From positions 55,618-119,617 of the forward strand of contig JAFGJX010000067.1 of assembly GCA_016928865.1 (NCBI GenBank): a stretch of DNA of 64,000 nucleotides. Direction: 5' to 3'. Position 1 is the stretch's first letter; every line of letters begins with the position of its first letter. The position numbers and the translations under genes are program-made. Origin of the DNA: Spirochaetota bacterium. GTDB taxonomy: Bacteria; Spirochaetota; UBA4802; UBA5550. Positions 1-64,000 of this stretch are shown here, one piece after another. The notes under the pieces were generated by a model that was not told the origin of the DNA, made no database searches, and worked only from the letters and a program-made list of their open reading frames with translations.

Positions 1-1
1 C

Positions 2-886
2 CTCTGCAATCCGGAGTCTTACCGCACGGTATATCACCGCTCGTTTCACGATTTCCTCATGCCCTCGGTAGATTCCCTCAGGGACACGGTCAACCTTCTT
101 AAGTCGGTTCTCTTTCCCGGATATTTTATCGACTCCGACATCCGGCCTGAAACGATGAAGTACCATATCGGCTCCACCATTGACCGTGTTTACATCCAGC
201 TGGCTGAACAGATCAAGAGGGGCTACTGCTTTACCTGCGCCGACTCGGGCGATACGGAGCATGTGTGCGAGGAATGCGAGCGCAGGTCGAAAGAGGTCGC
301 GTCAAAGTTTCTCCTGACGCTTCCCCGCCTCAGGCGGCTACTCACCCTGGACGCGCAGGCGGCCTTCAGGGGAGACCCTGCCGCACGGGGGGTGGGGGAA
401 ACCATTTTCTGCTATCCCAGCATCAGGGCGCTTGCACATCACCGGATCGCGCATGAGCTTTATTGCCTTGAGGTGCCGCTCATTCCCCGCATCATATCAG
501 AGATGGCTCATTCCGAGACCGGCATAGATATCCATCCGGGCGCCCGGATCGGCGAATCGTTTTTCATTGACCATGGCACCGGTACCGTCATAGGCGAAAC
601 GGCCATCATCGGAAACAACGTGCGGATCTACCAGGGGGTCACCCTGGGCGCAAAGAGCTTTCCCCTCGACCCGTCGGGAAATCCGGTGAAGGGAATCCCG
701 CGACATCCGATCGTCGAGGATGATGTCATAATCTACTCCGGCGCTACCATTCTGGGGCGCGTGACCATCGGCAGGGGAGCGGAGGTGGGCGGCAACGTGT
801 GGCTTACCCGCGATGTGCCGGCCGGTACGCGCATTGTTCAGGGGAAGGCTGAGGAGAACGACTTCACCGGAGGCCTGGGAATCTGA
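2..886 (+). CDS. cysE: Serine O-acetyltransferase, 5'-partial (frame open to window edge)
   Basis: Hexapeptide-repeat beta-helix (GARIGESFFIDHGTGTVIGETAIIGNNVRIYQGVTLGA) follows a long-form SAT N-terminal region (LLKSVLFPGYF). There is no in-frame stop between nt 2 and the Met at 59, and the upstream residues (ESYRTVYHRSFHDF) still look SAT-like, so the true start is probably outside the window. Confidence 0.85.
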   Translation, partial: LCNPESYRTVYHRSFHDFLMPSVDSLRDTVNLLKSVLFPGYFIDSDIRPETMKYHIGSTIDRVYIQLAEQIKRGYCFTCADSGDTEHVCEECERRSKEVASKFLLTLPRLRRLLTLDAQAAFRGDPAARGVGETIFCYPSIRALAHHRIAHELYCLEVPLIPRIISEMAHSETGIDIHPGARIGESFFIDHGTGTVIGETAIIGNNVRIYQGVTLGAKSFPLDPSGNPVKGIPRHPIVEDDVIIYSGATILGRVTIGRGAEVGGNVWLTRDVPAGTRIVQGKAEENDFTGGLGI

Positions 887-2236
887 CTACAGTGTCCTGA
901 GCATCTTTTGCGCGGCTGCGTTCACCGGGTCCCATATGGGCGAAAAGGGCGGCGCGTACCCGAGGTCCAGGTACGCGACCTGTTCAACCTTCATTTTCGC
1001 CGCGATGGCCGCGGCAACCGTATTGATGCGAAGGGCGGCGCCATCCGTTCCCGCTATCTCGCCCCCGACCAGCTCTCGCGTATTCGGGTTCATTGTGAGG
1101 GTAATGCTGATACGGCTGCCAGCCGGATAATAGCCGGCTCTCGATCGCCACAGCAGGGATGTTGATTCGGCGGGGACGCCGGCGCGAAGCGCGTCTGCCT
1201 CGTTCATCCCGGTTTTTCCCACCTCGAGATCGAACACCTTGACCATCTGCGTTCCCACAATTCCGGGGAATGATTCGTCAGCGATGCCCGCCGCCTGGAG
1301 CCCGGCGACGCGGCCCTGCTTGTTCGCGGTGGTGCCGAGGGGCATGTACGCGTTTTTTCCGGTCAGCTGGTGCTTTACGGTGGCGCAGTCACCGGCGGCG
1401 AAAACGTCTGTAACGCTGGTCTTGGATTTTTCATCAACGATAATCGCGCCCCGGTCGTTCATCCGGATGCCGGTTCCATTGAGGAATTCCGTATTGGGAG
1501 TGATACCGGTGGAGGCGATGACCAGGTCCGCCGCGTAGCTGTTGTCGCCCGCTGTCACAGAAAGGCCGGTCGCGGTCGGGAGAATTTCAGAAATTGCGGC
1601 GCCGGTGATCACGCGCACATCGTTGACGCGAAGGGTTTCCAGTATGATGCTGCGGATGACAGGCGACATGGTCATGGCAACTGAATCAAATTTTTCGAGA
1701 ATGACTGTTTCGATCGAGCGCTTCCTGAATGCCTCGGCCATTTCAAGGCCGATGAAGCCGCCGCCGATTATAATGCCGGATGACGGCATCCGCTCATCGA
1801 TATGCCTGCGCAGAGCCATGCCGTCGGCGAGATTCCTCAAAAAGAAAACATTCGGCGCATCGATGCCCCGGATGGGCGGCACAATGGGACGGGCTCCGGT
1901 TGCGATGACGAGCTTCCCGTATTCGACTGTATCAACCCCGCCCTGAAATCTGATAGTCACAGTGTGCGCAACGAAGTCGGCCGCGATCGCTTCCGTGTTG
2001 AGGAGTATATCGATCTTTCTCTCCTTGATATATTCATTGAGGTCGATGGCAATAAGGCTTTCAGGATTGCTGACGTCATCGGCGATGTAGTAGGGCAGCC
2101 CGCAGGCGGCATAGGATACGTGTGCGCCTTTTTCCAGTACGGCGATTGATAAGGCGTCGGAAGTTCTTCGGGCCTGCGATGCGGCGCTCATGCCGGCAGC
2201 GTCGCCTCCGATAACAAGAACATCGTATTTTTTCAT
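887..2236 (-). CDS. FAD-dependent pyridine nucleotide-disulfide oxidoreductase, single-Cys NADH oxidase / NADH peroxidase / CoA-disulfide reductase family
   Basis: N-terminal FAD fold KYDVLVIGGDAAGMSAA. Single redox Cys motif SYAACGLPYYI. Second dinucleotide fold GIIIGGGFIGLEMAEA. Start moved to ATG 2236 (MKKYDV); the track's upstream extension has no support. Confidence 0.85.
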   Translation of the reverse strand: MKKYDVLVIGGDAAGMSAASQARRTSDALSIAVLEKGAHVSYAACGLPYYIADDVSNPESLIAIDLNEYIKERKIDILLNTEAIAADFVAHTVTIRFQGGVDTVEYGKLVIATGARPIVPPIRGIDAPNVFFLRNLADGMALRRHIDERMPSSGIIIGGGFIGLEMAEAFRKRSIETVILEKFDSVAMTMSPVIRSIILETLRVNDVRVITGAAISEILPTATGLSVTAGDNSYAADLVIASTGITPNTEFLNGTGIRMNDRGAIIVDEKSKTSVTDVFAAGDCATVKHQLTGKNAYMPLGTTANKQGRVAGLQAAGIADESFPGIVGTQMVKVFDLEVGKTGMNEADALRAGVPAESTSLLWRSRAGYYPAGSRISITLTMNPNTRELVGGEIAGTDGAALRINTVAAAIAAKMKVEQVAYLDLGYAPPFSPIWDPVNAAAQKMLRTL

Positions 2237-2356
2237 GCGCCTTCTCCTGTTTTTCGGATATGCATGCATAAGAATGAAGTGATTCACAAGGTAGCAAAAA
2301 ATACGGGGAAAAGTCAACAAAAATTAAAGAAATATCTAAAATACTTAATACATTGC

Positions 2357-2385
2357 TTGACGGTCAGAAGGTAATTAAGTATATT
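2357..2385 (+). promoter_or_regulatory. Candidate sigma70 promoter for the HesB-like gene
   Basis: TTGACG (2357-2362), a 17-nt spacer, then TATATT (2380-2385), about 30 nt upstream of GTG 2417. Confidence 0.5.
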
Positions 2386-2416
2386 CTAAATAATTAATAA
2401 TCCACCGGAGGTCGAG

Positions 2417-2719
2417 GTGAAGATTGAGATTACTGCATCAGCAAGAGAAAAGCTGCAAAAAGTTTTTTCAGAATCAGATATGAAGCTGCCCGCTCTGCGG
2501 GTAACTTTTGCCGGATTTGGTTGAGGCGGACCCCGTCTGGGACTGGCTCTGGATGAGCTGGAAAATAATACCGATACGGTGATAGAGACCGGCGGTTTCA
2601 AGGTACTGGTCGATGACAGGGTGAAAAATTTCCTGGAGACCATACCAGGCACAACGGTAGATTATCACGAATCACGGTATGGCGCCGGATTCGTGATACA
2701 GGGTGTGCCTTCCTGCTGA
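2417..2719 (+). CDS. HesB/IscA-like selenoprotein (in-frame UGA = Sec at 2522-2524)
   Basis: GTG 2417 is preceded by GGAGG (2407-2411). Translation is VKIEITASAREKLQKVFSESDMKLPALRVTFAGFG-U-GGPRLGLALDELENNTDTVIETGGFKVLVDDRVKNFLETIPGTTVDYHESRYGAGFVIQGVPSC, with a TGA stop at 2717-2719. The UGA aligns with the first cluster-ligand Cys of IscA/HesB (E. coli IscA RTSGCSGMAY). The frame stays open and family-like on both sides of it. Confidence 0.75.
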
Positions 2720-2752
2720 AAAAAGAGCAGAAGAAAAATGAAAGGAAAAGAA

Positions 2753-2778
2753 GGGGCTGTCAAATGACAGCCCCTTTT
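2753..2778. terminator. Bidirectional rho-independent terminator between the HesB-like gene and rubrerythrin
   Basis: GGGGCTGTCA / TGACAGCCCC stem followed by TTTT on the + strand, with an A-rich run on the other side. It lies between convergent genes. Confidence 0.6.
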
Positions 2779-2798
2779 AGTTTAACCATGTATGAATA

Positions 2799-3374
2799 TT
2801 AGAAATTATCGTCCAGCAGCTCAAAATAGGCCTGGGGATGCAGACATGCGGGACAGGCATCCGGAGCGCTTTCTCCTTCGTAGATATAGCCGCAGTTTCT
2901 GCATTTCCATTTCGTTTTTTCCTTCTTCTTGAAGACAGTGCCGTCCTTGATGTTTTTCAGCAGGGCGAGGTACCGTTCTTCGTGGTGCTTTTCGACCTCT
3001 GAAATTCTGCGCCAGCAGACGGCGATATCCTTGAACCCTTCCTGGTCGGCTATATCGGCGAACATGGGGTAGAGCTTGGTGTGCTCTTCGTTTTCCCCCA
3101 TGGCGGCTGCCTTGAGATTGTCTGCAGTTGAGCCGATGACGCCGGCGGGATAGGACGCGGTTATCTCAACTTCTCCCCCTTCGAGGAACTTGAAGAAGCG
3201 TTTGGCGTGCTCCTTCTCGTTTTCGGCGGTCTCGAGGAATATTGCGGCTATCTGCTCATACCCGTCCTTCTTCGCCTGCGAGGCGAAATAGGTGTAGCGG
3301 GTCCGCGCCTGGGATTCCCCGGCGAACGAGGCCAGAAGATTTTTTTCAGTTTTCGTACCTTTGATGCTTTTCAT
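2799..3374 (-). CDS. rbr: Rubrerythrin
   Basis: Diiron four-helix-bundle motifs ([32 protein letters not shown]) plus a C-terminal rubredoxin-like CRNCG...CPAC. Confidence 0.95.
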
Positions 3375-3423
3375 AGTTTCTCCTTGTAAAATATGTGCGT
3401 GTGACCATGCCGGACGCTGCGAA

Positions 3424-3801
3424 TTACTTTTTCCACAGGCCGTGAAGGTTGCAATACTCCCTCACCGTGGCCTTCTCGTCGACGGAGCAGAATTCGGCTT
3501 CGGGCACCTGTCCCGGCTTCAGGAATTTCCTGTTCGATTTTCCATCTTCGGTTATGACCTGTATCCACTCGATATAATGCTTTTCCTCCATCGGGTGGGG
3601 AACGGAACCGACCTTGGCAAGTATACCGTCGCCGGAACGGCTGACATCAGGGACGTGCTTTTCCTTGGCGGCGTCCACCGTGTTCTCTTTTATCAGGGTC
3701 ATATCCTGGCCGCAGCAGACCAGCGTCCCTGCTCCTTCGTGGAGCACCTCAACGATGTTTCCGCAAACCTGGCATTTGTAAATTTCAAGTCGTTTTGTCA
3801 T
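3424..3801 (-). CDS. dfx: Desulfoferrodoxin (2Fe superoxide reductase)
   Basis: N-terminal desulforedoxin motif [12 protein letters not shown]...LVCCGQ plus the SOR domain (KHVP...[12 protein letters not shown]). Start set at ATG 3801 with GGAGG upstream. Confidence 0.9.
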
Positions 3802-3861
3802 GTCCGAACCTCCATAGTTGTATTTTAAGCCGTGCCTACCGCATGGAAAGCATGGCTGCAC

Positions 3862-4866
3862 CTACAGGCTAACTCTTCCCCTGAAGATGCGATAGGCGTA
3901 TATCGTGTATCCGATCACGACCGGCATGCCTATACAGGCGACGATGAACATGACGGTCAGTGTCAGCTGGCTTGACGATGAATTATAGATCGTAAGGCTC
4001 AACTCCGGGTCCTGTGACGCCCGCAGCAGCACGGGAAACTGGAGCGATCCGGCGACGCCCCACAGGGCGGCAAAAAAAAGTGACGACGCTGTAAAGGACG
4101 CGAGGTCGCCGGACCGGGTCAGAAGCCTTCGCGCGGCGATAAGCGAAGCAGCGGCAAGGGCGCCGAAGGCCCAGGCAGCGACGTTACCCATGCTCTCCGG
4201 CATGTGCACCGCGGAGAGGACGATGGGAATCGGGAATATCGCGGCAACGATAAGCCATACCATCCTGGCGATAGACCTGATCCGGTCACGGAGCTCGCCG
4301 TCTGTCTTGAGGGCGGCGTAGGTGCAGCCCTGAAGGAGGATGGCGGAGAGTCCAAGGAGCCCGACTGCCAGCGGAAACGGGCGCAGCAGGGTGAAAAAGC
4401 CGCCCGTATACTCCATGCTGTCATTGAGCGGGATGCCCTGTATGACGTTGCCCAGGGCCACGCCGAAGAGAAGAGAGGGTAGCGCGCTGCCGGCGACAAA
4501 GGCCCACTTCCAGAGACCGCGACGTTTTTCATCGAGCGACCAGAATTCAAGGGATACGGCCCTGAAGATAAGGGCAAAGAGAACGAGCATCAGGGCGAGA
4601 TAAAAACCGCTGAAAACCGTGGCATAGGCGTGGGGGAAGGCGGCGAAGAGCGCGCCGCCGCCGGTGAGCAGCCACACCTCGTTGCCGTCCCACACGGGCC
4701 CGATCGCGGTGAAGAGGATCGCCGTCTCCCCTTTATCGCGCGCCAGGACCGGGAGAAGCGTTCCAATCCCCAGGTCAAAGCCGTCCAGCAGTGAATATCC
4801 GACAAAAAGAATGCCGATAAGGATAAACCAGATGATCTGCAATAGTTGTAAGGTTTCCATGATCAT
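3862..4866 (-). CDS. cydB: Cytochrome bd-type oxidase subunit II
   Basis: Polytopic membrane protein with a typical CydB N-terminus (LQIIWFILIGILFVGYSLLDGFDLG). Its start overlaps the cydA stop by 4 nt. Confidence 0.9.
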   Translation of the reverse strand: MIMETLQLLQIIWFILIGILFVGYSLLDGFDLGIGTLLPVLARDKGETAILFTAIGPVWDGNEVWLLTGGGALFAAFPHAYATVFSGFYLALMLVLFALIFRAVSLEFWSLDEKRRGLWKWAFVAGSALPSLLFGVALGNVIQGIPLNDSMEYTGGFFTLLRPFPLAVGLLGLSAILLQGCTYAALKTDGELRDRIRSIARMVWLIVAAIFPIPIVLSAVHMPESMGNVAAWAFGALAAASLIAARRLLTRSGDLASFTASSLFFAALWGVAGSLQFPVLLRASQDPELSLTIYNSSSSQLTLTVMFIVACIGMPVVIGYTIYAYRIFRGRVSL

Positions 4867-6194
4867 TCCCCCACGTATCCGAGAGTGGCGTTTTCAGGAC
4901 CTTTGCGAACGATCTTCAGGAGCAGCTTTATGAAAACAGTGAAGAGCAACAGATAGATAACGCTGAAGATGACGATAGAAAACAGGATCTGCCAGGCCGG
5001 GACAACGACCGAGGCGGCGTCCGCGGTTCGAAGTACGCCATAAACCGCCCATGGCTGACGGCCGATTTCAGCTGCCATCCAGCCAAGTTCGTTCGAGATA
5101 AAGGGAAGCGGGATGGCTAGGATCAGAACCCACAGATACCAGCGGGTCTCGTAAAGCCTTCCAGTAACTTTCAGGAAGGCCCCGATCAGCGCAATGAGTG
5201 CAAAAAGGGAGCCGAGGCCGATCATCCCGTGGTAGGTGAAATAGGTCGGTATGATTGGAGGCTGGTCCTCTTCCTTGAATTCGTTGAGCCCGATTACCCT
5301 GGCGTTAGGGTCAAAATCGATCGCCAGGCTCAGGAGCTTGGGCACGGCGATCTCGAAATGTGTCATGCGGGCGTCTGGGTCTGGTATGCCGATAATGGAC
5401 ATCGGCGCTCCTTCCATTGTGTTCCAGAGCGCCTCGAATGCCGCCATCTTGCCAGGTTGTGTCTTTGCGACCTGCACCGCATGCGTATGGCCTGATACAA
5501 ACTGAACAAGCGACATGGCAATGAATATCCAGAGCGCTATGGAGACCAGGATTTTGGCCCCTTCAGTGTCGCGCTTCTTCAAAAGGTACCACGCTCCGAT
5601 GCCGGCTGTAAAGAGGGTGCCGGTGATCCATCCGCCGATTATCGTGTGGATGAATCGCACGAGTGTCGACGGGTTGAACACGGCGCCGAGGAAGTCAGTC
5701 ATGACGGCCCTGCCTCCCTCCATGGCATAGCCGGCGGGCGTCTGCATCCATGAATTGGCGATGATTATCCAGAAGCCCGACAGGTGCGACGCAAAAAAGA
5801 CAAGAAAAGCCGAGAGGAGGTATATCCTGCCTGAAACGCGCTCCCTGCCGAAGATGAGAATCCCGAGAAACACGGACTCCATGAAAAAGGCGAAGACGCC
5901 TTCAGCGGCCAGGGGCGCGCCGAAGATGTCGCCAACCATCCTTGAATAGGTCGACCAGTTCGTTCCGAATGAGAATTCCAGCACGATGCCGGTCGCGACA
6001 CCCATAACGAACACGAGGCCGAGTATTTTAATCATGAATGAAGAGAGTTTTTGTAAAAGATCATCTCCTGATCTTGCGTGCATGACAAGGAGAATGAGTA
6101 CGACAAGCGTGAGGCCGAGGGTGAGCGGCGGGAAGATGAAGTGAAATCCCGCAGTTAAACCGAACTGAATCCTTGAGAGAAATACAGCATCCAT
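4863..6194 (-). CDS. cydA: Cytochrome bd-type oxidase subunit I
   Basis: Typical CydA N-terminus (LSRIQFGLTAGFHFIFPPLTLGL) and conserved GWMAAEIGRQPW near the C-terminus. Confidence 0.92.
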   Translation of the reverse strand: MDAVFLSRIQFGLTAGFHFIFPPLTLGLTLVVLILLVMHARSGDDLLQKLSSFMIKILGLVFVMGVATGIVLEFSFGTNWSTYSRMVGDIFGAPLAAEGVFAFFMESVFLGILIFGRERVSGRIYLLSAFLVFFASHLSGFWIIIANSWMQTPAGYAMEGGRAVMTDFLGAVFNPSTLVRFIHTIIGGWITGTLFTAGIGAWYLLKKRDTEGAKILVSIALWIFIAMSLVQFVSGHTHAVQVAKTQPGKMAAFEALWNTMEGAPMSIIGIPDPDARMTHFEIAVPKLLSLAIDFDPNARVIGLNEFKEEDQPPIIPTYFTYHGMIGLGSLFALIALIGAFLKVTGRLYETRWYLWVLILAIPLPFISNELGWMAAEIGRQPWAVYGVLRTADAASVVVPAWQILFSIVIFSVIYLLLFTVFIKLLLKIVRKGPENATLGYVGE

Positions 6195-6244
6195 ACTGAT
6201 GACCTCCCGCGGTATCGTTATCGACGGTATTCAGCTGACCGCCC

Positions 6245-6410
6245 GCTAGTCTTCATACGGTTCAAACTGGTCTTTCCCGACCCCGCATTGCGGGCAGACC
6301 CAGTCATCCGGCAGTTTTTCAAATGGCGTGCCAGGCTTGGTACCTGAATCGGGATCGCCAACTTCCGGATCATACACATAGCCGCAGACGGAACAAACGT
6401 ATTTTTTCAT
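6245..6410 (-). pseudogene. Rubredoxin, interrupted by a 1-nt insertion in a C4 run (6298-6301)
   Basis: ATG 6410 has a GGAGG upstream. It encodes [37 protein letters not shown]. The rubredoxin match ([20 protein letters not shown] at 6245-6247) then continues only after dropping one base. As written, the frame ends at TGA 6261-6263 and the second CxxC pair is lost. It falls below the 60-aa cutoff of the ORF track. Confidence 0.7.
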
Positions 6411-6461
6411 AAAGAGTACCTCCAGCTTGATAATTTGAAAACCATTTTTTCTTCACATTTA

Positions 6462-6502
6462 AATTTAAGACAAAATTTTGAAACTAACAATTGTAATTGT
6501 TA
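6462..6502 (-). promoter_or_regulatory. Candidate promoter plus 8-2-8 palindromic operator upstream of rubredoxin-cydAB-dfx-rbr
   Basis: On the minus strand: TTGTTA (6485-6490), a 17-nt spacer, then TAAATT (6462-6467). The -35 lies inside the near-perfect palindrome TAACAATT-GT-AATTGTTA (6485-6502), directly downstream of the Fur/PerR-like gene. Confidence 0.4.
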
Positions 6503-6648
6503 CAAATTACGTGTCGGTATGATTTTTTGCAATAAAAAATTATTTTTCATAAGAAAATAAAAAGGGGCTGGCTATCCGGCCTGCGATGCCGCGTATAACG
6601 CGACAGATTTTCCCGGATGAGCGGCGGGAAAAAATCGCAGCATTAAGT

Positions 6649-7089
6649 CTAGTGCTGGCACTTTTTACATATGCCTTTATAATACACCTGCTTTTCAGTA
6701 ACAAGATGCCCCAGGATCTTTTTACCGACATTGTTTTTTTTATCAAGCATAATATGCTCTGGATCAATGTCGTACAGGGCGCCGCATCTGGTGCACTTGA
6801 AATGACCATGAAAAGCGATATCGGCATCGTATCGGACTTCATTGTCTTCGATGGTAATCGAAGAAACAAGACCTTTTTCCCCAAGGGTTTTGAGGGTATT
6901 GTATATGGTTGTCTTTGAGAGTGTGGGTATCTGCTTTATTATTGCGTTATAGATATCATCCGCGGTCGGGTGCGTCCTGTTTTCCCACAGGTATTCATAG
7001 ATCTTTAACCGGTGATACGAAGGACTTATTCCTTTTTTGATCAAAGCATCTTTGAGGTCGTTGTCCATAATCCTGATACCATCCAGCAA
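6649..7089 (-). CDS. Fur-family metalloregulator (PerR-like by gene context)
   Basis: Winged-helix N-terminus (HRLKIYEYLWENRTHPTADDIYN) and structural Zn motifs CTRCG...CKKC. An alternative start is ATG 7068. Confidence 0.85.
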   Translation of the reverse strand: MLDGIRIMDNDLKDALIKKGISPSYHRLKIYEYLWENRTHPTADDIYNAIIKQIPTLSKTTIYNTLKTLGEKGLVSSITIEDNEVRYDADIAFHGHFKCTRCGALYDIDPEHIMLDKKNNVGKKILGHLVTEKQVYYKGICKKCQH

Positions 7090-7104
7090 AATTATAAGCG
7101 GGGA

Positions 7105-7236
7105 TCATTGTCTACGAGATTCTAGCTGTTTCATTATGGGTACTCCCGCGCTGTGCAAAGCCGCCGTGAAGGTTCTCAGATCCCAATCGATGCCGCCGAC
7201 CCAGTATATGTTTTCTTTAATTTTAACAGCATTCAT
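7105..7236 (-). pseudogene. Remnant of a flavodiiron protein (rubredoxin:oxygen oxidoreductase / FprA-type) N-terminus
   Basis: The 43-codon ORF begins MNAVKIKENIYWVGGIDWDLRTF, which matches FDP N-termini. After a 1-nt shift the match continues as (H)GGFAQRGSTHNE and then stops. The remaining ~370 codons of a normal FDP are absent. Confidence 0.65.
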
Positions 7237-7515
7237 GCCGGCTCTCCATCGTCGTTTGCATCATGTCGGATTATTGAATACGCTGAAAGGTTAAATCCAT
7301 ATATCACATAACGCAAACACGTGTATATAAATCTGGTGCATCAGTTTATTTTGTCAATTAAACTTTTATATTTGTCGCAATTTTACAAAAAAGGAACAAA
7401 AAAAAACATTGCAGTAAGCTTCAGTGTTGACAAAGATGTGCAAAAAAAATTATTTTAACGGTATACTTCAGAATACACCTGATGGGAGGCTTGCAGACGG
7501 TAAATTATCATTTGA

Positions 7516-7554
7516 ATGCATGACAAGCATGTCATGCATCTGTCGTATATGACA
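7516..7554. promoter_or_regulatory. Two adjacent 5-4-5 dyads (candidate CRP/FNR-type operator, or RNA hairpin) upstream of the multiheme cytochrome gene
   Basis: A perfect 10-4-10 palindrome ATGCATGACA-AGCA-TGTCATGCAT lies at 7516-7539. TGTCG-TATA-TGACA follows at 7541-7554. The dyad centres are about 20 bp apart. Confidence 0.35.
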
Positions 7555-7686
7555 CTGGCGGCAGACGAACGCGTGCGGGAAATAGTCGCTCCTGTATCCT
7601 TATCCGCGTCGGTGATGGAGGGCCTGCCAGGTGTTTCTGTTTATTGCGTCAATATAAAATTGAAATTCGTTAAAAGGTGCAACTCG

Positions 7687-9006
7687 ATGAAAATACACAG
7701 ATCTGCATATTTAATCATATTGCTGGCCTGCATTGTACTCGCGGGCGCGTGTAAAAAGAACAGGCACTGGGAGCTGTCCCGGTTCGTGTCGCCGGAGACA
7801 TGCGGCGGGTGTCATGATGCCATATATGAACAGTGGAAAGGGTCGATGCACAACCTGGCGCATCACGATCCCCTGTACCGGGAAGTTGCGATCCATGACC
7901 TGAAGGGTCTCTCCGATCCTGACGAAATTCTGGAAGCTGAGCACTGCGTGGTTTGCCATACGCCGGTAGGGTACGTATCCGGCCTGCCGAAAAAAACTTC
8001 GGATCACCTTAAAAAGATACCCGGTCTCGCGGCCCAGGGGATACAGTGCGATTATTGCCATTCAGCAACAAAGGTACGGAAGATATATAATGCCGAGATC
8101 GATATTGAGCCGGGCAATGGCGAAAGCGATCCGGGCACGAAACGGGGCCCGCGCAAGGACGTGGAACCGGAATACCATACCGCGGCATATTCCGCGATGC
8201 ATACACGCTCCGAATTTTGCGGGGCGTGCCACGACGTGCGCCATGTGGTGTTCGGGACAAGGCTAGAAACGCCATATGAGGAATGGAAAGAAGGGCCCTA
8301 CGCGAAAAAGGGGGTTCAGTGCCAGGAGTGCCACATGCGCCAGCGGCCCGGAGCACCATCAACCGGTTCAACGGAGAGGCCTGACAATCCGGGCGCGCTG
8401 GCGGCGGGAGCAAAAGAGCGGCCACATGTTTACACCCATTATTTTGCAGGCGGAAATACATTGATACCGTCACTGTTCGGGAACAGCGAGCAGTCGAAGC
8501 TTGCCGGGGAGCGGCTCCGGCATGCGGCAACGCTCTCGGTTGACAGTGCTCTTTCCGACGGCATGCTGCGGGTCACCGTGACAAACACCGGGGCAGGACA
8601 CCGCATACCCACAGGATTAAGCCATGTGCGACAGATGTGGCTTGAGATCACGGTCACTGGCGCGGGCGGCAGGAAGCTTTTCAGAAGCGGCGCACTGGAC
8701 GCGCAGGGCAGAATCATGCCCGGGGCCATCATTTACCATACCGTGTTCGGCGACGGGACCGGGAACCCGGTCATGAATGTCGCAAAGGCCAGGGAGATAC
8801 TCGGCGACAACAGGATCGCTCCGCTTGCAAGCGAGGTGGCAAGCTACCGCCTGCCTGAAATATCAGAAGCCTCCGTAACGGTTGAGGCAAAATTATGGTA
8901 TCGCATTGTTTCCCAGGAACTGGTCGATTCCGTGCTCGGTAAAGGAAAGCTCGCGATCCCGTCGGTGCTTATGGCGTCTGATAAAAAAATCGTGAAGGTG
9001 CAGTAG
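7687..9006 (+). CDS. Pentaheme c-type cytochrome lipoprotein
   Basis: Five CxxCH motifs (CGGCH, CVVCH, CDYCH, CGACH, CQECH). Lipoprotein signal MKIHRSAYLIILLACIVLAGAC. Start moved to ATG 7687; the track's start at 7516 lies inside the palindrome. Confidence 0.8.
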   Translation: MKIHRSAYLIILLACIVLAGACKKNRHWELSRFVSPETCGGCHDAIYEQWKGSMHNLAHHDPLYREVAIHDLKGLSDPDEILEAEHCVVCHTPVGYVSGLPKKTSDHLKKIPGLAAQGIQCDYCHSATKVRKIYNAEIDIEPGNGESDPGTKRGPRKDVEPEYHTAAYSAMHTRSEFCGACHDVRHVVFGTRLETPYEEWKEGPYAKKGVQCQECHMRQRPGAPSTGSTERPDNPGALAAGAKERPHVYTHYFAGGNTLIPSLFGNSEQSKLAGERLRHAATLSVDSALSDGMLRVTVTNTGAGHRIPTGLSHVRQMWLEITVTGAGGRKLFRSGALDAQGRIMPGAIIYHTVFGDGTGNPVMNVAKAREILGDNRIAPLASEVASYRLPEISEASVTVEAKLWYRIVSQELVDSVLGKGKLAIPSVLMASDKKIVKVQ

Positions 9007-9069
9007 CCGGCAAAGGGTGCGGCGGCCCTCCGGGCGCCGGAGCATTATGACGCGCCGCAGCCTGAGGTC

Positions 9070-9552
9070 CTAGAGGCGCTGAAACTGCTTCAGGGCATCC
9101 AGCACCTCCTCTGCGTGCCCGTTAACCCTGACCTTTTCCCAGATGCGCCGGATGACGCCCGAGGGATCAATGAGGAATGTTGAGCGCACGACGCCATACG
9201 ATTCTTTCCCGTAAAGCTTTTTAAGCTGCCAGACGCCATACCGGGAGAGCACCCTGCGATTGACGTCGCTGAGCAGGGTGAGGCCCGGCCCCAGTTTGCC
9301 CATGAATTTTAAGTGGCTGGCGCGCGAATCGGGGCTGACGCCAATGATCGAAGCTTTCAGCCTCTTGAATGCAGGAACTCGCGCGGTGAAGTCAAGGGCT
9401 TCGGTCGTGCATCCCGAGGTGTTGTCCCGGGGATAGAAGTAGAGGACCACCCACGAGCCGCGGAGGTCTTTCAGCGCCATCGCATTGCCATCCGAATCCG
9501 GCAGGGTGAAATCCGGCGCCGGCATGCCTTCTTGAAGTTTTTTCGTTGCCAT
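9070..9552 (-). CDS. bcp: Thiol peroxidase / peroxiredoxin, Bcp type
   Basis: PAPDFTLPDSDGN...VVLYFYPRDNTSGCTTEA (peroxidatic Cys motif). Start at ATG 9552 (MATKKLQEG). Confidence 0.9.
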   Translation of the reverse strand: MATKKLQEGMPAPDFTLPDSDGNAMALKDLRGSWVVLYFYPRDNTSGCTTEALDFTARVPAFKRLKASIIGVSPDSRASHLKFMGKLGPGLTLLSDVNRRVLSRYGVWQLKKLYGKESYGVVRSTFLIDPSGVIRRIWEKVRVNGHAEEVLDALKQFQRL

Positions 9553-9629
9553 GATGCAGCTCCAGCATGAGGTTGTGCATGGAAGTGGATGTCCACCTGT
9601 CACACGCAATGGTTCAGGAAACACCGGTA

Positions 9630-10352
9630 ATGACAATCAATCAAGCAAAAAAATATGATGGCGAAATACGTCGGGTACATCGGGAGATCGGGCCCGAGGT
9701 GGAAAAAAGGCTGCATGAATTCAGGAGGATCTGGGACACGGCGGACGATCCCGCGCTATTCATAGAGCTGGTGTTCTGCATCCTGACGCCGCAATCGGGC
9801 GCACGGCGGTGCTGGCAGGCGGTTGAAAACCTGGTGCGCGACGGCACGCTCTTTTCCGGCGGTTTCGACGATATATGCGGGGAGCTTAACATCGTCCGCT
9901 TTAAGAACAATAAGACCAGGTACATACTCGAGGCGCGGGAGCGTCTGTGCGTACCGGGCGTTTCTCTTCGCGGGCTCCTGCTCGAAAGCGGCACGGCGGG
10001 TCGGCAGGTCAACCGGGTCCAGAGGGTCAACAGGAAATTCCTGCGCGCATGCGGGACCGTCCCGACAATGCGCGAATGGTTATTCCGGAACGTGAAGGGG
10101 CTCGGGTACAAGGAGGCGAGCCATTTCCTGAGAAACATAGGGCTCGGGAACGGGCTTGCGATCCTGGACCGCCATGTGCTGCGTAGCATGCACGCACGGG
10201 GCCTCATCAACGCTGTCCCGAACTCGATCCCGCCGTGGCTCTACTGCGAAATGGAAACGGTCCTCGCCGACTATGCGCGGGGGATACATGTTCCGCTGGA
10301 CCATCTTGATTTCGTGATATGGTACCAGGCAACGGGCGACATTTTCAAGTGA
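9630..10352 (+). CDS. ogg: N-glycosylase/DNA lyase (Ogg2-type 8-oxoguanine DNA glycosylase)
   Basis: ELVFCILTPQS and the HhH-GPD region VKGLGYKEASHFLRNIGLGNGLAILDRHVLR. Start is uncertain (9567, 9609 or 9630). Confidence 0.8.
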   Translation: MTINQAKKYDGEIRRVHREIGPEVEKRLHEFRRIWDTADDPALFIELVFCILTPQSGARRCWQAVENLVRDGTLFSGGFDDICGELNIVRFKNNKTRYILEARERLCVPGVSLRGLLLESGTAGRQVNRVQRVNRKFLRACGTVPTMREWLFRNVKGLGYKEASHFLRNIGLGNGLAILDRHVLRSMHARGLINAVPNSIPPWLYCEMETVLADYARGIHVPLDHLDFVIWYQATGDIFK

Positions 10353-10371
10353 GGCGCGGTGAGGGGGCAGG

Positions 10372-10851
10372 TCAGCTCTGGCTGAATTGGCTGGCAAGTT
10401 CCGCAAGAATAATCACGTGCTTCCTTTCCTCCGCCAGGATCCTGTCCAGGAGTTCCGTGGCTTCACGGTCATCCAGATAGAGCCCTTTCATCTCTGAATA
10501 GAACAGGATGGAGTCCTTTTCGGCGGTCATCGCATGACGCAGCGCATCCATCGGACTGACTATTGATACGGTGAATTCCCCGGCGATGTTTTCCCGCGTG
10601 CCGAAGACCCGTGATCCGCCGATTGCCCTGAGATAGGAGAAATATTCCTCGGTAAAATTTCCGGGAGCGGCGGGATTGATGTGCATTGAACGGAATATCT
10701 CCCGGTGTCCCTTCTCCTCCCTGGCGAGAAACTCGAAGGCGTCCTTGATGGCAAGGTCCTTGAACTGCTCGCCGCAGCGGACATAGAAATCGTACCCGGC
10801 CTCCTCTATGCCGATGGCGATGTCGATGATTTCTTTCAAGGTATAGGCCAT
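10372..10851 (-). CDS. Ferritin-like diiron protein (rubrerythrin family, no rubredoxin domain)
   Basis: Paired E...ExxH motifs (IEEAGYDFY, REEKGHREIF, AEKDSILFY, AEERKHVIIL). Confidence 0.7.
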   Translation of the reverse strand: MAYTLKEIIDIAIGIEEAGYDFYVRCGEQFKDLAIKDAFEFLAREEKGHREIFRSMHINPAAPGNFTEEYFSYLRAIGGSRVFGTRENIAGEFTVSIVSPMDALRHAMTAEKDSILFYSEMKGLYLDDREATELLDRILAEERKHVIILAELASQFSQS

Positions 10852-10905
10852 CTCAATCCTCCCGGTGCATTTTTATGATGTCGCCGGCGTGGCGGCCTCC
10901 GCGCG

Positions 10906-12381
10906 CTACTTCTTCCAGTTGATTATTGTTTCCACAAGGAGACGAACGCCGAAGCCGGTGGCCTCCTTGGGCCGGTATCCTCGCTGTTTCGTTGCACGCG
11001 CAGTGCTCGCGATGTCTATGTGCGCCCATTTTCCCTTTCCGGCGAAATGTTTCAGAAAGATGCCTCCCATGATGGTCCCGGCATTCTTTTCGGACGACAT
11101 GTTGCAGATGTCAGCGATGTCGGATTTCATGTTGTCATCGTACTCCTTGACGAACGGAAGCCGCCAGATCGCCTCTCCAGTGGAGGCGGCGGCATCTTCG
11201 AGGAGCCTGCCGAGATCGTCATCGGTGGTCAGGTAGCACGCGACAGCCTCGCCGAAGGTTGCGAGGCACGACCCGGTGAGGGTCGCGATGTCGATGATGA
11301 CCTCCGGCCTGAGCACCTTCACGGCGTAGGAGAGGGCATCGGCCAGGATAAGCCGTCCTTCGGCGTCGGTGTTGCCGATTTCAACCGTGGTGCCGTCGTA
11401 CGCGGTGTACACGTCGCCCGGCCGAAAGGATTCCGGGGATATCATGTTGTCCGTGAGAGGAAGGACGGCGTACAGGTTGACGGGGAGCTTGAGCTCGGCC
11501 GCGGTCTTGAGCGCGTAGAGGGCGGCAGCGGCGCCCGCCATGTCGGTACGCATATCCTCGATATGACCCGAAGGCTTCAGGTTGATCCCGCCGGAGTCGA
11601 AGGTAATTCCCTTTCCGACAATGGCAACGTATTTTTGTCCGGGACGCCCGCCGCGGTATTTAAGGACAACCAGCATCGGCGGCTTGGCGCTGCCCTTGTT
11701 AACGGCGAGGAGGAGGCCCATCTTCATCTTTTCAATCTCCCGTTTGCCGTACACGGTGCATGATACGCCCGGGATCCGTTCCAGCGACTTCGCCTCGCGT
11801 GCCATGCCGCGGGAATCGCATTTTTCGCTGATTTCATTGATCAGGTCGCGGCAGAGGAGCGTGTTCCCGCAGACGAGGGCGGTCTTTTTCATGATGGCTG
11901 CCGCGTCTTTCGCGGCGGTATGAAATACCGCGGTTTCAACGAGGGGTTTACCGTTCCCCTTATTTTTCGTCTTGTACCGGTCAAAGCTGTAGTTTGACAG
12001 ATAAATCCCTTCCGCGATTGAACTGAGCACCGTCGTATTGTCGATGCCCTGTATGGCGGGGACAAGAACATGGATTTTCTTTATCGATTTTTCACGGCAG
12101 AGGCTGACCGCCCCGGCGACGCAACGCCGCAGCGATTCCGCGTCTGTATCGCTCTGCTTGCCGGTGCCGCAGATGATTACGGCTGGCCTGTCCGCCAGGG
12201 GCGCGAAAACAACCTCAGCCTGTTTCCCCTTGAAGTAGGAGAGGTCAAGCAGTTTCGAGACATAGGAAAACTCCGCGGGAAGCAGGACCGGCTTCTTCGT
12301 CCCTTCCGGTTCAGGCATGAACAGCAGTATCGTGTCGCCCTTCTTGAATGAATGCCCGGGCTTTTTTGCTTCGATTTTCAT
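10906..12381 (-). CDS. pepA: Leucyl aminopeptidase (M17)
   Basis: M17 signature NTDAEGRLILADAL and metal ligands in VGKGITFDSGG. Confidence 0.92.
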   Translation of the reverse strand: MKIEAKKPGHSFKKGDTILLFMPEPEGTKKPVLLPAEFSYVSKLLDLSYFKGKQAEVVFAPLADRPAVIICGTGKQSDTDAESLRRCVAGAVSLCREKSIKKIHVLVPAIQGIDNTTVLSSIAEGIYLSNYSFDRYKTKNKGNGKPLVETAVFHTAAKDAAAIMKKTALVCGNTLLCRDLINEISEKCDSRGMAREAKSLERIPGVSCTVYGKREIEKMKMGLLLAVNKGSAKPPMLVVLKYRGGRPGQKYVAIVGKGITFDSGGINLKPSGHIEDMRTDMAGAAAALYALKTAAELKLPVNLYAVLPLTDNMISPESFRPGDVYTAYDGTTVEIGNTDAEGRLILADALSYAVKVLRPEVIIDIATLTGSCLATFGEAVACYLTTDDDLGRLLEDAAASTGEAIWRLPFVKEYDDNMKSDIADICNMSSEKNAGTIMGGIFLKHFAGKGKWAHIDIASTARATKQRGYRPKEATGFGVRLLVETIINWKK

Positions 12382-12465
12382 CGGTTTACCTCGTATAGTA
12401 CCTTTTTTACCGGTATTATGTTTTGCATCAAGAATAATTTATCCTGCCTGAATGAATGCGGCGGC

Positions 12466-12849
12466 TCACGGACGGATCGTTTTGGCGGTCCTGCTTCTGA
12501 TATACCGCAGGCTGTAGTCTTCCTTCGATTTTAGTAAATGAAAGGTTCCGGAGAACCTCCTGCCCATCACGGCAAGGACGATGACCGGCTCTCCCCACTG
12601 TTCAATGCCGAATGATCCCGCGTCATATACGTCGAGAGCGCCGCGGTCGCAAGGGATCGGGCGGTCTAACGGCGCGGGGTCTTTCTCCTGCGCCTGAACG
12701 AGCCTGGCCGTTACCTCGGTGCCGTCCATCAGCGCCAGCATGTCGAATTGCTCGATCCGGAAGGTGACAAGGATGTCCCCCCGGTCCAGGCCTATGTCGT
12801 AGAAAGCCGGCGGATCCGGCTGGTGATGTATGATGTAACGTCCCGCCAT
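12466..12849 (-). CDS. Hypothetical protein, 127 aa
   Basis: The ORF starts 2 nt after the rnr stop. No recognisable motif. Confidence 0.45.
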   Translation of the reverse strand: MAGRYIIHHQPDPPAFYDIGLDRGDILVTFRIEQFDMLALMDGTEVTARLVQAQEKDPAPLDRPIPCDRGALDVYDAGSFGIEQWGEPVIVLAVMGRRFSGTFHLLKSKEDYSLRYIRSRTAKTIRP

Positions 12850-12851
12850 GG

Positions 12852-14948
12852 TTATACCGGCTCGAAATCGATGATCATTCTGTCAATTTCCACGGCCGTG
12901 AGCCTGACCTTCAGACGGTCTCCCATCCTGAACCGCCTCCCCAAGCGCCTGCCTATGACCGTGTGCTCGTCCTCCTTGACCAGATAGAAATCGTCGGTGA
13001 GGGCCCAGAGCGGCACCATGCCGTCTATGGGAGTTTCCGTCAGGGTGACGTAGAAGCCGTACCTGCTTACCCCGCTGACTATCCCGCTGAATACCTCGCC
13101 GATCCTGCCCGCCATGAGGCGGCAGGTCTTGAGCTTCCGGAAATCACGTTCCGCGGCCTGCGCAACCCGCTCCATCTCGGAGCTCCGGTCGCCGATGGCG
13201 ATGGTCTCCTCGGTGGTGTAGGGAGGTTTTCCTTTGTCAAGGATGCTTTTCAGGCACCGGTGGACTATGAGATCCGGATAGCGGCGGATCGGTGACGTGA
13301 AGTGGGTGTAATCCTTGAATCCGAGGCCGAAATGGCCGTCAGGGAGCGCCCCGTAGTATGCCTGCATCATTGATTTGAGAATCACCAGGTTCACCACGTG
13401 CTCGATCTCCTTTCCGGCAACCTGCGAGAGAACCTTCTGTATGTTCGCGGCGGTGTTACCCGTTGCCCTGAACTGGATGCCGAGCAGCTTCAAAAAGTCC
13501 TTGAGCTCCACCAGCGAGTCGGGGGGTATCGCCTCGTGGTTCCGGTAGAGCGAGGGGATGCCGTTATCGCGGATGAAGCGTGATACGGTGACGTTCGCGC
13601 AGAGCATGAATTCCTCGACCAGCAGATGGCTTTTAAGCCGTTCGATATACTGGATGTCGGTGACCACGTTGTTTTCGTAAATGAGGGACTGGTCGGTGAG
13701 GGTGAGCTCGAGGCTTCCCCGGGCGATGCGGCGCCGATGAAGGATCATTGCGAGTTCGTACAGCATGTTCAGGGGCCCGGCAAGGTGCCCGTCCTCCCGT
13801 CCCGCGAGGATCCGGTCCGCTCCGCCGTAGGTGAGCCTGCGATCGACCCGTATGACGCCCCGGGTGATACGGCTGCCGAGGATCGCGCCGGCGCTGTCGA
13901 TGTCCATCTCGACAGACATGGTCAGGCGGTCAACGCCCTCCCGGAGAGAGCAGAGGTCGTTCGAGAGTATCTCCGGAAGCATCGGGATGACATTATTGCC
14001 GAGGTAATAGCTCGTGCCTCTCTTCAGGGCCTCCCGATCGAGCTCGGAATTCTTGCGCACATAGGATGAGACGTCCGCGATATGAACGTAAAGGGTGTAA
14101 CGGGCGCCCTTCTTTTCAATGGAGATCGCGTCGTCAAAGTCCTTTGCGTTTTCGCCGTCAATCGTAACCGTGAAGAGGCCGGTATAGTCCTTTCTCCGTC
14201 CGGGGTCGGGTGCGAGGCCGCGTGCGGCTGAAAGCTCGGGATAGTCGCCGTGCGGAGGGGGAAGAGAATGCTTGACCACTATGCGCCCGAGGTCCTGTGC
14301 TTCGTCGTCGGGTGGAAAGGTGGCCAGGACAGAGCAGCGCTGGCGCTTCTGGTGCAGTCCTTCCTCAAGATGCACCAGGGCCATGTCCCCGCGTTCGGCC
14401 TCCGGGCCGGAGCCGGAGCGCGGTGCGCTCACTTCCATGCCGCCTGGCGCGTCCATGAGCGTGTAGATGACCGCGTCGCGCGTCACCTGGGTCACCCGCG
14501 CGTAATAATCGTGCTTTTCCCGGCGCAGGATCTTTTCCACCGATCCATATATGCATCCTTCCCTGACGTCGGTGATTTTTATGGCAACCAGGTCGTTGTC
14601 ATGCGCGCCGGCCGTATCCTCCTTTTTAATCAGTATATCGAGGTCGAGAATGGAAAGCGCGGCATTGCCGGTTTTATTTACGCGAATACGACCCTCAAGG
14701 GAAAAAGAATGGATCCTGGTGAAACGGTTTCGCCTTTTACGCGCCAGACCGGTGGCGATGAGGGCGTCAAGCGTTTGGTCGATGACCGCTGTGTCGCGAA
14801 CCGGTGCTGAAGCGCGGCCCCGTTTCCCCGTGCTTTTGCGGCCTCTGGTGCCATGCGGAACGGCAAGGGCGTCAATGATGTCTTTTCTGGTGAAATCCGC
14901 ATCGCGGGCATGTATATATGCGATGATTCTTTTAGAGGTAACGGGCAT
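12852..14948 (-). CDS. rnr: Ribonuclease R
   Basis: RNB catalytic domain (DGENAKDFDDAISIE, HFGLG...YTHFTSPIRRYPDLIVHR) and a C-terminal S1 domain (GEVFSGIVSGVSRYGFYV). Confidence 0.92.
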   Translation of the reverse strand: MPVTSKRIIAYIHARDADFTRKDIIDALAVPHGTRGRKSTGKRGRASAPVRDTAVIDQTLDALIATGLARKRRNRFTRIHSFSLEGRIRVNKTGNAALSILDLDILIKKEDTAGAHDNDLVAIKITDVREGCIYGSVEKILRREKHDYYARVTQVTRDAVIYTLMDAPGGMEVSAPRSGSGPEAERGDMALVHLEEGLHQKRQRCSVLATFPPDDEAQDLGRIVVKHSLPPPHGDYPELSAARGLAPDPGRRKDYTGLFTVTIDGENAKDFDDAISIEKKGARYTLYVHIADVSSYVRKNSELDREALKRGTSYYLGNNVIPMLPEILSNDLCSLREGVDRLTMSVEMDIDSAGAILGSRITRGVIRVDRRLTYGGADRILAGREDGHLAGPLNMLYELAMILHRRRIARGSLELTLTDQSLIYENNVVTDIQYIERLKSHLLVEEFMLCANVTVSRFIRDNGIPSLYRNHEAIPPDSLVELKDFLKLLGIQFRATGNTAANIQKVLSQVAGKEIEHVVNLVILKSMMQAYYGALPDGHFGLGFKDYTHFTSPIRRYPDLIVHRCLKSILDKGKPPYTTEETIAIGDRSSEMERVAQAAERDFRKLKTCRLMAGRIGEVFSGIVSGVSRYGFYVTLTETPIDGMVPLWALTDDFYLVKEDEHTVIGRRLGRRFRMGDRLKVRLTAVEIDRMIIDFEPV

Positions 14949-14950
14949 GA

Positions 14951-15301
14951 TTATTGTGCGCCGCTATCCGGTTTTTTTTCTGCTCTGGATTCCATCTTGG
15001 TCTTGGATGTTTCCTTCACTCTTTCAATCTCTGCGTTTTTTTCCGTTATCTTTTTTTTCAGGTCGGTTATCTTTTCATGCAAATCCTTAATCTGCTGGTC
15101 GGAAGCATCAATCGAAGTCGCGCCGCTTTCGATTTTTGTTATGATGTAGCGGCCCAGTTCTTTTTCTGCTATCCCCAGGTCGATCTGGAGCCGTTTGATG
15201 TCAACGTTTAATTTTCCGATTTTTGCATATTCCTCCGTCTTGTTGACGATGATCTCGCCAAACCTGACTATTGCTTCGCCTGTATCTTTAAGTATTCCCA
15301 T
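14951..15301 (-). CDS. Hypothetical coiled-coil protein, 116 aa
   Basis: Lys/Glu-rich heptad-like sequence. Its stop lies 2 nt before the rnr start. A promoter is predicted upstream. Confidence 0.5.
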   Translation of the reverse strand: MGILKDTGEAIVRFGEIIVNKTEEYAKIGKLNVDIKRLQIDLGIAEKELGRYIITKIESGATSIDASDQQIKDLHEKITDLKKKITEKNAEIERVKETSKTKMESRAEKKPDSGAQ

Positions 15302-15386
15302 AGTAGACTCCTTTCAATTTGCTATATCCCGCCGATTTTCGCCGTTATTAGTTTGATCCGTACGTCTTCTTATATCTGATTTCAAT

Positions 15387-15415
15387 ATAATATATATTTT
15401 ATAACGGGATGTCAA
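15387..15415 (-). promoter_or_regulatory. Candidate sigma70 promoter for the 116-aa ORF-rnr operon
   Basis: Minus strand: TTGACA (15410-15415), a 17-nt spacer, then TATTAT (15387-15392). Confidence 0.5.
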
Positions 15416-15448
15416 TTAAAATACGCTGGTGGCCGGGGAGCGTGAATG

Positions 15449-15481
15449 CCCGGCACCCACCATCTGCACGCGGGTGCCGGG
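15449..15481 (-). terminator. GC-rich hairpin downstream of the FabK/NMO-like gene
   Basis: CCCGGCACCC (15449-15458) pairs with GGGTGCCGGG (15472-15481) around a 13-nt loop. There is no clear U-tract. Confidence 0.35.
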
Positions 15482-15501
15482 ACGGTTCGATAGCGAAGAT
15501 A

Positions 15502-16536
15502 TTAGAGTTTTGATGTAAGTACCTTGTTGGCATCTTTCGCTTCTTTTGATATCCGTTCGATGATCTGCTTGACCGTCGGCGTGTCATGGATTATACCCGT
15601 GATCTGGCCGATCGGGAGGACGCCCCTGACATTGTCCCCATCGATCGTGCCGACCTTGAACGCCTCAAAGCCGATTGCCATGCGCGCCATCTGGAGCGAC
15701 TTTCTGAAGCCCATCAGCAAAATCCCGATCGCGAGCTTGAGCCAGGGAAAACCGAGGAGCTTGGCGATCTTGCGCGATTGAAACAGGGCGGATAAGGGGT
15801 TCAGGCGTTTGTTCATGAGATGCACGGATCCCCTGGTCTTCATGAATCGAGCGGGGAGGCCGTCAACCTTGTTAGTATAGACTGTGTTGTAAACGTCGCA
15901 CTTGCTGCTGTTTTCCTTTTGCGAAGCGTGCACCGGGCTTTCAACAGAGTTCATGAACCTGGTTCCCATCGATATGCCTTCCGCGCCCAGAGCGAGGGCC
16001 GCAGCAAGGCCCCGTCCGTCAGCGAACCCGCCTGCCGCGATGACCGGGAGCTTCACCTCGTCCACGATGCTCGGAACCAGAACCATTGAAGTCACCGCGC
16101 CGCCGTGCCCGGCTGCTTCATGGCCCGTCACTATCAGAGCGTCGGCGCCGTCCCTCTGGGCCGCGAGCGCGTGTTTGAGCGTCGTGACCGTGGCAATCAC
16201 CTTGCCGCCGTAGGCGTGCACTTCGCGGCATATCCAGTCCCCCTTGCCAAGGGCGTAATTGACGACCGGGACTTTTTCATTGATAATGACCTTTGCGTTC
16301 TTTTCCGAACCGGGAAAATAGAGGGTGACGTTGGCGGCGAAGGGACGCTTGGTAAGCGTGCGCGTGCGCTGGATATATTCGCGCGTCTCTTCCGGTTTCA
16401 GAATGCCGGTCGCGAGTATGCCGAGGCCGCCCGCGTTGGCGACCGCCGCCACCAGTTCGGGGGTGCTTATCCAGCTCATTCCGGATAGGATAATCGGATA
16501 CTTGATCCCGAAGAGCTCTGTTATCTTTGTTTTCAT
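15502..16536 (-). CDS. Nitronate monooxygenase family / FabK-like enoyl-ACP reductase II
   Basis: FGIKYPIILSGMSWISTPELVAAVANAGGLGILA, then GHEAAGH and AAGGFADGRG. Start at ATG 16536. Confidence 0.85.
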   Translation of the reverse strand: MKTKITELFGIKYPIILSGMSWISTPELVAAVANAGGLGILATGILKPEETREYIQRTRTLTKRPFAANVTLYFPGSEKNAKVIINEKVPVVNYALGKGDWICREVHAYGGKVIATVTTLKHALAAQRDGADALIVTGHEAAGHGGAVTSMVLVPSIVDEVKLPVIAAGGFADGRGLAAALALGAEGISMGTRFMNSVESPVHASQKENSSKCDVYNTVYTNKVDGLPARFMKTRGSVHLMNKRLNPLSALFQSRKIAKLLGFPWLKLAIGILLMGFRKSLQMARMAIGFEAFKVGTIDGDNVRGVLPIGQITGIIHDTPTVKQIIERISKEAKDANKVLTSKL

Positions 16537-16785
16537 GAAATACCTCACATGGGATAAAATAGATGTGCCGTGGAAGCGCGGCCACAACAGGTTGGTTATA
16601 AAATACAGCCGATAAGCCGTTCTGTCAATACGGTTCGTTATCAGAAACTATCCCGACAGGCCGGTTAAGCGCCGGAAAAAAAAGCTGAGCGGCCGAGGAA
16701 TGTCGGAGTTTTCGACGCTTTTGTCCTTTTTCCGCAGGCCGCGAGGCTCATTTCCGACGCGTGATAACCCTTTTGGTATAGGCTC

Positions 16786-17937
16786 TTAATATTCCCTTAT
16801 AACGCTGTTGGCTATCACAAGACGCTGTATTTCCGACGTCCCTTCATAGATTTCGGTGATACGGGCATCGCGATAGAAGCGTTCGGCCGGATAATCCTTG
16901 GTGTAGCCATAGCCGCCGAAGATCTGGATGGCCTTGTGGGTCACCCGGTGCGACATTTCGGAGGCGTACAGCTTGGCCATTGCCGCATATTTTGAATAGC
17001 GCTGGCGCTCGCCGGTGCCGATAAGGGTCGCGGCCTGGTACACGAGAAGGCGCGCGGCCTCGATCTCGGTGGCCATGTCCGCGATCATCCACTGGATGGC
17101 CTGAAAGTCAGAGATCGACTTGCCGAACTGCTTCCTGTCCTTGGCGTATACGACGGCGGCGTCCAGGGCTGCCTGTGCGATTCCAACCGCCTGAGCTGCT
17201 ATCCCGACCCGGCCGCCGTCAAGGGTGTGCATCGCGATCTTGAATCCTTCGCCCCGCTTGCCGACCATGTTGCCCTCGGGTATCTCACAGTTGTCGAAGA
17301 CCAGCTCGGTCGTTGACGAGGCGCATATGCCCAGTTTGTCCTCGGTCTTGCCGACGCTGAAGCCCGGCGTTCCCTTTTCAACGAGGAAAAAGCTCAGGCC
17401 CTTGTGGCCGATGCCCTTGTCGGTTACGGCGGTGACGACCGCGACCTGGGCCGGCCCGCCGTTGGTGATGAAGTTCTTTGTGCCATTGAGGACCCATTTG
17501 CCGTTTTTCAGCTCCGCCGTTGCCCTGGTTCCGGCAGCGTCTGAACCAGCCTCAGACTCGGTGATGCCGAAGCAGCCGATGTATTCGCCTGTGGTGAGCT
17601 TCGTGAGGTACTTTTGCTTGAGCTCCTCTGATGCGAAATAATAAATGGGCGAGAGGCAGAGTGAATTGTGCGCGGAGACGATGACGCCGGCTGAAGCGTC
17701 TCCCCTCGAGACTTCCTCCACTGCAATGGCGTAGCTCACATAGTCCATCCCGGCTCCGTTGTATTTCTCGGGGTAAACGACGCCCATGATCCCCATTTCG
17801 CCCAGTTTCTTGACGTGCTCCATCGGAAATTCGTGCGTGCGGTCGTAATGCTCCGCTTTTGGCTTCAATTCCTTTTCGGCAAATTGACGCAGCATATCCT
17901 TGAGCATCTGTTGTTCTTCGGTCAGTTTGAAATCCAT
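16786..17937 (-). CDS. Acyl-CoA dehydrogenase (short/butyryl-chain type)
   Basis: MDFKLTEEQQML..., GCFGITESEAGSD, QIFGGYGYTKDYPAERFYRDARITEIYEGTSEIQ. Start at ATG 17937. Confidence 0.92.
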   Translation of the reverse strand: MDFKLTEEQQMLKDMLRQFAEKELKPKAEHYDRTHEFPMEHVKKLGEMGIMGVVYPEKYNGAGMDYVSYAIAVEEVSRGDASAGVIVSAHNSLCLSPIYYFASEELKQKYLTKLTTGEYIGCFGITESEAGSDAAGTRATAELKNGKWVLNGTKNFITNGGPAQVAVVTAVTDKGIGHKGLSFFLVEKGTPGFSVGKTEDKLGICASSTTELVFDNCEIPEGNMVGKRGEGFKIAMHTLDGGRVGIAAQAVGIAQAALDAAVVYAKDRKQFGKSISDFQAIQWMIADMATEIEAARLLVYQAATLIGTGERQRYSKYAAMAKLYASEMSHRVTHKAIQIFGGYGYTKDYPAERFYRDARITEIYEGTSEIQRLVIANSVIREY

Positions 17938-18320
17938 TATGCACCTCTCATTCTGAAATTGTAATAGTTCGTGTCGTTTCCATGATGAACCTGCATCATG
18001 ATAGTCCGGGCGCAGCGTCCGCTGTAACGGCACGGTGATGGTTCAATGCATCAGGCAGTTACACCATTATAAATACATTTTACATTTTTTTACACACGCT
18101 TTTTTGTCAAGGCGAATAACTGGCGCGGGAACACATGTCTCGGTTTTTAACATATGGTGAATTTTAATGAACGGCCGTTAAAATTCTCTTGAAAATTATA
18201 ATGCGCCCGGCTCTAATCGCTTTATACTGACGGATGATGGGCCGGAGGCGGTATTTTTATGCTCCGCCACTGCGTCTTGCGGCAGATCGTCAGAGTGCAG
18301 AGAGGCAACGAAGAGGCGAG

Positions 18321-19394
18321 ATGAAAAGAATTGCGCTGTTTCTGATAATCGCGGTTGCCGGCCACGCCGGCTGTTCGTTCTGGAAATCGACCACGCTTGG
18401 CTCAAAGCGGTTTTCCTTTATCACCGAGGGAACGAAACAGGGTCAGGTATTGATCAGGACCGATGAATTCGGACTGGAGGACATTTCGATAGGGGTGAGT
18501 GTTCTCAATGGTATGATTTGCGTCGCTGACGATGAATTACGGCGCGTTCAGGTCATGAAGCCTAACGGCACCGTAAAGCTGATTATCGGGGCGGAAAAAA
18601 AGACAAAGAACAGCGATATCCCTGTTGAGAATTTCAATTTCGGCAGCATCGGTTTCATGGCGATGGACGATGATGAGAACCTGTTCATCCAGAATAAATT
18701 CTCCAGCATTCGTGACAGGGAGCGGGGGGGCGCGCGTGGTGGCAACAGCATAGACTTCGCGCCTTCATATATCGTGGTATTCAACAAGGACGGAGAGCTT
18801 CAATATACCCTCGGCCAGAAAGGCGCGACCGACACGCCGTTTTCTCACATTGAACGGATCTATGTCGATTCAAGCGGCAGACTCTTTGTCATTTCGCGGC
18901 TGGCAGACTCATGGAACATTTTCCGCTTCAAGGGCAAGGTCCGCGATCAGCAGATAAACCTGAATACGCTGGAATTCAGAGAGCGCGATGATCAAAATAT
19001 CTACGATGGGAAAATTGACAACATCAGGGTCTTTTCCGATGGCGAGCGGCTCCTGATATCGGTATCTTTCTACCAGGATCTCAGGCTGAAATATATCAAG
19101 ATATTTGAGTATTCAATACCGAACGGGAAGGTGGAGCGGACAATTATCAATATCCCTGACCCGAAGAATGTCCTGTTTGATATAATTGATGATGCCTATA
19201 TCTATCTCTGGAACGTGAGTGACGGTAAGGTCAGGTTCGAAGTGGCAAATCTCGACGGATCGGTGATTAACAACGTATATCTGGAGCTTGAGCGCAAGCG
19301 TGATTATTATTCAAAGATCATTCTTGACAACTCGGGTAAGATCTATTCATACCATATAATGAAGAGCGGGGTTGAAATTTTATCATGGGAGTAG
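18321..19394 (+). CDS. Hypothetical lipoprotein with propeller-like repeats
   Basis: Lipobox in MKRIALFLIIAVAGHAGC. Recurrent blade-like segments (ICVADDELRRVQV, MDDDENLFIQ, VDSSGRLFVI, LDNSGKIYSY). Confidence 0.6.
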   Translation: MKRIALFLIIAVAGHAGCSFWKSTTLGSKRFSFITEGTKQGQVLIRTDEFGLEDISIGVSVLNGMICVADDELRRVQVMKPNGTVKLIIGAEKKTKNSDIPVENFNFGSIGFMAMDDDENLFIQNKFSSIRDRERGGARGGNSIDFAPSYIVVFNKDGELQYTLGQKGATDTPFSHIERIYVDSSGRLFVISRLADSWNIFRFKGKVRDQQINLNTLEFRERDDQNIYDGKIDNIRVFSDGERLLISVSFYQDLRLKYIKIFEYSIPNGKVERTIINIPDPKNVLFDIIDDAYIYLWNVSDGKVRFEVANLDGSVINNVYLELERKRDYYSKIILDNSGKIYSYHIMKSGVEILSWE

Positions 19395-19397
19395 CGC

Positions 19398-20954
19398 ATG
19401 AAGGCAGTGACCGCCCGTGAGATGCAGGAGATCGATCGTATTGCCATCCAAGAACGGGGGATCCCCGCCCAGGTGCTCATGGGCCTTGCCGGAAAGGCGG
19501 TCGCCGACCGTATACTTGAAGGATGTCCGTGGATAGGAAGCGCTGCGGTTTTCGCCGGAGCCGGCAATAACGGCGGAGACGGCTTTGTCGCGGCCTATTT
19601 CCTCGCAAACGGCGGAGTCCTCACCGAGGTATATCTGGCAGCTCCCGAAAAAAAAATCACGGAAACCGCGAGGATCTACCACACCCTCTGCAGAAACTCG
19701 GGGATCAGGATAATTCCCGTCAACGGGCCCGGCGATCTGGCCGGCGTGAACCTTGACTCATATGATTGCATAGTCGATGCGCTTCTGGGTACCGGATCAT
19801 CCGGGCTGGCGCGCGGCGCAATCGCGGATGCGATACGCGCGATCAACGATTCTGATGCGTACGTGGTTTCCGTGGACATCCCGAGCGGCCTGGGGTCGGA
19901 CGGCGCCGCTCCGGCGGGTGAGGCGGTAGTTGCAGACATGACCGTGACCATCGGTCTGCCGAAGCTATCCCTCGTGATACATCCCGGAAGGGACTACGCC
20001 GGTGATCTGCATGTGGCGGATATCGGGTTTCCCCGTTCGCTCACGGAGTCGGACGCGATCTCGAGCGAGCTGATTGACGAAGATTTTATTGCCAGGCATT
20101 CAATAAGGGAAATCGAGGCGGACTACAGCGAGCGCCCGGATGGCCACAAGGGAGAGCGGGGGCACCTTCTCGTCATCGGCGGATTTGACGGCATGGAAGG
20201 CGCCGCACTGCTTGCAGCTTCAGCGGCGTTTGAAACGGGCGTTGGCCTCGCCACATGCGTGACCACCGCCAGCGCCCGGACAATCATGGCCGGCAGGTTG
20301 CCTGAATTGATGACCTGTGCGCTGCCGGGCGAGGATGGGGATGAGCCCATTGCCGAAGCCATTGATGCGCTGCTTGATACCGGCCGGTATCAAGCAATCC
20401 TAGTCGGCCCGGGGATGGGCCGCACGAAACTGGCCCGTCGCGTTTTTGAAGCGGCGCTCTCTTCGGCTGGCAGACATGGCATCGGGCGCGTACTGATCGA
20501 CGGTGACGGGCTTTTTCATCTGGCCGGAGCGCTGAAAGAGGGGGCGTCCGAATGCAGAGCAGGGATGATCGTAACCCCTCATTTCATGGAGGCCTCGCGA
20601 ATCATGGGGATTTCTGTCGATGAGATCAGGCAGAACCGCCACGAGGCGGCGGGTAGCCTCGCGAGGCGCCTGGGCTGCACGGCGGTGCTGAAAGGGCCCG
20701 CCTCCATCATAACTGACGGTTCGCGCTACTGCATCAACACCACCGGCAGTGCCGCCCTGGCGGCTGCGGGCTCCGGGGACGTGCTCTCCGGCATGGCGGG
20801 GGCGCTACTGCTGCGGCGGTTCAGCCCGCTTATCGCGGCATCATATGGCGTATACCTGCACGGTCGTGCCGCGGACCTATGCTGTTCGGAGCGAGAAACA
20901 AACCTCCTGAAGTCTACCGATCTTCTCCCGTACATCCGCCGCGCGATGCGTTGA
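19398..20954 (+). CDS. nnr: Bifunctional NAD(P)H-hydrate repair enzyme (epimerase / ADP-dependent dehydratase)
   Basis: YjeF_N motif GAGNNGGDGFV plus the C-terminal kinase-like domain (HKGERGHLLVIGG, GSGDVLSG). Confidence 0.9.
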   Translation: MKAVTAREMQEIDRIAIQERGIPAQVLMGLAGKAVADRILEGCPWIGSAAVFAGAGNNGGDGFVAAYFLANGGVLTEVYLAAPEKKITETARIYHTLCRNSGIRIIPVNGPGDLAGVNLDSYDCIVDALLGTGSSGLARGAIADAIRAINDSDAYVVSVDIPSGLGSDGAAPAGEAVVADMTVTIGLPKLSLVIHPGRDYAGDLHVADIGFPRSLTESDAISSELIDEDFIARHSIREIEADYSERPDGHKGERGHLLVIGGFDGMEGAALLAASAAFETGVGLATCVTTASARTIMAGRLPELMTCALPGEDGDEPIAEAIDALLDTGRYQAILVGPGMGRTKLARRVFEAALSSAGRHGIGRVLIDGDGLFHLAGALKEGASECRAGMIVTPHFMEASRIMGISVDEIRQNRHEAAGSLARRLGCTAVLKGPASIITDGSRYCINTTGSAALAAAGSGDVLSGMAGALLLRRFSPLIAASYGVYLHGRAADLCCSERETNLLKSTDLLPYIRRAMR

Positions 20955-21063
20955 GGCTCGCGCTGACGTTTATCCTGTGTAAAAAAGAGGTGGACATGGG
21001 AATTCACTGGTGTATCGGTTGTAAGATTTTGTAATTTTGTAATAGTGGTACAGAGAGTGAGCG

Positions 21064-21459
21064 ATGGAAGGACAGGAAAAAATATTCAAACCGCCCTGCA
21101 CTGAATGCGGCGGAAGCTGCTGCCGCTATGTGGCGATAGAAATCGACAGGCCGACTTCGAAAACCGATTACGACCATATCCGCTGGTGGCTGCTCCACCG
21201 CGACGTGAACGTATTCATTGATCATGATAAGAAATGGCATGTCGAATTCAGGGGCGTGTGCGAGAACCTGGGACCGGACAATCAGTGCATGAACTATAAC
21301 CGGCGTCCGGAAATATGCCGAACTCACGGCAATAACGAAGAGGAGTGCGAATATTTTGATTCTCCCTATCTCTATTATTTCTCGAATATTCGTGAATTCG
21401 AGCGCTATCTCGACAAGAAGAAGATAAACTGGCGATTCAAACAACATACAGGGAAATAG
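21064..21459 (+). CDS. YkgJ-family Cys-cluster (putative Fe/Zn-binding) protein
   Basis: CTECGGSCC near the N-terminus and further Cys in C...NQCMNYNRRPEIC. Confidence 0.65.
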   Translation: MEGQEKIFKPPCTECGGSCCRYVAIEIDRPTSKTDYDHIRWWLLHRDVNVFIDHDKKWHVEFRGVCENLGPDNQCMNYNRRPEICRTHGNNEEECEYFDSPYLYYFSNIREFERYLDKKKINWRFKQHTGK

Positions 21460-21658
21460 CCTTGCGCAGGTCGGCTCCGGGTCGCGCATGAGCGATCATC
21501 CCGGTCGATACCCTCCTGTTTTTTTGCTTGCAATTTTGATTGCACCGTGATTATGATTACTCATGCTAGTCCGGCAGGGAAGAACGCGGCAGGCCGGAGT
21601 GGCAATTCGCTTCGGTGTCCGTCGGCACGACACCTCATCTGACCTTTTGGAGGATCAT

Positions 21659-23005
21659 ATGGCGCGATTGACACTGTCGCTTCTGACTATCATCTTTATA
21701 TCACTTCTCTGGATGCCGTCTTACGCAGACCCGTTCTCTCCCGACGGCGATTATCGCACCCCGATTGAAAAGCACGAGGACTACCAGCATGTTCTCGCAC
21801 TGGGCGTTGATAATCCCTTCAGCGACGGCACGAACGAGTGGTCGCCGCTCTTTGCATATTACTGGTTCGGCGACAATTTCGACAATCCGGATCTGTACGC
21901 TCACATCAATATCACCACCACGCGAATGCTGGCCATCTTCGGGGTCAAGACGGACAGGATATATGCCGGCGTGAAGCCGGTATTCGAGCATTCGACCTAT
22001 TCGGCGTGGCGTTCATACAATCGCGGATACGACGATGTCCGTCGCGGCATCGCCGGGAACAATATTGGCCCGGGCGCTTTCTTTCAGTATAATATCCTCC
22101 GCATCCTGTCGGCAAAGGCTTTTTTTCATGCGTCGTATCATTTCTACCACATCCCGATTCTTACAGAAAACCTGCACAAGTATGTGAACGTGCCGAAGCG
22201 ACACTGGCAGCTGAAGCCCGGAATTGAGCTTCTCCTTTCCGATCTGGAGGAGAAGGACCTGAACCGCGTGCGGCATGGCTACCTGTTCCGCGTGGAATAC
22301 AATTACGCGCGGAGGATCGGATACGGAACCTGGTACGATTATGACCGCGTCTTTTTCCGCGAAAAATACAATAACATCTGGGCGCCGCCGACGACCTCGC
22401 ACCGGACCGAAGGAGTATGGTATCGCTCGCGGGTCAGGGACACGCACCGCCTCTACTTCAACGCGGGCCTCTATTATAACTTCAAGGGAGACTACAACCT
22501 GCAATTCGATTTTTACGGTGGCTATTTCAAAAACGTCGACCGGATGAATGCCGAGCACATCGGGTACTATCAGCAGGATCATGCGGTCATGCCGGGTTAT
22601 TTCGATACGGAATTTTACCATCATCTGTACCTGATCGGAAGGATACAATTCGGCATCCCGATACCGTTCTGGAGCATGAGGCTCCAACCCGGCTTTAACC
22701 TGCTCTATATGCCGAAGAAGAACGAGGTCATCGGCCTGCGCGAGGGCGTTTTCTATTTTGGCACGGGCGCGATTGCCGGATACCAGCGTCTGGGGTATCG
22801 GGGCTATCCGCGAACGATCTACACCAGCGTATCGTGCGGTTTTTCGTTCCTCGTCGGGAACCTGCTTCCCCTGTTTATCGACTATGCCTATGGCATTGAC
22901 GCGCTTCGCACCGGATCTTCGCACAATGTGTACCTGAACCGGACGACCCGCGGCAGCCATGAGCTGTCGGTGCTCGTCGTGGCCGCATTCGGTAAAAACG
23001 AGTAG
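21659..23005 (+). CDS. Hypothetical secreted aromatic-rich protein (possible outer-membrane beta-barrel)
   Basis: ATG 21659 with GGAGG upstream. Signal peptide MARLTLSLLTIIFISLLWMPSYA. Alternating Tyr/Gly-rich segments (GLYYNFKGDYNLQFDFYGGYF). Confidence 0.5.
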   Translation: MARLTLSLLTIIFISLLWMPSYADPFSPDGDYRTPIEKHEDYQHVLALGVDNPFSDGTNEWSPLFAYYWFGDNFDNPDLYAHINITTTRMLAIFGVKTDRIYAGVKPVFEHSTYSAWRSYNRGYDDVRRGIAGNNIGPGAFFQYNILRILSAKAFFHASYHFYHIPILTENLHKYVNVPKRHWQLKPGIELLLSDLEEKDLNRVRHGYLFRVEYNYARRIGYGTWYDYDRVFFREKYNNIWAPPTTSHRTEGVWYRSRVRDTHRLYFNAGLYYNFKGDYNLQFDFYGGYFKNVDRMNAEHIGYYQQDHAVMPGYFDTEFYHHLYLIGRIQFGIPIPFWSMRLQPGFNLLYMPKKNEVIGLREGVFYFGTGAIAGYQRLGYRGYPRTIYTSVSCGFSFLVGNLLPLFIDYAYGIDALRTGSSHNVYLNRTTRGSHELSVLVVAAFGKNE

Positions 23006-23046
23006 GGTAGCGATACGGCCTGTTTTCGGCTATAATTGTAAAGATT

Positions 23047-24177
23047 ATGGCTGGAAATACCGATTTCTTTAACATGAAGAAGTATATTTTTATCGCCACG
23101 ATAATATCCCTGTGCGCGGCGCTCTCTTTTCTGTTCTACGGGGCAATTTTTGCGTCTGCGGTGCCCGAAGATCCCGTTAAACTTGAGGATGCAATCATCA
23201 TACACGGCATCGAGATGGATTCCGATGAGCCGCAGTCTGACGCCGAGGAGCAGGACGAGGAGATTGTCGATGATGGGATGGCAGGTAAGATTATCTATAA
23301 TGACGAGTTTGACGACGCGGTGATTGATTACGAAAAGATACGGCAGGGCCCAGACAGCGGGTCAGTGTCCGGTTTCGATCAGGGGGCATTTGATAAACTC
23401 AGAAAGAAAGACCGCCGGTGGTACCTCAGCCGGTACATGATAAAGAAGAACGACAACCTCTGGAAAATTGCCAGGCGTTTCGGCGTGCATCCACACCTGC
23501 TGATAAGCGTTAATGAAATCAAGAATCCTGACATGCTCAGACCGGGCCGCACAATACAGGTGCCGTCGAAAAAGGGCATTTACTACACGGTCAGGAAAGG
23601 CGACAGCGTTTCTGAGATCGCGTCACGATACAGCGTAAGCGGCGGAACGGTCATCAACCATAACGGGATCGTCGGGGGGCTGATACGGCCGGGACAGAAG
23701 ATCTTTCTCCCGGGCGCGCGCGAGGCCGAGGCCAGGCGTGATATCGCGGCGAAACAGAAAAAGCCGAAAGCGGGCTCAATCGCAGGCATTGGAAAATTTA
23801 TCTGGCCCCTGCGCGGAAGGATCACTTCGGGATTCGGCACGCGGAAGGACCCGCTGGACGGCAGAAGAAAATTCCATTGCGGCATCGATATCAGCGCCAA
23901 CGTCGGTACAAGAGTGCGGGCCTCAAAGGACGGCAGGGTGATTTTTAGCGGATGGAAAAGCGGATACGGAAATGTCGTCATTATGCGTCATGACGGAGGA
24001 TACATAACCGTGTACGCGCACAATAGCAAAAACCTGATTAAACCTGAAAGCCATGTAAAGCGCGGCGATACGATTGCCCTGTCTGGCATGACAGGTGCGG
24101 TCACCGGGGCACACCTGCACTTTGAAATACGTAAATATGTCAATCCCCTGAATCCGCTGAGGTTGTTATCGAGATGA
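23047..24177 (+). CDS. LysM-domain M23 metallopeptidase (NlpD/EnvC-like)
   Basis: Two LysM repeats (YMIKKNDNLWKIARRFGV..., YTVRKGDSVSEIASRYSV...) and M23 motifs HCGIDI...HLHFEIR. An alternative start is ATG 23074. Confidence 0.85.
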   Translation: MAGNTDFFNMKKYIFIATIISLCAALSFLFYGAIFASAVPEDPVKLEDAIIIHGIEMDSDEPQSDAEEQDEEIVDDGMAGKIIYNDEFDDAVIDYEKIRQGPDSGSVSGFDQGAFDKLRKKDRRWYLSRYMIKKNDNLWKIARRFGVHPHLLISVNEIKNPDMLRPGRTIQVPSKKGIYYTVRKGDSVSEIASRYSVSGGTVINHNGIVGGLIRPGQKIFLPGAREAEARRDIAAKQKKPKAGSIAGIGKFIWPLRGRITSGFGTRKDPLDGRRKFHCGIDISANVGTRVRASKDGRVIFSGWKSGYGNVVIMRHDGGYITVYAHNSKNLIKPESHVKRGDTIALSGMTGAVTGAHLHFEIRKYVNPLNPLRLLSR

Positions 24178-25232
24178 AACGGAAATACGCAGCACTCATA
24201 CTGCTCTGCCTGATATGCGCGCAGGCCCGCGGAAACATGATCATGGAGAAGAGCGAGCGCACAATGAAGGTCTTTTATACCATGAATGACCGCGAAGGCT
24301 GGTATGCCGTTTTAACGGGAAAGATCATATCGTACTCCTCAAAGGATGAGTACGATGCGGCCGATCTGTTCGCGAGCGCGCAGGATAAGAGCAAGGCCAC
24401 GGTGCGTCTCTACAGCGCGGAAGGGATTCACGAGGGGGATGTCCTGTACGTGATCAATGATAAAAACCTGATAGTGGCAAAGATGAAGGTCCGCACGGTC
24501 TTCAAAAGCCCTTCATTCGGCGACATGCTTGTCGGATATGGCAATTTCAGGCTCAGCTCAATCGGCGATCGGGTCATCCGGAAGGCCGAGGAGGAGGATT
24601 CCAGATATTCCTATATATTTAAGGCGCGCGGCGATTTTTATGAAAACACGGGACGCCGGGGTGAGGCGATCAAGGAATATAAGACAGCGTTGAAGATGGA
24701 TAAAAAGAACCCGTCCGCACACCTCGCGCTGGGCCTTGTCTACATGGAGCAGGGCCTTGACCAGTTCGCGCTCCGCGAGCTCAAGGAAGGATATCGTGCC
24801 ATTAATTATCTCTATGACAACGAGGACAGATTCCTGCTCCTCAGGAGCCTTGCCGAGATACGGTTCAGGGAGGTGTATGAATCGTTTGTGCCGGAGAAGC
24901 TGAAGGAAAGCTACCGCCGCGAGGGGATCACCTTCTGCAAGGAGGCGCTGCGCGTCTATCCGAAATCGGAGCGGATGAATTATTATCTCGGTGTCTTTCA
25001 TTATCGTGCGCCCGAGCCGGACGATAAAATCGCACGTGACTATTTCCTGAAAGTGCTGGATATCAATCCTCGGCATTCAGGCGCATCTGTCGCGCTGGCT
25101 GAATTATATTACCGTCATGACAATATGAAAAAAGCGCGCGGTTATGCAGAAAAGGCTATCGATGCCGATCGCACAAACAGGCGGGCCCGCGATATCCTGA
25201 AATACATTGAGTCTAAAAAACAGCTGGATTGA
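24174..25232 (+). CDS. TPR-repeat protein with signal peptide
   Basis: MKRKYAALILLCLICAQA. TPR units (GEAIKEYKTALKMDKKNPSAHLALGLVYMEQG). Its start overlaps the M23 stop by 4 nt. Confidence 0.75.
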   Translation: MKRKYAALILLCLICAQARGNMIMEKSERTMKVFYTMNDREGWYAVLTGKIISYSSKDEYDAADLFASAQDKSKATVRLYSAEGIHEGDVLYVINDKNLIVAKMKVRTVFKSPSFGDMLVGYGNFRLSSIGDRVIRKAEEEDSRYSYIFKARGDFYENTGRRGEAIKEYKTALKMDKKNPSAHLALGLVYMEQGLDQFALRELKEGYRAINYLYDNEDRFLLLRSLAEIRFREVYESFVPEKLKESYRREGITFCKEALRVYPKSERMNYYLGVFHYRAPEPDDKIARDYFLKVLDINPRHSGASVALAELYYRHDNMKKARGYAEKAIDADRTNRRARDILKYIESKKQLD

Positions 25233-25332
25233 ATACAACGCGGCAGGCGGCTTCCGGCCACTTGGTAACCGTCGTAACGAGCACGGTTCCTGATTTCTGT
25301 TCATCACCACATGTCTGAGCGGTTTAATCTTC

Positions 25333-25362
25333 TTGACATTTCCGGGCACTGATTTTTAAAAT
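25333..25362 (+). promoter_or_regulatory. Candidate sigma70 promoter
   Basis: TTGACA (25333-25338), an 18-nt spacer, then TAAAAT (25357-25362), just upstream of the membrane-protein ORF. Confidence 0.5.
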
Positions 25363-25384
25363 AGTGCCGGGGTATCTTTTTTCT

Positions 25385-25843
25385 ATGATAATTTACACGC
25401 TATTTTTTTGCCTCCTGACATCATTTACTCTCCATGCCGTCATCATTGCCCTGTATGTGAAGAACAAGGACACGATATATTTTTTCTGGTTTATCGCGAC
25501 AGTGGTTCTCAACATGGGCATTGCCCTCGCGCTTATTACGATTTCACTGTCACGCCCGGACCTCGTGCGCCAGCTGAACCTGAAATTTTTCTTCTGGCTC
25601 CTGTCCGGTTTCGTTACGATACTTCTGCTCTGTGTAAAGATTGTCATATTCAGAAACATATTCAGGCGGAGCAAGGATCCCAGGTGGTATCATTTTAACC
25701 ATTTCGGCAAGAAGGTTTTCGAAAAGGGGATCGTCAAGCAGGTCGAATTCATCGGCATATTCGGTACGCTCCCTTTTTTTCTTTTCATCGGCGCTTATTT
25801 CATGTCGCGCCTGCTTAACATGCTTCTGTATGGTCACATGTGA
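25385..25843 (+). CDS. Hypothetical polytopic membrane protein
   Basis: Four to five hydrophobic helices. ATG 25385 is preferred because GTG 25364 would sit on the predicted transcription start. Confidence 0.5.
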   Translation: MIIYTLFFCLLTSFTLHAVIIALYVKNKDTIYFFWFIATVVLNMGIALALITISLSRPDLVRQLNLKFFFWLLSGFVTILLLCVKIVIFRNIFRRSKDPRWYHFNHFGKKVFEKGIVKQVEFIGIFGTLPFFLFIGAYFMSRLLNMLLYGHM

Positions 25844-25902
25844 CCGGTGCATCGCGCCGCGGCCGCACGGGCGCTAATATCCTTTCGACAGGGAGCTCAC
25901 GC

Positions 25903-26316
25903 ATGAAAGTACGGATTGATGATATCGTAGTCAAACACAGGATCCGCGGAGAGATCGGCGATATCTCGGACCTCATGGAATCAATCAGCAAGTATGGCCT
26001 GCTGAATCCCGTTTCAATTACCGAATCAAAGGAGTTGCTCGCCGGCTACCGCCGGCTCGAGGCCTGCCGGGCGCTAGGAATGGACGAGATAGAATGCCGT
26101 ATCATTCCGGTACAGAGCGATATCGACAGGCTGCTCGTTGAAGCGGATGAGAACCTGACCAGGAAGGACCTGACCGTGACGGAGATAGGCAGGTTTGAGA
26201 GTCAGAAGCGCTATCTCCAGGCGCGCGGATTTGAAAAGGTGAGGCTCTGGATAATACGGGTCTTCAGAATGCTCGTAGAATGGATACGGAAGCATATTGC
26301 AGGCCGACAGGACTGA
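25903..26316 (+). CDS. Stand-alone ParB/Srx-like N-terminal (nuclease-fold) domain protein
   Basis: LLNPVSITESKELLAGYRRLEACRALGMDEIECRII resembles the ParB N-terminal domain core. ATG 25903 with GGGAG upstream. Confidence 0.6.
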   Translation: MKVRIDDIVVKHRIRGEIGDISDLMESISKYGLLNPVSITESKELLAGYRRLEACRALGMDEIECRIIPVQSDIDRLLVEADENLTRKDLTVTEIGRFESQKRYLQARGFEKVRLWIIRVFRMLVEWIRKHIAGRQD

Positions 26317-26317
26317 T

Positions 26318-27469
26318 TTATCTGCGAATAAAACTCGATATGACCTCAATATGATGCGTGCAGGGAAACATGTCAATGAGCGACAGTGATTCCAGCCGAT
26401 ATCCCGCACGCATGAAATCCCTGGCATCCCTCGCGAAGGTAGACGGGTTGCATGAAACATACAACAGCGCGGCCGGTCCAATCGCAATGATCGTTCGGCG
26501 TGTTTTTTTGTCTATTCCGGCGCGGGGGGGATCAATGACGACAAGTCCGGGGCGCAGCCGGCCGGGATGAATCAGGGCCGATGGCAGCGCCTGGAACCGA
26601 ATGTTCGTGATGCCATTGCGTGCGGCATTTCGTTTAGCCCACCTGATACTCTCTTTGCTGATGTCGATCCCGACGCCCTCACTGGCCTGGCCGGCCAGGC
26701 AGAGACTGAAGAAGCCCACGCCGCATCCGATATCGAGGAATGACCGCCGGATGTCATTGCCTGCATATTCTTTGACGATCTCGATCATTCTGTCGCGAAG
26801 AATCCGATTTGATTGAAAAAAGGAGCCGAGCCCCCGTGAAAAGGAGATGCCGCAAGCTGTCTCCCGAACTGTCTTATCGGGCCCGCGGGATGTGACGACC
26901 ATGCCTGTTGAGTCGCTGGCAATACGGAAATCTCCTGGCCCGGAATGACGGGGGTGCTGACTCAGCCAGTCGTTCAGCTCGTTTCCAAGAAGAAGACACC
27001 CCGTGTTGCCGAGCGGCACGAGGTCGTTTGATCCTCTGCGGAAGAAGCCGAGATTTCCGGCGCGTGCCTTAAGCGTGGCATGGCTCCGGTAGTTAAAGCG
27101 ATTCCCGTGCACCAGTCTGATTCCTGGCATTTTGTCCGCATCCGCACCGGAAATGCGTATGAGACAATCGAGCACTATTGTCTCTTTTAATCTGAGCTCG
27201 TGATCGTATGAAAGGTGCTGGTAACAGCATCCGCCGCACTGTCCATACAGCGGGCATGCGGGAATGATCCTGTCAGCTGAACCGTGAATGATCGCTTCGA
27301 TGGCGCCGATTGAGTAATCTTTTTTATGTTCGGTTATGCGCACCAGAACCTCTTCCCCGGGAATGCCTGCGGGGACAAGGACGGCTTTGCCGTCGATGCG
27401 GCCCAGAGAATATCCTCCGTAAAGGGGTTTTTCAAGGGTAATGGGAACCGATTCCGTTTCGTGAGGCAT
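26318..27469 (-). CDS. RNA (uracil-5)-methyltransferase, RumA/RlmD/TrmA family
   Basis: TRAM-like N-terminus, a Cys cluster (CPLYGQCGGCCYQH), a SAM fold (LDIGCGVGFFS) and a catalytic region (DPPRAGI...VSCNP). Confidence 0.85.
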   Translation of the reverse strand: MPHETESVPITLEKPLYGGYSLGRIDGKAVLVPAGIPGEEVLVRITEHKKDYSIGAIEAIIHGSADRIIPACPLYGQCGGCCYQHLSYDHELRLKETIVLDCLIRISGADADKMPGIRLVHGNRFNYRSHATLKARAGNLGFFRRGSNDLVPLGNTGCLLLGNELNDWLSQHPRHSGPGDFRIASDSTGMVVTSRGPDKTVRETACGISFSRGLGSFFQSNRILRDRMIEIVKEYAGNDIRRSFLDIGCGVGFFSLCLAGQASEGVGIDISKESIRWAKRNAARNGITNIRFQALPSALIHPGRLRPGLVVIDPPRAGIDKKTRRTIIAIGPAALLYVSCNPSTFARDARDFMRAGYRLESLSLIDMFPCTHHIEVISSFIRR

Positions 27470-27495
27470 ATTTACAGCAATTTATAAAATTCTAT

Positions 27496-27524
27496 TTGAC
27501 AATCGCCAGTGACTGGCATATCAA
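27496..27524 (+). promoter_or_regulatory. Candidate sigma70 promoter
   Basis: TTGACA (27496-27501), a 17-nt spacer, then TATCAA (27519-27524). The spacer contains the small dyad GCCAGT-G-ACTGGC. Confidence 0.35.
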
Positions 27525-27621
27525 TTTTTGTTATGCCGGTTGTTGCAAAATCAGTCAATACATTTACGATGCATGACCGGCAAGGATTTGAATTTATCAT
27601 TATGCTTCCAGGCCGGCGCAT

Positions 27622-29181
27622 ATGAAAAAAATATCAATCATGCTGATCCTTTTCGTGCAGCTTGCTGTGGCAGTTTCCTGCTCAAAGAAAGGGATCATGG
27701 AGAAGGAGCCGAACAATACCTTCTCAACAGCCGGTTCGGTAACCGTGGACGCCCCCCATCTCGGCTTTATGCAGACTCCAGAAGACAGAGATTTTTATAT
27801 TATTTCAATCGAGGAACAGGGTGCCGTCGATATACGGGTTTCGGGCGTCAGGGGCATAAATCTCGCCTTCAAGATCTGGCGCGGTGAGGAGGAGCCTCGT
27901 CTGATAAAGGTTATTGATGACAACCGGAAGTCATCGCCGGAAAGAATGCCCAATCTTTCTGTTCTCCCGGGAATCTATTATCTGGAGCTGTTTCAGAGCC
28001 CCCGCGATCCTAAGAAAATTAATAATGAGATACCTTATGAGCTGACACTGAAGCTACGGGATATGATCTCCGAGGAGTCTGAGCCGAACGACTCGATGGA
28101 TGATGCGGACACCCTGTATCCGGACCGGGAGATCATCGGCTATTATGCGCCCGGCTACAACAGGATGAATGAGGACAGGGAAAATCTTCACAGGGAGGAA
28201 GACTGGTATGTGATGGATATCGGTCTTGATCCTGATAAAATACCGCTCCTCGATCTGTCGCTCTCCGGCGTGACCGGCGTTAATTCGATTATGGCCCTCT
28301 ATGATTCAGAGGGCACCCTCATGGTTGAATCCGATAACGGCCAAATGAACGAGCCGGAAACGATATCCGGAGCGGGCATAAAAAAACCGGGGAGCTATTA
28401 TATCCTTGTGGCATCAAGGGGTTATGCGGCGAATAATGATGAACCATACCGCCTGAATGCCGTCCTGAGGGAGCATGATTCCGGATCTGAGTTCGAGCCG
28501 AATGATGATTTCGAGTCGGCGAATCCGATCAGCAACAATATCGTGACTGCAACCATACATTCAAAAGACGATTCGGACGTATTCCTCTACGAGTTGTCGG
28601 AAGGGCCGTCGCTCTTCAGAATCGAGCTAAAGCCGCCCGAGGATATGAATGCGATCCTTTCCATATATGGAGAGGGGCGTGAAAAGATCATTGATATCAA
28701 CGCCGGGGGCAGGGGAAAGAAGGAAGTCTATCCGAATTTCTTTGCCGATGACAAATTTTACATTGGAGTAACCGCAAAGACGGGGGAAAAGCTTCCGACA
28801 GACGAGTATATACTGACCGTGACACGGCTCGGTGACTCGGAAAGCCAGGAGAGAGAACCGAACAACGATATCGCTCATGCCGGGATCGTAACGGGGAATT
28901 CAATTTCCGGCTATACCTCTGCGAGGGGAGACAGGGATTTTTTCCGGCTTGCCTACGATATGCGGGTGAAGGAGCGGTTTGAGGTAAGCGGACCTGATGG
29001 AGGCGCCATTAAGGTATCGATTACCGATCCACTCGGTTATATCATCAAGAGCGTGGAAGTCAGCGGCGATCGGAAGATGATTTTCAACGAGATGATTGAC
29101 AAGAAAGGTTATATTATTATAGATTCTGTCAGAGAAGATTTTGATAATCCTTATACAATCATTCTCAGAGGTGTGCAATGA
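27622..29181 (+). CDS. Lipoprotein composed of four tandem pre-peptidase C-terminal (PPC)-like domains
   Basis: Lipobox LAVAVSC. Four ~120-aa repeats start at EPNN (aa 29), EPND (154), EPND (292) and EPNN (412). Each has a D.D.(F/W/V)(Y/F) motif and ends in a (P/E)Y.(L/I) strand. Confidence 0.75.
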   Translation: MKKISIMLILFVQLAVAVSCSKKGIMEKEPNNTFSTAGSVTVDAPHLGFMQTPEDRDFYIISIEEQGAVDIRVSGVRGINLAFKIWRGEEEPRLIKVIDDNRKSSPERMPNLSVLPGIYYLELFQSPRDPKKINNEIPYELTLKLRDMISEESEPNDSMDDADTLYPDREIIGYYAPGYNRMNEDRENLHREEDWYVMDIGLDPDKIPLLDLSLSGVTGVNSIMALYDSEGTLMVESDNGQMNEPETISGAGIKKPGSYYILVASRGYAANNDEPYRLNAVLREHDSGSEFEPNDDFESANPISNNIVTATIHSKDDSDVFLYELSEGPSLFRIELKPPEDMNAILSIYGEGREKIIDINAGGRGKKEVYPNFFADDKFYIGVTAKTGEKLPTDEYILTVTRLGDSESQEREPNNDIAHAGIVTGNSISGYTSARGDRDFFRLAYDMRVKERFEVSGPDGGAIKVSITDPLGYIIKSVEVSGDRKMIFNEMIDKKGYIIIDSVREDFDNPYTIILRGVQ

Positions 29182-29645
29182 AGAAATCCGCAACCCCGCT
29201 TGCGTTAATCCTGTGTCTGGCGTTGATGGCGGGGTGCGCCACGGCGCCCCCGGGAGGCGATGGCGCCGATGATCCATACAAGCTGCCGGAAAGATATAAT
29301 TTTCGCTTTATCGGCTTTGATGCCGAGATCGACAATCCTGAAAATGACCGGCGATCGTATTATAAGGTATACATTGACAAGGCGGAGGAGGGGCGTACGA
29401 CAACCGGGCTTGAATCGCAGGAAAAGTACTACGAAGCCAGCCTGCTGCCGAACCGCCATCTGGTCACTGTTGAGAAGTGGGTCCTGGATCCCAAAACGTC
29501 AAGCTATATAAAATTAAACAATATCGAACAACCGAAACCGAATTATTTTTACTTTGATCTGCCGGAAAACAGGATCGTGACCATAGAGATGAAGACCATG
29601 AAGGATGGACAGACCGAATACCTGGTTGATTTTGAGAGGAAGTGA
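29178..29645 (+). CDS. Hypothetical lipoprotein, 155 aa
   Basis: MKKSATPLALILCLALMAGC lipobox. Its start overlaps the stop of the PPC-repeat gene by 4 nt. Confidence 0.6.
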   Translation: MKKSATPLALILCLALMAGCATAPPGGDGADDPYKLPERYNFRFIGFDAEIDNPENDRRSYYKVYIDKAEEGRTTTGLESQEKYYEASLLPNRHLVTVEKWVLDPKTSSYIKLNNIEQPKPNYFYFDLPENRIVTIEMKTMKDGQTEYLVDFERK

Positions 29646-29678
29646 GCGGGACGTGGATTCGCCCCGCCCTGAAAGCCA

Positions 29679-30713
29679 TCAGTCAATTACACTGGCGTCA
29701 GCTTTTTCCTTTCTTGAGATCCTGTTCAGGTAGTAGTTTTTGGCAACGGCAAGGGGAAGATTGTAATCCTGCCGAGCGTTCCACATTATGTAGCCCTTGA
29801 CACCCGCGTCGTGAACCGCCCTGACCTGATCGAGTACATATTTTTCAAAAGGAATGCCGGACATCTTCATTTTAAATGCCTGGATGTAGGTGACAATCAT
29901 CGCGTTTTTGCTCCTGAGCTTTGCGCGGGTCGATGTTTCGTGCACGGTGTAATAGGGATCGGCGTAAAACTTTCTGCTCCAGCTGTAATGCGAGGGATAG
30001 GCCATGGGGCATATGATGTCGGCAACCTTGTCCAGACTCTCCATCTTCTGTCCTATTATATCATCATTGTTGAGCGGGATGCGACCGAAAACATCGGCCG
30101 CTATCAGAACGTTGTACTTATCAATCCGAGCACGCGCCTTCAGGATGAAATCTTCAATATACTTGTAGCGTTGCGCATATGTGAGATGGCGCGTGCTTCC
30201 CGAATCGTTAAAACGGATGTAATCGAACTGGATCTCCCTGAATCCGTTCTTGCATGCGTCTTCCGCAATTGATATCCTGTCGTTGATATAGCCCTCGGAA
30301 GCCGGATAGTGTCTGAGCCCGTCGGGAAAGACTACTATGCGCGCAATCGGATGGATGCCGTTCTCCTTGCAGTATCGTACGTTTGACGCCGGCACCATGC
30401 ACTTGACGTATCTGGCGCTCTGAACATCGAGCACCATTGTGTTCATGCCCGCCGATTTAGCCTTCGCGACCAGATCCCGAAGCTTTTCAATGTTCGTGGC
30501 TGAAGATACGGTAAGATATATGCCGCGGTAGAATTCCGGATACTGATATGGTTTTTCATCGGGAACTCCGGTATTGGTTTTCTCGTTAAAGAATTGAGCA
30601 ACGACGATATTGTCTTCTCTGGCGTAATTAAGGGATTGGAAGATCCTTCCGGGCAGGTTGCTGATGAGGAAGAATCCTCCGGTAAACAGGAGCAGAAAAA
30701 CGATTTTTTTCAT
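29679..30713 (-). CDS. Putative glycoside-hydrolase-like TIM-barrel protein (DUF4015/GHL type)
   Basis: Signal/anchor MKKIVFLLLFTGGFFLI, then FYRGIYLTVSSATNIEKLRDLVAKAKSAGMNTMVLDVQ, which is typical of this family. Confidence 0.6.
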   Translation of the reverse strand: MKKIVFLLLFTGGFFLISNLPGRIFQSLNYAREDNIVVAQFFNEKTNTGVPDEKPYQYPEFYRGIYLTVSSATNIEKLRDLVAKAKSAGMNTMVLDVQSARYVKCMVPASNVRYCKENGIHPIARIVVFPDGLRHYPASEGYINDRISIAEDACKNGFREIQFDYIRFNDSGSTRHLTYAQRYKYIEDFILKARARIDKYNVLIAADVFGRIPLNNDDIIGQKMESLDKVADIICPMAYPSHYSWSRKFYADPYYTVHETSTRAKLRSKNAMIVTYIQAFKMKMSGIPFEKYVLDQVRAVHDAGVKGYIMWNARQDYNLPLAVAKNYYLNRISRKEKADASVID

Positions 30714-31227
30714 AGGAACCTCAAAAAGTTAAATTAACGGATTATAGCAGATTGTTGAAATATTGAAAGCATAATTTCACGTCAATAGGCTTTTTTCTGC
30801 ATTAACCGGGATGGTGTCAGCCCGGATGATACAGAAAAGAGAAATCTCGTTCACAGTGTAAATATCGACAGCAGGAGTTTTTTTAATTAGACAAGTACCC
30901 GGCAGGGCTTTCCGGTGGACGTGAGAAGCGTTTTCTCGAAAATTCTATTTCACTACAAAAAATCGCTAATTTTTTATAAACAATTTTTAATATAAATAAT
31001 AATTATTTATTTTCTACTATTGACACAGGTGTGGATTTTTATTATCTATATTAAAGAAAGTACTCGAATTGTCTGCATTACGCTATCAAAAGGATACCTC
31101 AACGCGGATTTCAATGTACAGATGATCCTGAAGAGCATCTTGGTCAGGTTCGTGCATGATATTCCATATCTCAATGTGGTAAGATTTCACTTTTGTATGC
31201 GTTAAAATTTATTTGTCACGGTGCTAC

Positions 31228-33003
31228 ATGTATATACCCCCTGAAACGCTGGATCTTATCAGGAGCAAGGTTGCCATTCAGGATATTGTCAAGCGATATG
31301 TTCCATCATTGAAGAAACGGGGGAAGAATTATACCGGCCTGTGTCCATTCCACAAGGAAAAAACGCCGTCATTTTCAGTCTCTCCAGACAAGCAGATCTT
31401 CTACTGTTTCGGATGCCACACGGGGGGCAATATCTTTACCTTTATTTCAAAAATTGAGAGGCTGGATTTTCCGGAGAGCGTTAAATTTGTCGCAGACATT
31501 GCCGGCGTTCCAATCATTTCGGAGAAGAGGGGGGATACCGATGCCCTTGAGGCTTTTCACCGACTGAACCGGGGCGCCATGGAAATGTACCATGCATATA
31601 TCAAATCGCCTGCCGGCAAAAAGGGGCTCGGCTATATCGCCTCCAGAGGGGTGACGGAAGCGAGTATACGGGATTTTGCCATAGGCTATGCGCCTGATTC
31701 GTGGGACTATCTGGCCCGCGGCCTGATAAAGTCTGAACGGGACCGCGAGTATGCGGAAAGCATGGGCCTTATCAAGAGGAGCCAGAAACGCGCGAACAGC
31801 CATTACGACGTGTTTCGAAACAGGATCATCTTCCCGATATCCGATATAAACGGTCGCGTTGTGGGGTTCGGCGGGAGGACGATCGGCGACGATCCGCGCA
31901 AGTATATCAATTCGTCTGAATCCCAGGTTTTCAAGAAGAGGAACATACTGTACGGGCTTAACCGCGCTCGTGAATCGATAAAGGAGCTAAACCGGGCCAT
32001 TGTCGTCGAGGGATACCTGGATGTGATAGGGTGTCACCAGGCGGGAATAACAAATGTCATTGCGCCGCTCGGGACCGCGATTACCGCCGATCAGATCAGA
32101 CTTCTCGGCCACTATTGTACCGAGATAATATTCCTGTTCGACGCCGATTCGGCCGGCCTGAAGGCCGCCGCGCGGTCTCTTGATCTTTCTGAGGAGACAA
32201 ACCTGAACATCAGAATCGGAATGCTGCCGCAGGGTGATCCGTTTGACTACGTCACGACAAAGGGACCCCGCGAGTTCATGGCGGTAGTTGACACCTCGCT
32301 GCGACCGACAGATTTCAGGATAGCCCGGGTTATGGATGATTTTAGCGCCGCCGGCAGGGCGGGCACGCTGCTGCGGTTGTTTGCGGTCATACGGGACCTG
32401 AAACTTGAGACCGAGAGGAGCGAATATCTTAAGAAAATCAGCGCCTTGCTCAATGTCGATGAAAACTCTGTGCGGGCGGATTTTAAAAACTATATGACAA
32501 ATCAGCAGCCTGTTCCGGCGACAAGCGGGCGGCCGGGGCCGGTATCGAGCGAACAGGTCGATGTCGTAACCAGGGGATATCGAGACCTGATACGCCTGAT
32601 TTGCCATCATCCCGAACTCATCTCGAAAGCGGCGATCGATTTTACGATTGGAGAAATCCAGGATCAGCTCGCCCGGAATATATTGTGGAAAATGACCGAA
32701 CTGTACAATGAAAACCGTGAATTTTCAATCGATAAAATATTTGACTTTTTCACTTCCGGCCCGGAAATGGATTTTTTGAATCAGGCGATGAACGACGAGT
32801 TCCTGATCGAAAATCCCGGTTCGGCGTATACTGAAATTTATCTTAAAATGAAAGTTTACGAAATTGACGATAAAATCAACAGGTATGACGCCTTGTTGAA
32901 ATCGTCACCCGGGGTGAACTCAAATATATATCTGACTGAAATCGAGGTTTTAAGAAGGGAAAAGGAGAAACTGCTGAACTTCGTATACAACAAGGTTTCA
33001 TGA
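31228..33003 (+). CDS. dnaG: DNA primase
   Basis: Zinc ribbon CPFHKEKTPSFSVSPDKQIFYCFGCHTGGNIFTF and a TOPRIM domain (VVEGYLDVI...LFDADSAG). ATG 31228 preferred over TTG 31213. Confidence 0.92.
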   Translation: MYIPPETLDLIRSKVAIQDIVKRYVPSLKKRGKNYTGLCPFHKEKTPSFSVSPDKQIFYCFGCHTGGNIFTFISKIERLDFPESVKFVADIAGVPIISEKRGDTDALEAFHRLNRGAMEMYHAYIKSPAGKKGLGYIASRGVTEASIRDFAIGYAPDSWDYLARGLIKSERDREYAESMGLIKRSQKRANSHYDVFRNRIIFPISDINGRVVGFGGRTIGDDPRKYINSSESQVFKKRNILYGLNRARESIKELNRAIVVEGYLDVIGCHQAGITNVIAPLGTAITADQIRLLGHYCTEIIFLFDADSAGLKAAARSLDLSEETNLNIRIGMLPQGDPFDYVTTKGPREFMAVVDTSLRPTDFRIARVMDDFSAAGRAGTLLRLFAVIRDLKLETERSEYLKKISALLNVDENSVRADFKNYMTNQQPVPATSGRPGPVSSEQVDVVTRGYRDLIRLICHHPELISKAAIDFTIGEIQDQLARNILWKMTELYNENREFSIDKIFDFFTSGPEMDFLNQAMNDEFLIENPGSAYTEIYLKMKVYEIDDKINRYDALLKSSPGVNSNIYLTEIEVLRREKEKLLNFVYNKVS

Positions 33004-33094
33004 CGCCTGATGGTGCGCAGGAGCAGCAGCCGTTCCGGCCGAAGCGCGGACGAATGGTATTTATAAAATATATTATAAAGGACAGGATAGCAGC

Positions 33095-34867
33095 ATGAGC
33101 AAGAAAGAGATGACCCTGGACGCCGTTCCGGAAGTAAAAAAATTAATCGAGATAGGGAAGCTGAACGGCGAAGTGACGTATGACGAGATCAATGATGTGC
33201 TTCCCGACAAGCTGCTCAACTCGGAAAAGATAGACGATGTTTTTATCCTTCTCAATCAGATGGGCATCGAAGTCGTCGAGGAATCGACGCGGAAGGAGCA
33301 GGCGCTGCCCGGCGTAAAAAAGAAGGGCACAGCCGCTTCATCAAAGAAGAGCGTTGCTGCACAGGCGGAAGGCTCCCATGTTGACGATCCGATTCGCCTC
33401 TATCTGAAGGAAATCGGCAAGGTGTCTCTGCTCTCAGGGGACCAGGAGGTCGATCTCGCAAAGAGGATAGAGGACGGAGAGATTTTGATCGAAGAAACGG
33501 TCTATAACTCGACCCTTCTCGTCAACGACCTCATCAAGAATTATTCGAAGATAAAAAGCGGGAAGATAAAGCTCACCGACGTCCTGAAGGTAAATCGGCT
33601 CTATTATTTTTCTTCTGTAGATCTTGATAAGCTTGAAAAGAAGTTCCACGAGACCATGAAGGTCATTATCGAGGACGATAACAGAATCATACAGTTCGGG
33701 AACAAGCTCAAGAAGGTGGATCCGGAGTCCAAGAAGGCAGATGAATTCAGGGAAAAAATCGAGACGTCCAAGGCCAGCATTCGCAAGACGATACGGAACC
33801 TGGACATAAACGACAATGAGATTAACAAGCTTTCAGCTAAGATAAAATCGATGGTCGCGCGGATACAGGAAACGTATGAATTTTTCACAGAGATCGAGCA
33901 GGATTTTCACCGCGATCTCAAGGAGCTGAAGCACCTGGCGCGCAAGCTGGAAAAGGGCGAGAGCATTACCAAGATCTGCCGCGAGCTGGGGATCAAGAAC
34001 AAGGATGCGCTCCTGGATGTGATCAAAAACGTAAGAAATAACGAGCGGAAGATACGCAGGATCGAGCAGGAAGCGGGCGCATCGGCCGACGATATCATGG
34101 AGTGGGGCAAGCAGATAAATGCCGGCCAGAAAAAGATATCGGTGGCGAAGAAGGAGCTGATCAACGCGAACCTGCGTCTGGTGGTCTCCATCGCCAAAAA
34201 GTACGCGAACCGGGGCATGCATTTTTTTGATCTGATACAGGAGGGGAACATCGGCCTCATAAAGGCGGTCGACAAGTTCGAATACAAGAAGGGCTACAAA
34301 TTTTCGACATACGCGACCTGGTGGATCCGCCAGGCCATTACTCGCGCCATATCGGACCAGGCAAGGACCATCAGGGTGCCGGTCCACATGATCGAGCAGA
34401 TCAACAAGGTGATGCGGGAGACGCGGCTGTTTCAGCAGGAATTCGGCCGCGAGCCATCACCGGAAGAGCTTTCCGACCGGCTGGGATGGGTGGTCGGCAA
34501 GGTCAAGGCGGTTAAAAATGTGGCGCGCGAGCCGATTTCACTCGAGACGCCGGTCGGCGAAGAGGAGGATTCTCTCCTCGGCGATTTTATCGAGGACAAG
34601 GAGGTCGATTCACCGGCGAATACCGCGGCCTACCGGCTTCTTTCCGAGCAGATCAACGCAGTCCTGTCAACCCTTCCCGCACGGGAGCAGAAAGTAATCA
34701 GAATGCGGTTCGGGCTCGACGATGGTTACTCGCACACTCTTGAAGAGGTCGGATACGTGTTCAAGGTCACCCGGGAGCGCATACGTCAGATAGAAGCGAA
34801 GGCGCTCCGGCGGCTGCGACATCCGACCCGCGCCAGAAAACTCAAGGATTATCTGGACCACGTATAG
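33095..34867 (+). CDS. rpoD: RNA polymerase primary sigma factor
   Basis: Regions 1.1 to 4.2, including [41 protein letters not shown] and [28 protein letters not shown]. Confidence 0.95.
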
Positions 34868-34926
34868 GCCTTCCGCGGGATACGGGCGGCTTATGGTGTA
34901 CGCATGCGGCATGACACGGTGAAACA

Positions 34927-37230
34927 ATGCGCCAGATAAAAAAAGTTTCAATTATCGGTGCCGGTTCATGGGGCACCGCGGTCGCCAAATCGATTGCGGA
35001 ATCAAAGCCGCATCTGAACGTTGTCATGTGGGCCTATGAAAAAGCCGTGGCCGTATCGATCAATACAAGGCACGAGAACACGGAATTTCTGCCGGGCATC
35101 ACCCTGCCAACAGCGATTACCGCTACGAACAGACTGGAGGAAGCGGTAACCGGCTCCACTGTAGTCATACTCGCCACACCATCCAAGGCTGCATACGAGG
35201 TGTGCCGGCGAATGTCCGCGTTCGTATCGCGGGAAATGTATGTCGGATTCCTCACCAAGGGCTTCTGCAAGATTGACGGCCGTGTCCTCACGATATCCCA
35301 GGCAATGGAACGGGCCATGCCCCAGACCGCGGGGGCGATTGTCGCCATCTCCGGGCCGAGCCATGCGGAGGAGGTTTGCCGTCGCTTTCATACCTGCCTG
35401 AACGCCGGAAGCATGTCGGAAGAAGCACGGTCGGCCATCGCGGGCCTGCTGACATCGGAGTGGATACAGTGCCGTACCACTGAAGATATACGCGCCGTTG
35501 AAGTGGGCGGCACACTCAAGAATCCGGCCGCGATCGCAGCAGGCATGATAAGCGCACTGCCGCGGTGCGGCGACAACCTCGCCGGCGCGCTCATGTCAGA
35601 AGCGCTCAGGGAGATGATCCGGCTGGGCGCTGTATTCGGCATCAGCGGAGAGAGCATGATCGATATATCGGGGCTCGGTGACCTCGTGGCCACGGCGCTG
35701 AGCCCCCACAGCAGGAACAGGCGATTCGGCAGGGACATCGCCGGACAGATCATGAAAAAGGGAGATACTCTGAACCTCTGGGACCGCGTGGTCCTCAGGA
35801 TCAGGCCGTTCAGCGTGATAGAACGGATGAGTGGAAAGCTGCATTACCTTGCGGAGGGCGCGTACGCGATCGAGCCGCTTATCGAGCTGGCGGAAAAAGA
35901 GCAGATCCCCATACCGGTGTACCGCGCGCTTTACGAGGTTCTGCTGCACAAGAAGGATCCATCACTCCTGATTGAGACCATCAAGGACCCTGAACGCTTT
36001 GACGACCTGTTTTTCAGCACCAAGATACAGATTGCCGACCGAAGAAGGGGACTCGAGTTGATCAAGGGGAAGGTTTTCAAGGAGCATATCATTGATCTTG
36101 CCATGGAGCGCTTTGTTTCCCGGAAGGGCAACGCCATGGTGCCGAACCAGCCTGACGACGTCATGGCGTCCCTCAGTGAATTCCGCGGATACGCGGGAAC
36201 AGCGGAAGATGAGAAGCGCATTATCATGAGTATCAACAGGGAAAACTACGCGGATTCAATGCGCGCTCTTGCCAGCGTATATATCGAGGAGATATCGGAC
36301 AGCTTCAGCAACCGTGTTAAATGGATGATGATATTCTTCCTTGTTTTTTCGCGCATCGCCGGCATTTTCATGCGGCGGGAGGGCAAGCTCGTGGTTTCCG
36401 GCTCTGTTGATGAATTGCGCCGGAGCTGCGGTTCGGCAACCATATTGTATGCGGCGCCGTTTGTGAACCGCTATGATTCAATTTTCGCCATGATGGCGAT
36501 TGCGCGGGCGCGTCTCCCCTTTCCCCGGTTCTTTGTCGACGCGGGAGTGCCGGCGCGCGACAGGTTTGTCCTGAAGCGGTGCGGCGGGTACACCGTAGAC
36601 CGGGGGAAGCTCGCCAACACGGTTTACCGCGAAACGCTGGCGCAGTACATTTCAACCATGGCCGGGTACGGGGTTCCGATGCTCTATGTTCTCTCCGGGT
36701 CGAGCACGGGATCAGGGAATTACGAACATGACGCGTTTATATCGGCCATTACCGATTCCATGTATCGGCATGCGGTCGAACTGGCGCTGGTGCCGTTCGA
36801 GGTGTCCTATCTGGACAGGCCGAAGGACGGGGAGGGAGCAGTATCTTTCAGGGACATCGTTGCCAATGTCGTCTGGGTCAATTTCTCAAGCCCGATCTTT
36901 CTGTCTGAATTCACGAAGCAGCCTCACATGCTGATGGGAATACCCGGGGTTATTGCGGGGATCTGGGAAAAAGAGAGAAAAGTATTCCCCCACTACCTCC
37001 TCTGCAGGGCGCTGGTCGACAATGATTATGCCATGCGGCACTCGGACGCGGTGGAATTTATCAAGAAATACATGCGTCGCGCCGGCAGGCGATTTGACTA
37101 CAACCCGGCAAAGGCGGCCAGGAAGGGAGTGCGGTATCTCGAAAAAAACGGGATTGCCGCGGTTGAAGGTGACACCATCCGGGTTAATGACAGGGAGCAG
37201 GTCGCTTTTTACGCCGGGCTCATCCCGTGA
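34927..37230 (+). CDS. gpsA: NAD(P)H-dependent glycerol-3-phosphate dehydrogenase fused to a PlsB/GPAT-like domain with a degenerate HX4D motif
   Basis: The first ~345 aa are GpsA (IIGAGSWGTAVA, SGPSHAEEV, GGTLKNPAAIAAG, SRNRRFG). Residues ~470-640 align with E. coli PlsB blocks I-IV (PFVNRYDS; GGYTVDRG; YVLSGSSTGSG; LVPFEVSY). Confidence 0.8.
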   Translation: MRQIKKVSIIGAGSWGTAVAKSIAESKPHLNVVMWAYEKAVAVSINTRHENTEFLPGITLPTAITATNRLEEAVTGSTVVILATPSKAAYEVCRRMSAFVSREMYVGFLTKGFCKIDGRVLTISQAMERAMPQTAGAIVAISGPSHAEEVCRRFHTCLNAGSMSEEARSAIAGLLTSEWIQCRTTEDIRAVEVGGTLKNPAAIAAGMISALPRCGDNLAGALMSEALREMIRLGAVFGISGESMIDISGLGDLVATALSPHSRNRRFGRDIAGQIMKKGDTLNLWDRVVLRIRPFSVIERMSGKLHYLAEGAYAIEPLIELAEKEQIPIPVYRALYEVLLHKKDPSLLIETIKDPERFDDLFFSTKIQIADRRRGLELIKGKVFKEHIIDLAMERFVSRKGNAMVPNQPDDVMASLSEFRGYAGTAEDEKRIIMSINRENYADSMRALASVYIEEISDSFSNRVKWMMIFFLVFSRIAGIFMRREGKLVVSGSVDELRRSCGSATILYAAPFVNRYDSIFAMMAIARARLPFPRFFVDAGVPARDRFVLKRCGGYTVDRGKLANTVYRETLAQYISTMAGYGVPMLYVLSGSSTGSGNYEHDAFISAITDSMYRHAVELALVPFEVSYLDRPKDGEGAVSFRDIVANVVWVNFSSPIFLSEFTKQPHMLMGIPGVIAGIWEKERKVFPHYLLCRALVDNDYAMRHSDAVEFIKKYMRRAGRRFDYNPAKAARKGVRYLEKNGIAAVEGDTIRVNDREQVAFYAGLIP

Positions 37231-37238
37231 CAGGGATG

Positions 37239-38648
37239 TTATACCCTGAACAGGTGCTCGAAGGTTCCGTACAGGACCTGCACGAGTTGTGATCGCCCGT
37301 CGACGGTACCCGACATCCCGTACAGGGCACCGCTGCGAGGGTTTTTTCCGGTCATGGTCCTGGCATACTCTACGCCCTTTTCGAGGTCTTCCACGAGCCG
37401 GTCGGCAACTCCCGGTACCAGGGTCTGCGGCATGGTCACGCAGAAATGTATGGCCGGTGGATTTTGAAGGCCGTTAAAACGCCATCCCTGCGAAATCATG
37501 TAATCGTTTACATGGAATATATCAACATCATTCGACCGAAAGCTGATCAAAAAGGTCGGATCTCCGATAATCTGGAGTTCCGGTATTCCCGAAACGCCTT
37601 CCTTAATGCGGTCGGCAACTTTCATGATTGCGGCAGTGGCCTTGAGATAGCCTTCCTCTCCGAGGTAGACCATGGCCGCCCAGGTTGAGGCGGTGAGGCC
37701 TCCGGAGCGGCTCCCGGTCATAGAGGGGGACGCATATATGCCGCCGGGCCAGTGGGCCATCTGGAAGAACTGATACCGGCGAAGCTTCAGGTTGCGGTAC
37801 AGGACAACCGAATTCCCCTTCAGGCCGAAGCCGAACTTGTGGGTATCGGCCGACATTGACGTCAGGCCCGGCAGACGAAAGTCGAAAACCGGGACCCGGT
37901 ACCCGAGCCGCTCTATCCAGGGGAGTATGAAACCGCCGAGGCATCCGTCCACATGAAAGCCGACATCGTGCTCCAGCGCAATATCTGAAAGCTCATCAAG
38001 AGGATCGATGAGTCCGTAGGGGTAATTGCCGGCGCTTCCGACAACCGCCACTGTATTGTCGTTGATAAGCTTTTTAACCTCTGCCGGGATTACGCGGAAG
38101 TCTTTTTCGTTCACCGGAGCAAGGACCATCCTGATGCCGAAGTACTCTCCGGCCTTGTGAAAGGCGGGGTGCGCCGTCAGAGGGAGTATTATCTCGGGCG
38201 CGGTGATCTTTTTTTCAACTAGGCCACGGTCGCGGTACACCTTCATCGGCAGCATGATGCTCTCGGAACCGCCGAAGGTGACGGTGCCGCAGATCTCGTC
38301 ATCGGGGTTGGCTTTACGCACCTTGTCGCCGTTCAGCATGCGCGCCGTCATGGAGACGATCTCGCTTTCGAATTTTGACATGCTGGGACAGAGATCGACC
38401 TGTAAAACGTTGACGTGAGAGAAAAATGAAAAAACCCTGTTAAGGAATTCGCGGTGTTCTTCACCGGCATGATAAAAGGTCCCGGATATCCTGCCGTTCT
38501 TCCACCTGGCGTTTTCTTCGTCCGCCATGATTGAAAGCTCATCGAGAATGTCGTCCCTGTCCCGTCCTGTTTCGGGAAGCCTCTCATAGCTGCCGAATCT
38601 TCCCCGGTATGGTTTGAATGGATCAACAATAGGTTTTTCTTCAGGCAT
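37239..38648 (-). CDS. PLP-dependent lyase/decarboxylase, sphingosine-1-phosphate-lyase-like
   Basis: The PLP-lysine block MSADTHKFGFGLKGNSVVLY closely matches the SPL signature (SADTHKYGFAPKG). The rest is a group II decarboxylase fold. Confidence 0.8.
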   Translation of the reverse strand: MPEEKPIVDPFKPYRGRFGSYERLPETGRDRDDILDELSIMADEENARWKNGRISGTFYHAGEEHREFLNRVFSFFSHVNVLQVDLCPSMSKFESEIVSMTARMLNGDKVRKANPDDEICGTVTFGGSESIMLPMKVYRDRGLVEKKITAPEIILPLTAHPAFHKAGEYFGIRMVLAPVNEKDFRVIPAEVKKLINDNTVAVVGSAGNYPYGLIDPLDELSDIALEHDVGFHVDGCLGGFILPWIERLGYRVPVFDFRLPGLTSMSADTHKFGFGLKGNSVVLYRNLKLRRYQFFQMAHWPGGIYASPSMTGSRSGGLTASTWAAMVYLGEEGYLKATAAIMKVADRIKEGVSGIPELQIIGDPTFLISFRSNDVDIFHVNDYMISQGWRFNGLQNPPAIHFCVTMPQTLVPGVADRLVEDLEKGVEYARTMTGKNPRSGALYGMSGTVDGRSQLVQVLYGTFEHLFRV

Positions 38649-38681
38649 ATGTTCCTCCCCTGCCGTCTGATCACGCCGGGT

Positions 38682-40277
38682 CTAGGGCGCGTTCAGCGCG
38701 GCGAATATCTTTTTGCTGCGTTTAAATAACTCGCGGTACTGGCAGTACATCCTGTCATAGACTGCCCGATTCGACGGATCGGGATGGAATGTCTTTCTGA
38801 TCCTGACAAGCCCGGGAAGCTCGCCGATATCGCGAATCCCGAGCCTGTTGAAGGCGAGCATTGCGGAGCCGCGCAGGGTCGTGCGGGCCGGATCCTCCAC
38901 CTGGTGGATGGGAACTCCCAGAACGTCCGCGTGTATCTGCGCCCAGACGTCCGAGAGGGCGCCGCCGCCGGCGAAGCGAAAGCCGGGGAATTTCCGACCG
39001 ATAAATTTCTCAGCAACCTCGCGTGTCCAGCGGTTGTTGTAGGCGAGGCTTTCCATAACGGCGCGCGTCATGTGCGCGCGTGTTGATCCGAGGGAAAGAT
39101 TGAAGAAACCGCCGCGGGCATTGCCGTTTTCCTCCGGGGTTATGCTGCCGTTCAGCCAGGGCATGAAAATAACGCCTTTGCTCCCGGCCGGTATGCGCGC
39201 GGCCATGCGATCGGCCCGGACATAAGCGTCATCCGGTATGCTGTCGCTCCCGAATTCATCCCGCGCGTAGACAATGTTGTTGAGGAAGAATTCAAGGGCC
39301 TTGCCGCCGGTGCCCTGTTCGGCGAAGAGGAGGTACCGGTCCTTCAGGGGGCTCGGCATCGTGGTCATGGCATGGAAGATATCGGTCTTTTTAAAGGGAA
39401 CATGGCAGGTGAGGACAAGGGAGGTGCCGATATATATCAACCCGTCGAAATCGCGGATCGCGCCAGACCCGATTGCGGAGGCGTTCGTGTCGTTCGTTCC
39501 CGCAATGACGCGTGTTGCGGGTGAGATGCCCAGTTCCCTTGCGACGGCGGGAAGCACGGTCCCGACGAATTCCTTGTTCGGAACAAGGTCAGGGAGCTTT
39601 TCGCGTGGCAGCCCTGCGAGATTGATAAGTGTGTCGTTGTATTCGGTGCAGCCCCATGCGCGGTTGTCAACGGCCATGAAGGGCAGCATCGTTTCCTGGG
39701 AGGCAGAGCAACGACCGGTCAGGCGGAGGGTGAGATAGTCCATCGGCTCCAGGAATTTCCATGATTGCTTATAGATGTCTTGCATCTCGTTTTTCAGGAA
39801 ATGAACATGTCCGATGGAATCGATCCCAGATTTGCTCGGCGCCAGGCCGGTGAGCCTGATCCACCGCAGCAGCTTGGTAATACCGTAGCCCTGGATATTG
39901 ATGATGCCGCGTATAATGTGCCGGTTATAGGGGGCACCGCGGGAATCGAGCCAGTGGATGGCGTTCATGACCGGTTTGCCGCCGGAGTCGACCGGGACGA
40001 TTACGAAAAACTGTGAGTCGCAGATGACGGCTTCTATCAGACGCGAAGGAACGCCCGATTGGGCAATCGCCTTTTTTGCAGCACTCTTTGCGCCCTCCCA
40101 CCATGCATGAGGGTCCTGCTCGACGCCGCCGCCGGGGAGGATTGAAATCGGTACTTTAACCGAGGCGCTTGCCATCACGCGTCCAGCGTCGGATATGACC
40201 GCCGCCTTGGGACCGCCGCTGCCCAGATCGATCGCGAGGACGTACCGTGATTTCGCGACGCTGCTATCAGCTTTCAT
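38682..40277 (-). CDS. FGGY-family carbohydrate/polyol kinase
   Basis: YVLAIDLGSGGPKAAV, GTNDTNASAIGSGA, GGGALSDVWAQIHADVLGVPI. Confidence 0.85.
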   Translation of the reverse strand: MKADSSVAKSRYVLAIDLGSGGPKAAVISDAGRVMASASVKVPISILPGGGVEQDPHAWWEGAKSAAKKAIAQSGVPSRLIEAVICDSQFFVIVPVDSGGKPVMNAIHWLDSRGAPYNRHIIRGIINIQGYGITKLLRWIRLTGLAPSKSGIDSIGHVHFLKNEMQDIYKQSWKFLEPMDYLTLRLTGRCSASQETMLPFMAVDNRAWGCTEYNDTLINLAGLPREKLPDLVPNKEFVGTVLPAVARELGISPATRVIAGTNDTNASAIGSGAIRDFDGLIYIGTSLVLTCHVPFKKTDIFHAMTTMPSPLKDRYLLFAEQGTGGKALEFFLNNIVYARDEFGSDSIPDDAYVRADRMAARIPAGSKGVIFMPWLNGSITPEENGNARGGFFNLSLGSTRAHMTRAVMESLAYNNRWTREVAEKFIGRKFPGFRFAGGGALSDVWAQIHADVLGVPIHQVEDPARTTLRGSAMLAFNRLGIRDIGELPGLVRIRKTFHPDPSNRAVYDRMYCQYRELFKRSKKIFAALNAP

Positions 40278-40298
40278 ATTTCATTATCCGATCGGTCT

Positions 40299-40667
40299 CT
40301 ATGTGCCTGCCGAGTATTCTGAAAGTTTTTCTATAACAAGTTTTCTCACGACCGGGTCGATCTCCTGTGAGCTTTCACGGAACCTGGTGATTATCATTTC
40401 GACCGGGAAAATCCCGTCGTTGATAAGAAGAGGCGTGGCAGGGTGCTTGTACTGTGAACGGGAATCGTCCACCGCGTGATGGCTGAATCCGGAATTTTTG
40501 TGCCACAGGAATGCATGCTCATCAGAAGGCTTGTCGTAGCAGAGCTGGAACCCGGATATCGACCTGTCCTCCATGTCATACCATACAATCAGATCGAAAT
40601 ACGAGTTCTGGAACCACCTGCGGAACGTGTTCGGCTCCTTCTGGCTGACTGTAGATTCCTTAAGCAT
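40299..40667 (-). CDS. Hypothetical protein, 122 aa
   Basis: Its start overlaps the stop of the LOG-like gene by 8 nt. No recognisable motif. Confidence 0.45.
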   Translation of the reverse strand: MLKESTVSQKEPNTFRRWFQNSYFDLIVWYDMEDRSISGFQLCYDKPSDEHAFLWHKNSGFSHHAVDDSRSQYKHPATPLLINDGIFPVEMIITRFRESSQEIDPVVRKLVIEKLSEYSAGT

Positions 40668-41169
40668 GCGGGGTCTCCAACAGGCACTGGTCTATGAGGC
40701 GGCACGTCTGGTCGGTGTCGCGCGCAATAAATACGGGGCCGCCAATGCGGTTCAGCTCGAACCAGTTCGCGAAATCACGGCTCCAGCCTTCAGCGAAGGA
40801 ACAGCAGATCAGCGGGATGCCGTAGGTGCGGGAATAGGCGATCTCGGAAAGCGTGCCGAAGCTGCCGCCGATCGCGACAGCGACATCAGCCGCGAGGACG
40901 TTCACGGCGTTGCGGGCATACCCCAGACCGGTCGGTATCACGATGCCGCAGTGTGAGTTTGCCCCGTTCTTGTCCTCGCCCGGCAGAATTCCGATAACGA
41001 TTCCGCCCCGCTCGGCCGCACCCTGTGACGCGGCCTCCATGATGCCGCCGCGACCGCCGGTGATCAACACATATTCACGCTCAGCGACAAAGGCCCCAAT
41101 CGCCCGTGCTTCGTCGAGAAACCTGGTGTCGTCCGACGACCCGATGACAACGACCTGCTTTTTTCTCAT
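40660..41169 (-). CDS. TIGR00725 / LOG-like (SLOG fold) protein
   Basis: Both LOG-type motifs are present: ITGGRGGIMEAAS and AIGGSFGTLSEIAYS. Its 169-aa length is typical for TIGR00725. Confidence 0.75.
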   Translation of the reverse strand: MRKKQVVVIGSSDDTRFLDEARAIGAFVAEREYVLITGGRGGIMEAASQGAAERGGIVIGILPGEDKNGANSHCGIVIPTGLGYARNAVNVLAADVAVAIGGSFGTLSEIAYSRTYGIPLICCSFAEGWSRDFANWFELNRIGGPVFIARDTDQTCRLIDQCLLETPHA

Positions 41170-41198
41170 TCACGTGACCTTAAAAAGTACATATCAAA

Positions 41199-42113
41199 TC
41201 AAAGTTGTTCAAGAAAAAGATATAAGTCCTGGGGTGTTGCAATTGTCGTATCGACCACCTTGTAAGGCATGTTGTTGCCATGATACATGAAATCCAGGCG
41301 GTTCCGCTTGATGTCCAGGCCCTGTCTGGTGGTCTCGTCGTACAGTACTACGTAGTTCGAAAGTGAGAGGGCGAAGATGTGCACGCGTGCGGGATACGTT
41401 TCCTTGAGTTTATTAATGATAACATGCGAAAAATCGATAATGTTGTAGACGCCTTCCCTTGCGAAGGCGCCGATTGATTTGTACAGAAAAAAATGGTCGG
41501 CGTACACGGGTCCGTCCTTCCCGCCATTGAAAATGCGGGAGATTTCGGCTGATATGTCGTTCATGTAATTGAGCATAACCGGAGAAAAAACCTCGCGATT
41601 CCTGAGGTAAATGATCCTGAGAAAATCGGCGATAAAATCAAAATCTGCGGAGTTAAACAGCGGTGAGGACGTCACCGCGGCAGCGATGATGGTTTCCCGC
41701 TCCGCTGAAATTTTCTTGAGAACCAGCGAGAATGACTGGCCTTCCTGGCTCCCGAGACGAAGCTTCGCGGTACTTCCGATTTCTATGCGCGCCTCCTCGC
41801 GCGTGATCAGTTCGGGCAGGGCATTGAGCAGGAGCATGTCGCCCACGGCTGCAAGCGGTACGGTTGATCCGTTTTGAACTATGAAAATGGCTGTAAGCGC
41901 GGCATTATTCGAGATATTGTGTTGGTGCAGGACTCCTTTCAGGTGGCCTCCCGCCACTTCGGATATGTAGCGGGCCTCGATCTTTCGAAAGCGTGAGAGG
42001 AGGGCGCGGTAGGCGATTTTCGTCCTGTCAGGGGACAGGGAACCTCCGGAATATTCTCTGATGGTTTCCTTTATCTGGTCAATGAGGATGTCGATGTTGC
42101 CGGTGTCTTTCAT
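41199..42113 (-). CDS. Hypothetical protein, 304 aa
   Basis: Clean ORF, 29 nt upstream of the LOG-like gene. No confident domain call. Confidence 0.5.
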   Translation of the reverse strand: MKDTGNIDILIDQIKETIREYSGGSLSPDRTKIAYRALLSRFRKIEARYISEVAGGHLKGVLHQHNISNNAALTAIFIVQNGSTVPLAAVGDMLLLNALPELITREEARIEIGSTAKLRLGSQEGQSFSLVLKKISAERETIIAAAVTSSPLFNSADFDFIADFLRIIYLRNREVFSPVMLNYMNDISAEISRIFNGGKDGPVYADHFFLYKSIGAFAREGVYNIIDFSHVIINKLKETYPARVHIFALSLSNYVVLYDETTRQGLDIKRNRLDFMYHGNNMPYKVVDTTIATPQDLYLFLEQL

Positions 42114-42167
42114 CTGAAACGTGATAGCGCCATGATCGGTTTACAGTATGCGAACACCCGGTGAATT

Positions 42168-43472
42168 TCAAGAACATTTTGCCTCGTGGCGCTGCGCGTA
42201 GCCGCGAGCGGTCCCGTACAATCTGAACGACCCGATGAAGAAAAAGAGGGAATCGACGCAGATTTCGGAGTCAAGTGCCCGGCCCAGCTCATTTTCGTCT
42301 GCGCGGATCACGCGGGTGATGACGCGGGGATGGGAACCCGGTTCAGGCAGATAGCAGCGCGGATCGTCAATCGCGAAATAGAGGACGCGCATCCGGTGTT
42401 CTTCGAGGACATCCATGATCCCTCCAATGTCCTTGTCCCGCATCAGGGTAAGAACAGGAAGGACATGTCGGCGTGGGTACCGCACGCGTACAAGGCCGAT
42501 CATTTCACGCATTGCCGCGACGTTATGGGCCGGGTCGAATATGACGAGGGGATGACCGCAGAGGACCTGAAACCTCCCGGGAGCGGAAAAATGCTGCAGC
42601 CCGTCCCTGATGACATCGTCCGTAATTTTGGGAAATCGATTTCTGAGGAGAAGGCTCGCGGTTACCGCGCACGAGCTGTTGGATACCTGCTTTTCCATCG
42701 GGTGGTTTATTTCCAGGCCGGAAATGTCGTGGCGCGTTCTGCCGTTAAAGGCGTAATCGTACCTGAACCCCGTTTCCGTGCCGGTGATACCGGTGGTTGA
42801 AAAGTCCCTTGAAAGCCGAAGGAGGGGCGCCTTTTTTGAACGGGCTTCAATATTCAGCACTGCTATAATGTCAGGGTCCAGGTTTGATGTTATTACATAA
42901 ACGTCCGGTTTGATGATGCCGGCCTTTTCTCGCGCTATCAGGGGCAGGGTGCCGCCCAGGACATGGGCGTGGTCCAACGAGATGTCGGTGATGATGGAAC
43001 AGAGGGGTGTAACGATGTTAGTCGAGTCAAGCCGTCCGCCGAGTCCCGTTTCGATTATGGCTATGTCTATTCCTCTGGAATGGAAATAGCGGAACGCGCA
43101 GGCGGTCAGAATGTCAAAATACGTTGGATTGAGCGATTCATCCGAGTCCACGCAGCCGATGATTTCATCGATGAGGAGGGATAAATCCTTATCGGGAATG
43201 GGCGAGTTTCCGACGATGATGCGCTCGTTGACGGTGAGGAGATGGGGCGATGTATACAGCCCTGCTGTATATCCCGCCTCGGTGAATATGCCGTTCAGCA
43301 TGTGGGCGACAGAGCCTTTGCCGTTGGTCCCCGCGATATGTACCGCATGCAGGGATTGATGGGGGGTGCCGAAACGATCAAGGATATTTCTGATATGATC
43401 CGTGCTGTAATGCCTGAAGTCCTGCACGGTTTCGTTGTTGATGAATCTATCGAGTCTGGCGGTTATCATCAT
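42168..43472 (-). CDS. folC: Folylpolyglutamate synthase / dihydrofolate synthase
   Basis: P-loop HIAGTNGKGSV in a Mur-ligase fold. The start is taken at the ATGATG overlapping the aroE stop (43467-43472), not the track's 43604. Confidence 0.88.
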   Translation of the reverse strand: MMITARLDRFINNETVQDFRHYSTDHIRNILDRFGTPHQSLHAVHIAGTNGKGSVAHMLNGIFTEAGYTAGLYTSPHLLTVNERIIVGNSPIPDKDLSLLIDEIIGCVDSDESLNPTYFDILTACAFRYFHSRGIDIAIIETGLGGRLDSTNIVTPLCSIITDISLDHAHVLGGTLPLIAREKAGIIKPDVYVITSNLDPDIIAVLNIEARSKKAPLLRLSRDFSTTGITGTETGFRYDYAFNGRTRHDISGLEINHPMEKQVSNSSCAVTASLLLRNRFPKITDDVIRDGLQHFSAPGRFQVLCGHPLVIFDPAHNVAAMREMIGLVRVRYPRRHVLPVLTLMRDKDIGGIMDVLEEHRMRVLYFAIDDPRCYLPEPGSHPRVITRVIRADENELGRALDSEICVDSLFFFIGSFRLYGTARGYAQRHEAKCS

Positions 43473-44323
43473 TGCTGTCGCAGATGGTCGTTCAGCGCGC
43501 GGCGCATTGCCTCCACCGGTGCCTGAACGTCGGTCCATATCTCGAACTGTCGGGCTCCCTGGAATACGAGCATGTCGATCCCGTGTACGGCGGCAGCGCC
43601 GCACAGCCGTGCAGCATCGAGAAGGCGCGTCATGTGGGGAGCGTACACAATGTCAAAGACGGCATGACGGGAGGAAATCAGATCCAGATCGATCGGGGCG
43701 GAATCTATGTCAGGCTGCATGCCGACCGGTGTCGCGTTTATAATCGTATCTATATCCTCCATATGACGCCGATCCAGATCCCTGAGAAGCATCGAGTCCG
43801 ACGCATGGCCGGCGGCGCGAAGGTCATCGACGAGCCGCCCGATGCGCGTCCCGTCCCTGCCGGCTATCATGACGGATGCGCCCTCTGCTGCAAGGGTAAA
43901 GGCGATCGCACGGGCCGAGCCGCCATTGCCGATGATAAGGCATCGAGAGCCGCCGATCGGTATGTTCGCTTGCTGGAGCGCTCGGAGCGCACCGTATCCG
44001 TCGGTATTGAAGCCGGAGATTCTACCGTTGCGATTGACGAGGGTATTGACCGAGCCGATTTCAGCAGCGAGGCTGTCAACGCTGTCGCAATGGCTTATTG
44101 CTTCTATCTTGAACGGGATGGTGACGCTTGCGCCCCGTATGGAAAGGGCCTTCATGGATGCGATCGCATCCCCGATCGATGGCGGCTCAAAAGCGAGATA
44201 CACGGCGTTGATGCCTGCTTCGGCGAAAGCGGCATTGTGTATGACCGGGGATACCGAATGGCGCACGGGACTGCCCAGGACGCAATAGAGCTCGGTCTTG
44301 GAATTTATGGAGGATGTAATCAT
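43469..44323 (-). CDS. aroE: Shikimate dehydrogenase
   Basis: LYCVLGSPVRHSVSPVIHNAAF, SVTIPFK, NTDGYG, GNGGSARA. ATG 44323 preferred over TTG 44359. Confidence 0.88.
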   Translation of the reverse strand: MITSSINSKTELYCVLGSPVRHSVSPVIHNAAFAEAGINAVYLAFEPPSIGDAIASMKALSIRGASVTIPFKIEAISHCDSVDSLAAEIGSVNTLVNRNGRISGFNTDGYGALRALQQANIPIGGSRCLIIGNGGSARAIAFTLAAEGASVMIAGRDGTRIGRLVDDLRAAGHASDSMLLRDLDRRHMEDIDTIINATPVGMQPDIDSAPIDLDLISSRHAVFDIVYAPHMTRLLDAARLCGAAAVHGIDMLVFQGARQFEIWTDVQAPVEAMRRALNDHLRQQ

Positions 44324-44379
44324 GGTCGTGATGTTTACCGTGCAATAAATTTTTGTCAATATTTTTACGGGACGGGATT

Positions 44380-46101
44380 TCAGATGATCTGGACAAGGGC
44401 ATAGATGATGATGAGGAGAGCGAAATTCAGATCGACCAGCATCTCGTATTTTAACGCAATGAGGTAATTCAGCCTGTTAATCACGAGCAGCAGGATCACA
44501 TAGTAGATGATGTTTAATGAGAGGAACAAGAAACGCCAGTCCCCCATTACAAGAATGAATACTGAAAAGAGTGCGATTCCGGCCGCCGCGACAATCATCG
44601 ACAGGGTCTGCATGATTCGCGTTCCCACCATGATCGGGAGGGTTTCACGACCCAGGATAAGGTCGCCTTGAAAGGCTATCAGGTCCATGAGCGCGGTCCT
44701 GAGAAAGATCAGTGCGAAAACAAAGCCGGAGATCGCAATAAACGCCGCCAGAGAGGGTGCACCGAGGGTCATTGGCGCAAGCACGGAAATAATGATCCAT
44801 CCGAAGCAGGTCACCAGCTTCGAATTGTATAGCTTCCTGGTGAAACGCAGCCTGATCTTCGCAACAAGGCCTTTGACCGGCTTCGTTGAATAGATGAAGC
44901 CCAGGGAGTATGAGCCGGCAATCAGCGCGGTGGTTGCAGGGCCGAACCGGGTCGAGATGATGATTGATATCGCCATGAGGAGTATAGAAACTCCGAGAAA
45001 AACGGACCCATATCTGCCATATACGGCGTATTTATAGGGGTTGCTCAACCTGAGAAGGTCCCTTTCGAAATAGTTGTTAACAGAATACATTGAAAAAATA
45101 TAGAGAAAGGATATGGCCCCAAGTTCATAGCTGACAGGGATGCCTGCGAGCCGGAACGTTATCAGGGTGATGAAAAAGGCTGCCGCAGAGGCGAGAATAT
45201 TCGTTCTCACTATTAATTCAAGAAACGTCATCCCGGCATTGATGAAGAAATTGCTTTTCTTGAAATTAATGGAGTAGAGGCGTTCGAGGACGTTGTTTAT
45301 GATCCAGCCCGGCGTGGAGGTGCCAGCAGTGACGAGCACGCTCTTCGAATCGGCGAAATTTTCTTCTACCAGCTCGGCTTCGGTTTCGACATGAAAGGTC
45401 CTGATGTTGTTGTCCCTGCCTATTTGCGCGAGGCGCTTCGTGTTGGCCGAGTTCTTGCCGCCCACGACCACCAGCGTGTCAATGCCGCCGGATATGGCCT
45501 TGAAGACGTCATCCTGGCGGTAGCGAGTGGAGTCGCATATGGTATCGAATACCGTGACATCGGCGAAACGCTCCCTGATGCGTGAGACAATCGTTGTGAA
45601 GAGCTTGCGGTCAAATGTTGTCTGCGAAACGAGGAGGTATGCTTCCGCCGGGGGCACGTCGTCGACATCGCGTACATCGGATATGACTGTAACGCCGCTT
45701 GATGCATAGCTCATGAGCCCCGTGACCTCGGCATGGTCCCGGTCGCCGGTGATTATGGTGTGCAGGTTCCGTGCCGAGTATTTTTTTATAATGGACTGAA
45801 CCCTGGCGACCCGGGGGCAGGTGAGGTTTATCACGGCCCCGGCGCGTTTTTTCAGAAGGCGGTTGTCTCCGACCGGAACGCCGTGGGTCCGTATGACCAC
45901 GCGCTTGCCGTCAATGGGATCCAGAGAGGTGATCGTGCGCATTCCTCTCCGGTGGAGCACGTCGATTGTCTGGGGATTGTGTATCAGCGGTCCGTATACA
46001 AGAATCTCCTCTTCCGAGTCGTTAATCTCGCTGACAATGCGCAAGATGGCGTTTCGTACACCCATGCAGAATCCGGAGTGTTGCGCCAGGGTGATCTTCA
46101 T
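44380..46101 (-). CDS. ispH: 4-hydroxy-3-methylbut-2-enyl diphosphate reductase fused to a UbiA-prenyltransferase-like membrane domain
   Basis: Residues 1 to ~280 are IspH, with the three cluster Cys (GFCMGV, LTCPRV, TICDST). Residues ~285-573 have about 8 TM helices and UbiA-like loops NNYFERDLLRLSNP and MDLIAFQGDLILGRETLPI. Confidence 0.85.
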   Translation of the reverse strand: MKITLAQHSGFCMGVRNAILRIVSEINDSEEEILVYGPLIHNPQTIDVLHRRGMRTITSLDPIDGKRVVIRTHGVPVGDNRLLKKRAGAVINLTCPRVARVQSIIKKYSARNLHTIITGDRDHAEVTGLMSYASSGVTVISDVRDVDDVPPAEAYLLVSQTTFDRKLFTTIVSRIRERFADVTVFDTICDSTRYRQDDVFKAISGGIDTLVVVGGKNSANTKRLAQIGRDNNIRTFHVETEAELVEENFADSKSVLVTAGTSTPGWIINNVLERLYSINFKKSNFFINAGMTFLELIVRTNILASAAAFFITLITFRLAGIPVSYELGAISFLYIFSMYSVNNYFERDLLRLSNPYKYAVYGRYGSVFLGVSILLMAISIIISTRFGPATTALIAGSYSLGFIYSTKPVKGLVAKIRLRFTRKLYNSKLVTCFGWIIISVLAPMTLGAPSLAAFIAISGFVFALIFLRTALMDLIAFQGDLILGRETLPIMVGTRIMQTLSMIVAAAGIALFSVFILVMGDWRFLFLSLNIIYYVILLLVINRLNYLIALKYEMLVDLNFALLIIIYALVQII

Positions 46102-46115
46102 TCGCCGTGACCCGC

Positions 46116-47048
46116 CTACTGGACCGGAAGGATGTTGTCGATGGGGTGATCGCCGCCTCCCGGCTCGGTGTCGCTCCCCTGCGGCATTTCGAAACGGGGC
46201 ATCATCGGGGTGCCGCGGAGCTGGATGGCAAGCTGATTGCGGTCGTTAATGTACCGCTCGAAAAAGTTACGGTAATTTTCAAGTACCGGCGAATCGGCAT
46301 TGAGAAGCAGTCTCAGGTCGAAGGCCGAGTTCATCATGTTCTTCTGAAGGGAAATGGAACCGGTTATGGAGCCGTTCAGGTCTGCTCCGAATATGCGGAA
46401 ATTTTTTATCATGAGCTTTCCCCCCGTGATGTCGGCATCTATCTTAATAGAACTGATCCTGATGGGGGGCAGGGAGAGGGGAAGACCTCCCATGGAATCC
46501 GGGAGGTTGATCTGCGAAAGCCTGAGCATGGCCTTGTCTATGATGATCGAGCAGGAGCCGGCCTGCGGGATGCCGGTCAGCGTCTTGTAGTCGAGGAATA
46601 TATTCCCGTTCATGTTCATTCCTATCTGGGACGTGCCCGAATCGTATTTGAAGCCCGCGAGCTGAACCGTACCCTTAACGTCCTTGCCGATCAGGAGGCG
46701 AAGCAGCGAAATGTCGATATCAGCAGTGCGAACATTTATTTCGCTTCCACTCCTCAGCATTGCGTAGAGACCTTTCATTTCGATAATATCGATAAGACTG
46801 AAATTCAATTCGTTTACCGTGATTGTTTTCAGCGTCCCCTTCTCGAGGTCCTTGAGCTTGCTGCGGATGAGCATGTCATAGGGGAAGGTAACCACGAGGA
46901 ATACGAGAACCATGAATATGGAGAAGGCGATATAGGTCTTCGCGTACGGAAGCTTGAGCGCCTCTTTGGCTTTGCTCCAGAGGGACGAAAGATTGAAGAT
47001 CGATTTAATGAGGGGAAGGGCTGAATTTTTTATGCTGGCAAAGTCCAT
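46116..47048 (-). CDS. gspN: T2SS protein N (GspN-like)
   Basis: Last gene of the gsp string. Single N-terminal TM (IAFSIFMVLVFLVVTF) followed by a periplasmic domain. Assigned mainly from position and topology. Confidence 0.5.
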   Translation of the reverse strand: MDFASIKNSALPLIKSIFNLSSLWSKAKEALKLPYAKTYIAFSIFMVLVFLVVTFPYDMLIRSKLKDLEKGTLKTITVNELNFSLIDIIEMKGLYAMLRSGSEINVRTADIDISLLRLLIGKDVKGTVQLAGFKYDSGTSQIGMNMNGNIFLDYKTLTGIPQAGSCSIIIDKAMLRLSQINLPDSMGGLPLSLPPIRISSIKIDADITGGKLMIKNFRIFGADLNGSITGSISLQKNMMNSAFDLRLLLNADSPVLENYRNFFERYINDRNQLAIQLRGTPMMPRFEMPQGSDTEPGGGDHPIDNILPVQ

Positions 47049-47064
47049 CTGTTCCTCGTGCCGG

Positions 47065-47580
47065 TTACTGTGATGTCACGCTGTTAAAAGTTATGGTTAC
47101 GTCATAGGTATTGCGGCCCTTGATAGTCTGGTTGATCCGCAGATAGCTTATTTTTGTCAGGATTCCGGAATTTTCCATCCGATAGATGAAATTAAGGATC
47201 GAGTTTATGTCCACACCCTCGAAACGGACGTCGGCCGACACCTTTTTGAACTTGCCCTGTGTGATGGTAGGACGGTCGCGCGTGTAGGTCTTGTTGCGTA
47301 TTATATTAAGGCTCTGTGCGTTTTCCTCAATCAGGGAGGTCAGGCCGCGCGTGCTGTTGATCTGCGCGTTGAACTGCGAAACCTTGTCGCGCACCTCGCG
47401 GTACTCGCCGTAGATCTTGTCGAGCTGGTTGAGCTTTGCCATGTTTGACTCGAACTCGGTGTTGATGCGGCTGCGGAGGCTGAGTATCGGCGAAATGACG
47501 ATGAAATAGAGCGCGAGCACTCCGGCGACTGCCGCCAGTATCTGAAGGAGAAATTTTTCTCGCTTGTTGAGTTCAATCAT
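47065..47580 (-). CDS. gspM: T2SS protein M (GspM/PilO-like)
   Basis: 171 aa, with an N-terminal TM, a coiled coil and a ferredoxin-like C-terminus. It follows gspL. Confidence 0.55.
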   Translation of the reverse strand: MIELNKREKFLLQILAAVAGVLALYFIVISPILSLRSRINTEFESNMAKLNQLDKIYGEYREVRDKVSQFNAQINSTRGLTSLIEENAQSLNIIRNKTYTRDRPTITQGKFKKVSADVRFEGVDINSILNFIYRMENSGILTKISYLRINQTIKGRNTYDVTITFNSVTSQ

Positions 47581-47590
47581 GCTGAATACC

Positions 47591-49207
47591 CTATTTACTC
47601 TTTGATTCCTTCGCTATCTTATATTTGATCGTCATTGAGAAGCGCACTTCATTCTGCCGCGAGTATTTAATATTGAGCGTAACTGAATCGAATTTTTTTG
47701 TTTTGATGAGATCTTCTTTGAACGCGTCTATGGATGCGCTGGCGCCAGCGGTCCCGTCGAACATGAGGATGGTCTCGTTGTAAACCATATTATTCAGGAC
47801 GAAACCGCTGTCGTCGGGGAAACAGGCGGCAATATCTTTCAGGATGTCGAGAAAGGAGGCGTGTTCGGGAATGATCTTGTCTATGGCTTCGAATTCCTTT
47901 TTTTCCTTCTTGAGGAGGCGGGTCGCCTCTTCGATGGGGTCTCCTGCCGGCGCGGTGCGGAAATAGCGCTTGTACTGTTCGGCCAGAATCGTGTTGTACT
48001 GGCTGTTAGAGCGGGCCGTCAGTACGGCGGTAAGAATAAAATAGATTATAAGGACGACGAACGAGAGGGCCGCAAACCCACCGGAGAGGTAATAAATCTT
48101 GTTCGATTCGCCGGCAACGTCGGGAATGAATTCGCCCTTGAGAAAATTAATCGACGATCGCCTGCGGTTAATGTATGCAAGGATCGTTCCGAATGCGATA
48201 GGAAACTGGGTACGTATATTGCGCTCTGAATACTCTTCAAGGAAGGGGAGCGCGTCCACCGGAATTTCAAGCTCCTCGGATATGATGGAGCCGATGCCGG
48301 CAAGATTGGAGCCGCCCCCGGAGATCAGCGCCCTGTTGTACACGATATCGCCGCACTCTACCTTCATGGCCTTCATGGTCAGGATGATCTGTTCGACCAG
48401 TTCCGTCGCGGTGTCCTGCGCCGCGGTGAATATCTTTTTGAGCTGCGGGCGGGAGATGCCGAGAGACTTGTAGTGCTCCCTGTGAACGTTGTTTTCAAAT
48501 GAAGTGAGGTCGATGTTCAGGTCGATCATTATGCGCGCGGCCTTAGCCTGGGGGATTTTGAGCGTTGCAGCTATGACATTCGCTATCGAGTCCATGCCGA
48601 CCGACACGGCTCGCGTATAGAGAAGGTGGTTGTCGGAGATGAAGTTCAGGACCGTTTTGCTGCTGCCGATGTCGATCTGGATGACTGCCTCGTTCTCGAT
48701 CTTGTTGAAGTACCGGTAGCATTCGTACAGGGCGTTTGATTCCATGCCCATGCGGACCGGCTTGATTCCCACGCCGTTCAGCAGGTCGAGGAACGTCATG
48801 ATGTTGCTCTTGAGTGCGGCGGCGAGCAGGATGCGGCCCTCGCCGGGTTTGTTGCTCTTCAGCGACTGGAAATCGAGCTGGAGGTCGTCGAGCTTGAAGG
48901 GGATGTTCTCCTCGGCCTCGTACGGGATGGCGTCGGCGATTTTTTCCACGTCGCTGAAAGGAAAGGAAATCGTTCTGATTATGCCGGACTCCATAGGCAT
49001 GTTGGTGATCACGCGATAGCCTTCCAGGTCCTCTTCGGCAAGGATTTTTTGCAGGGTCGCGACCGCCGCGGCAGCGTGGTCCTTGTTGTCCGGGTCTATC
49101 TCTTCGTAGTTGAACGATTTGAGCTGAAAATCCCGGAAACCGGTCTTCACGGTCACAAGCTTTATCGATGATGAGCCGATATCTATGGCTGCTATGTTCT
49201 CGAACAA
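47591..49207 (-). CDS. gspL: T2SS protein L (PilM-like actin-fold domain + TM + periplasmic domain)
   Basis: N-terminus AAIDIGSSSIKLV (actin-like/PilM fold), one central TM (YYLSGGFAALSFVVLIIYFILTAVL) and a C-terminal periplasmic domain. Confidence 0.65.
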   Translation of the reverse strand: MFENIAAIDIGSSSIKLVTVKTGFRDFQLKSFNYEEIDPDNKDHAAAAVATLQKILAEEDLEGYRVITNMPMESGIIRTISFPFSDVEKIADAIPYEAEENIPFKLDDLQLDFQSLKSNKPGEGRILLAAALKSNIMTFLDLLNGVGIKPVRMGMESNALYECYRYFNKIENEAVIQIDIGSSKTVLNFISDNHLLYTRAVSVGMDSIANVIAATLKIPQAKAARIMIDLNIDLTSFENNVHREHYKSLGISRPQLKKIFTAAQDTATELVEQIILTMKAMKVECGDIVYNRALISGGGSNLAGIGSIISEELEIPVDALPFLEEYSERNIRTQFPIAFGTILAYINRRRSSINFLKGEFIPDVAGESNKIYYLSGGFAALSFVVLIIYFILTAVLTARSNSQYNTILAEQYKRYFRTAPAGDPIEEATRLLKKEKKEFEAIDKIIPEHASFLDILKDIAACFPDDSGFVLNNMVYNETILMFDGTAGASASIDAFKEDLIKTKKFDSVTLNIKYSRQNEVRFSMTIKYKIAKESKSK

Positions 49208-49225
49208 TTATGCTTCTCCAGCGCG

Positions 49226-50440
49226 TTATTCTTCCGACCAGTAATAGAGCGTTCTCATGCTGCGATTGTACACCGTGGTTATTCGCACCCGGACATTTTC
49301 AACGGTGGCCGTGGCAATGATCCTGAATATCGAGGATTTCACCGACAGCCTGTCGGTTATTGTGCTGTCGTCAATGAGGTCCTTGATTTCGTCTACGGAT
49401 TTATAAGGCTGCACCAGCCTTCGGCGAATAATCTCAGACACAATATCAGGCGTCATTTTATCTGTCAACGCAGATAATACCCGGTAGGAGGCGGTATTTA
49501 TGTTAATCTTGTTCAGGTCGCTGGTGTAATCGTTACGGTCGCCGTACACGGTGAAATAATCGGAAAGGTGCCTGCTCTTTTCCTTGCCGATAGTGGTACC
49601 CTCCCGCTCGACATCTTCCTCCTTTGCTTTTTTTGCCGCCGAATCACCGGCCAGCTCCACGAGCTTGTCGATGTCAAGCTCGATGTTCCCCTTGTTATGC
49701 TCGACCAGGTTCTGCTCGTTTTTTTCAGCCTCGGTATTGCCGCCGCCCAGCCCGTAATAGATGTCCGGGGTCATTCCCTTGATTAATAAAAGTTCGTCGA
49801 TGCTGTCCATCATGTTGTTCTTTGCGTTATAGGGGGGTGAAAGCGTCTGGTAGTAGTCGGGTCCGTCCGCCCCGTACGGCATCTTCTGGTCATCTATGTC
49901 CACCCAGTCATGAATGGCGTCGGCAAGGTCGAGGGGAAGGCCCATGTTCATGAAAAAATTCTGGGTAAAATAGTAGAATTTTGTCCTTTCGGTGAACTCA
50001 TTTGCAAGAACGCTCAGATTGATCTTCGAGTTTTCGTCAATGATCTCCAGCTTCAGGGTCCCGTCCTCCATTGGCATTTCCGGCACGTTTATGGCCCAGA
50101 TGTCATTATAGGAATCGGTTTCTTTGTCAGTCGGCCTGCCCGTGATCATCTCGGCGCCCAGGCCCTTGAGGTCGGCGTAAAGAATGAACTGGCAGAGCTG
50201 TACGCCAGATTTTGCAAGGTAGCTTGCCCTGAGCCGGTTTTTAAGCTGTTGTCCGTACCCGATGTTCGTCTGGGCCACGACTATGAATTCTCCCGCTATT
50301 GAAATGAGCAGGGTGGTTATGATCAGCACGATGATGAGTACATAGCCTGAGGATTCGCGCAGGTAGCCGAAAAGGCCGCGTTCCTCAAGAAGGGCCCTTC
50401 TCCTCCGGTAATTGTTTATAAAAGCGTTGATCATACCCAT
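49226..50440 (-). CDS. gspK: T2SS minor pseudopilin K
   Basis: Hydrophobic N-terminal helix without Glu5 (GYVLIIVLIITTLLISIAG), large size (404 aa) and a helix-hairpin-helix-like segment (INTASYRVLSAL). Confidence 0.7.
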   Translation of the reverse strand: MGMINAFINNYRRRRALLEERGLFGYLRESSGYVLIIVLIITTLLISIAGEFIVVAQTNIGYGQQLKNRLRASYLAKSGVQLCQFILYADLKGLGAEMITGRPTDKETDSYNDIWAINVPEMPMEDGTLKLEIIDENSKINLSVLANEFTERTKFYYFTQNFFMNMGLPLDLADAIHDWVDIDDQKMPYGADGPDYYQTLSPPYNAKNNMMDSIDELLLIKGMTPDIYYGLGGGNTEAEKNEQNLVEHNKGNIELDIDKLVELAGDSAAKKAKEEDVEREGTTIGKEKSRHLSDYFTVYGDRNDYTSDLNKININTASYRVLSALTDKMTPDIVSEIIRRRLVQPYKSVDEIKDLIDDSTITDRLSVKSSIFRIIATATVENVRVRITTVYNRSMRTLYYWSEE

Positions 50441-50441
50441 G

Positions 50442-51140
50442 CTAGCGGTATTCCTTGATATTCATCAGGGTGACAAAGGTAAACGTTTCCTCCTGGGCCT
50501 GGTAGTTTTTTACCACCAGCGTGGTCATCACCGACTTGGGAAACAGGTTGTTCTGACGGGAGTCCCAGTTGTCATCCCAATCGTTTCCTTTCTGGAATTC
50601 GAACTTGAGGCTTACCACGTTTGGAAGCAGAAGGCTCTCCTCGCCGCCGGTCATCGGATCCTCTTCCCAGTAATTGAATTTCTCGCTTTTAATAAGGTTA
50701 AACAGCCCCCGGGTGTCTTTTGCCTCGCGCAGGTAGTACCCGATTCCCCTGATGTCGCTCAGGCGCGCGGGCATACGGCTCGAACCGGAGAAGAGGAGGT
50801 CGGTGTGCATGACGGAGGTGAAGAACATTTTGCTGTTTCCCCTGTCGCTTTCGCAGACGAAGCTGATATCCTTGTTGGATCTCGTGTAATAGGTATTTGA
50901 AAGATCCTGGTCTATCTTCATAATCGCGAGGTTAACGTTCTCGTAGAACTCGGCGCGGCCGATGGACCGCTTGATTGAATCAAAGATGGATCGGTAGGAC
51001 GCATAGGCCATAACGAGAATGATGGAGGCGATTGCCGTTGCAACGAGTATTTCTATCAGGGTGAACCCTTCATCTCCCGATGGCAGAACCCGTTCAACAC
51101 CGGCCGGCCGTACCGCATGTTCAGCAACGCGTAACATCAT
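50442..51140 (-). CDS. gspJ: T2SS minor pseudopilin J-like
   Basis: Prepilin motif G/FTLIEILVATAI. Assigned from size and position. Confidence 0.6.
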   Translation of the reverse strand: MMLRVAEHAVRPAGVERVLPSGDEGFTLIEILVATAIASIILVMAYASYRSIFDSIKRSIGRAEFYENVNLAIMKIDQDLSNTYYTRSNKDISFVCESDRGNSKMFFTSVMHTDLLFSGSSRMPARLSDIRGIGYYLREAKDTRGLFNLIKSEKFNYWEEDPMTGGEESLLLPNVVSLKFEFQKGNDWDDNWDSRQNNLFPKSVMTTLVVKNYQAQEETFTFVTLMNIKEYR

Positions 51141-51544
51141 TGAGCCTGGTAAACATATGATATTTTATATGATCGTTCCTTGCCGCGTTCTTTCCACGAG
51201 ACAATGATGCTCGTAATATTTGCCGGAAGCGGCCCGAGGAGCGGATGCTCCCAGCGCGTTGTCTCCCTGCTTACGTAGAAACCGGGGAGTCCCTTTATCT
51301 GCTCGTCCTTGAGATCGGTGCCGCGGAAATTCTTGACGATAAACTCGTTCATCTTGGTCCTGGCGACAAGCATGGCCTGGGTGTAGTTCTTCATCCCGGA
51401 TATGACGTAGACGCTCGACGAGACGCCTGAAATAACGCTCAGAAGCACCGTCGACAGGATGGCGAGCGCTATCAGGATCTCAACAAGGACAAAACCAGGT
51501 TTGCCGGCCCGGAGTGCGTTATAGTGCGGCTTCGAACGTTTCAT
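51137..51544 (-). CDS. gspI: T2SS minor pseudopilin I-like
   Basis: Prepilin motif G/FVLVEILIALAIL. Start at ATG 51544. Confidence 0.6.
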   Translation of the reverse strand: MKRSKPHYNALRAGKPGFVLVEILIALAILSTVLLSVISGVSSSVYVISGMKNYTQAMLVARTKMNEFIVKNFRGTDLKDEQIKGLPGFYVSRETTRWEHPLLGPLPANITSIIVSWKERGKERSYKISYVYQAQ

Positions 51545-52106
51545 ATCCGCGTATGACCTTCGGCTCCTTGATGTGCTTGTCAATTTTTATTGACCAGTGC
51601 TGGTCGCCGTTCACCAGGACATGGATGATGCAATTGCTGGAATAGCCCCCCGGGTAATAGGTAATGTACGCGCGTCCGTCCGTCACCTTTTCGCCGTTGG
51701 CGTAGAGGACGTCCTCAATCAGAAACGAATCGTTAAAGTCCCTGAACTGCAAAGCCTTGCGCCTGTTGTCGACGAATTCGCCGTCGACATAGTTGAGGAC
51801 CGCGACGCCGTTCTTGCGATCTACCACGTCCTTCTGCAGAACCGTGTCGTCCACCTCGGGGGCGCTCAGATACACGACAAAAAAATTCGGCCTGTCTTTC
51901 ATGAAGGCGTCATCAAAGGCCGTGGCGAGCATGCCGGTGACAATGGCGAACTTTTCCCTCTGCGAGCCGATCATGCGGCCGACTCTCGGGATCGCGAGCA
52001 TGAAGAGCAGGGATATGACCGATATCGCAACGATCAGCTCGATGAGTGTAAAGCCGCGGTTGTCAAGGCGAAAAATGTTCCCTGAAACGGCGGGATCGCC
52101 CGCCAT
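51519..52106 (-). CDS. gspH: T2SS minor pseudopilin H-like
   Basis: Prepilin motif G/FTLIELIVAISV. ATG 52106 with AGGAGG upstream. Confidence 0.6.
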   Translation of the reverse strand: MAGDPAVSGNIFRLDNRGFTLIELIVAISVISLLFMLAIPRVGRMIGSQREKFAIVTGMLATAFDDAFMKDRPNFFVVYLSAPEVDDTVLQKDVVDRKNGVAVLNYVDGEFVDNRRKALQFRDFNDSFLIEDVLYANGEKVTDGRAYITYYPGGYSSNCIIHVLVNGDQHWSIKIDKHIKEPKVIRGYETFEAAL

Positions 52107-52122
52107 GGTTTGAGGACGCCTC

Positions 52123-52569
52123 CTACTTTTCATCCCAGCTTTTAATATCGGCATTGAACCCATCGCCGCCTTCCTGCTTGTCAGCGCCCAGGCTCCATAT
52201 CTCATACGTATCCGGGTCCGATTCGCCGGGGAAGCGGTACTGAAACGGGGAACCCCACGGATCGACCGGCAGTTTTTTCAGGTAGCCTTCGGTCACGAGG
52301 ACATTCAGGCCTTCTTCGGTAGAGGGGTATGAGCCCTTGTCGCTGTTGTATTCCATCAGGGGGATCTCAAAGCTCTTGATTCCCACTTTGGCAGCTTCAA
52401 CCCTCGATTTATTCCAGGACCTCATGAGGTTCGGCGCTATGACCAGGCCGGTAAGGAGGGCCATGATGCTGACCACGATCATGATCTCGATGAGGGTAAA
52501 ACCGCTATTAGTCGCGAACCCGGCGGCTGCCTGTTGTATCCTTTCTTTGATCGTTTTTCTGGCGTTCAT
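52123..52569 (-). CDS. gspG: T2SS major pseudopilin G
   Basis: G/FTLIEIMIVVSIMALL and the conserved GspG C-terminal block DPWGSPFQYRFPGE...YEIWSLGADKQEGG. GGAGA lies upstream of ATG 52569. Confidence 0.9.
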   Translation of the reverse strand: MNARKTIKERIQQAAAGFATNSGFTLIEIMIVVSIMALLTGLVIAPNLMRSWNKSRVEAAKVGIKSFEIPLMEYNSDKGSYPSTEEGLNVLVTEGYLKKLPVDPWGSPFQYRFPGESDPDTYEIWSLGADKQEGGDGFNADIKSWDEK

Positions 52570-52632
52570 TGCTTTCTCCTTTTTCTATGAAATATATTCG
52601 CCTGACATGTTACGGGATGTCACGGCGCATGG

Positions 52633-53883
52633 TTACTGCAACAGCATGTTCATCTGCGTGATCGGCAGGATGACAGCCATGACGATGAGCCCGATAATGA
52701 GGCCCATCATTATGATGATGATCGGTTCAAGCAGGCTGGTCAGGCTCGTGACCGTGAGATCGAGCTCGGTTTCGTACACCGTGCCAATATTGACGAGCAT
52801 GGTATCGAGATTGTCGCTCGCCTCGCCGGCCGATATCATCCCGAGCACGAGCTTGGGAAGAAAATCCGACTTCGCGAGTGAATTTGAAACAGACGCGCCC
52901 TCCTTGATTCTGGTGGCCGCTTCATCAATGCTATCCTCTATAATGACGTTTCCGACGATTTTTTTCACGATTTCAAAGGATTTGATAATGTCAACTTTGT
53001 TGCTGAGCAGGATGCCAAGATTCTGAGTGAAGCGATACACGATAAGCCGCTTGTAAAGATTGCTGACAAGGGGAAGCCTGAGCTTCAATCCGTCGATTTT
53101 GCGCCTGCCGTCGGGTGATTTTGAATACCGGCCGTAAAGATACACGAGCAGGGCGATGAGGAGAAGCGGGACATACCAGAAGTCGGCGAGAAACTTGCTC
53201 ACGCCGAGAACCGCCGTGGTAACGAAGGGGAGGTCCTGCTTCTGTTCCTCGAACATGCTTGCCATGGTGGGGATGACGCTCGTCATGAGGAACATCATGA
53301 CCGCCATTGCGAACAGCATCATGAACGCAGGGTACCAGAGCGCCGAACGGATCTTGCTGGTAAGTATGTTCTGTTTTTCCTCCAGTTCGGCAAGGCGCGA
53401 GATGACCTGGTCCAGCGAACCGAGGCTTTCCCCGACGCGCACCATGCTGATATACATCTCGGGAAAGATGCTTTTATGCTGCGACAGGGCGTTTGAAAAG
53501 GATGATCCCTGCTCGATATTTTCCTTGACGTCGGCTATGACGTTCCTGAAGTGCTTGTTGTCTATCTGCTCGACGATATCCGCGATCGCCACAGGGAGCG
53601 GCAGTCCGGCCCTGAGCAGGGTCGCGAGCTGCCGTGAGAAAATCCCGATCTGCTTGCTGCTGAGCTTGAGGCTCACGATGTCGGTTATGCGCTGGAACAG
53701 GGCCTTCATCGACGTCTTTGCCGCGTCAGCGGTCTCGGTGGTTGATATCTCCTGGCGCTTGATCTTCGTCAGGTACAGACCCTGACCCCGTATCTTCTGG
53801 CGCGCGCTTGACTCTGACGGGGCGTCGCAATAGTCTGTTACGGTTTTACCGGTCCTGTCAAGGGCCTGGTAATGGAAAATCAT
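52633..53883 (-). CDS. gspF: T2SS inner-membrane platform protein F
   Basis: Duplicated GspF domains and three TM segments. Start at ATG 53883 (MIFHYQALDRTGK), 22 nt after the gspE stop. Confidence 0.9.
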   Translation of the reverse strand: MIFHYQALDRTGKTVTDYCDAPSESSARQKIRGQGLYLTKIKRQEISTTETADAAKTSMKALFQRITDIVSLKLSSKQIGIFSRQLATLLRAGLPLPVAIADIVEQIDNKHFRNVIADVKENIEQGSSFSNALSQHKSIFPEMYISMVRVGESLGSLDQVISRLAELEEKQNILTSKIRSALWYPAFMMLFAMAVMMFLMTSVIPTMASMFEEQKQDLPFVTTAVLGVSKFLADFWYVPLLLIALLVYLYGRYSKSPDGRRKIDGLKLRLPLVSNLYKRLIVYRFTQNLGILLSNKVDIIKSFEIVKKIVGNVIIEDSIDEAATRIKEGASVSNSLAKSDFLPKLVLGMISAGEASDNLDTMLVNIGTVYETELDLTVTSLTSLLEPIIIIMMGLIIGLIVMAVILPITQMNMLLQ

Positions 53884-53905
53884 TTCTGTGCTCCTCGCAA
53901 TGAGA

Positions 53906-55609
53906 TCAGCATACCCGCAGCACTTCCTCCACGGTGGTGGTCCCTTCAATAGATTTATCTATGCCGTCTTGCAGAAGGGCCTTCATACCTTCCTTGATGG
54001 CGAATTCCTTGATCAGGGGCGCCTCGGCGTGCTCCATTATCAGCTTCCGAACGCCGGACGTCAGTATCAGGAGCTCAAAGATGCCGAGCCTGCCCGCGTA
54101 GCCGGTATTCAGGCAGTTCTCGCATCCTTTCCCGCGAAAGAGCTTGCCCCCTTTGAGCTGTGAGGGCTTGATCCCGAGCTCGGCCAGCATTTTGGGAGAG
54201 GGCTTGTACGCTTCCCTGCAGGACGGGCATATTTTCCGTACCAGGCGCTGTGCGAGGTAGGCGTTTACCGAGGAGGTTATCAGGAACGGCTCTATTCCCA
54301 TGTCAATGAGCCGGGTGATGCCGCTCGCCGCGTCATTGGTATGCAGGGTTGAGAAGACCCGGTGGCCGGTCAGGGCCGCCTGGACCGCGATCTCCGCGGT
54401 TTCGAGGTCGCGGATCTCGCCCACCATCACGATATCGGGGTCCTGGCGCAATATGGAGCGCAGGCCGCTGGCGAAGGTGAGGTTGATCGATGGCTTGACC
54501 TGCATCTGTCCGATGCCGGGAATCTGGTACTCGATCGGGTCTTCAACCGTGAGTATGTTCACGTCGTCGCTGTTCAGCTTTGACAGGACGCTGTACAGGG
54601 TGGTGGACTTGCCGCTTCCCGTAGGCCCGGTTACCAGGACGATGCCATAGGTCTTCTGTATGAGCTTGTCGAATTCGCTCAGGGTATGCGCGTCAAAGCC
54701 GATGGCGCCCAGGTCGAAGCTCATGTCGGACTTGTTCAGTATCCGGAGGACGATCCGCTCGCCGTAGTAGGTCGGGAACGTGGAGACCCTGATGTCGATG
54801 TCCTTCCCGGCGATCTTGAGCTGGATGCGGCCGTCCTGGGGCAGGCGGTTCTCGGCGATGTTTAGGTTCGCCATAATCTTGATGCGTGATATGATCGCTC
54901 CCTGGTATTTTTTCGGGGGCGTGTACATGTTGTAGAGGATGCCGTCTATCCTGAAGCGTACGGTAAGCTCCTTTTCAAACGGCTCCACGTGGATGTCGCT
55001 GGCGCGGTCGGTCACCGCCTGCTTGATGAAGGTGTTCACCAGGCGGATGATGGGGGCCTCGTTGGCCATGTCCATGATGTCCTGGGTCTCGGAGATCGAG
55101 GAGGTAAGGATCTCAAAGTCAGATTCCTCGAGGTCTTCGATGACATCGTCGGTGGATTCCGACTTCATGGCTGTGAAATGCAGGGTGATGATCCGCTGTA
55201 TCTCGTCATCTGTGGTCAGGACGGCGAGAAAGTCATAAACGGGAAAGAGCATCTTGAGATCGTCCAGAGGCTGTATGTTCAGGACGTCTACGATACCGAC
55301 CAGTATGGTGTCGCCCTTCTTCTTGAAAGGCACCATCCTGTTTTTCTTCATAAAATGAACCGGTATATTCGAAAAAAGGTTCTCCGGATCGGCGAAATCG
55401 ATATGAGGCACAAAGTCCATATCGTATTGTTCCGCCAGGCAGGTCAGAACATCTTCCTGCGAGGAGATGCCTCTTTTTATCAGTATCTGACCGAGCCGGA
55501 GAGGGGTCGCCTTCTGGGCCAGGAGCGCCTCCTGGAGCTCTTCATTCGTGATGAATTTCCGCTCCACAAGGATTTCGCCCAGGAATTTTTTGGTCTTGAT
55601 TTTCGGCAT
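53906..55609 (-). CDS. gspE: T2SS ATPase E
   Basis: Walker A VTGPTGSGKSTT, Asp box, Walker B IVMVGEIRD, tetracysteine CPSC...CENC, and an N-terminal GspE_N domain. Confidence 0.95.
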   Translation of the reverse strand: MPKIKTKKFLGEILVERKFITNEELQEALLAQKATPLRLGQILIKRGISSQEDVLTCLAEQYDMDFVPHIDFADPENLFSNIPVHFMKKNRMVPFKKKGDTILVGIVDVLNIQPLDDLKMLFPVYDFLAVLTTDDEIQRIITLHFTAMKSESTDDVIEDLEESDFEILTSSISETQDIMDMANEAPIIRLVNTFIKQAVTDRASDIHVEPFEKELTVRFRIDGILYNMYTPPKKYQGAIISRIKIMANLNIAENRLPQDGRIQLKIAGKDIDIRVSTFPTYYGERIVLRILNKSDMSFDLGAIGFDAHTLSEFDKLIQKTYGIVLVTGPTGSGKSTTLYSVLSKLNSDDVNILTVEDPIEYQIPGIGQMQVKPSINLTFASGLRSILRQDPDIVMVGEIRDLETAEIAVQAALTGHRVFSTLHTNDAASGITRLIDMGIEPFLITSSVNAYLAQRLVRKICPSCREAYKPSPKMLAELGIKPSQLKGGKLFRGKGCENCLNTGYAGRLGIFELLILTSGVRKLIMEHAEAPLIKEFAIKEGMKALLQDGIDKSIEGTTTVEEVLRVC

Positions 55610-55612
55610 GGT

Positions 55613-57370
55613 CTATTTTTTCCTGAGTCTCCTCATGGTTTCCATCTTTTCCTTGGTGATGGAATCAAGCCTTGACTTTTTAGTGACTATATGCGGCGTG
55701 ATGAAGACAAGGAGGTTTGTTTTCTTGTAATTAACTTTCTTGTTTTTAAAGAGCCACCCGAGCACGGGAATATCGCCCAGCAGGGGTACCTTCGATTCAG
55801 AGACGTCCTTCTTGTTGCTGATGAGGCCTCCCACCACGATGGTCTTGCCGTCGTAAACGGTGACCTTGGTCTTTATATCGCGTTTACCGAGCTTCGGCGG
55901 CACCACGGTGCCGCCAGCGAGCTGTGTCGTTTCACCCAGGATGTTGTTGACCTCCTGGTAGAGGTCGAGGGTGATGCGCTTCTTCTGGGTGATATGGGGC
56001 GTGATCTTCAGCTTGATGCCAACGGTCTTGTACTCGTATGTCTGGAACGTCGTGTTCTGGTCCGTGATGCGGTTGTTCGTCGGCACGCCGATTTCCTCGC
56101 CCACGTTGAGCTCAGCCTCGCTGTTGTCAACGGTCAGGACCTGCGGGGTTGAAAGGATGTTGAAGTTGCTGTCGGTCGCTGACGCGTTCAGGAGGGCGAA
56201 TGACAGGATGCTGATGTCGGGCATATACCCGATCTGGAACCCCTGGTTGATGGGGAGGGCAAGCGACTTGGTGGCGTCGATTCCCTGAGGCAGCGTCCAG
56301 TTCGCGATGTTCGTGCTGTTGATGTTGGATCCGCCGTACATGTGCACGCCGCTCTTGTTGCCCAGCATCCAGTCGATGCCGAATCCCCAGCCGTTTTCAA
56401 CTGACACCTCGACGATCATGGCCTCGATCAGCACCTGTTCCCGGACGATGTCCAGCTGCTTGATGACGCGGAGTATTTCAGCGTATTCATCGGACCGCGC
56501 CGTGATAATAAGCGAGTTTGTCTCCTTGTTGGAAATAATCGAAAGCTTGGAGGTCTTGTCAGCGCCGGCTCCCTGCTGCTGCGTCACCCTCCTGACCTTG
56601 CTCGACGGGGTTACCTGCTGGGGCTGCGGGACCGGGGAGGTGTCGATCCGGGCCGTGTCGGAAAAGGGGATCCTTGCAAGCACCGCGGCAAGGTCGTCCG
56701 CGTTGGCGTTTTCAAGGTGATACACGTGTATGTTGCCGCTCGTTCGTTCCGGCCCTTCCGGCGATACCTTTTCGTCTAGGGATTTCGCGATGGTGATGAG
56801 GCCGTTCACCTCCGAGGTTATTCCCGTGAATATAAGTATGTTAAGGGACTGGTATACGACAACATCCGTGGTCTTTGACTTCAGGGAGCGAAGGGCGTTC
56901 GCCACTTCGTTCGCGTCCGCGTTTTTCAGCTCAAGAAGGTAGGTGATGGATCTCTCGTCGGTCATCGGCTTGCCGTCGACAATTATGGAGGAATTTTTCT
57001 TTATAGCCTCCTCGATCGGAAGCACCTTGATGAGGTTCGGCGTTTCAACGATCGAAAGTCCTTTCACCTCAAGGATAGCCTTCATGACATTGTACGCTTC
57101 GCTGAGGGGGACTTTACGCGCAGAGCTGATGGATATTTTCCCCTTGACGCGGTCATCGATGATAATGTTTTTCTTGATCAGGCCGCCCATGACGTTGATG
57201 AACTCGGTGATCTCGACGTCCTTGAAATTGAGGGCGAACATCTTCGGGCCTCGCGCCTTCTTCGGAGCGGCAAATACGACCGAAGGAGCATGTATGGGCG
57301 CATTCATGAAGCTGGCGGCCATGATCAGCGCGCTGATAAGAATGGTTTTTCTAACAATTGCTGAATTCAT
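55613..57370 (-). CDS. gspD: T2SS secretin D
   Basis: Signal peptide, N0-N3 domains and the secretin core (VTVYDGKTIVVGGLI...VPLLGDIPVLGWLFK). Confidence 0.92.
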   Translation of the reverse strand: MNSAIVRKTILISALIMAASFMNAPIHAPSVVFAAPKKARGPKMFALNFKDVEITEFINVMGGLIKKNIIIDDRVKGKISISSARKVPLSEAYNVMKAILEVKGLSIVETPNLIKVLPIEEAIKKNSSIIVDGKPMTDERSITYLLELKNADANEVANALRSLKSKTTDVVVYQSLNILIFTGITSEVNGLITIAKSLDEKVSPEGPERTSGNIHVYHLENANADDLAAVLARIPFSDTARIDTSPVPQPQQVTPSSKVRRVTQQQGAGADKTSKLSIISNKETNSLIITARSDEYAEILRVIKQLDIVREQVLIEAMIVEVSVENGWGFGIDWMLGNKSGVHMYGGSNINSTNIANWTLPQGIDATKSLALPINQGFQIGYMPDISILSFALLNASATDSNFNILSTPQVLTVDNSEAELNVGEEIGVPTNNRITDQNTTFQTYEYKTVGIKLKITPHITQKKRITLDLYQEVNNILGETTQLAGGTVVPPKLGKRDIKTKVTVYDGKTIVVGGLISNKKDVSESKVPLLGDIPVLGWLFKNKKVNYKKTNLLVFITPHIVTKKSRLDSITKEKMETMRRLRKK

Positions 57371-57394
57371 TACTCTTCCCTTGCATGACGCTAG

Positions 57395-58252
57395 TTAGTC
57401 TGTTATGTTAAAATCGTATCGTATGTCTTTCCCGCCCCTCTCGAGGTCGATTGTGATCTTTGGATCGTTTTTAATTGTTTCCCACATCGACATGAGCTTC
57501 TGCGTGCTGTCGAGAGACTGTCCGTTGACTCGCTTGATAATGTCGCCGCTCCTGGCGCCGAGCTTGAACAGGATATTGTGGGGCCGTACGGATATGAGGC
57601 GGTAGCCCATGATATTCCCGTTAACGCGATACGGACCAGCCTGGAGTCCCCGCAGCGCGTTGTCCATGTTGTTGAACACCTTTTGCTTTATTTCAGCCCT
57701 GCTCAGGGTCTGTGTGAATTGCTGGGCCCCGGCGCCCGCTCCGGGGGGTGCGTTCGGCGCCACGACCTGCTTTGCATACAGCTCAAGTGCGACTTTCTGT
57801 CCGCCGACCTCGAGGTAGACCCTGGAGTCGCCTATGCCAACCAGTTTGTTGCCATAGACATCATTGCCGACCTCGCTGTTTACCTTGTATAGCGCAAATA
57901 TGCCGGGGCTTTTTTCCCCGGTTTTGAGTATCATTGCCCGGGAGATGCTCCAGGGGCCTGAGATGGTGCCAAGCAGCGTCAGTTCGCTGACGCCGGCACC
58001 CGGAAGAGCCTGGGTCTCTCCGGCAAGATCACCGGGGCTGGCGACCTGGAAAAAACCGCATTCTGAAATGATATTGTAGTCCTCGAAATTTTTCCTGATT
58101 TGTGCAGTGTACGGTTTTCTGGAAGAGGAGGTCGGCCTCGTGTAGGTTGGAGATATGTTGTACTTAATGACCTGGTTTATCGTGGACGCGAGTAAAAACG
58201 AAAAGATCATTATTGAAAGTATGTTCAAGGAATGATATTTTAAATTCTGCAT
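57395..58252 (-). CDS. gspC: T2SS protein C (PDZ-containing)
   Basis: N-terminal TM and a C-terminal PDZ domain (GYRLISVRPHNILFKLGARSGDIIKRVNGQSL). It sits immediately upstream of gspD. ATG 58252 preferred over TTG 58261. Confidence 0.7.
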   Translation of the reverse strand: MQNLKYHSLNILSIMIFSFLLASTINQVIKYNISPTYTRPTSSSRKPYTAQIRKNFEDYNIISECGFFQVASPGDLAGETQALPGAGVSELTLLGTISGPWSISRAMILKTGEKSPGIFALYKVNSEVGNDVYGNKLVGIGDSRVYLEVGGQKVALELYAKQVVAPNAPPGAGAGAQQFTQTLSRAEIKQKVFNNMDNALRGLQAGPYRVNGNIMGYRLISVRPHNILFKLGARSGDIIKRVNGQSLDSTQKLMSMWETIKNDPKITIDLERGGKDIRYDFNITD

Positions 58253-58386
58253 GAATGGCAAAAACCTGTTATTACGTCAGCGTTCCTTACATCATCCGAC
58301 AAGATATAAGTGAAACAAGTATGGCGATCAAAATATATTATTTTTTATATAAATTCATCATATAATATCAATTTTAGTCAAGTAAT

Positions 58387-59067
58387 TTACTCAATAATCG
58401 GATTTTTTGAAGGGTCAGCTTTCAATGTAGTACTCTGGCCACCTGGAATATATTTATTTAACTTTTTCTTTATGAAATACAGAAGTAGCGCGCCTAGAAC
58501 CATAAGAACAATGAACAGTTTATACCTGTTTAAATAAGGTATAATTTGCTGGAAATTGTTACCAAAAGAATATCCCAGGTAAAACAGCACGGAAGATGTG
58601 CAGATCAGGGCGCATAAATCAATGATGAGGAATTTTATAAAATTCAATCGGATGAGACCGCTGGTCATGAAAAGTATATTCCTCATCCCGAATGGTATAA
58701 AACGCCCGAAGAAGAGTGTTTTACCTCCATATTTAATAAAGTATGCGGTTACAATTCCGATTTTTTTTTCTATCCTTTCCCTGTTAATGATATTGAGCCG
58801 AATGAGGGCGTTGCCGAACAGGACCCTGTGCAGACCGAACCTGCCAATCAGGTATGCCTCGATGTCGCTCAGCATGGCACCCAGGAAGCATCCGGCAAAG
58901 ATGTATAATGTATTTTCCGGCACAACGGTGGCGGCGAGTGAGGCGGATACAATGAAGACGATATCTTCTGAAATGGGAAGGCTTAATCCTGCAAGAATAA
59001 GGAGAATAAACGAGACATACTGGACATAAGGCGCCATCTCTATCAGGAACGCTTGTATATCGAACAT
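58387..59067 (-). CDS. DedA / SNARE-associated family membrane protein
   Basis: LAGLSLPISEDIVFIVSASLAA and the typical DedA re-entrant helix pattern. Confidence 0.75.
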   Translation of the reverse strand: MFDIQAFLIEMAPYVQYVSFILLILAGLSLPISEDIVFIVSASLAATVVPENTLYIFAGCFLGAMLSDIEAYLIGRFGLHRVLFGNALIRLNIINRERIEKKIGIVTAYFIKYGGKTLFFGRFIPFGMRNILFMTSGLIRLNFIKFLIIDLCALICTSSVLFYLGYSFGNNFQQIIPYLNRYKLFIVLMVLGALLLYFIKKKLNKYIPGGQSTTLKADPSKNPIIE

Positions 59068-59087
59068 GTTCAGGCAACCTTATTGCA

Positions 59088-59414
59088 TTACCGGACGATG
59101 AACGGCTTTGCCTTGATTGCAGGCATGCCTTTTTTTATCCACAGTCGCACCTTCATGGCGCTTTCACCGTCCTCGTTCGTTATTGTGTCAATTTCTTCTA
59201 CGCTGGCAATAGAGTCAACAGCGAATTCATAGAATTCAGTATTTTTCGAAAAGGGATCGGTGAGGAGTATCAGGATATTTTCATCTTTAGGATGTTTTTT
59301 GGGGGTCCCGATAAATGAACGGTATGACTTGCGGGCGTCGGCATCATGAAATTTTTCGACCGCAAATTTTTTTTCCGACTTTTCAATGAGTTTCCTGATA
59401 TAACTATCGGCCAT
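59088..59414 (-). CDS. Hypothetical protein, 108 aa
   Basis: Clean ORF 20 nt upstream of the DedA gene. No motif recognised. Confidence 0.45.
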   Translation of the reverse strand: MADSYIRKLIEKSEKKFAVEKFHDADARKSYRSFIGTPKKHPKDENILILLTDPFSKNTEFYEFAVDSIASVEEIDTITNEDGESAMKVRLWIKKGMPAIKAKPFIVR

Positions 59415-59619
59415 GATGAGCTCCGGAACGATTCAGGCGTGTATACCGCCAGGCGCCTGATTTTTGTTCAATTTGCCAAATTAACTTGACTCAAATAGTA
59501 TTTTTATACAAAATTGCGCAATACTCTCAACCTGGGCTATGCGTACACGGCGCGAAAGCCCGCTGTTAACAATTGATTCTAAACATAACTCTGCAATTTT
59601 ATTAGTAAACAAAATATTT

Positions 59620-61860
59620 ATGAAATTGAAAAAAAAATATGCCATAACGGCGGTCGTCATTGCCATAGTCATAATAAACAGCCTTGCCACCCTCCGTCTC
59701 ATGTTTGCTGTCGTATATCCGGAACGCCTGCTCAAAGAACAGGTCACTGAGTATTTCAAGGAAAATCTCGGTAAAGCGGTTAAATTTGAAGACATCTATA
59801 TCGATGCTTTGGGGAACATAATGATCTCCTGTTTTGATGTTTCCATTGCAAGCGATTTTAACGACAATATCAGTCTTGTCAGGAGCGCGTCAACGAGAAT
59901 TCGACTCAACTTCTTAAGCCTCATTACCGGCAGCATGCGTATCATGGGCGTTGATTTTTATAGTGCAGATATAACGATCATTAAAAAATACGGAAAAAGC
60001 TACCGGGAGAGTTTGCAGACGCTGATCGATACGGAGCGGCTTATCGCAAGGATCAAGAAATCAGGAGAAGCGTTGAATCTGTCATTCAAGGGCTCACGGC
60101 TTTTTTACCGGGATTCTCTGCGCGATGGGCAGGTGCTGCTTGAAATGTACAAGATGGGGGCCGAGCTGAAGATCGATCCATCAGTGCTTTCATATACTGC
60201 AAGTGGGAAGGTCAAGCCGTACAAAACAGAAATACTTCGCAGCGGAAAATTCAAATCCAGCGGCACAATCGATATACGCCCGGGTGAGGCGTGGGAGCAC
60301 AGGCTGGAGGTTGAAAATTTCGATCTTACCTACCTGAATGAATATATTACCGAATACAAGATTGCGGACATTTCTCTCAATGGAGGCATTTCTGCTGACA
60401 TGGCGATCGGCGCCAGAAAGGGCGTACTGTCACTGGCGGGCAAAGTGGAGCTTAATTCCCTGAGTGCGTCATCGATCGCAAAGAGATTCGAGCTGATTTC
60501 CGGCGAAAATATGGACATTGACATCGATATGACCGCTGACACGAAGGCGCGCAGATATACCCTGCGAAGATTCAGTCTGAAAGATGGAGTGATTGCACTC
60601 GATGCATCGGGCATGTATGCCGGGAATGATGCAGAGGAGGCCCTGGCATTGAAGTTTAAGACAAACTCGATCGACCTTTCCGATCTGTCAAGAACGCTGA
60701 CTCCGATCAAGAACATCGAGTATTCAGGAACGCTTCAATGCGACGGCAGCATGGCAATGGATATCAAGAAAAACACTGTCTCGGAAATGCGCGCCGGGAT
60801 CATGCTCGACCGGTTCAAAGTGGTGGAAACTGAACGCGGAAATGACGTGACGCTCATAGGGGACACGTCGGCGCGTGTCACGGTTACCGGATCATCGATA
60901 GACCTTGATGTCACGGCCGCACCGCTTGATTCTGACCTCGTGATCAAAGGGAGGACCGGCATTACAAGCTGGTCGCCGTTCAGATCTGACACGAAAGTGA
61001 CTGTCAGTTCAAAAAGGATGAATATTGAAAATATACGCCTTCCTCTATTCCGCTTCATGAACTGGGCATACGAGTCCGCCTATGAGGACAAGCGCGGCGG
61101 GAAGGAGATGACCCCGTTTGGCAAGAGCATACTCGGTTCGTTTCTTAATAACAATAATGTGGATTTCACCAGTTCGTTCGATACTCTCTTTTATGAAAAA
61201 AGCAACGGCATTAAGAATGTCGTGCTGAAAGCGGGTCTGAACAGGGGAACGGGAATGCTGCGGGAATTCAACGCGACCGGATATGACGCGCGATGCGCTA
61301 TCTCCGGGCAGGCATATTTTAGCGGTGACCGGCCGTACATCAAGATATACGGTACCGTTGATAATTTCGATCTGGGACGTTTTCTGGCGGAGAGCGGAAT
61401 GAGCGGCTCGCTCTCAGGGCTGGCGCGCGCTGAATTTTCTTACGAGGTGTCTTTTTCGAGGATCGGGGAAATCCTCGATACCGCCCGGGGGAGCCTGAAT
61501 GTTCTGGTTGGCAGGGGTGATATGAAGCATACGAGGTTTCAGCGCGAACTCATGTCATTCCTTTCAAAGGCGGGTCATGAAGCGTCGCCCGTTGCCATGG
61601 TCAATTTCGAGCAGATATCGCTCTCTCTGTCGGAGATCGGTGAGAACTTCTGGCTCAGCAATACGGGCATTCGCGGGGATTCGCTTCTTTTCAACATCGC
61701 CGGGGATTACCTGTATGAGGGAGGCATTAACACCGGGTTCCGGCTGGTTTTCAAGAAAGATGACGGGATGGCAAACATCCCCATCGATCTGAAGGGCCCA
61801 ATACTGGCGCCCTGCGTGACAGTCTCTTATAAAAAAGATTCGCCGCGGCTCTGCTTCTAG
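59620..61860 (+). CDS. AsmA-family envelope protein
   Basis: N-terminal anchor (ITAVVIAIVIINSLATL), a long repetitive beta-rich body and an AsmA-like C-terminal block (IPIDLKGPILAPCVTVS). Start at ATG 59620. Confidence 0.6.
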   Translation: MKLKKKYAITAVVIAIVIINSLATLRLMFAVVYPERLLKEQVTEYFKENLGKAVKFEDIYIDALGNIMISCFDVSIASDFNDNISLVRSASTRIRLNFLSLITGSMRIMGVDFYSADITIIKKYGKSYRESLQTLIDTERLIARIKKSGEALNLSFKGSRLFYRDSLRDGQVLLEMYKMGAELKIDPSVLSYTASGKVKPYKTEILRSGKFKSSGTIDIRPGEAWEHRLEVENFDLTYLNEYITEYKIADISLNGGISADMAIGARKGVLSLAGKVELNSLSASSIAKRFELISGENMDIDIDMTADTKARRYTLRRFSLKDGVIALDASGMYAGNDAEEALALKFKTNSIDLSDLSRTLTPIKNIEYSGTLQCDGSMAMDIKKNTVSEMRAGIMLDRFKVVETERGNDVTLIGDTSARVTVTGSSIDLDVTAAPLDSDLVIKGRTGITSWSPFRSDTKVTVSSKRMNIENIRLPLFRFMNWAYESAYEDKRGGKEMTPFGKSILGSFLNNNNVDFTSSFDTLFYEKSNGIKNVVLKAGLNRGTGMLREFNATGYDARCAISGQAYFSGDRPYIKIYGTVDNFDLGRFLAESGMSGSLSGLARAEFSYEVSFSRIGEILDTARGSLNVLVGRGDMKHTRFQRELMSFLSKAGHEASPVAMVNFEQISLSLSEIGENFWLSNTGIRGDSLLFNIAGDYLYEGGINTGFRLVFKKDDGMANIPIDLKGPILAPCVTVSYKKDSPRLCF

Positions 61861-61871
61861 AAGATCGACGT

Positions 61872-63884
61872 CTACTCCTTGATGTCTATAAGCTCATAAA
61901 TCGTTACCGGACGTTCTTTCCCCTTGACGCGTATCAGGTCAAGCTCGCGGGATATTACCCGGTCTTTCACGCCTGCATAGGTGTATTCGCTAATGATGAT
62001 GTTCGTGCTGTATATTTTATTGGTTCCCTCGAGACGGGCGCCCAGATTAACCATGTCACCGATAAGCGTGTAATCCATCCTGGACGACGACCCGACATTG
62101 CCGACGATCATCGGGCCGGAATTGATGCCGATGCCTATATCGATCTGCTCCTTTTTCTCCTGTGCCCACGCGTCATTGATTTCGTGAAGTTTGACCATCA
62201 TCTCAATCGCGGCCCTGCAGGCAAGAAACGCGTGATCCTGCTGCGGTATGGGCGCGCCCCAGAACGCCATAATTTCGTCTCCGACGTATTTATCCAGGGT
62301 GCCGTCGTATTTTATCACGATGTCGGTCATGACCTGCAGGTAATAATTGAGGTGGACAACCAGTTCCTCGGGGGTCATTCGCTCGGAGAGGGTGGTAAAG
62401 CCCCTGATGTCTGAAAAGAGCACTGTCACGGTCTTTTTCTCGCCGCCGAGCTTGAGCATTTCAGGGCTCTTCAGGAGCTCGTCGACCACGGATTTGGACA
62501 CGAATTTCGAGAAGGTCTGCCTGATATATCGCTTTTCACGCTGTTCGGTAAGGACCCGATAGGTAATGATCAGGGTGAATGACAGGCCGATCTGTATAAC
62601 CGGAGTGGAGAACGCCGGCATGTAGCTGAAAAGATCGAAAACGGTATAGGCCCCGACCATATACAGGATAGAAAAAATGATAGTTATGACAAGCGAGGCA
62701 ATGATTGAGATGCGCGGGAGCAAAAGACCCAGCATAAGGGCGATAGCGAGCATTATAATAAGATTCTGAATTTCGGTGAGCTTGTGTAAAAAGTTCTGAT
62801 TGAGGATGGTATTGAGGGCGTTGGCGTGATGCTCGATGCCGTAAATCGCGCCATAGGGAGATTGCTTTTCGTCGGTGGCGATACCGGTCGCGGCGTAGGC
62901 CGCCACAAGGACAATCTTGTCCTTGAGAGACGTGTTGTTTTCCTTCAACATGTCGCCGTCCCGATAAAAGTAGCTGTACGGATAATGCTCGAAACTCCCA
63001 TATCCTCCGACAAAATTGACATCCATGAAGCCGTGCCTGTCGATCGGGATCATGATCTCGCGGTTATTATTCGGCCTGGCCATCTTGGCGGCGGGAAGGT
63101 TCTTCAGCTTGATATGTTCACCCCATTTGATCTCTACGTCTTTTTTGCTGATGCCAAAATAGTGCATCACGACGAGGAGGTCAATATTGGGGTAGTAGTA
63201 TCCATCCCACTTTATCAGGATAGGCATATTCCGGATGATATTGTCCGCTTCGGGTATGAGGTTGACGTTCGCAAAGCCGATGCCGCGCGCGGCGCTTGAC
63301 AGTTCCGGTGTTGGCGGGACCGCCTCTTCAACCAGATTCTTCGTTGTGTCGGACGGGTCAACCGGGAAACGGATCTTCTCCATGAATGTGAGGCGCTTGC
63401 CCTGGTCGGCATAGTCCCTGTCGATGCTTCTGGTCTCAAATGGAAAGTCGAGATATACGCTGCCCGCCTCACGTATCGCGACCGCGAGCTTGTCTTCATG
63501 CTCCTTGTGGTCAAGGAACATGACGTCAAAGAGAATGGCGAGCGGTTTGCCCGAGCCGACATATCGGATGAATTTAGCGTGGATGTCCCAGGGGAAGGGC
63601 CACTGGATGCCCTGGTCGGAGAAATGGCGGATGGTTCGTTCGTCGATGCCGATAATGATGATGTCCTTCCTCGCCCGCTTGTTCGGAAGGCGGAGTTCCG
63701 CGCCCTTCTGGATCACTTCGGATTTTTCAGCCGGGTCGCGGAGAAAAAACATGAAGTTGTTGGCGCCCAGCTCTATGCGGTCAAGTATGGTTGTGAAAAA
63801 GAACATAAAGCCAAGGACCGCGAATACAGCGATGGTGAGGATAAACCCGATGATATGGTTTCTTTCAAATTTAATGGTGGCCAT
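61872..63884 (-). CDS. CHASE2-sensor class III adenylate/guanylate cyclase
   Basis: TM, a large periplasmic CHASE2-type domain, three TMs, then the cyclase domain (VTVLFSDIRGFTTLSE, KYVGDEIMAFWGAP, GNVGSSSRMDYTLIGDMVNLGARLE). Start at ATG 63884. Confidence 0.88.
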   Translation of the reverse strand: MATIKFERNHIIGFILTIAVFAVLGFMFFFTTILDRIELGANNFMFFLRDPAEKSEVIQKGAELRLPNKRARKDIIIIGIDERTIRHFSDQGIQWPFPWDIHAKFIRYVGSGKPLAILFDVMFLDHKEHEDKLAVAIREAGSVYLDFPFETRSIDRDYADQGKRLTFMEKIRFPVDPSDTTKNLVEEAVPPTPELSSAARGIGFANVNLIPEADNIIRNMPILIKWDGYYYPNIDLLVVMHYFGISKKDVEIKWGEHIKLKNLPAAKMARPNNNREIMIPIDRHGFMDVNFVGGYGSFEHYPYSYFYRDGDMLKENNTSLKDKIVLVAAYAATGIATDEKQSPYGAIYGIEHHANALNTILNQNFLHKLTEIQNLIIMLAIALMLGLLLPRISIIASLVITIIFSILYMVGAYTVFDLFSYMPAFSTPVIQIGLSFTLIITYRVLTEQREKRYIRQTFSKFVSKSVVDELLKSPEMLKLGGEKKTVTVLFSDIRGFTTLSERMTPEELVVHLNYYLQVMTDIVIKYDGTLDKYVGDEIMAFWGAPIPQQDHAFLACRAAIEMMVKLHEINDAWAQEKKEQIDIGIGINSGPMIVGNVGSSSRMDYTLIGDMVNLGARLEGTNKIYSTNIIISEYTYAGVKDRVISRELDLIRVKGKERPVTIYELIDIKE

Positions 63885-64000
63885 AGGCTCTCCTGGTCGG
63901 CGCGTCATTCGTATTGACCATGACAGGTTGTTTAATATTTTCAAGATATTTTTATGTTATTGTGAAAATTTAATCCACGTCTGAAACTGTCCCGATATCG

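What the first reader, a model, noticed from the sequence alone, without database searches (positions are those of the whole stretch)
34927..37230. GpsA fused to a PlsB/GPAT-like domain that lacks the catalytic HX4D histidine
The 767-aa ORF has an intact GpsA module in its first ~345 aa, with the NAD fold and substrate motifs present. A ~120-aa linker follows, then a region that aligns block-by-block with E. coli PlsB acyltransferase motifs. Block I VPCHRSHMD corresponds to AAPFVNRYD here. Block II GAFFIRR corresponds to GGYTVDR. Block III FVEGGRSRTG corresponds to YVLSGSSTGSG. Block IV LIPIYIGY corresponds to LVPFEVSY. The Asp of HX4D and the block II Arg are kept. The catalytic His is Phe (or Asn with a 1-residue shift), and the block III Glu/Arg are Ser. 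So G3P synthesis is physically fused to a GPAT-like domain that is predicted to be inactive or mechanistically different. That domain might bind G3P or acyl chains as a regulator, or act as a channelling scaffold.
Basis: partly seen in the sequence, partly recalled or inferred. Interest (0 to 1): 0.6.

Follow-up and report, generated by a model that had tools for sequence, protein, structure and literature searches.

The report
GpsA fused to dead GPAT domain
This spirochaete gene joins a working glycerol-3-phosphate dehydrogenase to a copy of the next enzyme of membrane-lipid synthesis that has lost its catalytic residues but is still kept by selection. Leptospira relatives keep that second half intact, so the pair shows how a two-enzyme fusion becomes an enzyme with a non-catalytic appendage.

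Summary
Window 34927-37230 (+) is one uninterrupted 767-aa ORF.

- **N-terminal half (aa 6-349):** a complete GpsA, and the only gpsA found in this 90%-complete genome.
- **C-terminal half (aa 356-767):** it matches no Pfam, NCBIfam or PDB entry on its own. It is nevertheless a GPAT1/PlsB-type acyltransferase module. Distant fused relatives score above the PF01553 cut-off at the same position. The AlphaFold model matches human GPAT1 at Z 22.8 over 339 residues.
- **Lost residues:** the catalytic His is Phe here and takes 14 different residues across 44 orthologues. Block III (PEGTRSRTG) is missing in all 44.
- **Still selected:** the dead core has dN/dS of 0.04-0.32.
- **New here:** Leptospiraceae carry the same fusion with all four blocks intact, share a 22-aa GpsA insertion with it, and have a stand-alone gpsA but no canonical PlsB (0/75). 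The window's order has canonical PlsB (77/79), no PlsX (0/81), and the fusion as its only gpsA.

Best reading: a once bifunctional GpsA-GPAT whose acyltransferase half became a pseudoenzyme. Its present role, membrane tether or lipid sensor, is inferred and not shown. The scan noted this architecture before in two other genomes.

The parts
34927..37230 (+). Whole gene: 767-aa GpsA / pseudo-GPAT fusion (stop codon included)
   Evidence: Single ORF. Collinear orthologues.
34942..35424 (+). GpsA NAD(P)-binding domain (aa 6-166), with GAGSWG at aa 11-16 and TKG at aa 110-112
   Evidence: PF01210 E 3.6e-40. Alignment to 3k96 and 1z82.
35485..35973 (+). GpsA substrate-binding / C-terminal domain (aa 187-349), with LKN (197-199), GDLVAT (251-256) and SRNRR (262-266)
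   Evidence: PF07479 E 8.8e-32 and PF20618. Motifs are invariant in orthologues.
35749..35826 (+). Fusion-family-specific insertion of about 22 aa in the GpsA half (about aa 275-300, ...LNLWDRVVLRIRPFSVIERMS...)
   Evidence: Present in both fusion clades and absent from stand-alone GpsAs of the same phylum. Highly conserved but low pLDDT in the full-length model.
35992..36381 (+). It includes the hydrophobic/amphipathic helix at aa 462-481.
   Evidence: AF2 helices at high pLDDT. It lies inside the range aligned to GPAT1, model 20-412. The helix at 463-481 is the most hydrophobic 19-aa stretch in the clade average.
36382..36921 (+). Degenerate acyltransferase alpha/beta core (aa 486-665)
   Evidence: Homologous position scores above the PF01553 cut-off in relatives P0020, P0030, P0036, P0041, P0048 and P0049. 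Fold matches to GPAT1, PlsC and plant GPAT. hhalign to own PlsB.
36451..36477 (+). Block I remnant AAPFVNRYD (aa 509-517): Phe512 replaces the catalytic His, Asp517 is kept
36583..36603 (+). Block II remnant GGYTVDR (aa 553-559): Gly553 is invariant, Arg559 is kept here but in only 17/44 orthologues
36685..36717 (+). Block III remnant YVLSGSSTGSG (aa 587-597): the PEGTRSRTG motif is lost
   Evidence: The loop has pLDDT below 50.
36787..36810 (+). Block IV LVPFEVSY (aa 621-628): Pro623 is invariant (44/44)
36976..37227 (+). C-terminal winged-helix-like subdomain (aa 684-767). It is lost in some related lineages.
   Evidence: Lies within the range aligned to GPAT1 and also matches CRP/FNR-type winged helices at Z about 8-9. 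Truncated orthologues of 675-740 aa occur.
33095..34867 (+). Context: rpoD (sigma-70), 59 bp upstream on the same strand
   Evidence: Pfam Sigma70 r1-r4. No promoter-like or terminator-like site on the + strand in the gap. rpoD is directly upstream in 39 group-A loci.

Best explanation
**What it is.** The gene encodes an active, housekeeping NAD(P)H-dependent glycerol-3-phosphate dehydrogenase (GpsA), which reduces DHAP to G3P. Its C-terminus carries a GPAT1/PlsB-type acyltransferase module that is catalytically dead, that is, a pseudoenzyme domain.

**How it arose (inferred).** The module is the remnant of an ancestral bifunctional GpsA-GPAT, which would have carried out G3P synthesis followed by its first acylation. 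That form survives with all four acyltransferase blocks intact in Leptospiraceae. In the window's order, first acylation is done by a separate canonical PlsB. The fused domain lost its catalytic His and its G3P-phosphate site (block III). It kept its fold framework, the block I Asp, the block II glycines, the block IV Pro and an amphipathic or hydrophobic helix.

**Shown here.**
- Homology and fold of the domain.
- Loss of the catalytic motifs across the clade.
- Purifying selection on the dead domain.
- The complementary gene content of the two lineages.

**Inferred, not shown.**
- GpsA activity.
- Absence of any acyltransferase activity.
- The present role of the dead domain. The most likely role is to hold G3P synthesis at the membrane surface next to PlsB, and/or to bind an acyl-chain ligand (acyl-CoA, acyl-ACP, LPA or PA) so that G3P supply follows lipid status.
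For: **GpsA half looks functional.**
- Both Pfam domains score far above their cut-offs.
- All catalytic and NAD motifs are in register with solved GpsAs.
- It is the only PF07479 hit in this genome and in each of 64 fusion-bearing genomes of the order.
- It is the most conserved part of the protein: 59% mean pairwise identity, dN/dS 0.05-0.13.

**C-terminal half is a GPAT-type domain.**
- phmmer of the C-terminal part against 1.84 billion representatives finds only 57 proteins. Nearly all full-length ones are about 670-830 aa with the match in their C-terminal half. Of 16 such proteins scanned, 14 carry GpsA domains upstream of the match, and 7 of those also score above the PF01553 cut-off at the matched position; the other two were truncated forms.
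- The AF2 model has pLDDT 85 and pTM 0.84.
- Its top fold match is human GPAT1: Foldseek E 1.2e-11, VIA Z 22.8, 339 residues aligned. PlsC and plant GPAT follow at Z about 11.
- hhalign to this genome's own PlsB is collinear over 213 columns.
- The nearest ESM Atlas clusters are all PF01553.

**It is dead.**
- Position 512 takes 14 different residues in 44 orthologues.
- Block III is absent in 44/44.
- Arg559 is kept in 17/44.
- H366A and D371A in PlsB abolish most activity, and the block III arginines are proposed to hold the G3P phosphate (bioRxiv 10.1101/2023.04.30.538836).

**It is kept.**
- It was found in 69/79 genomes of the order.
- dN/dS of the dead core is 0.04-0.32 in 8 close pairs.
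- D458, R534, G553, Y574, P623 and S660 are 100% conserved.

**Single origin, with the live form in Leptospiraceae.**
- A shared insertion of about 22 aa in the GpsA half is absent from stand-alone GpsAs.
- The fused GpsA halves form one clade with SH-aLRT 100.
- All 6 Leptospiraceae sequences have H, D, R and PEGTRSRTG.
- Their AT core is 74% identical on average, against 50% for their GpsA half. This is the reverse of the window's clade.

**Complementary gene content.**

| Feature | Window's order | Leptospiraceae |
|---|---|---|
| Canonical PlsB (PF19277) | 77/79 | 0/75 |
| Stand-alone gpsA | only in f5, the family where the fusion was not found | 30/31 |
| PlsX | 0/81 | 29/31 |

**Housekeeping context.** rpoD lies directly upstream in 39 loci.
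Against: - No biochemical data exist for any member of the family.
- The contrast between the two lineages amounts to two independent lineages, so it is a comparison and not a statistic.
- The domain is dispensable on long time scales. The fusion was not found in family f5, which has a stand-alone gpsA instead. Several f1 and f3 lineages have lost the C-terminal 80-100 aa. dN/dS rises to 0.32 in the most eroded family.
- The hydrophobic helix at 463-481 is strongly hydrophobic only in the window's genus. Elsewhere it is merely amphipathic, so membrane tethering is weakly supported.
- The full-length model has pTM of only 0.63, so no defined arrangement of the two halves is available.
- The direct profile match to PlsB is weak (probability 12%). 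The C-terminal part alone hits no Pfam, NCBIfam or PDB sequence, so membership rests on transitive homology and on fold.
Confidence: 0.8

Rival explanations
1. The C-terminal domain is still an acyltransferase. It would use a non-canonical catalytic arrangement, for example Asp517 with another base, or a different acceptor, so that the protein is truly bifunctional.
For: - Asp517 is kept in 39/44 orthologues, Pro623 in 44/44 and Gly553 in 44/44.
- The domain is under purifying selection.
- The fold and groove framework are retained.
Against: - The His position is hypervariable, with 14 different residues.
- No His or other new polar residue is conserved specifically in this clade. Nearly all residues conserved at 80% or more are shared with the live clade.
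- Block III is missing in 44/44.
- From general knowledge, every characterised member of this fold (PlsB, PlsC, GPAT1, PatA, LpxM) uses the His.
- A canonical PlsB is present in 77/79 genomes of the order.
Confidence: 0.07
2. The C-terminal domain is an evolutionary relic without a present function. It would be retained only because truncation is slow or mildly harmful to the folding of GpsA.
For: - Family f5 manages with a stand-alone gpsA.
- C-terminal truncations occur in several lineages.
- Mean identity of the dead core is low: 33% against 59% for GpsA.
Against: - dN/dS is 0.04-0.32 in all eight pairs tested, similar to the GpsA half in several of them.
- Most family members searched have no internal stop codon. 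Three of about 140 matches contain a single stop.
- Six positions are 100% conserved across an order-level clade.
- The domain still folds with high predicted confidence.
Confidence: 0.08
3. A more specific version of the main reading: the dead domain docks onto the separate canonical PlsB, as a pseudoenzyme paired with its active paralogue, and hands G3P to it directly.
For: - PlsB and the dead fusion co-occur in the same order.
- PlsB is peripheral to the membrane and forms homodimers (bioRxiv 10.1101/2023.04.30.538836).
- Pseudoenzymes often partner their active paralogues (general knowledge).
Against: - PlsB dimerises through its roughly 300-aa C-terminal domain. The fusion lacks that domain: it has no PF19277 hit, and only about 100 aa follow the core.
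- No interaction test was run.
- The two genes are not linked (contigs C96 and C4).
Confidence: 0.12

Closest known systems
Leptospiraceae GpsA-like / acyltransferase fusion (806-863 aa; e.g. Leptospira levettii TGM25338.1; L. ellinghausenii GBF43216.1, annotated 'bifunctional glycerol-3-phosphate dehydrogenase/glycerol-3-phosphate acyltransferase'; Leptonema illini WP_002772772.1)
   Same: - Same domain order and length.
- Same insertion of about 22 aa in the GpsA half.
- The GpsA halves form one clade.
- The same framework residues are conserved in the C-terminal half.
   Different: - The Leptospiraceae proteins keep H(R)SHLD, GAYxVDR, PEGTRSRTG and VPxxLSYE, and score above the PF01553 cut-off.
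- Their GpsA half is the faster-evolving half, and those genomes also have a stand-alone gpsA but no canonical PlsB.
- No experimental work on them was found in the paper library.
PlsB / mitochondrial GPAT1 (glycerol-3-phosphate 1-O-acyltransferases)
   Same: - Best fold match: human GPAT1 8e4y, Z 22.8 over 339 residues. The match includes the helical region before the core and the subdomain after it.
- Four collinear blocks.
- The VYRE motif after block II matches VFRE/Q in PlsB.
   Different: - No catalytic His and no block III.
- No PlsB N-terminal membrane domain.
- No dimerising C-terminal domain of about 300 aa: PF19277 is not detected.
- Fused behind GpsA.
Canonical bacterial GpsA (e.g. 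T. maritima 1z82, Coxiella 3k96)
   Same: Both Pfam domains and all NAD and substrate motifs are present.
   Different: - Only about 28-30% identical to stand-alone GpsAs of the same phylum.
- Carries an insertion of about 22 aa and a 412-aa C-terminal extension.
Non-catalytic uses of GPAT-family proteins (Drosophila Minotaur/GPAT2 in piRNA biogenesis, PMC3708527)
   Same: This is a precedent for a GPAT-fold protein working without acyltransferase chemistry. Active-site mutants of Minotaur keep their function, according to the paper's abstract.
   Different: Minotaur is eukaryotic, not fused to GpsA, acts in an unrelated process and retains the motifs.

Membership tests
GpsA, NAD(P)H-dependent glycerol-3-phosphate dehydrogenase (PF01210 + PF07479) | Both Pfam domains score above their gathering cut-offs | tested here: met
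   138 bits against a cut-off of 23.1, and 110.7 bits against 25. NCBIfam NF000940 scores 202.6 against 202.
GpsA, NAD(P)H-dependent glycerol-3-phosphate dehydrogenase (PF01210 + PF07479) | GxGxxG dinucleotide fold plus the catalytic and substrate motifs (TKG, LKN, GDLxxT, SRNRR) | tested here: met
   In register with 3k96, 1z82 and 2pla. Invariant in 13 orthologues.
GpsA, NAD(P)H-dependent glycerol-3-phosphate dehydrogenase (PF01210 + PF07479) | Reduces DHAP to G3P | not testable with these tools
   Inferred from the motifs and from its being the only gpsA hit in the genome.
LPLAT / GPAT acyltransferase superfamily (PF01553) | Pfam PF01553 match above the cut-off | tested here: not met
   No hit at E <= 10 for aa 356-767 scanned alone and none in the full-length scan.
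LPLAT / GPAT acyltransferase superfamily (PF01553) | Common descent and fold | tested here: met
   Transitive phmmer links to PF01553-positive fusions, for example P0030 at E 1.5e-23, which itself matches PF01553 at E 1.3e-16. Fold matches to GPAT1, PlsC, plant GPAT, PatA and LpxM.
LPLAT / GPAT acyltransferase superfamily (PF01553) | Block I HX4D with catalytic His | tested here: not met
   Phe512 in the window. 14 different residues across 44 orthologues, with His in 2. Asp517 is kept.
LPLAT / GPAT acyltransferase superfamily (PF01553) | Block III (F/P)EGxRSRxG, the G3P-binding motif | tested here: not met
   LSGSSTGSG in the window. Absent in 44/44 orthologues.
LPLAT / GPAT acyltransferase superfamily (PF01553) | Block II Gly/Arg and block IV Pro | tested here: met
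   G553, R559 and P623 are present in the window. Across the clade they are kept in 44/44, 17/44 and 44/44.
PlsB proper (PF19277 GPAT_C, PlsB_N) | GPAT_C C-terminal region and N-terminal membrane domain | tested here: not met
   No PF19277 hit. The genome's true PlsB, on contig C4, matches PF19277 at E 1.6e-53.
Pseudoenzyme domain | Homologous to an enzyme family, lacks the catalytic residues, and is kept under purifying selection | tested here: met

The most novel reading that the evidence does not exclude
Spirochaetes inherited a two-enzyme GpsA-GPAT fusion, and different lineages have specialised it in opposite directions.

In the window's order, the dead GPAT half would have been converted into a sensor for lipid or acyl-chain ligands, or into a membrane-docking device. 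That device would gate G3P production by the cell's only GpsA according to membrane-lipid status. This would be a built-in feedback link between precursor supply and PlsB-dependent membrane synthesis.

Leptospiraceae keep the live acyltransferase half. They also carry a reverse-order fusion whose GpsA-like half looks eroded.
Probability: 0.25. Interest if true: 0.72.

Novelty: new variant of a known kind. Interest (0 to 1): 0.55.

Why it matters
How bacteria match the supply of G3P to the rate of membrane phospholipid synthesis is still unsettled. The control of PlsB itself is an open problem (bioRxiv 10.1101/2025.11.03.685888).

Here the sole G3P-producing enzyme of a whole order of uncultured spirochaetes is permanently joined to a non-catalytic copy of the enzyme that consumes G3P. 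A catalytically intact version survives in Leptospira, some of whose species can be manipulated genetically.

- This gives a natural matched pair for asking what a dead GPAT fold can do: tether to the membrane, sense acyl-CoA, LPA or PA, or act as an allosteric partner.
- It is a clean example of how a fusion of consecutive pathway enzymes decays into an enzyme plus a pseudoenzyme once a second route (PlsB) is present.
- It has a practical side for annotation. Pfam does not detect the domain, so these proteins are filed as plain GpsA, 'NAD(P)-binding domain-containing protein' or hypothetical proteins. The Leptospira forms are filed as PlsC-type LPA acyltransferases.

Tried and rejected
- **Direct searches with the C-terminal part alone** (aa 356-767) against Pfam, NCBIfam and PDB sequences at E <= 10 found nothing.
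- **Profile of 13 orthologues against PDB sequences** gave only a marginal GPAT hit: 9vuq_E, E 0.006.
- **Complex prediction** of the GpsA half against the C-terminal half, each with its alignment, returned 'no answer' (score 0.00). It is no evidence either way.
As a result I could not obtain the context of P0040, a 797-aa relative with both halves canonical, or DNA for the 95%-identical P0003.
With P0040 it found only an unrelated plain GpsA.
- **Relocated catalytic His.** I considered His615 in YRH, which is invariant in the 13 closest orthologues. It is not conserved in the wider clade, so I rejected it.
- **His at position 512 in two orthologues** (L019, L061). Both lack block III and their nearest relatives have Leu or another residue there. 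I treat these as chance.
- **Literature searches** for the fusion found no description of it. The term sets were: Leptospira with GPDH, acyltransferase and fusion; GpsA with PlsB, 'fusion protein' and spirochete; Leptospira with GPAT and phospholipid biosynthesis; and 'bifunctional glycerol-3-phosphate dehydrogenase'. The library lacks most subscription journals.
- **Model coordinates and PAE** are not exposed. I could not map conserved residues onto the groove or judge packing between the domains.
Full report
**1. What is there**

Window 34927-37230 (+) is a single 767-aa ORF. It lies 59 bp downstream of rpoD, which follows dnaG on the same strand. No promoter-like or terminator-like site lies in the gap on the + strand. 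A GGTGA sits 6 nt before the ATG. rpoD is directly upstream of the orthologous gene in 39 of the loci fetched from six families of the same order. The gene is therefore probably expressed with the housekeeping sigma factor; this is an inference.

**2. The N-terminal half is a normal-looking GpsA**

- PF01210 covers aa 6-166 (E 3.6e-40) and PF07479 covers aa 187-349 (E 8.8e-32). NCBIfam GpsA models score up to 250.8 bits.
- Alignment to the solved GpsAs 3k96, 1z82 and 2pla puts GAGSWGT, TKG, GPSHAEEV, LKN, GLGDLVAT and SRNRRFG in register. All are invariant in 13 orthologues.
- It is the only true gpsA found in this genome, which has 3.81 Mb in 131 contigs and is 90% complete.
- One feature is unusual. 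An insertion of about 22 aa (about aa 275-300) is absent from stand-alone GpsAs. It is highly conserved but has low pLDDT in the full-length model.

**3. The C-terminal half is a GPAT1/PlsB-type module that sequence libraries miss**

Searched alone, aa 356-767 hit nothing in Pfam, NCBIfam or PDB sequences. Four independent lines nevertheless place it in the family.

- *Transitive homology.* phmmer against 1.84 billion cluster representatives finds only 57 proteins. Nearly all full-length ones are about 670-830 aa, with the match in their C-terminal half. I scanned 16 of these with Pfam. Fourteen carry GpsA domains ahead of the match, and seven of the fourteen also score above the PF01553 cut-off exactly where the window's domain aligns. 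An example is P0030, with phmmer E 1.5e-23 and PF01553 E 1.3e-16. The other two scanned were truncated forms.
- *Fold.* An AlphaFold2 model built on 36 sequences has pLDDT 85.3 and pTM 0.84. Its top Foldseek match is human GPAT1 (8e4y, E 1.2e-11). VIA-align gives Z 22.8 over 339 residues, with model residues 20-412 against chain residues 122-577. That is well above PlsC (Z 11.5) and plant GPAT (Z 11.4). The match starts at model residue 20, so the supposed linker (aa 356-485) is part of the module.
It is weak, however (E 0.0024, probability 12%).
- *Language-model features.* The nearest ESM Atlas clusters are all PF01553 families.

**4. It is catalytically dead across the whole clade**

I extracted 50 fused genes from genomes of seven families and aligned them. 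The table gives the state of the key positions.

| Position | Window's order (n = 44) | Leptospiraceae (n = 6) |
|---|---|---|
| Catalytic His (512) | F11, Y9, L6, A4, N2, R2, H2, G2 and six singletons | His, 6/6 |
| Block I Asp (517) | 39/44 | 6/6 |
| Block II Arg (559) | 17/44 | 6/6 |
| Block III PEGTRSRTG | 0/44 | 6/6 |
| Block IV Pro (623) | 44/44 | 6/6 |

- The two group-A proteins with His at position 512 lack block III, and their nearest relatives carry other residues there. I read them as chance.
- No His anywhere in aa 356-767 reaches 80% conservation in the window's clade. Almost every residue that does reach it is shared with the live clade. These are framework residues: G381, F384, D458, Y508, P533, R534, G553, Y567, E569, Y574, G582, P623 and S660.
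- In PlsB, the H366A and D371A mutants lose most activity. The block III arginines are proposed to hold the G3P phosphate (bioRxiv 10.1101/2023.04.30.538836).

**5. It is nevertheless kept by selection**

- The C-terminal module was found in 69 of 79 genomes of the window's order.
- Nei-Gojobori dN/dS for the dead core is 0.04-0.32 in eight close pairs. The GpsA half gives 0.05-0.13 in the same pairs.
- The constraint is weaker than on a live domain. Leptospiraceae pairs give 0.016-0.029 for their core.
- Mean pairwise identity in the window's clade is 59% for GpsA and 33% for the core. In Leptospiraceae the order is reversed, 50% and 74%.
- Erosion continues in places. Several f1 and f3 lineages have lost the last 80-100 aa, leaving ORFs of 675-740 aa. 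The fusion was not found in family f5.

**6. Origin and the complementary pattern**

Both fusion clades share the insertion of about 22 aa in the GpsA half. Stand-alone GpsAs from Leptospiraceae and from family f5 lack it. On a tree of the GpsA half, the fused sequences form one clade against these stand-alone GpsAs with SH-aLRT 100. The caveats are long branches and only seven outgroup sequences. Family f15 is Leptospiraceae: L057 is 92% identical to a Leptospira levettii protein.

Gene content is complementary between the two lineages.

| Gene | Window's order | Leptospiraceae |
|---|---|---|
| Fused gene, state of AT half | 69/79, dead | 70/75, live |
| Canonical PlsB (PF19277; about 865-aa ORFs) | 77/79 | 0/75 |
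| Stand-alone gpsA | only in f5 | 30/31 |
| PlsX | 0/81 | 29/31 |
| PlsY | 22/81 | 22/31 |

PF19277 was found in essentially no other spirochaete family sampled. This genome's own PlsB is an 864-aa ORF on contig C4, with PF01553 and PF19277 (E 1.6e-53).

The simplest history runs as follows.
- The ancestor was a bifunctional GpsA-GPAT.
- Leptospiraceae kept it live.
- In the window's order, first acylation passed to PlsB, and the fused acyltransferase lost its chemistry but not its fold.

This rests on two independent lineages only. It is a contrast, not a statistic.

**7. How it most likely works**

*Shown:* the architecture, the fold, the motif loss, purifying selection and the pathway context.

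*Inferred:*
- The protein is the cell's G3P synthase.
- The dead module has a non-catalytic role. The remnants kept are the block I Asp, the block II glycines, the block IV Pro and the helices that in PlsB, PlsC and GPAT1 face the membrane and the acyl chain. The catalytic base and the G3P-phosphate site are the parts lost.
- This pattern fits retained membrane-surface association or acyl-chain/lipid binding better than retained G3P binding.
- The helix at aa 463-481 is the most hydrophobic stretch of the clade average. It is strongly hydrophobic only in the window's genus, so tethering is only weakly supported.
- Docking onto PlsB is possible. However, the fusion lacks the C-terminal domain through which PlsB dimerises.

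**8. Novelty**

- No paper describing the fusion was found.
- Public annotations call the window-type proteins plain GpsA, 'NAD(P)-binding domain-containing protein' or hypothetical. They call the Leptospira type 'LPA acyltransferase', with one 'bifunctional' label.
- This scan noted the same architecture before in two other genomes (e1-759369 and e1-3245731), with the same reading.
- I class it as a new variant of a known kind: a fusion of consecutive pathway enzymes with one half turned into a pseudoenzyme.

Noticed in passing
L069:1472-3400 (-) (genome G384, Leptospiraceae); similar ~670-708-aa ORFs in 28 of the 31 family genomes searched: A third GpsA-related gene in Leptospiraceae is a reverse-order fusion. 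PF01553 acyltransferase sits at aa 60-201, with HX4D (NHLSHLD) and EGTRSRDG intact. It is followed by PF01210 and PF07479 (aa 315-632), in which GxGxxG, LKN and RNR are not found. This is a live acyltransferase with an eroded GpsA-like half, the mirror image of the window's protein. Only one sequence was inspected.
   Followed up: partly
G000 contig C80:5156-5680 (L009) and the window's order generally: PlsY (PF02660) is present in this genome and in 22/81 genomes of the order, including all 10 of the window's genus. PlsX (PF02504) was found in 0/81. The source of acyl-phosphate for PlsY is unexplained.
   Followed up: partly
P0040 (797 aa; ENA, on a 5.18-Mb contig; organism unknown): This fused relative has both halves canonical: GSGSWGT, GPSFAKE, LKNP and SRNR in one half, and HKSNLD, SYTVDR, PEGTRSRNG and VPVTISYE in the other. 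It is about 31% identical to both clades. It is a candidate for a truly bifunctional, ancestral-like form. Its organism was not found in genome contigs.
   Followed up: partly
window 31213-34867 (+) and loci L013-L061: The dnaG-rpoD-gpsA-fusion gene order holds in the window. rpoD is immediately upstream of the fusion in 39 group-A loci from six families, but in none of six Leptospiraceae loci.
   Followed up: yes
G000 contigs C120 (L004:1339-3387 -) and C62:31514-31894: There are other long acyltransferase ORFs in this genome. One is an Aas-like AMP-binding + PP-binding + PF01553 protein. Another is an 843-aa ORF with PF01553 and a sub-threshold PF19277 match, which was not examined.
   Followed up: no
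window 37239-40277 (-): Convergent with the fusion gene are a 469-aa PLP-dependent decarboxylase-family protein and a 531-aa FGGY kinase. A link to lipid metabolism was not examined.
   Followed up: no
Genomes G108, G258, G376 (family f4, genus g23): No PF07479 (gpsA) hit and no fusion were found, although PlsB and PlsY are present and the genomes are 90-94% complete. The source of G3P in these genomes is unclear.
   Followed up: no
L019 (G349) and L061 (G100): These two group-A orthologues have a His at the HX4D position but no block III. I read them as chance substitutions at a hypervariable site.
   Followed up: partly
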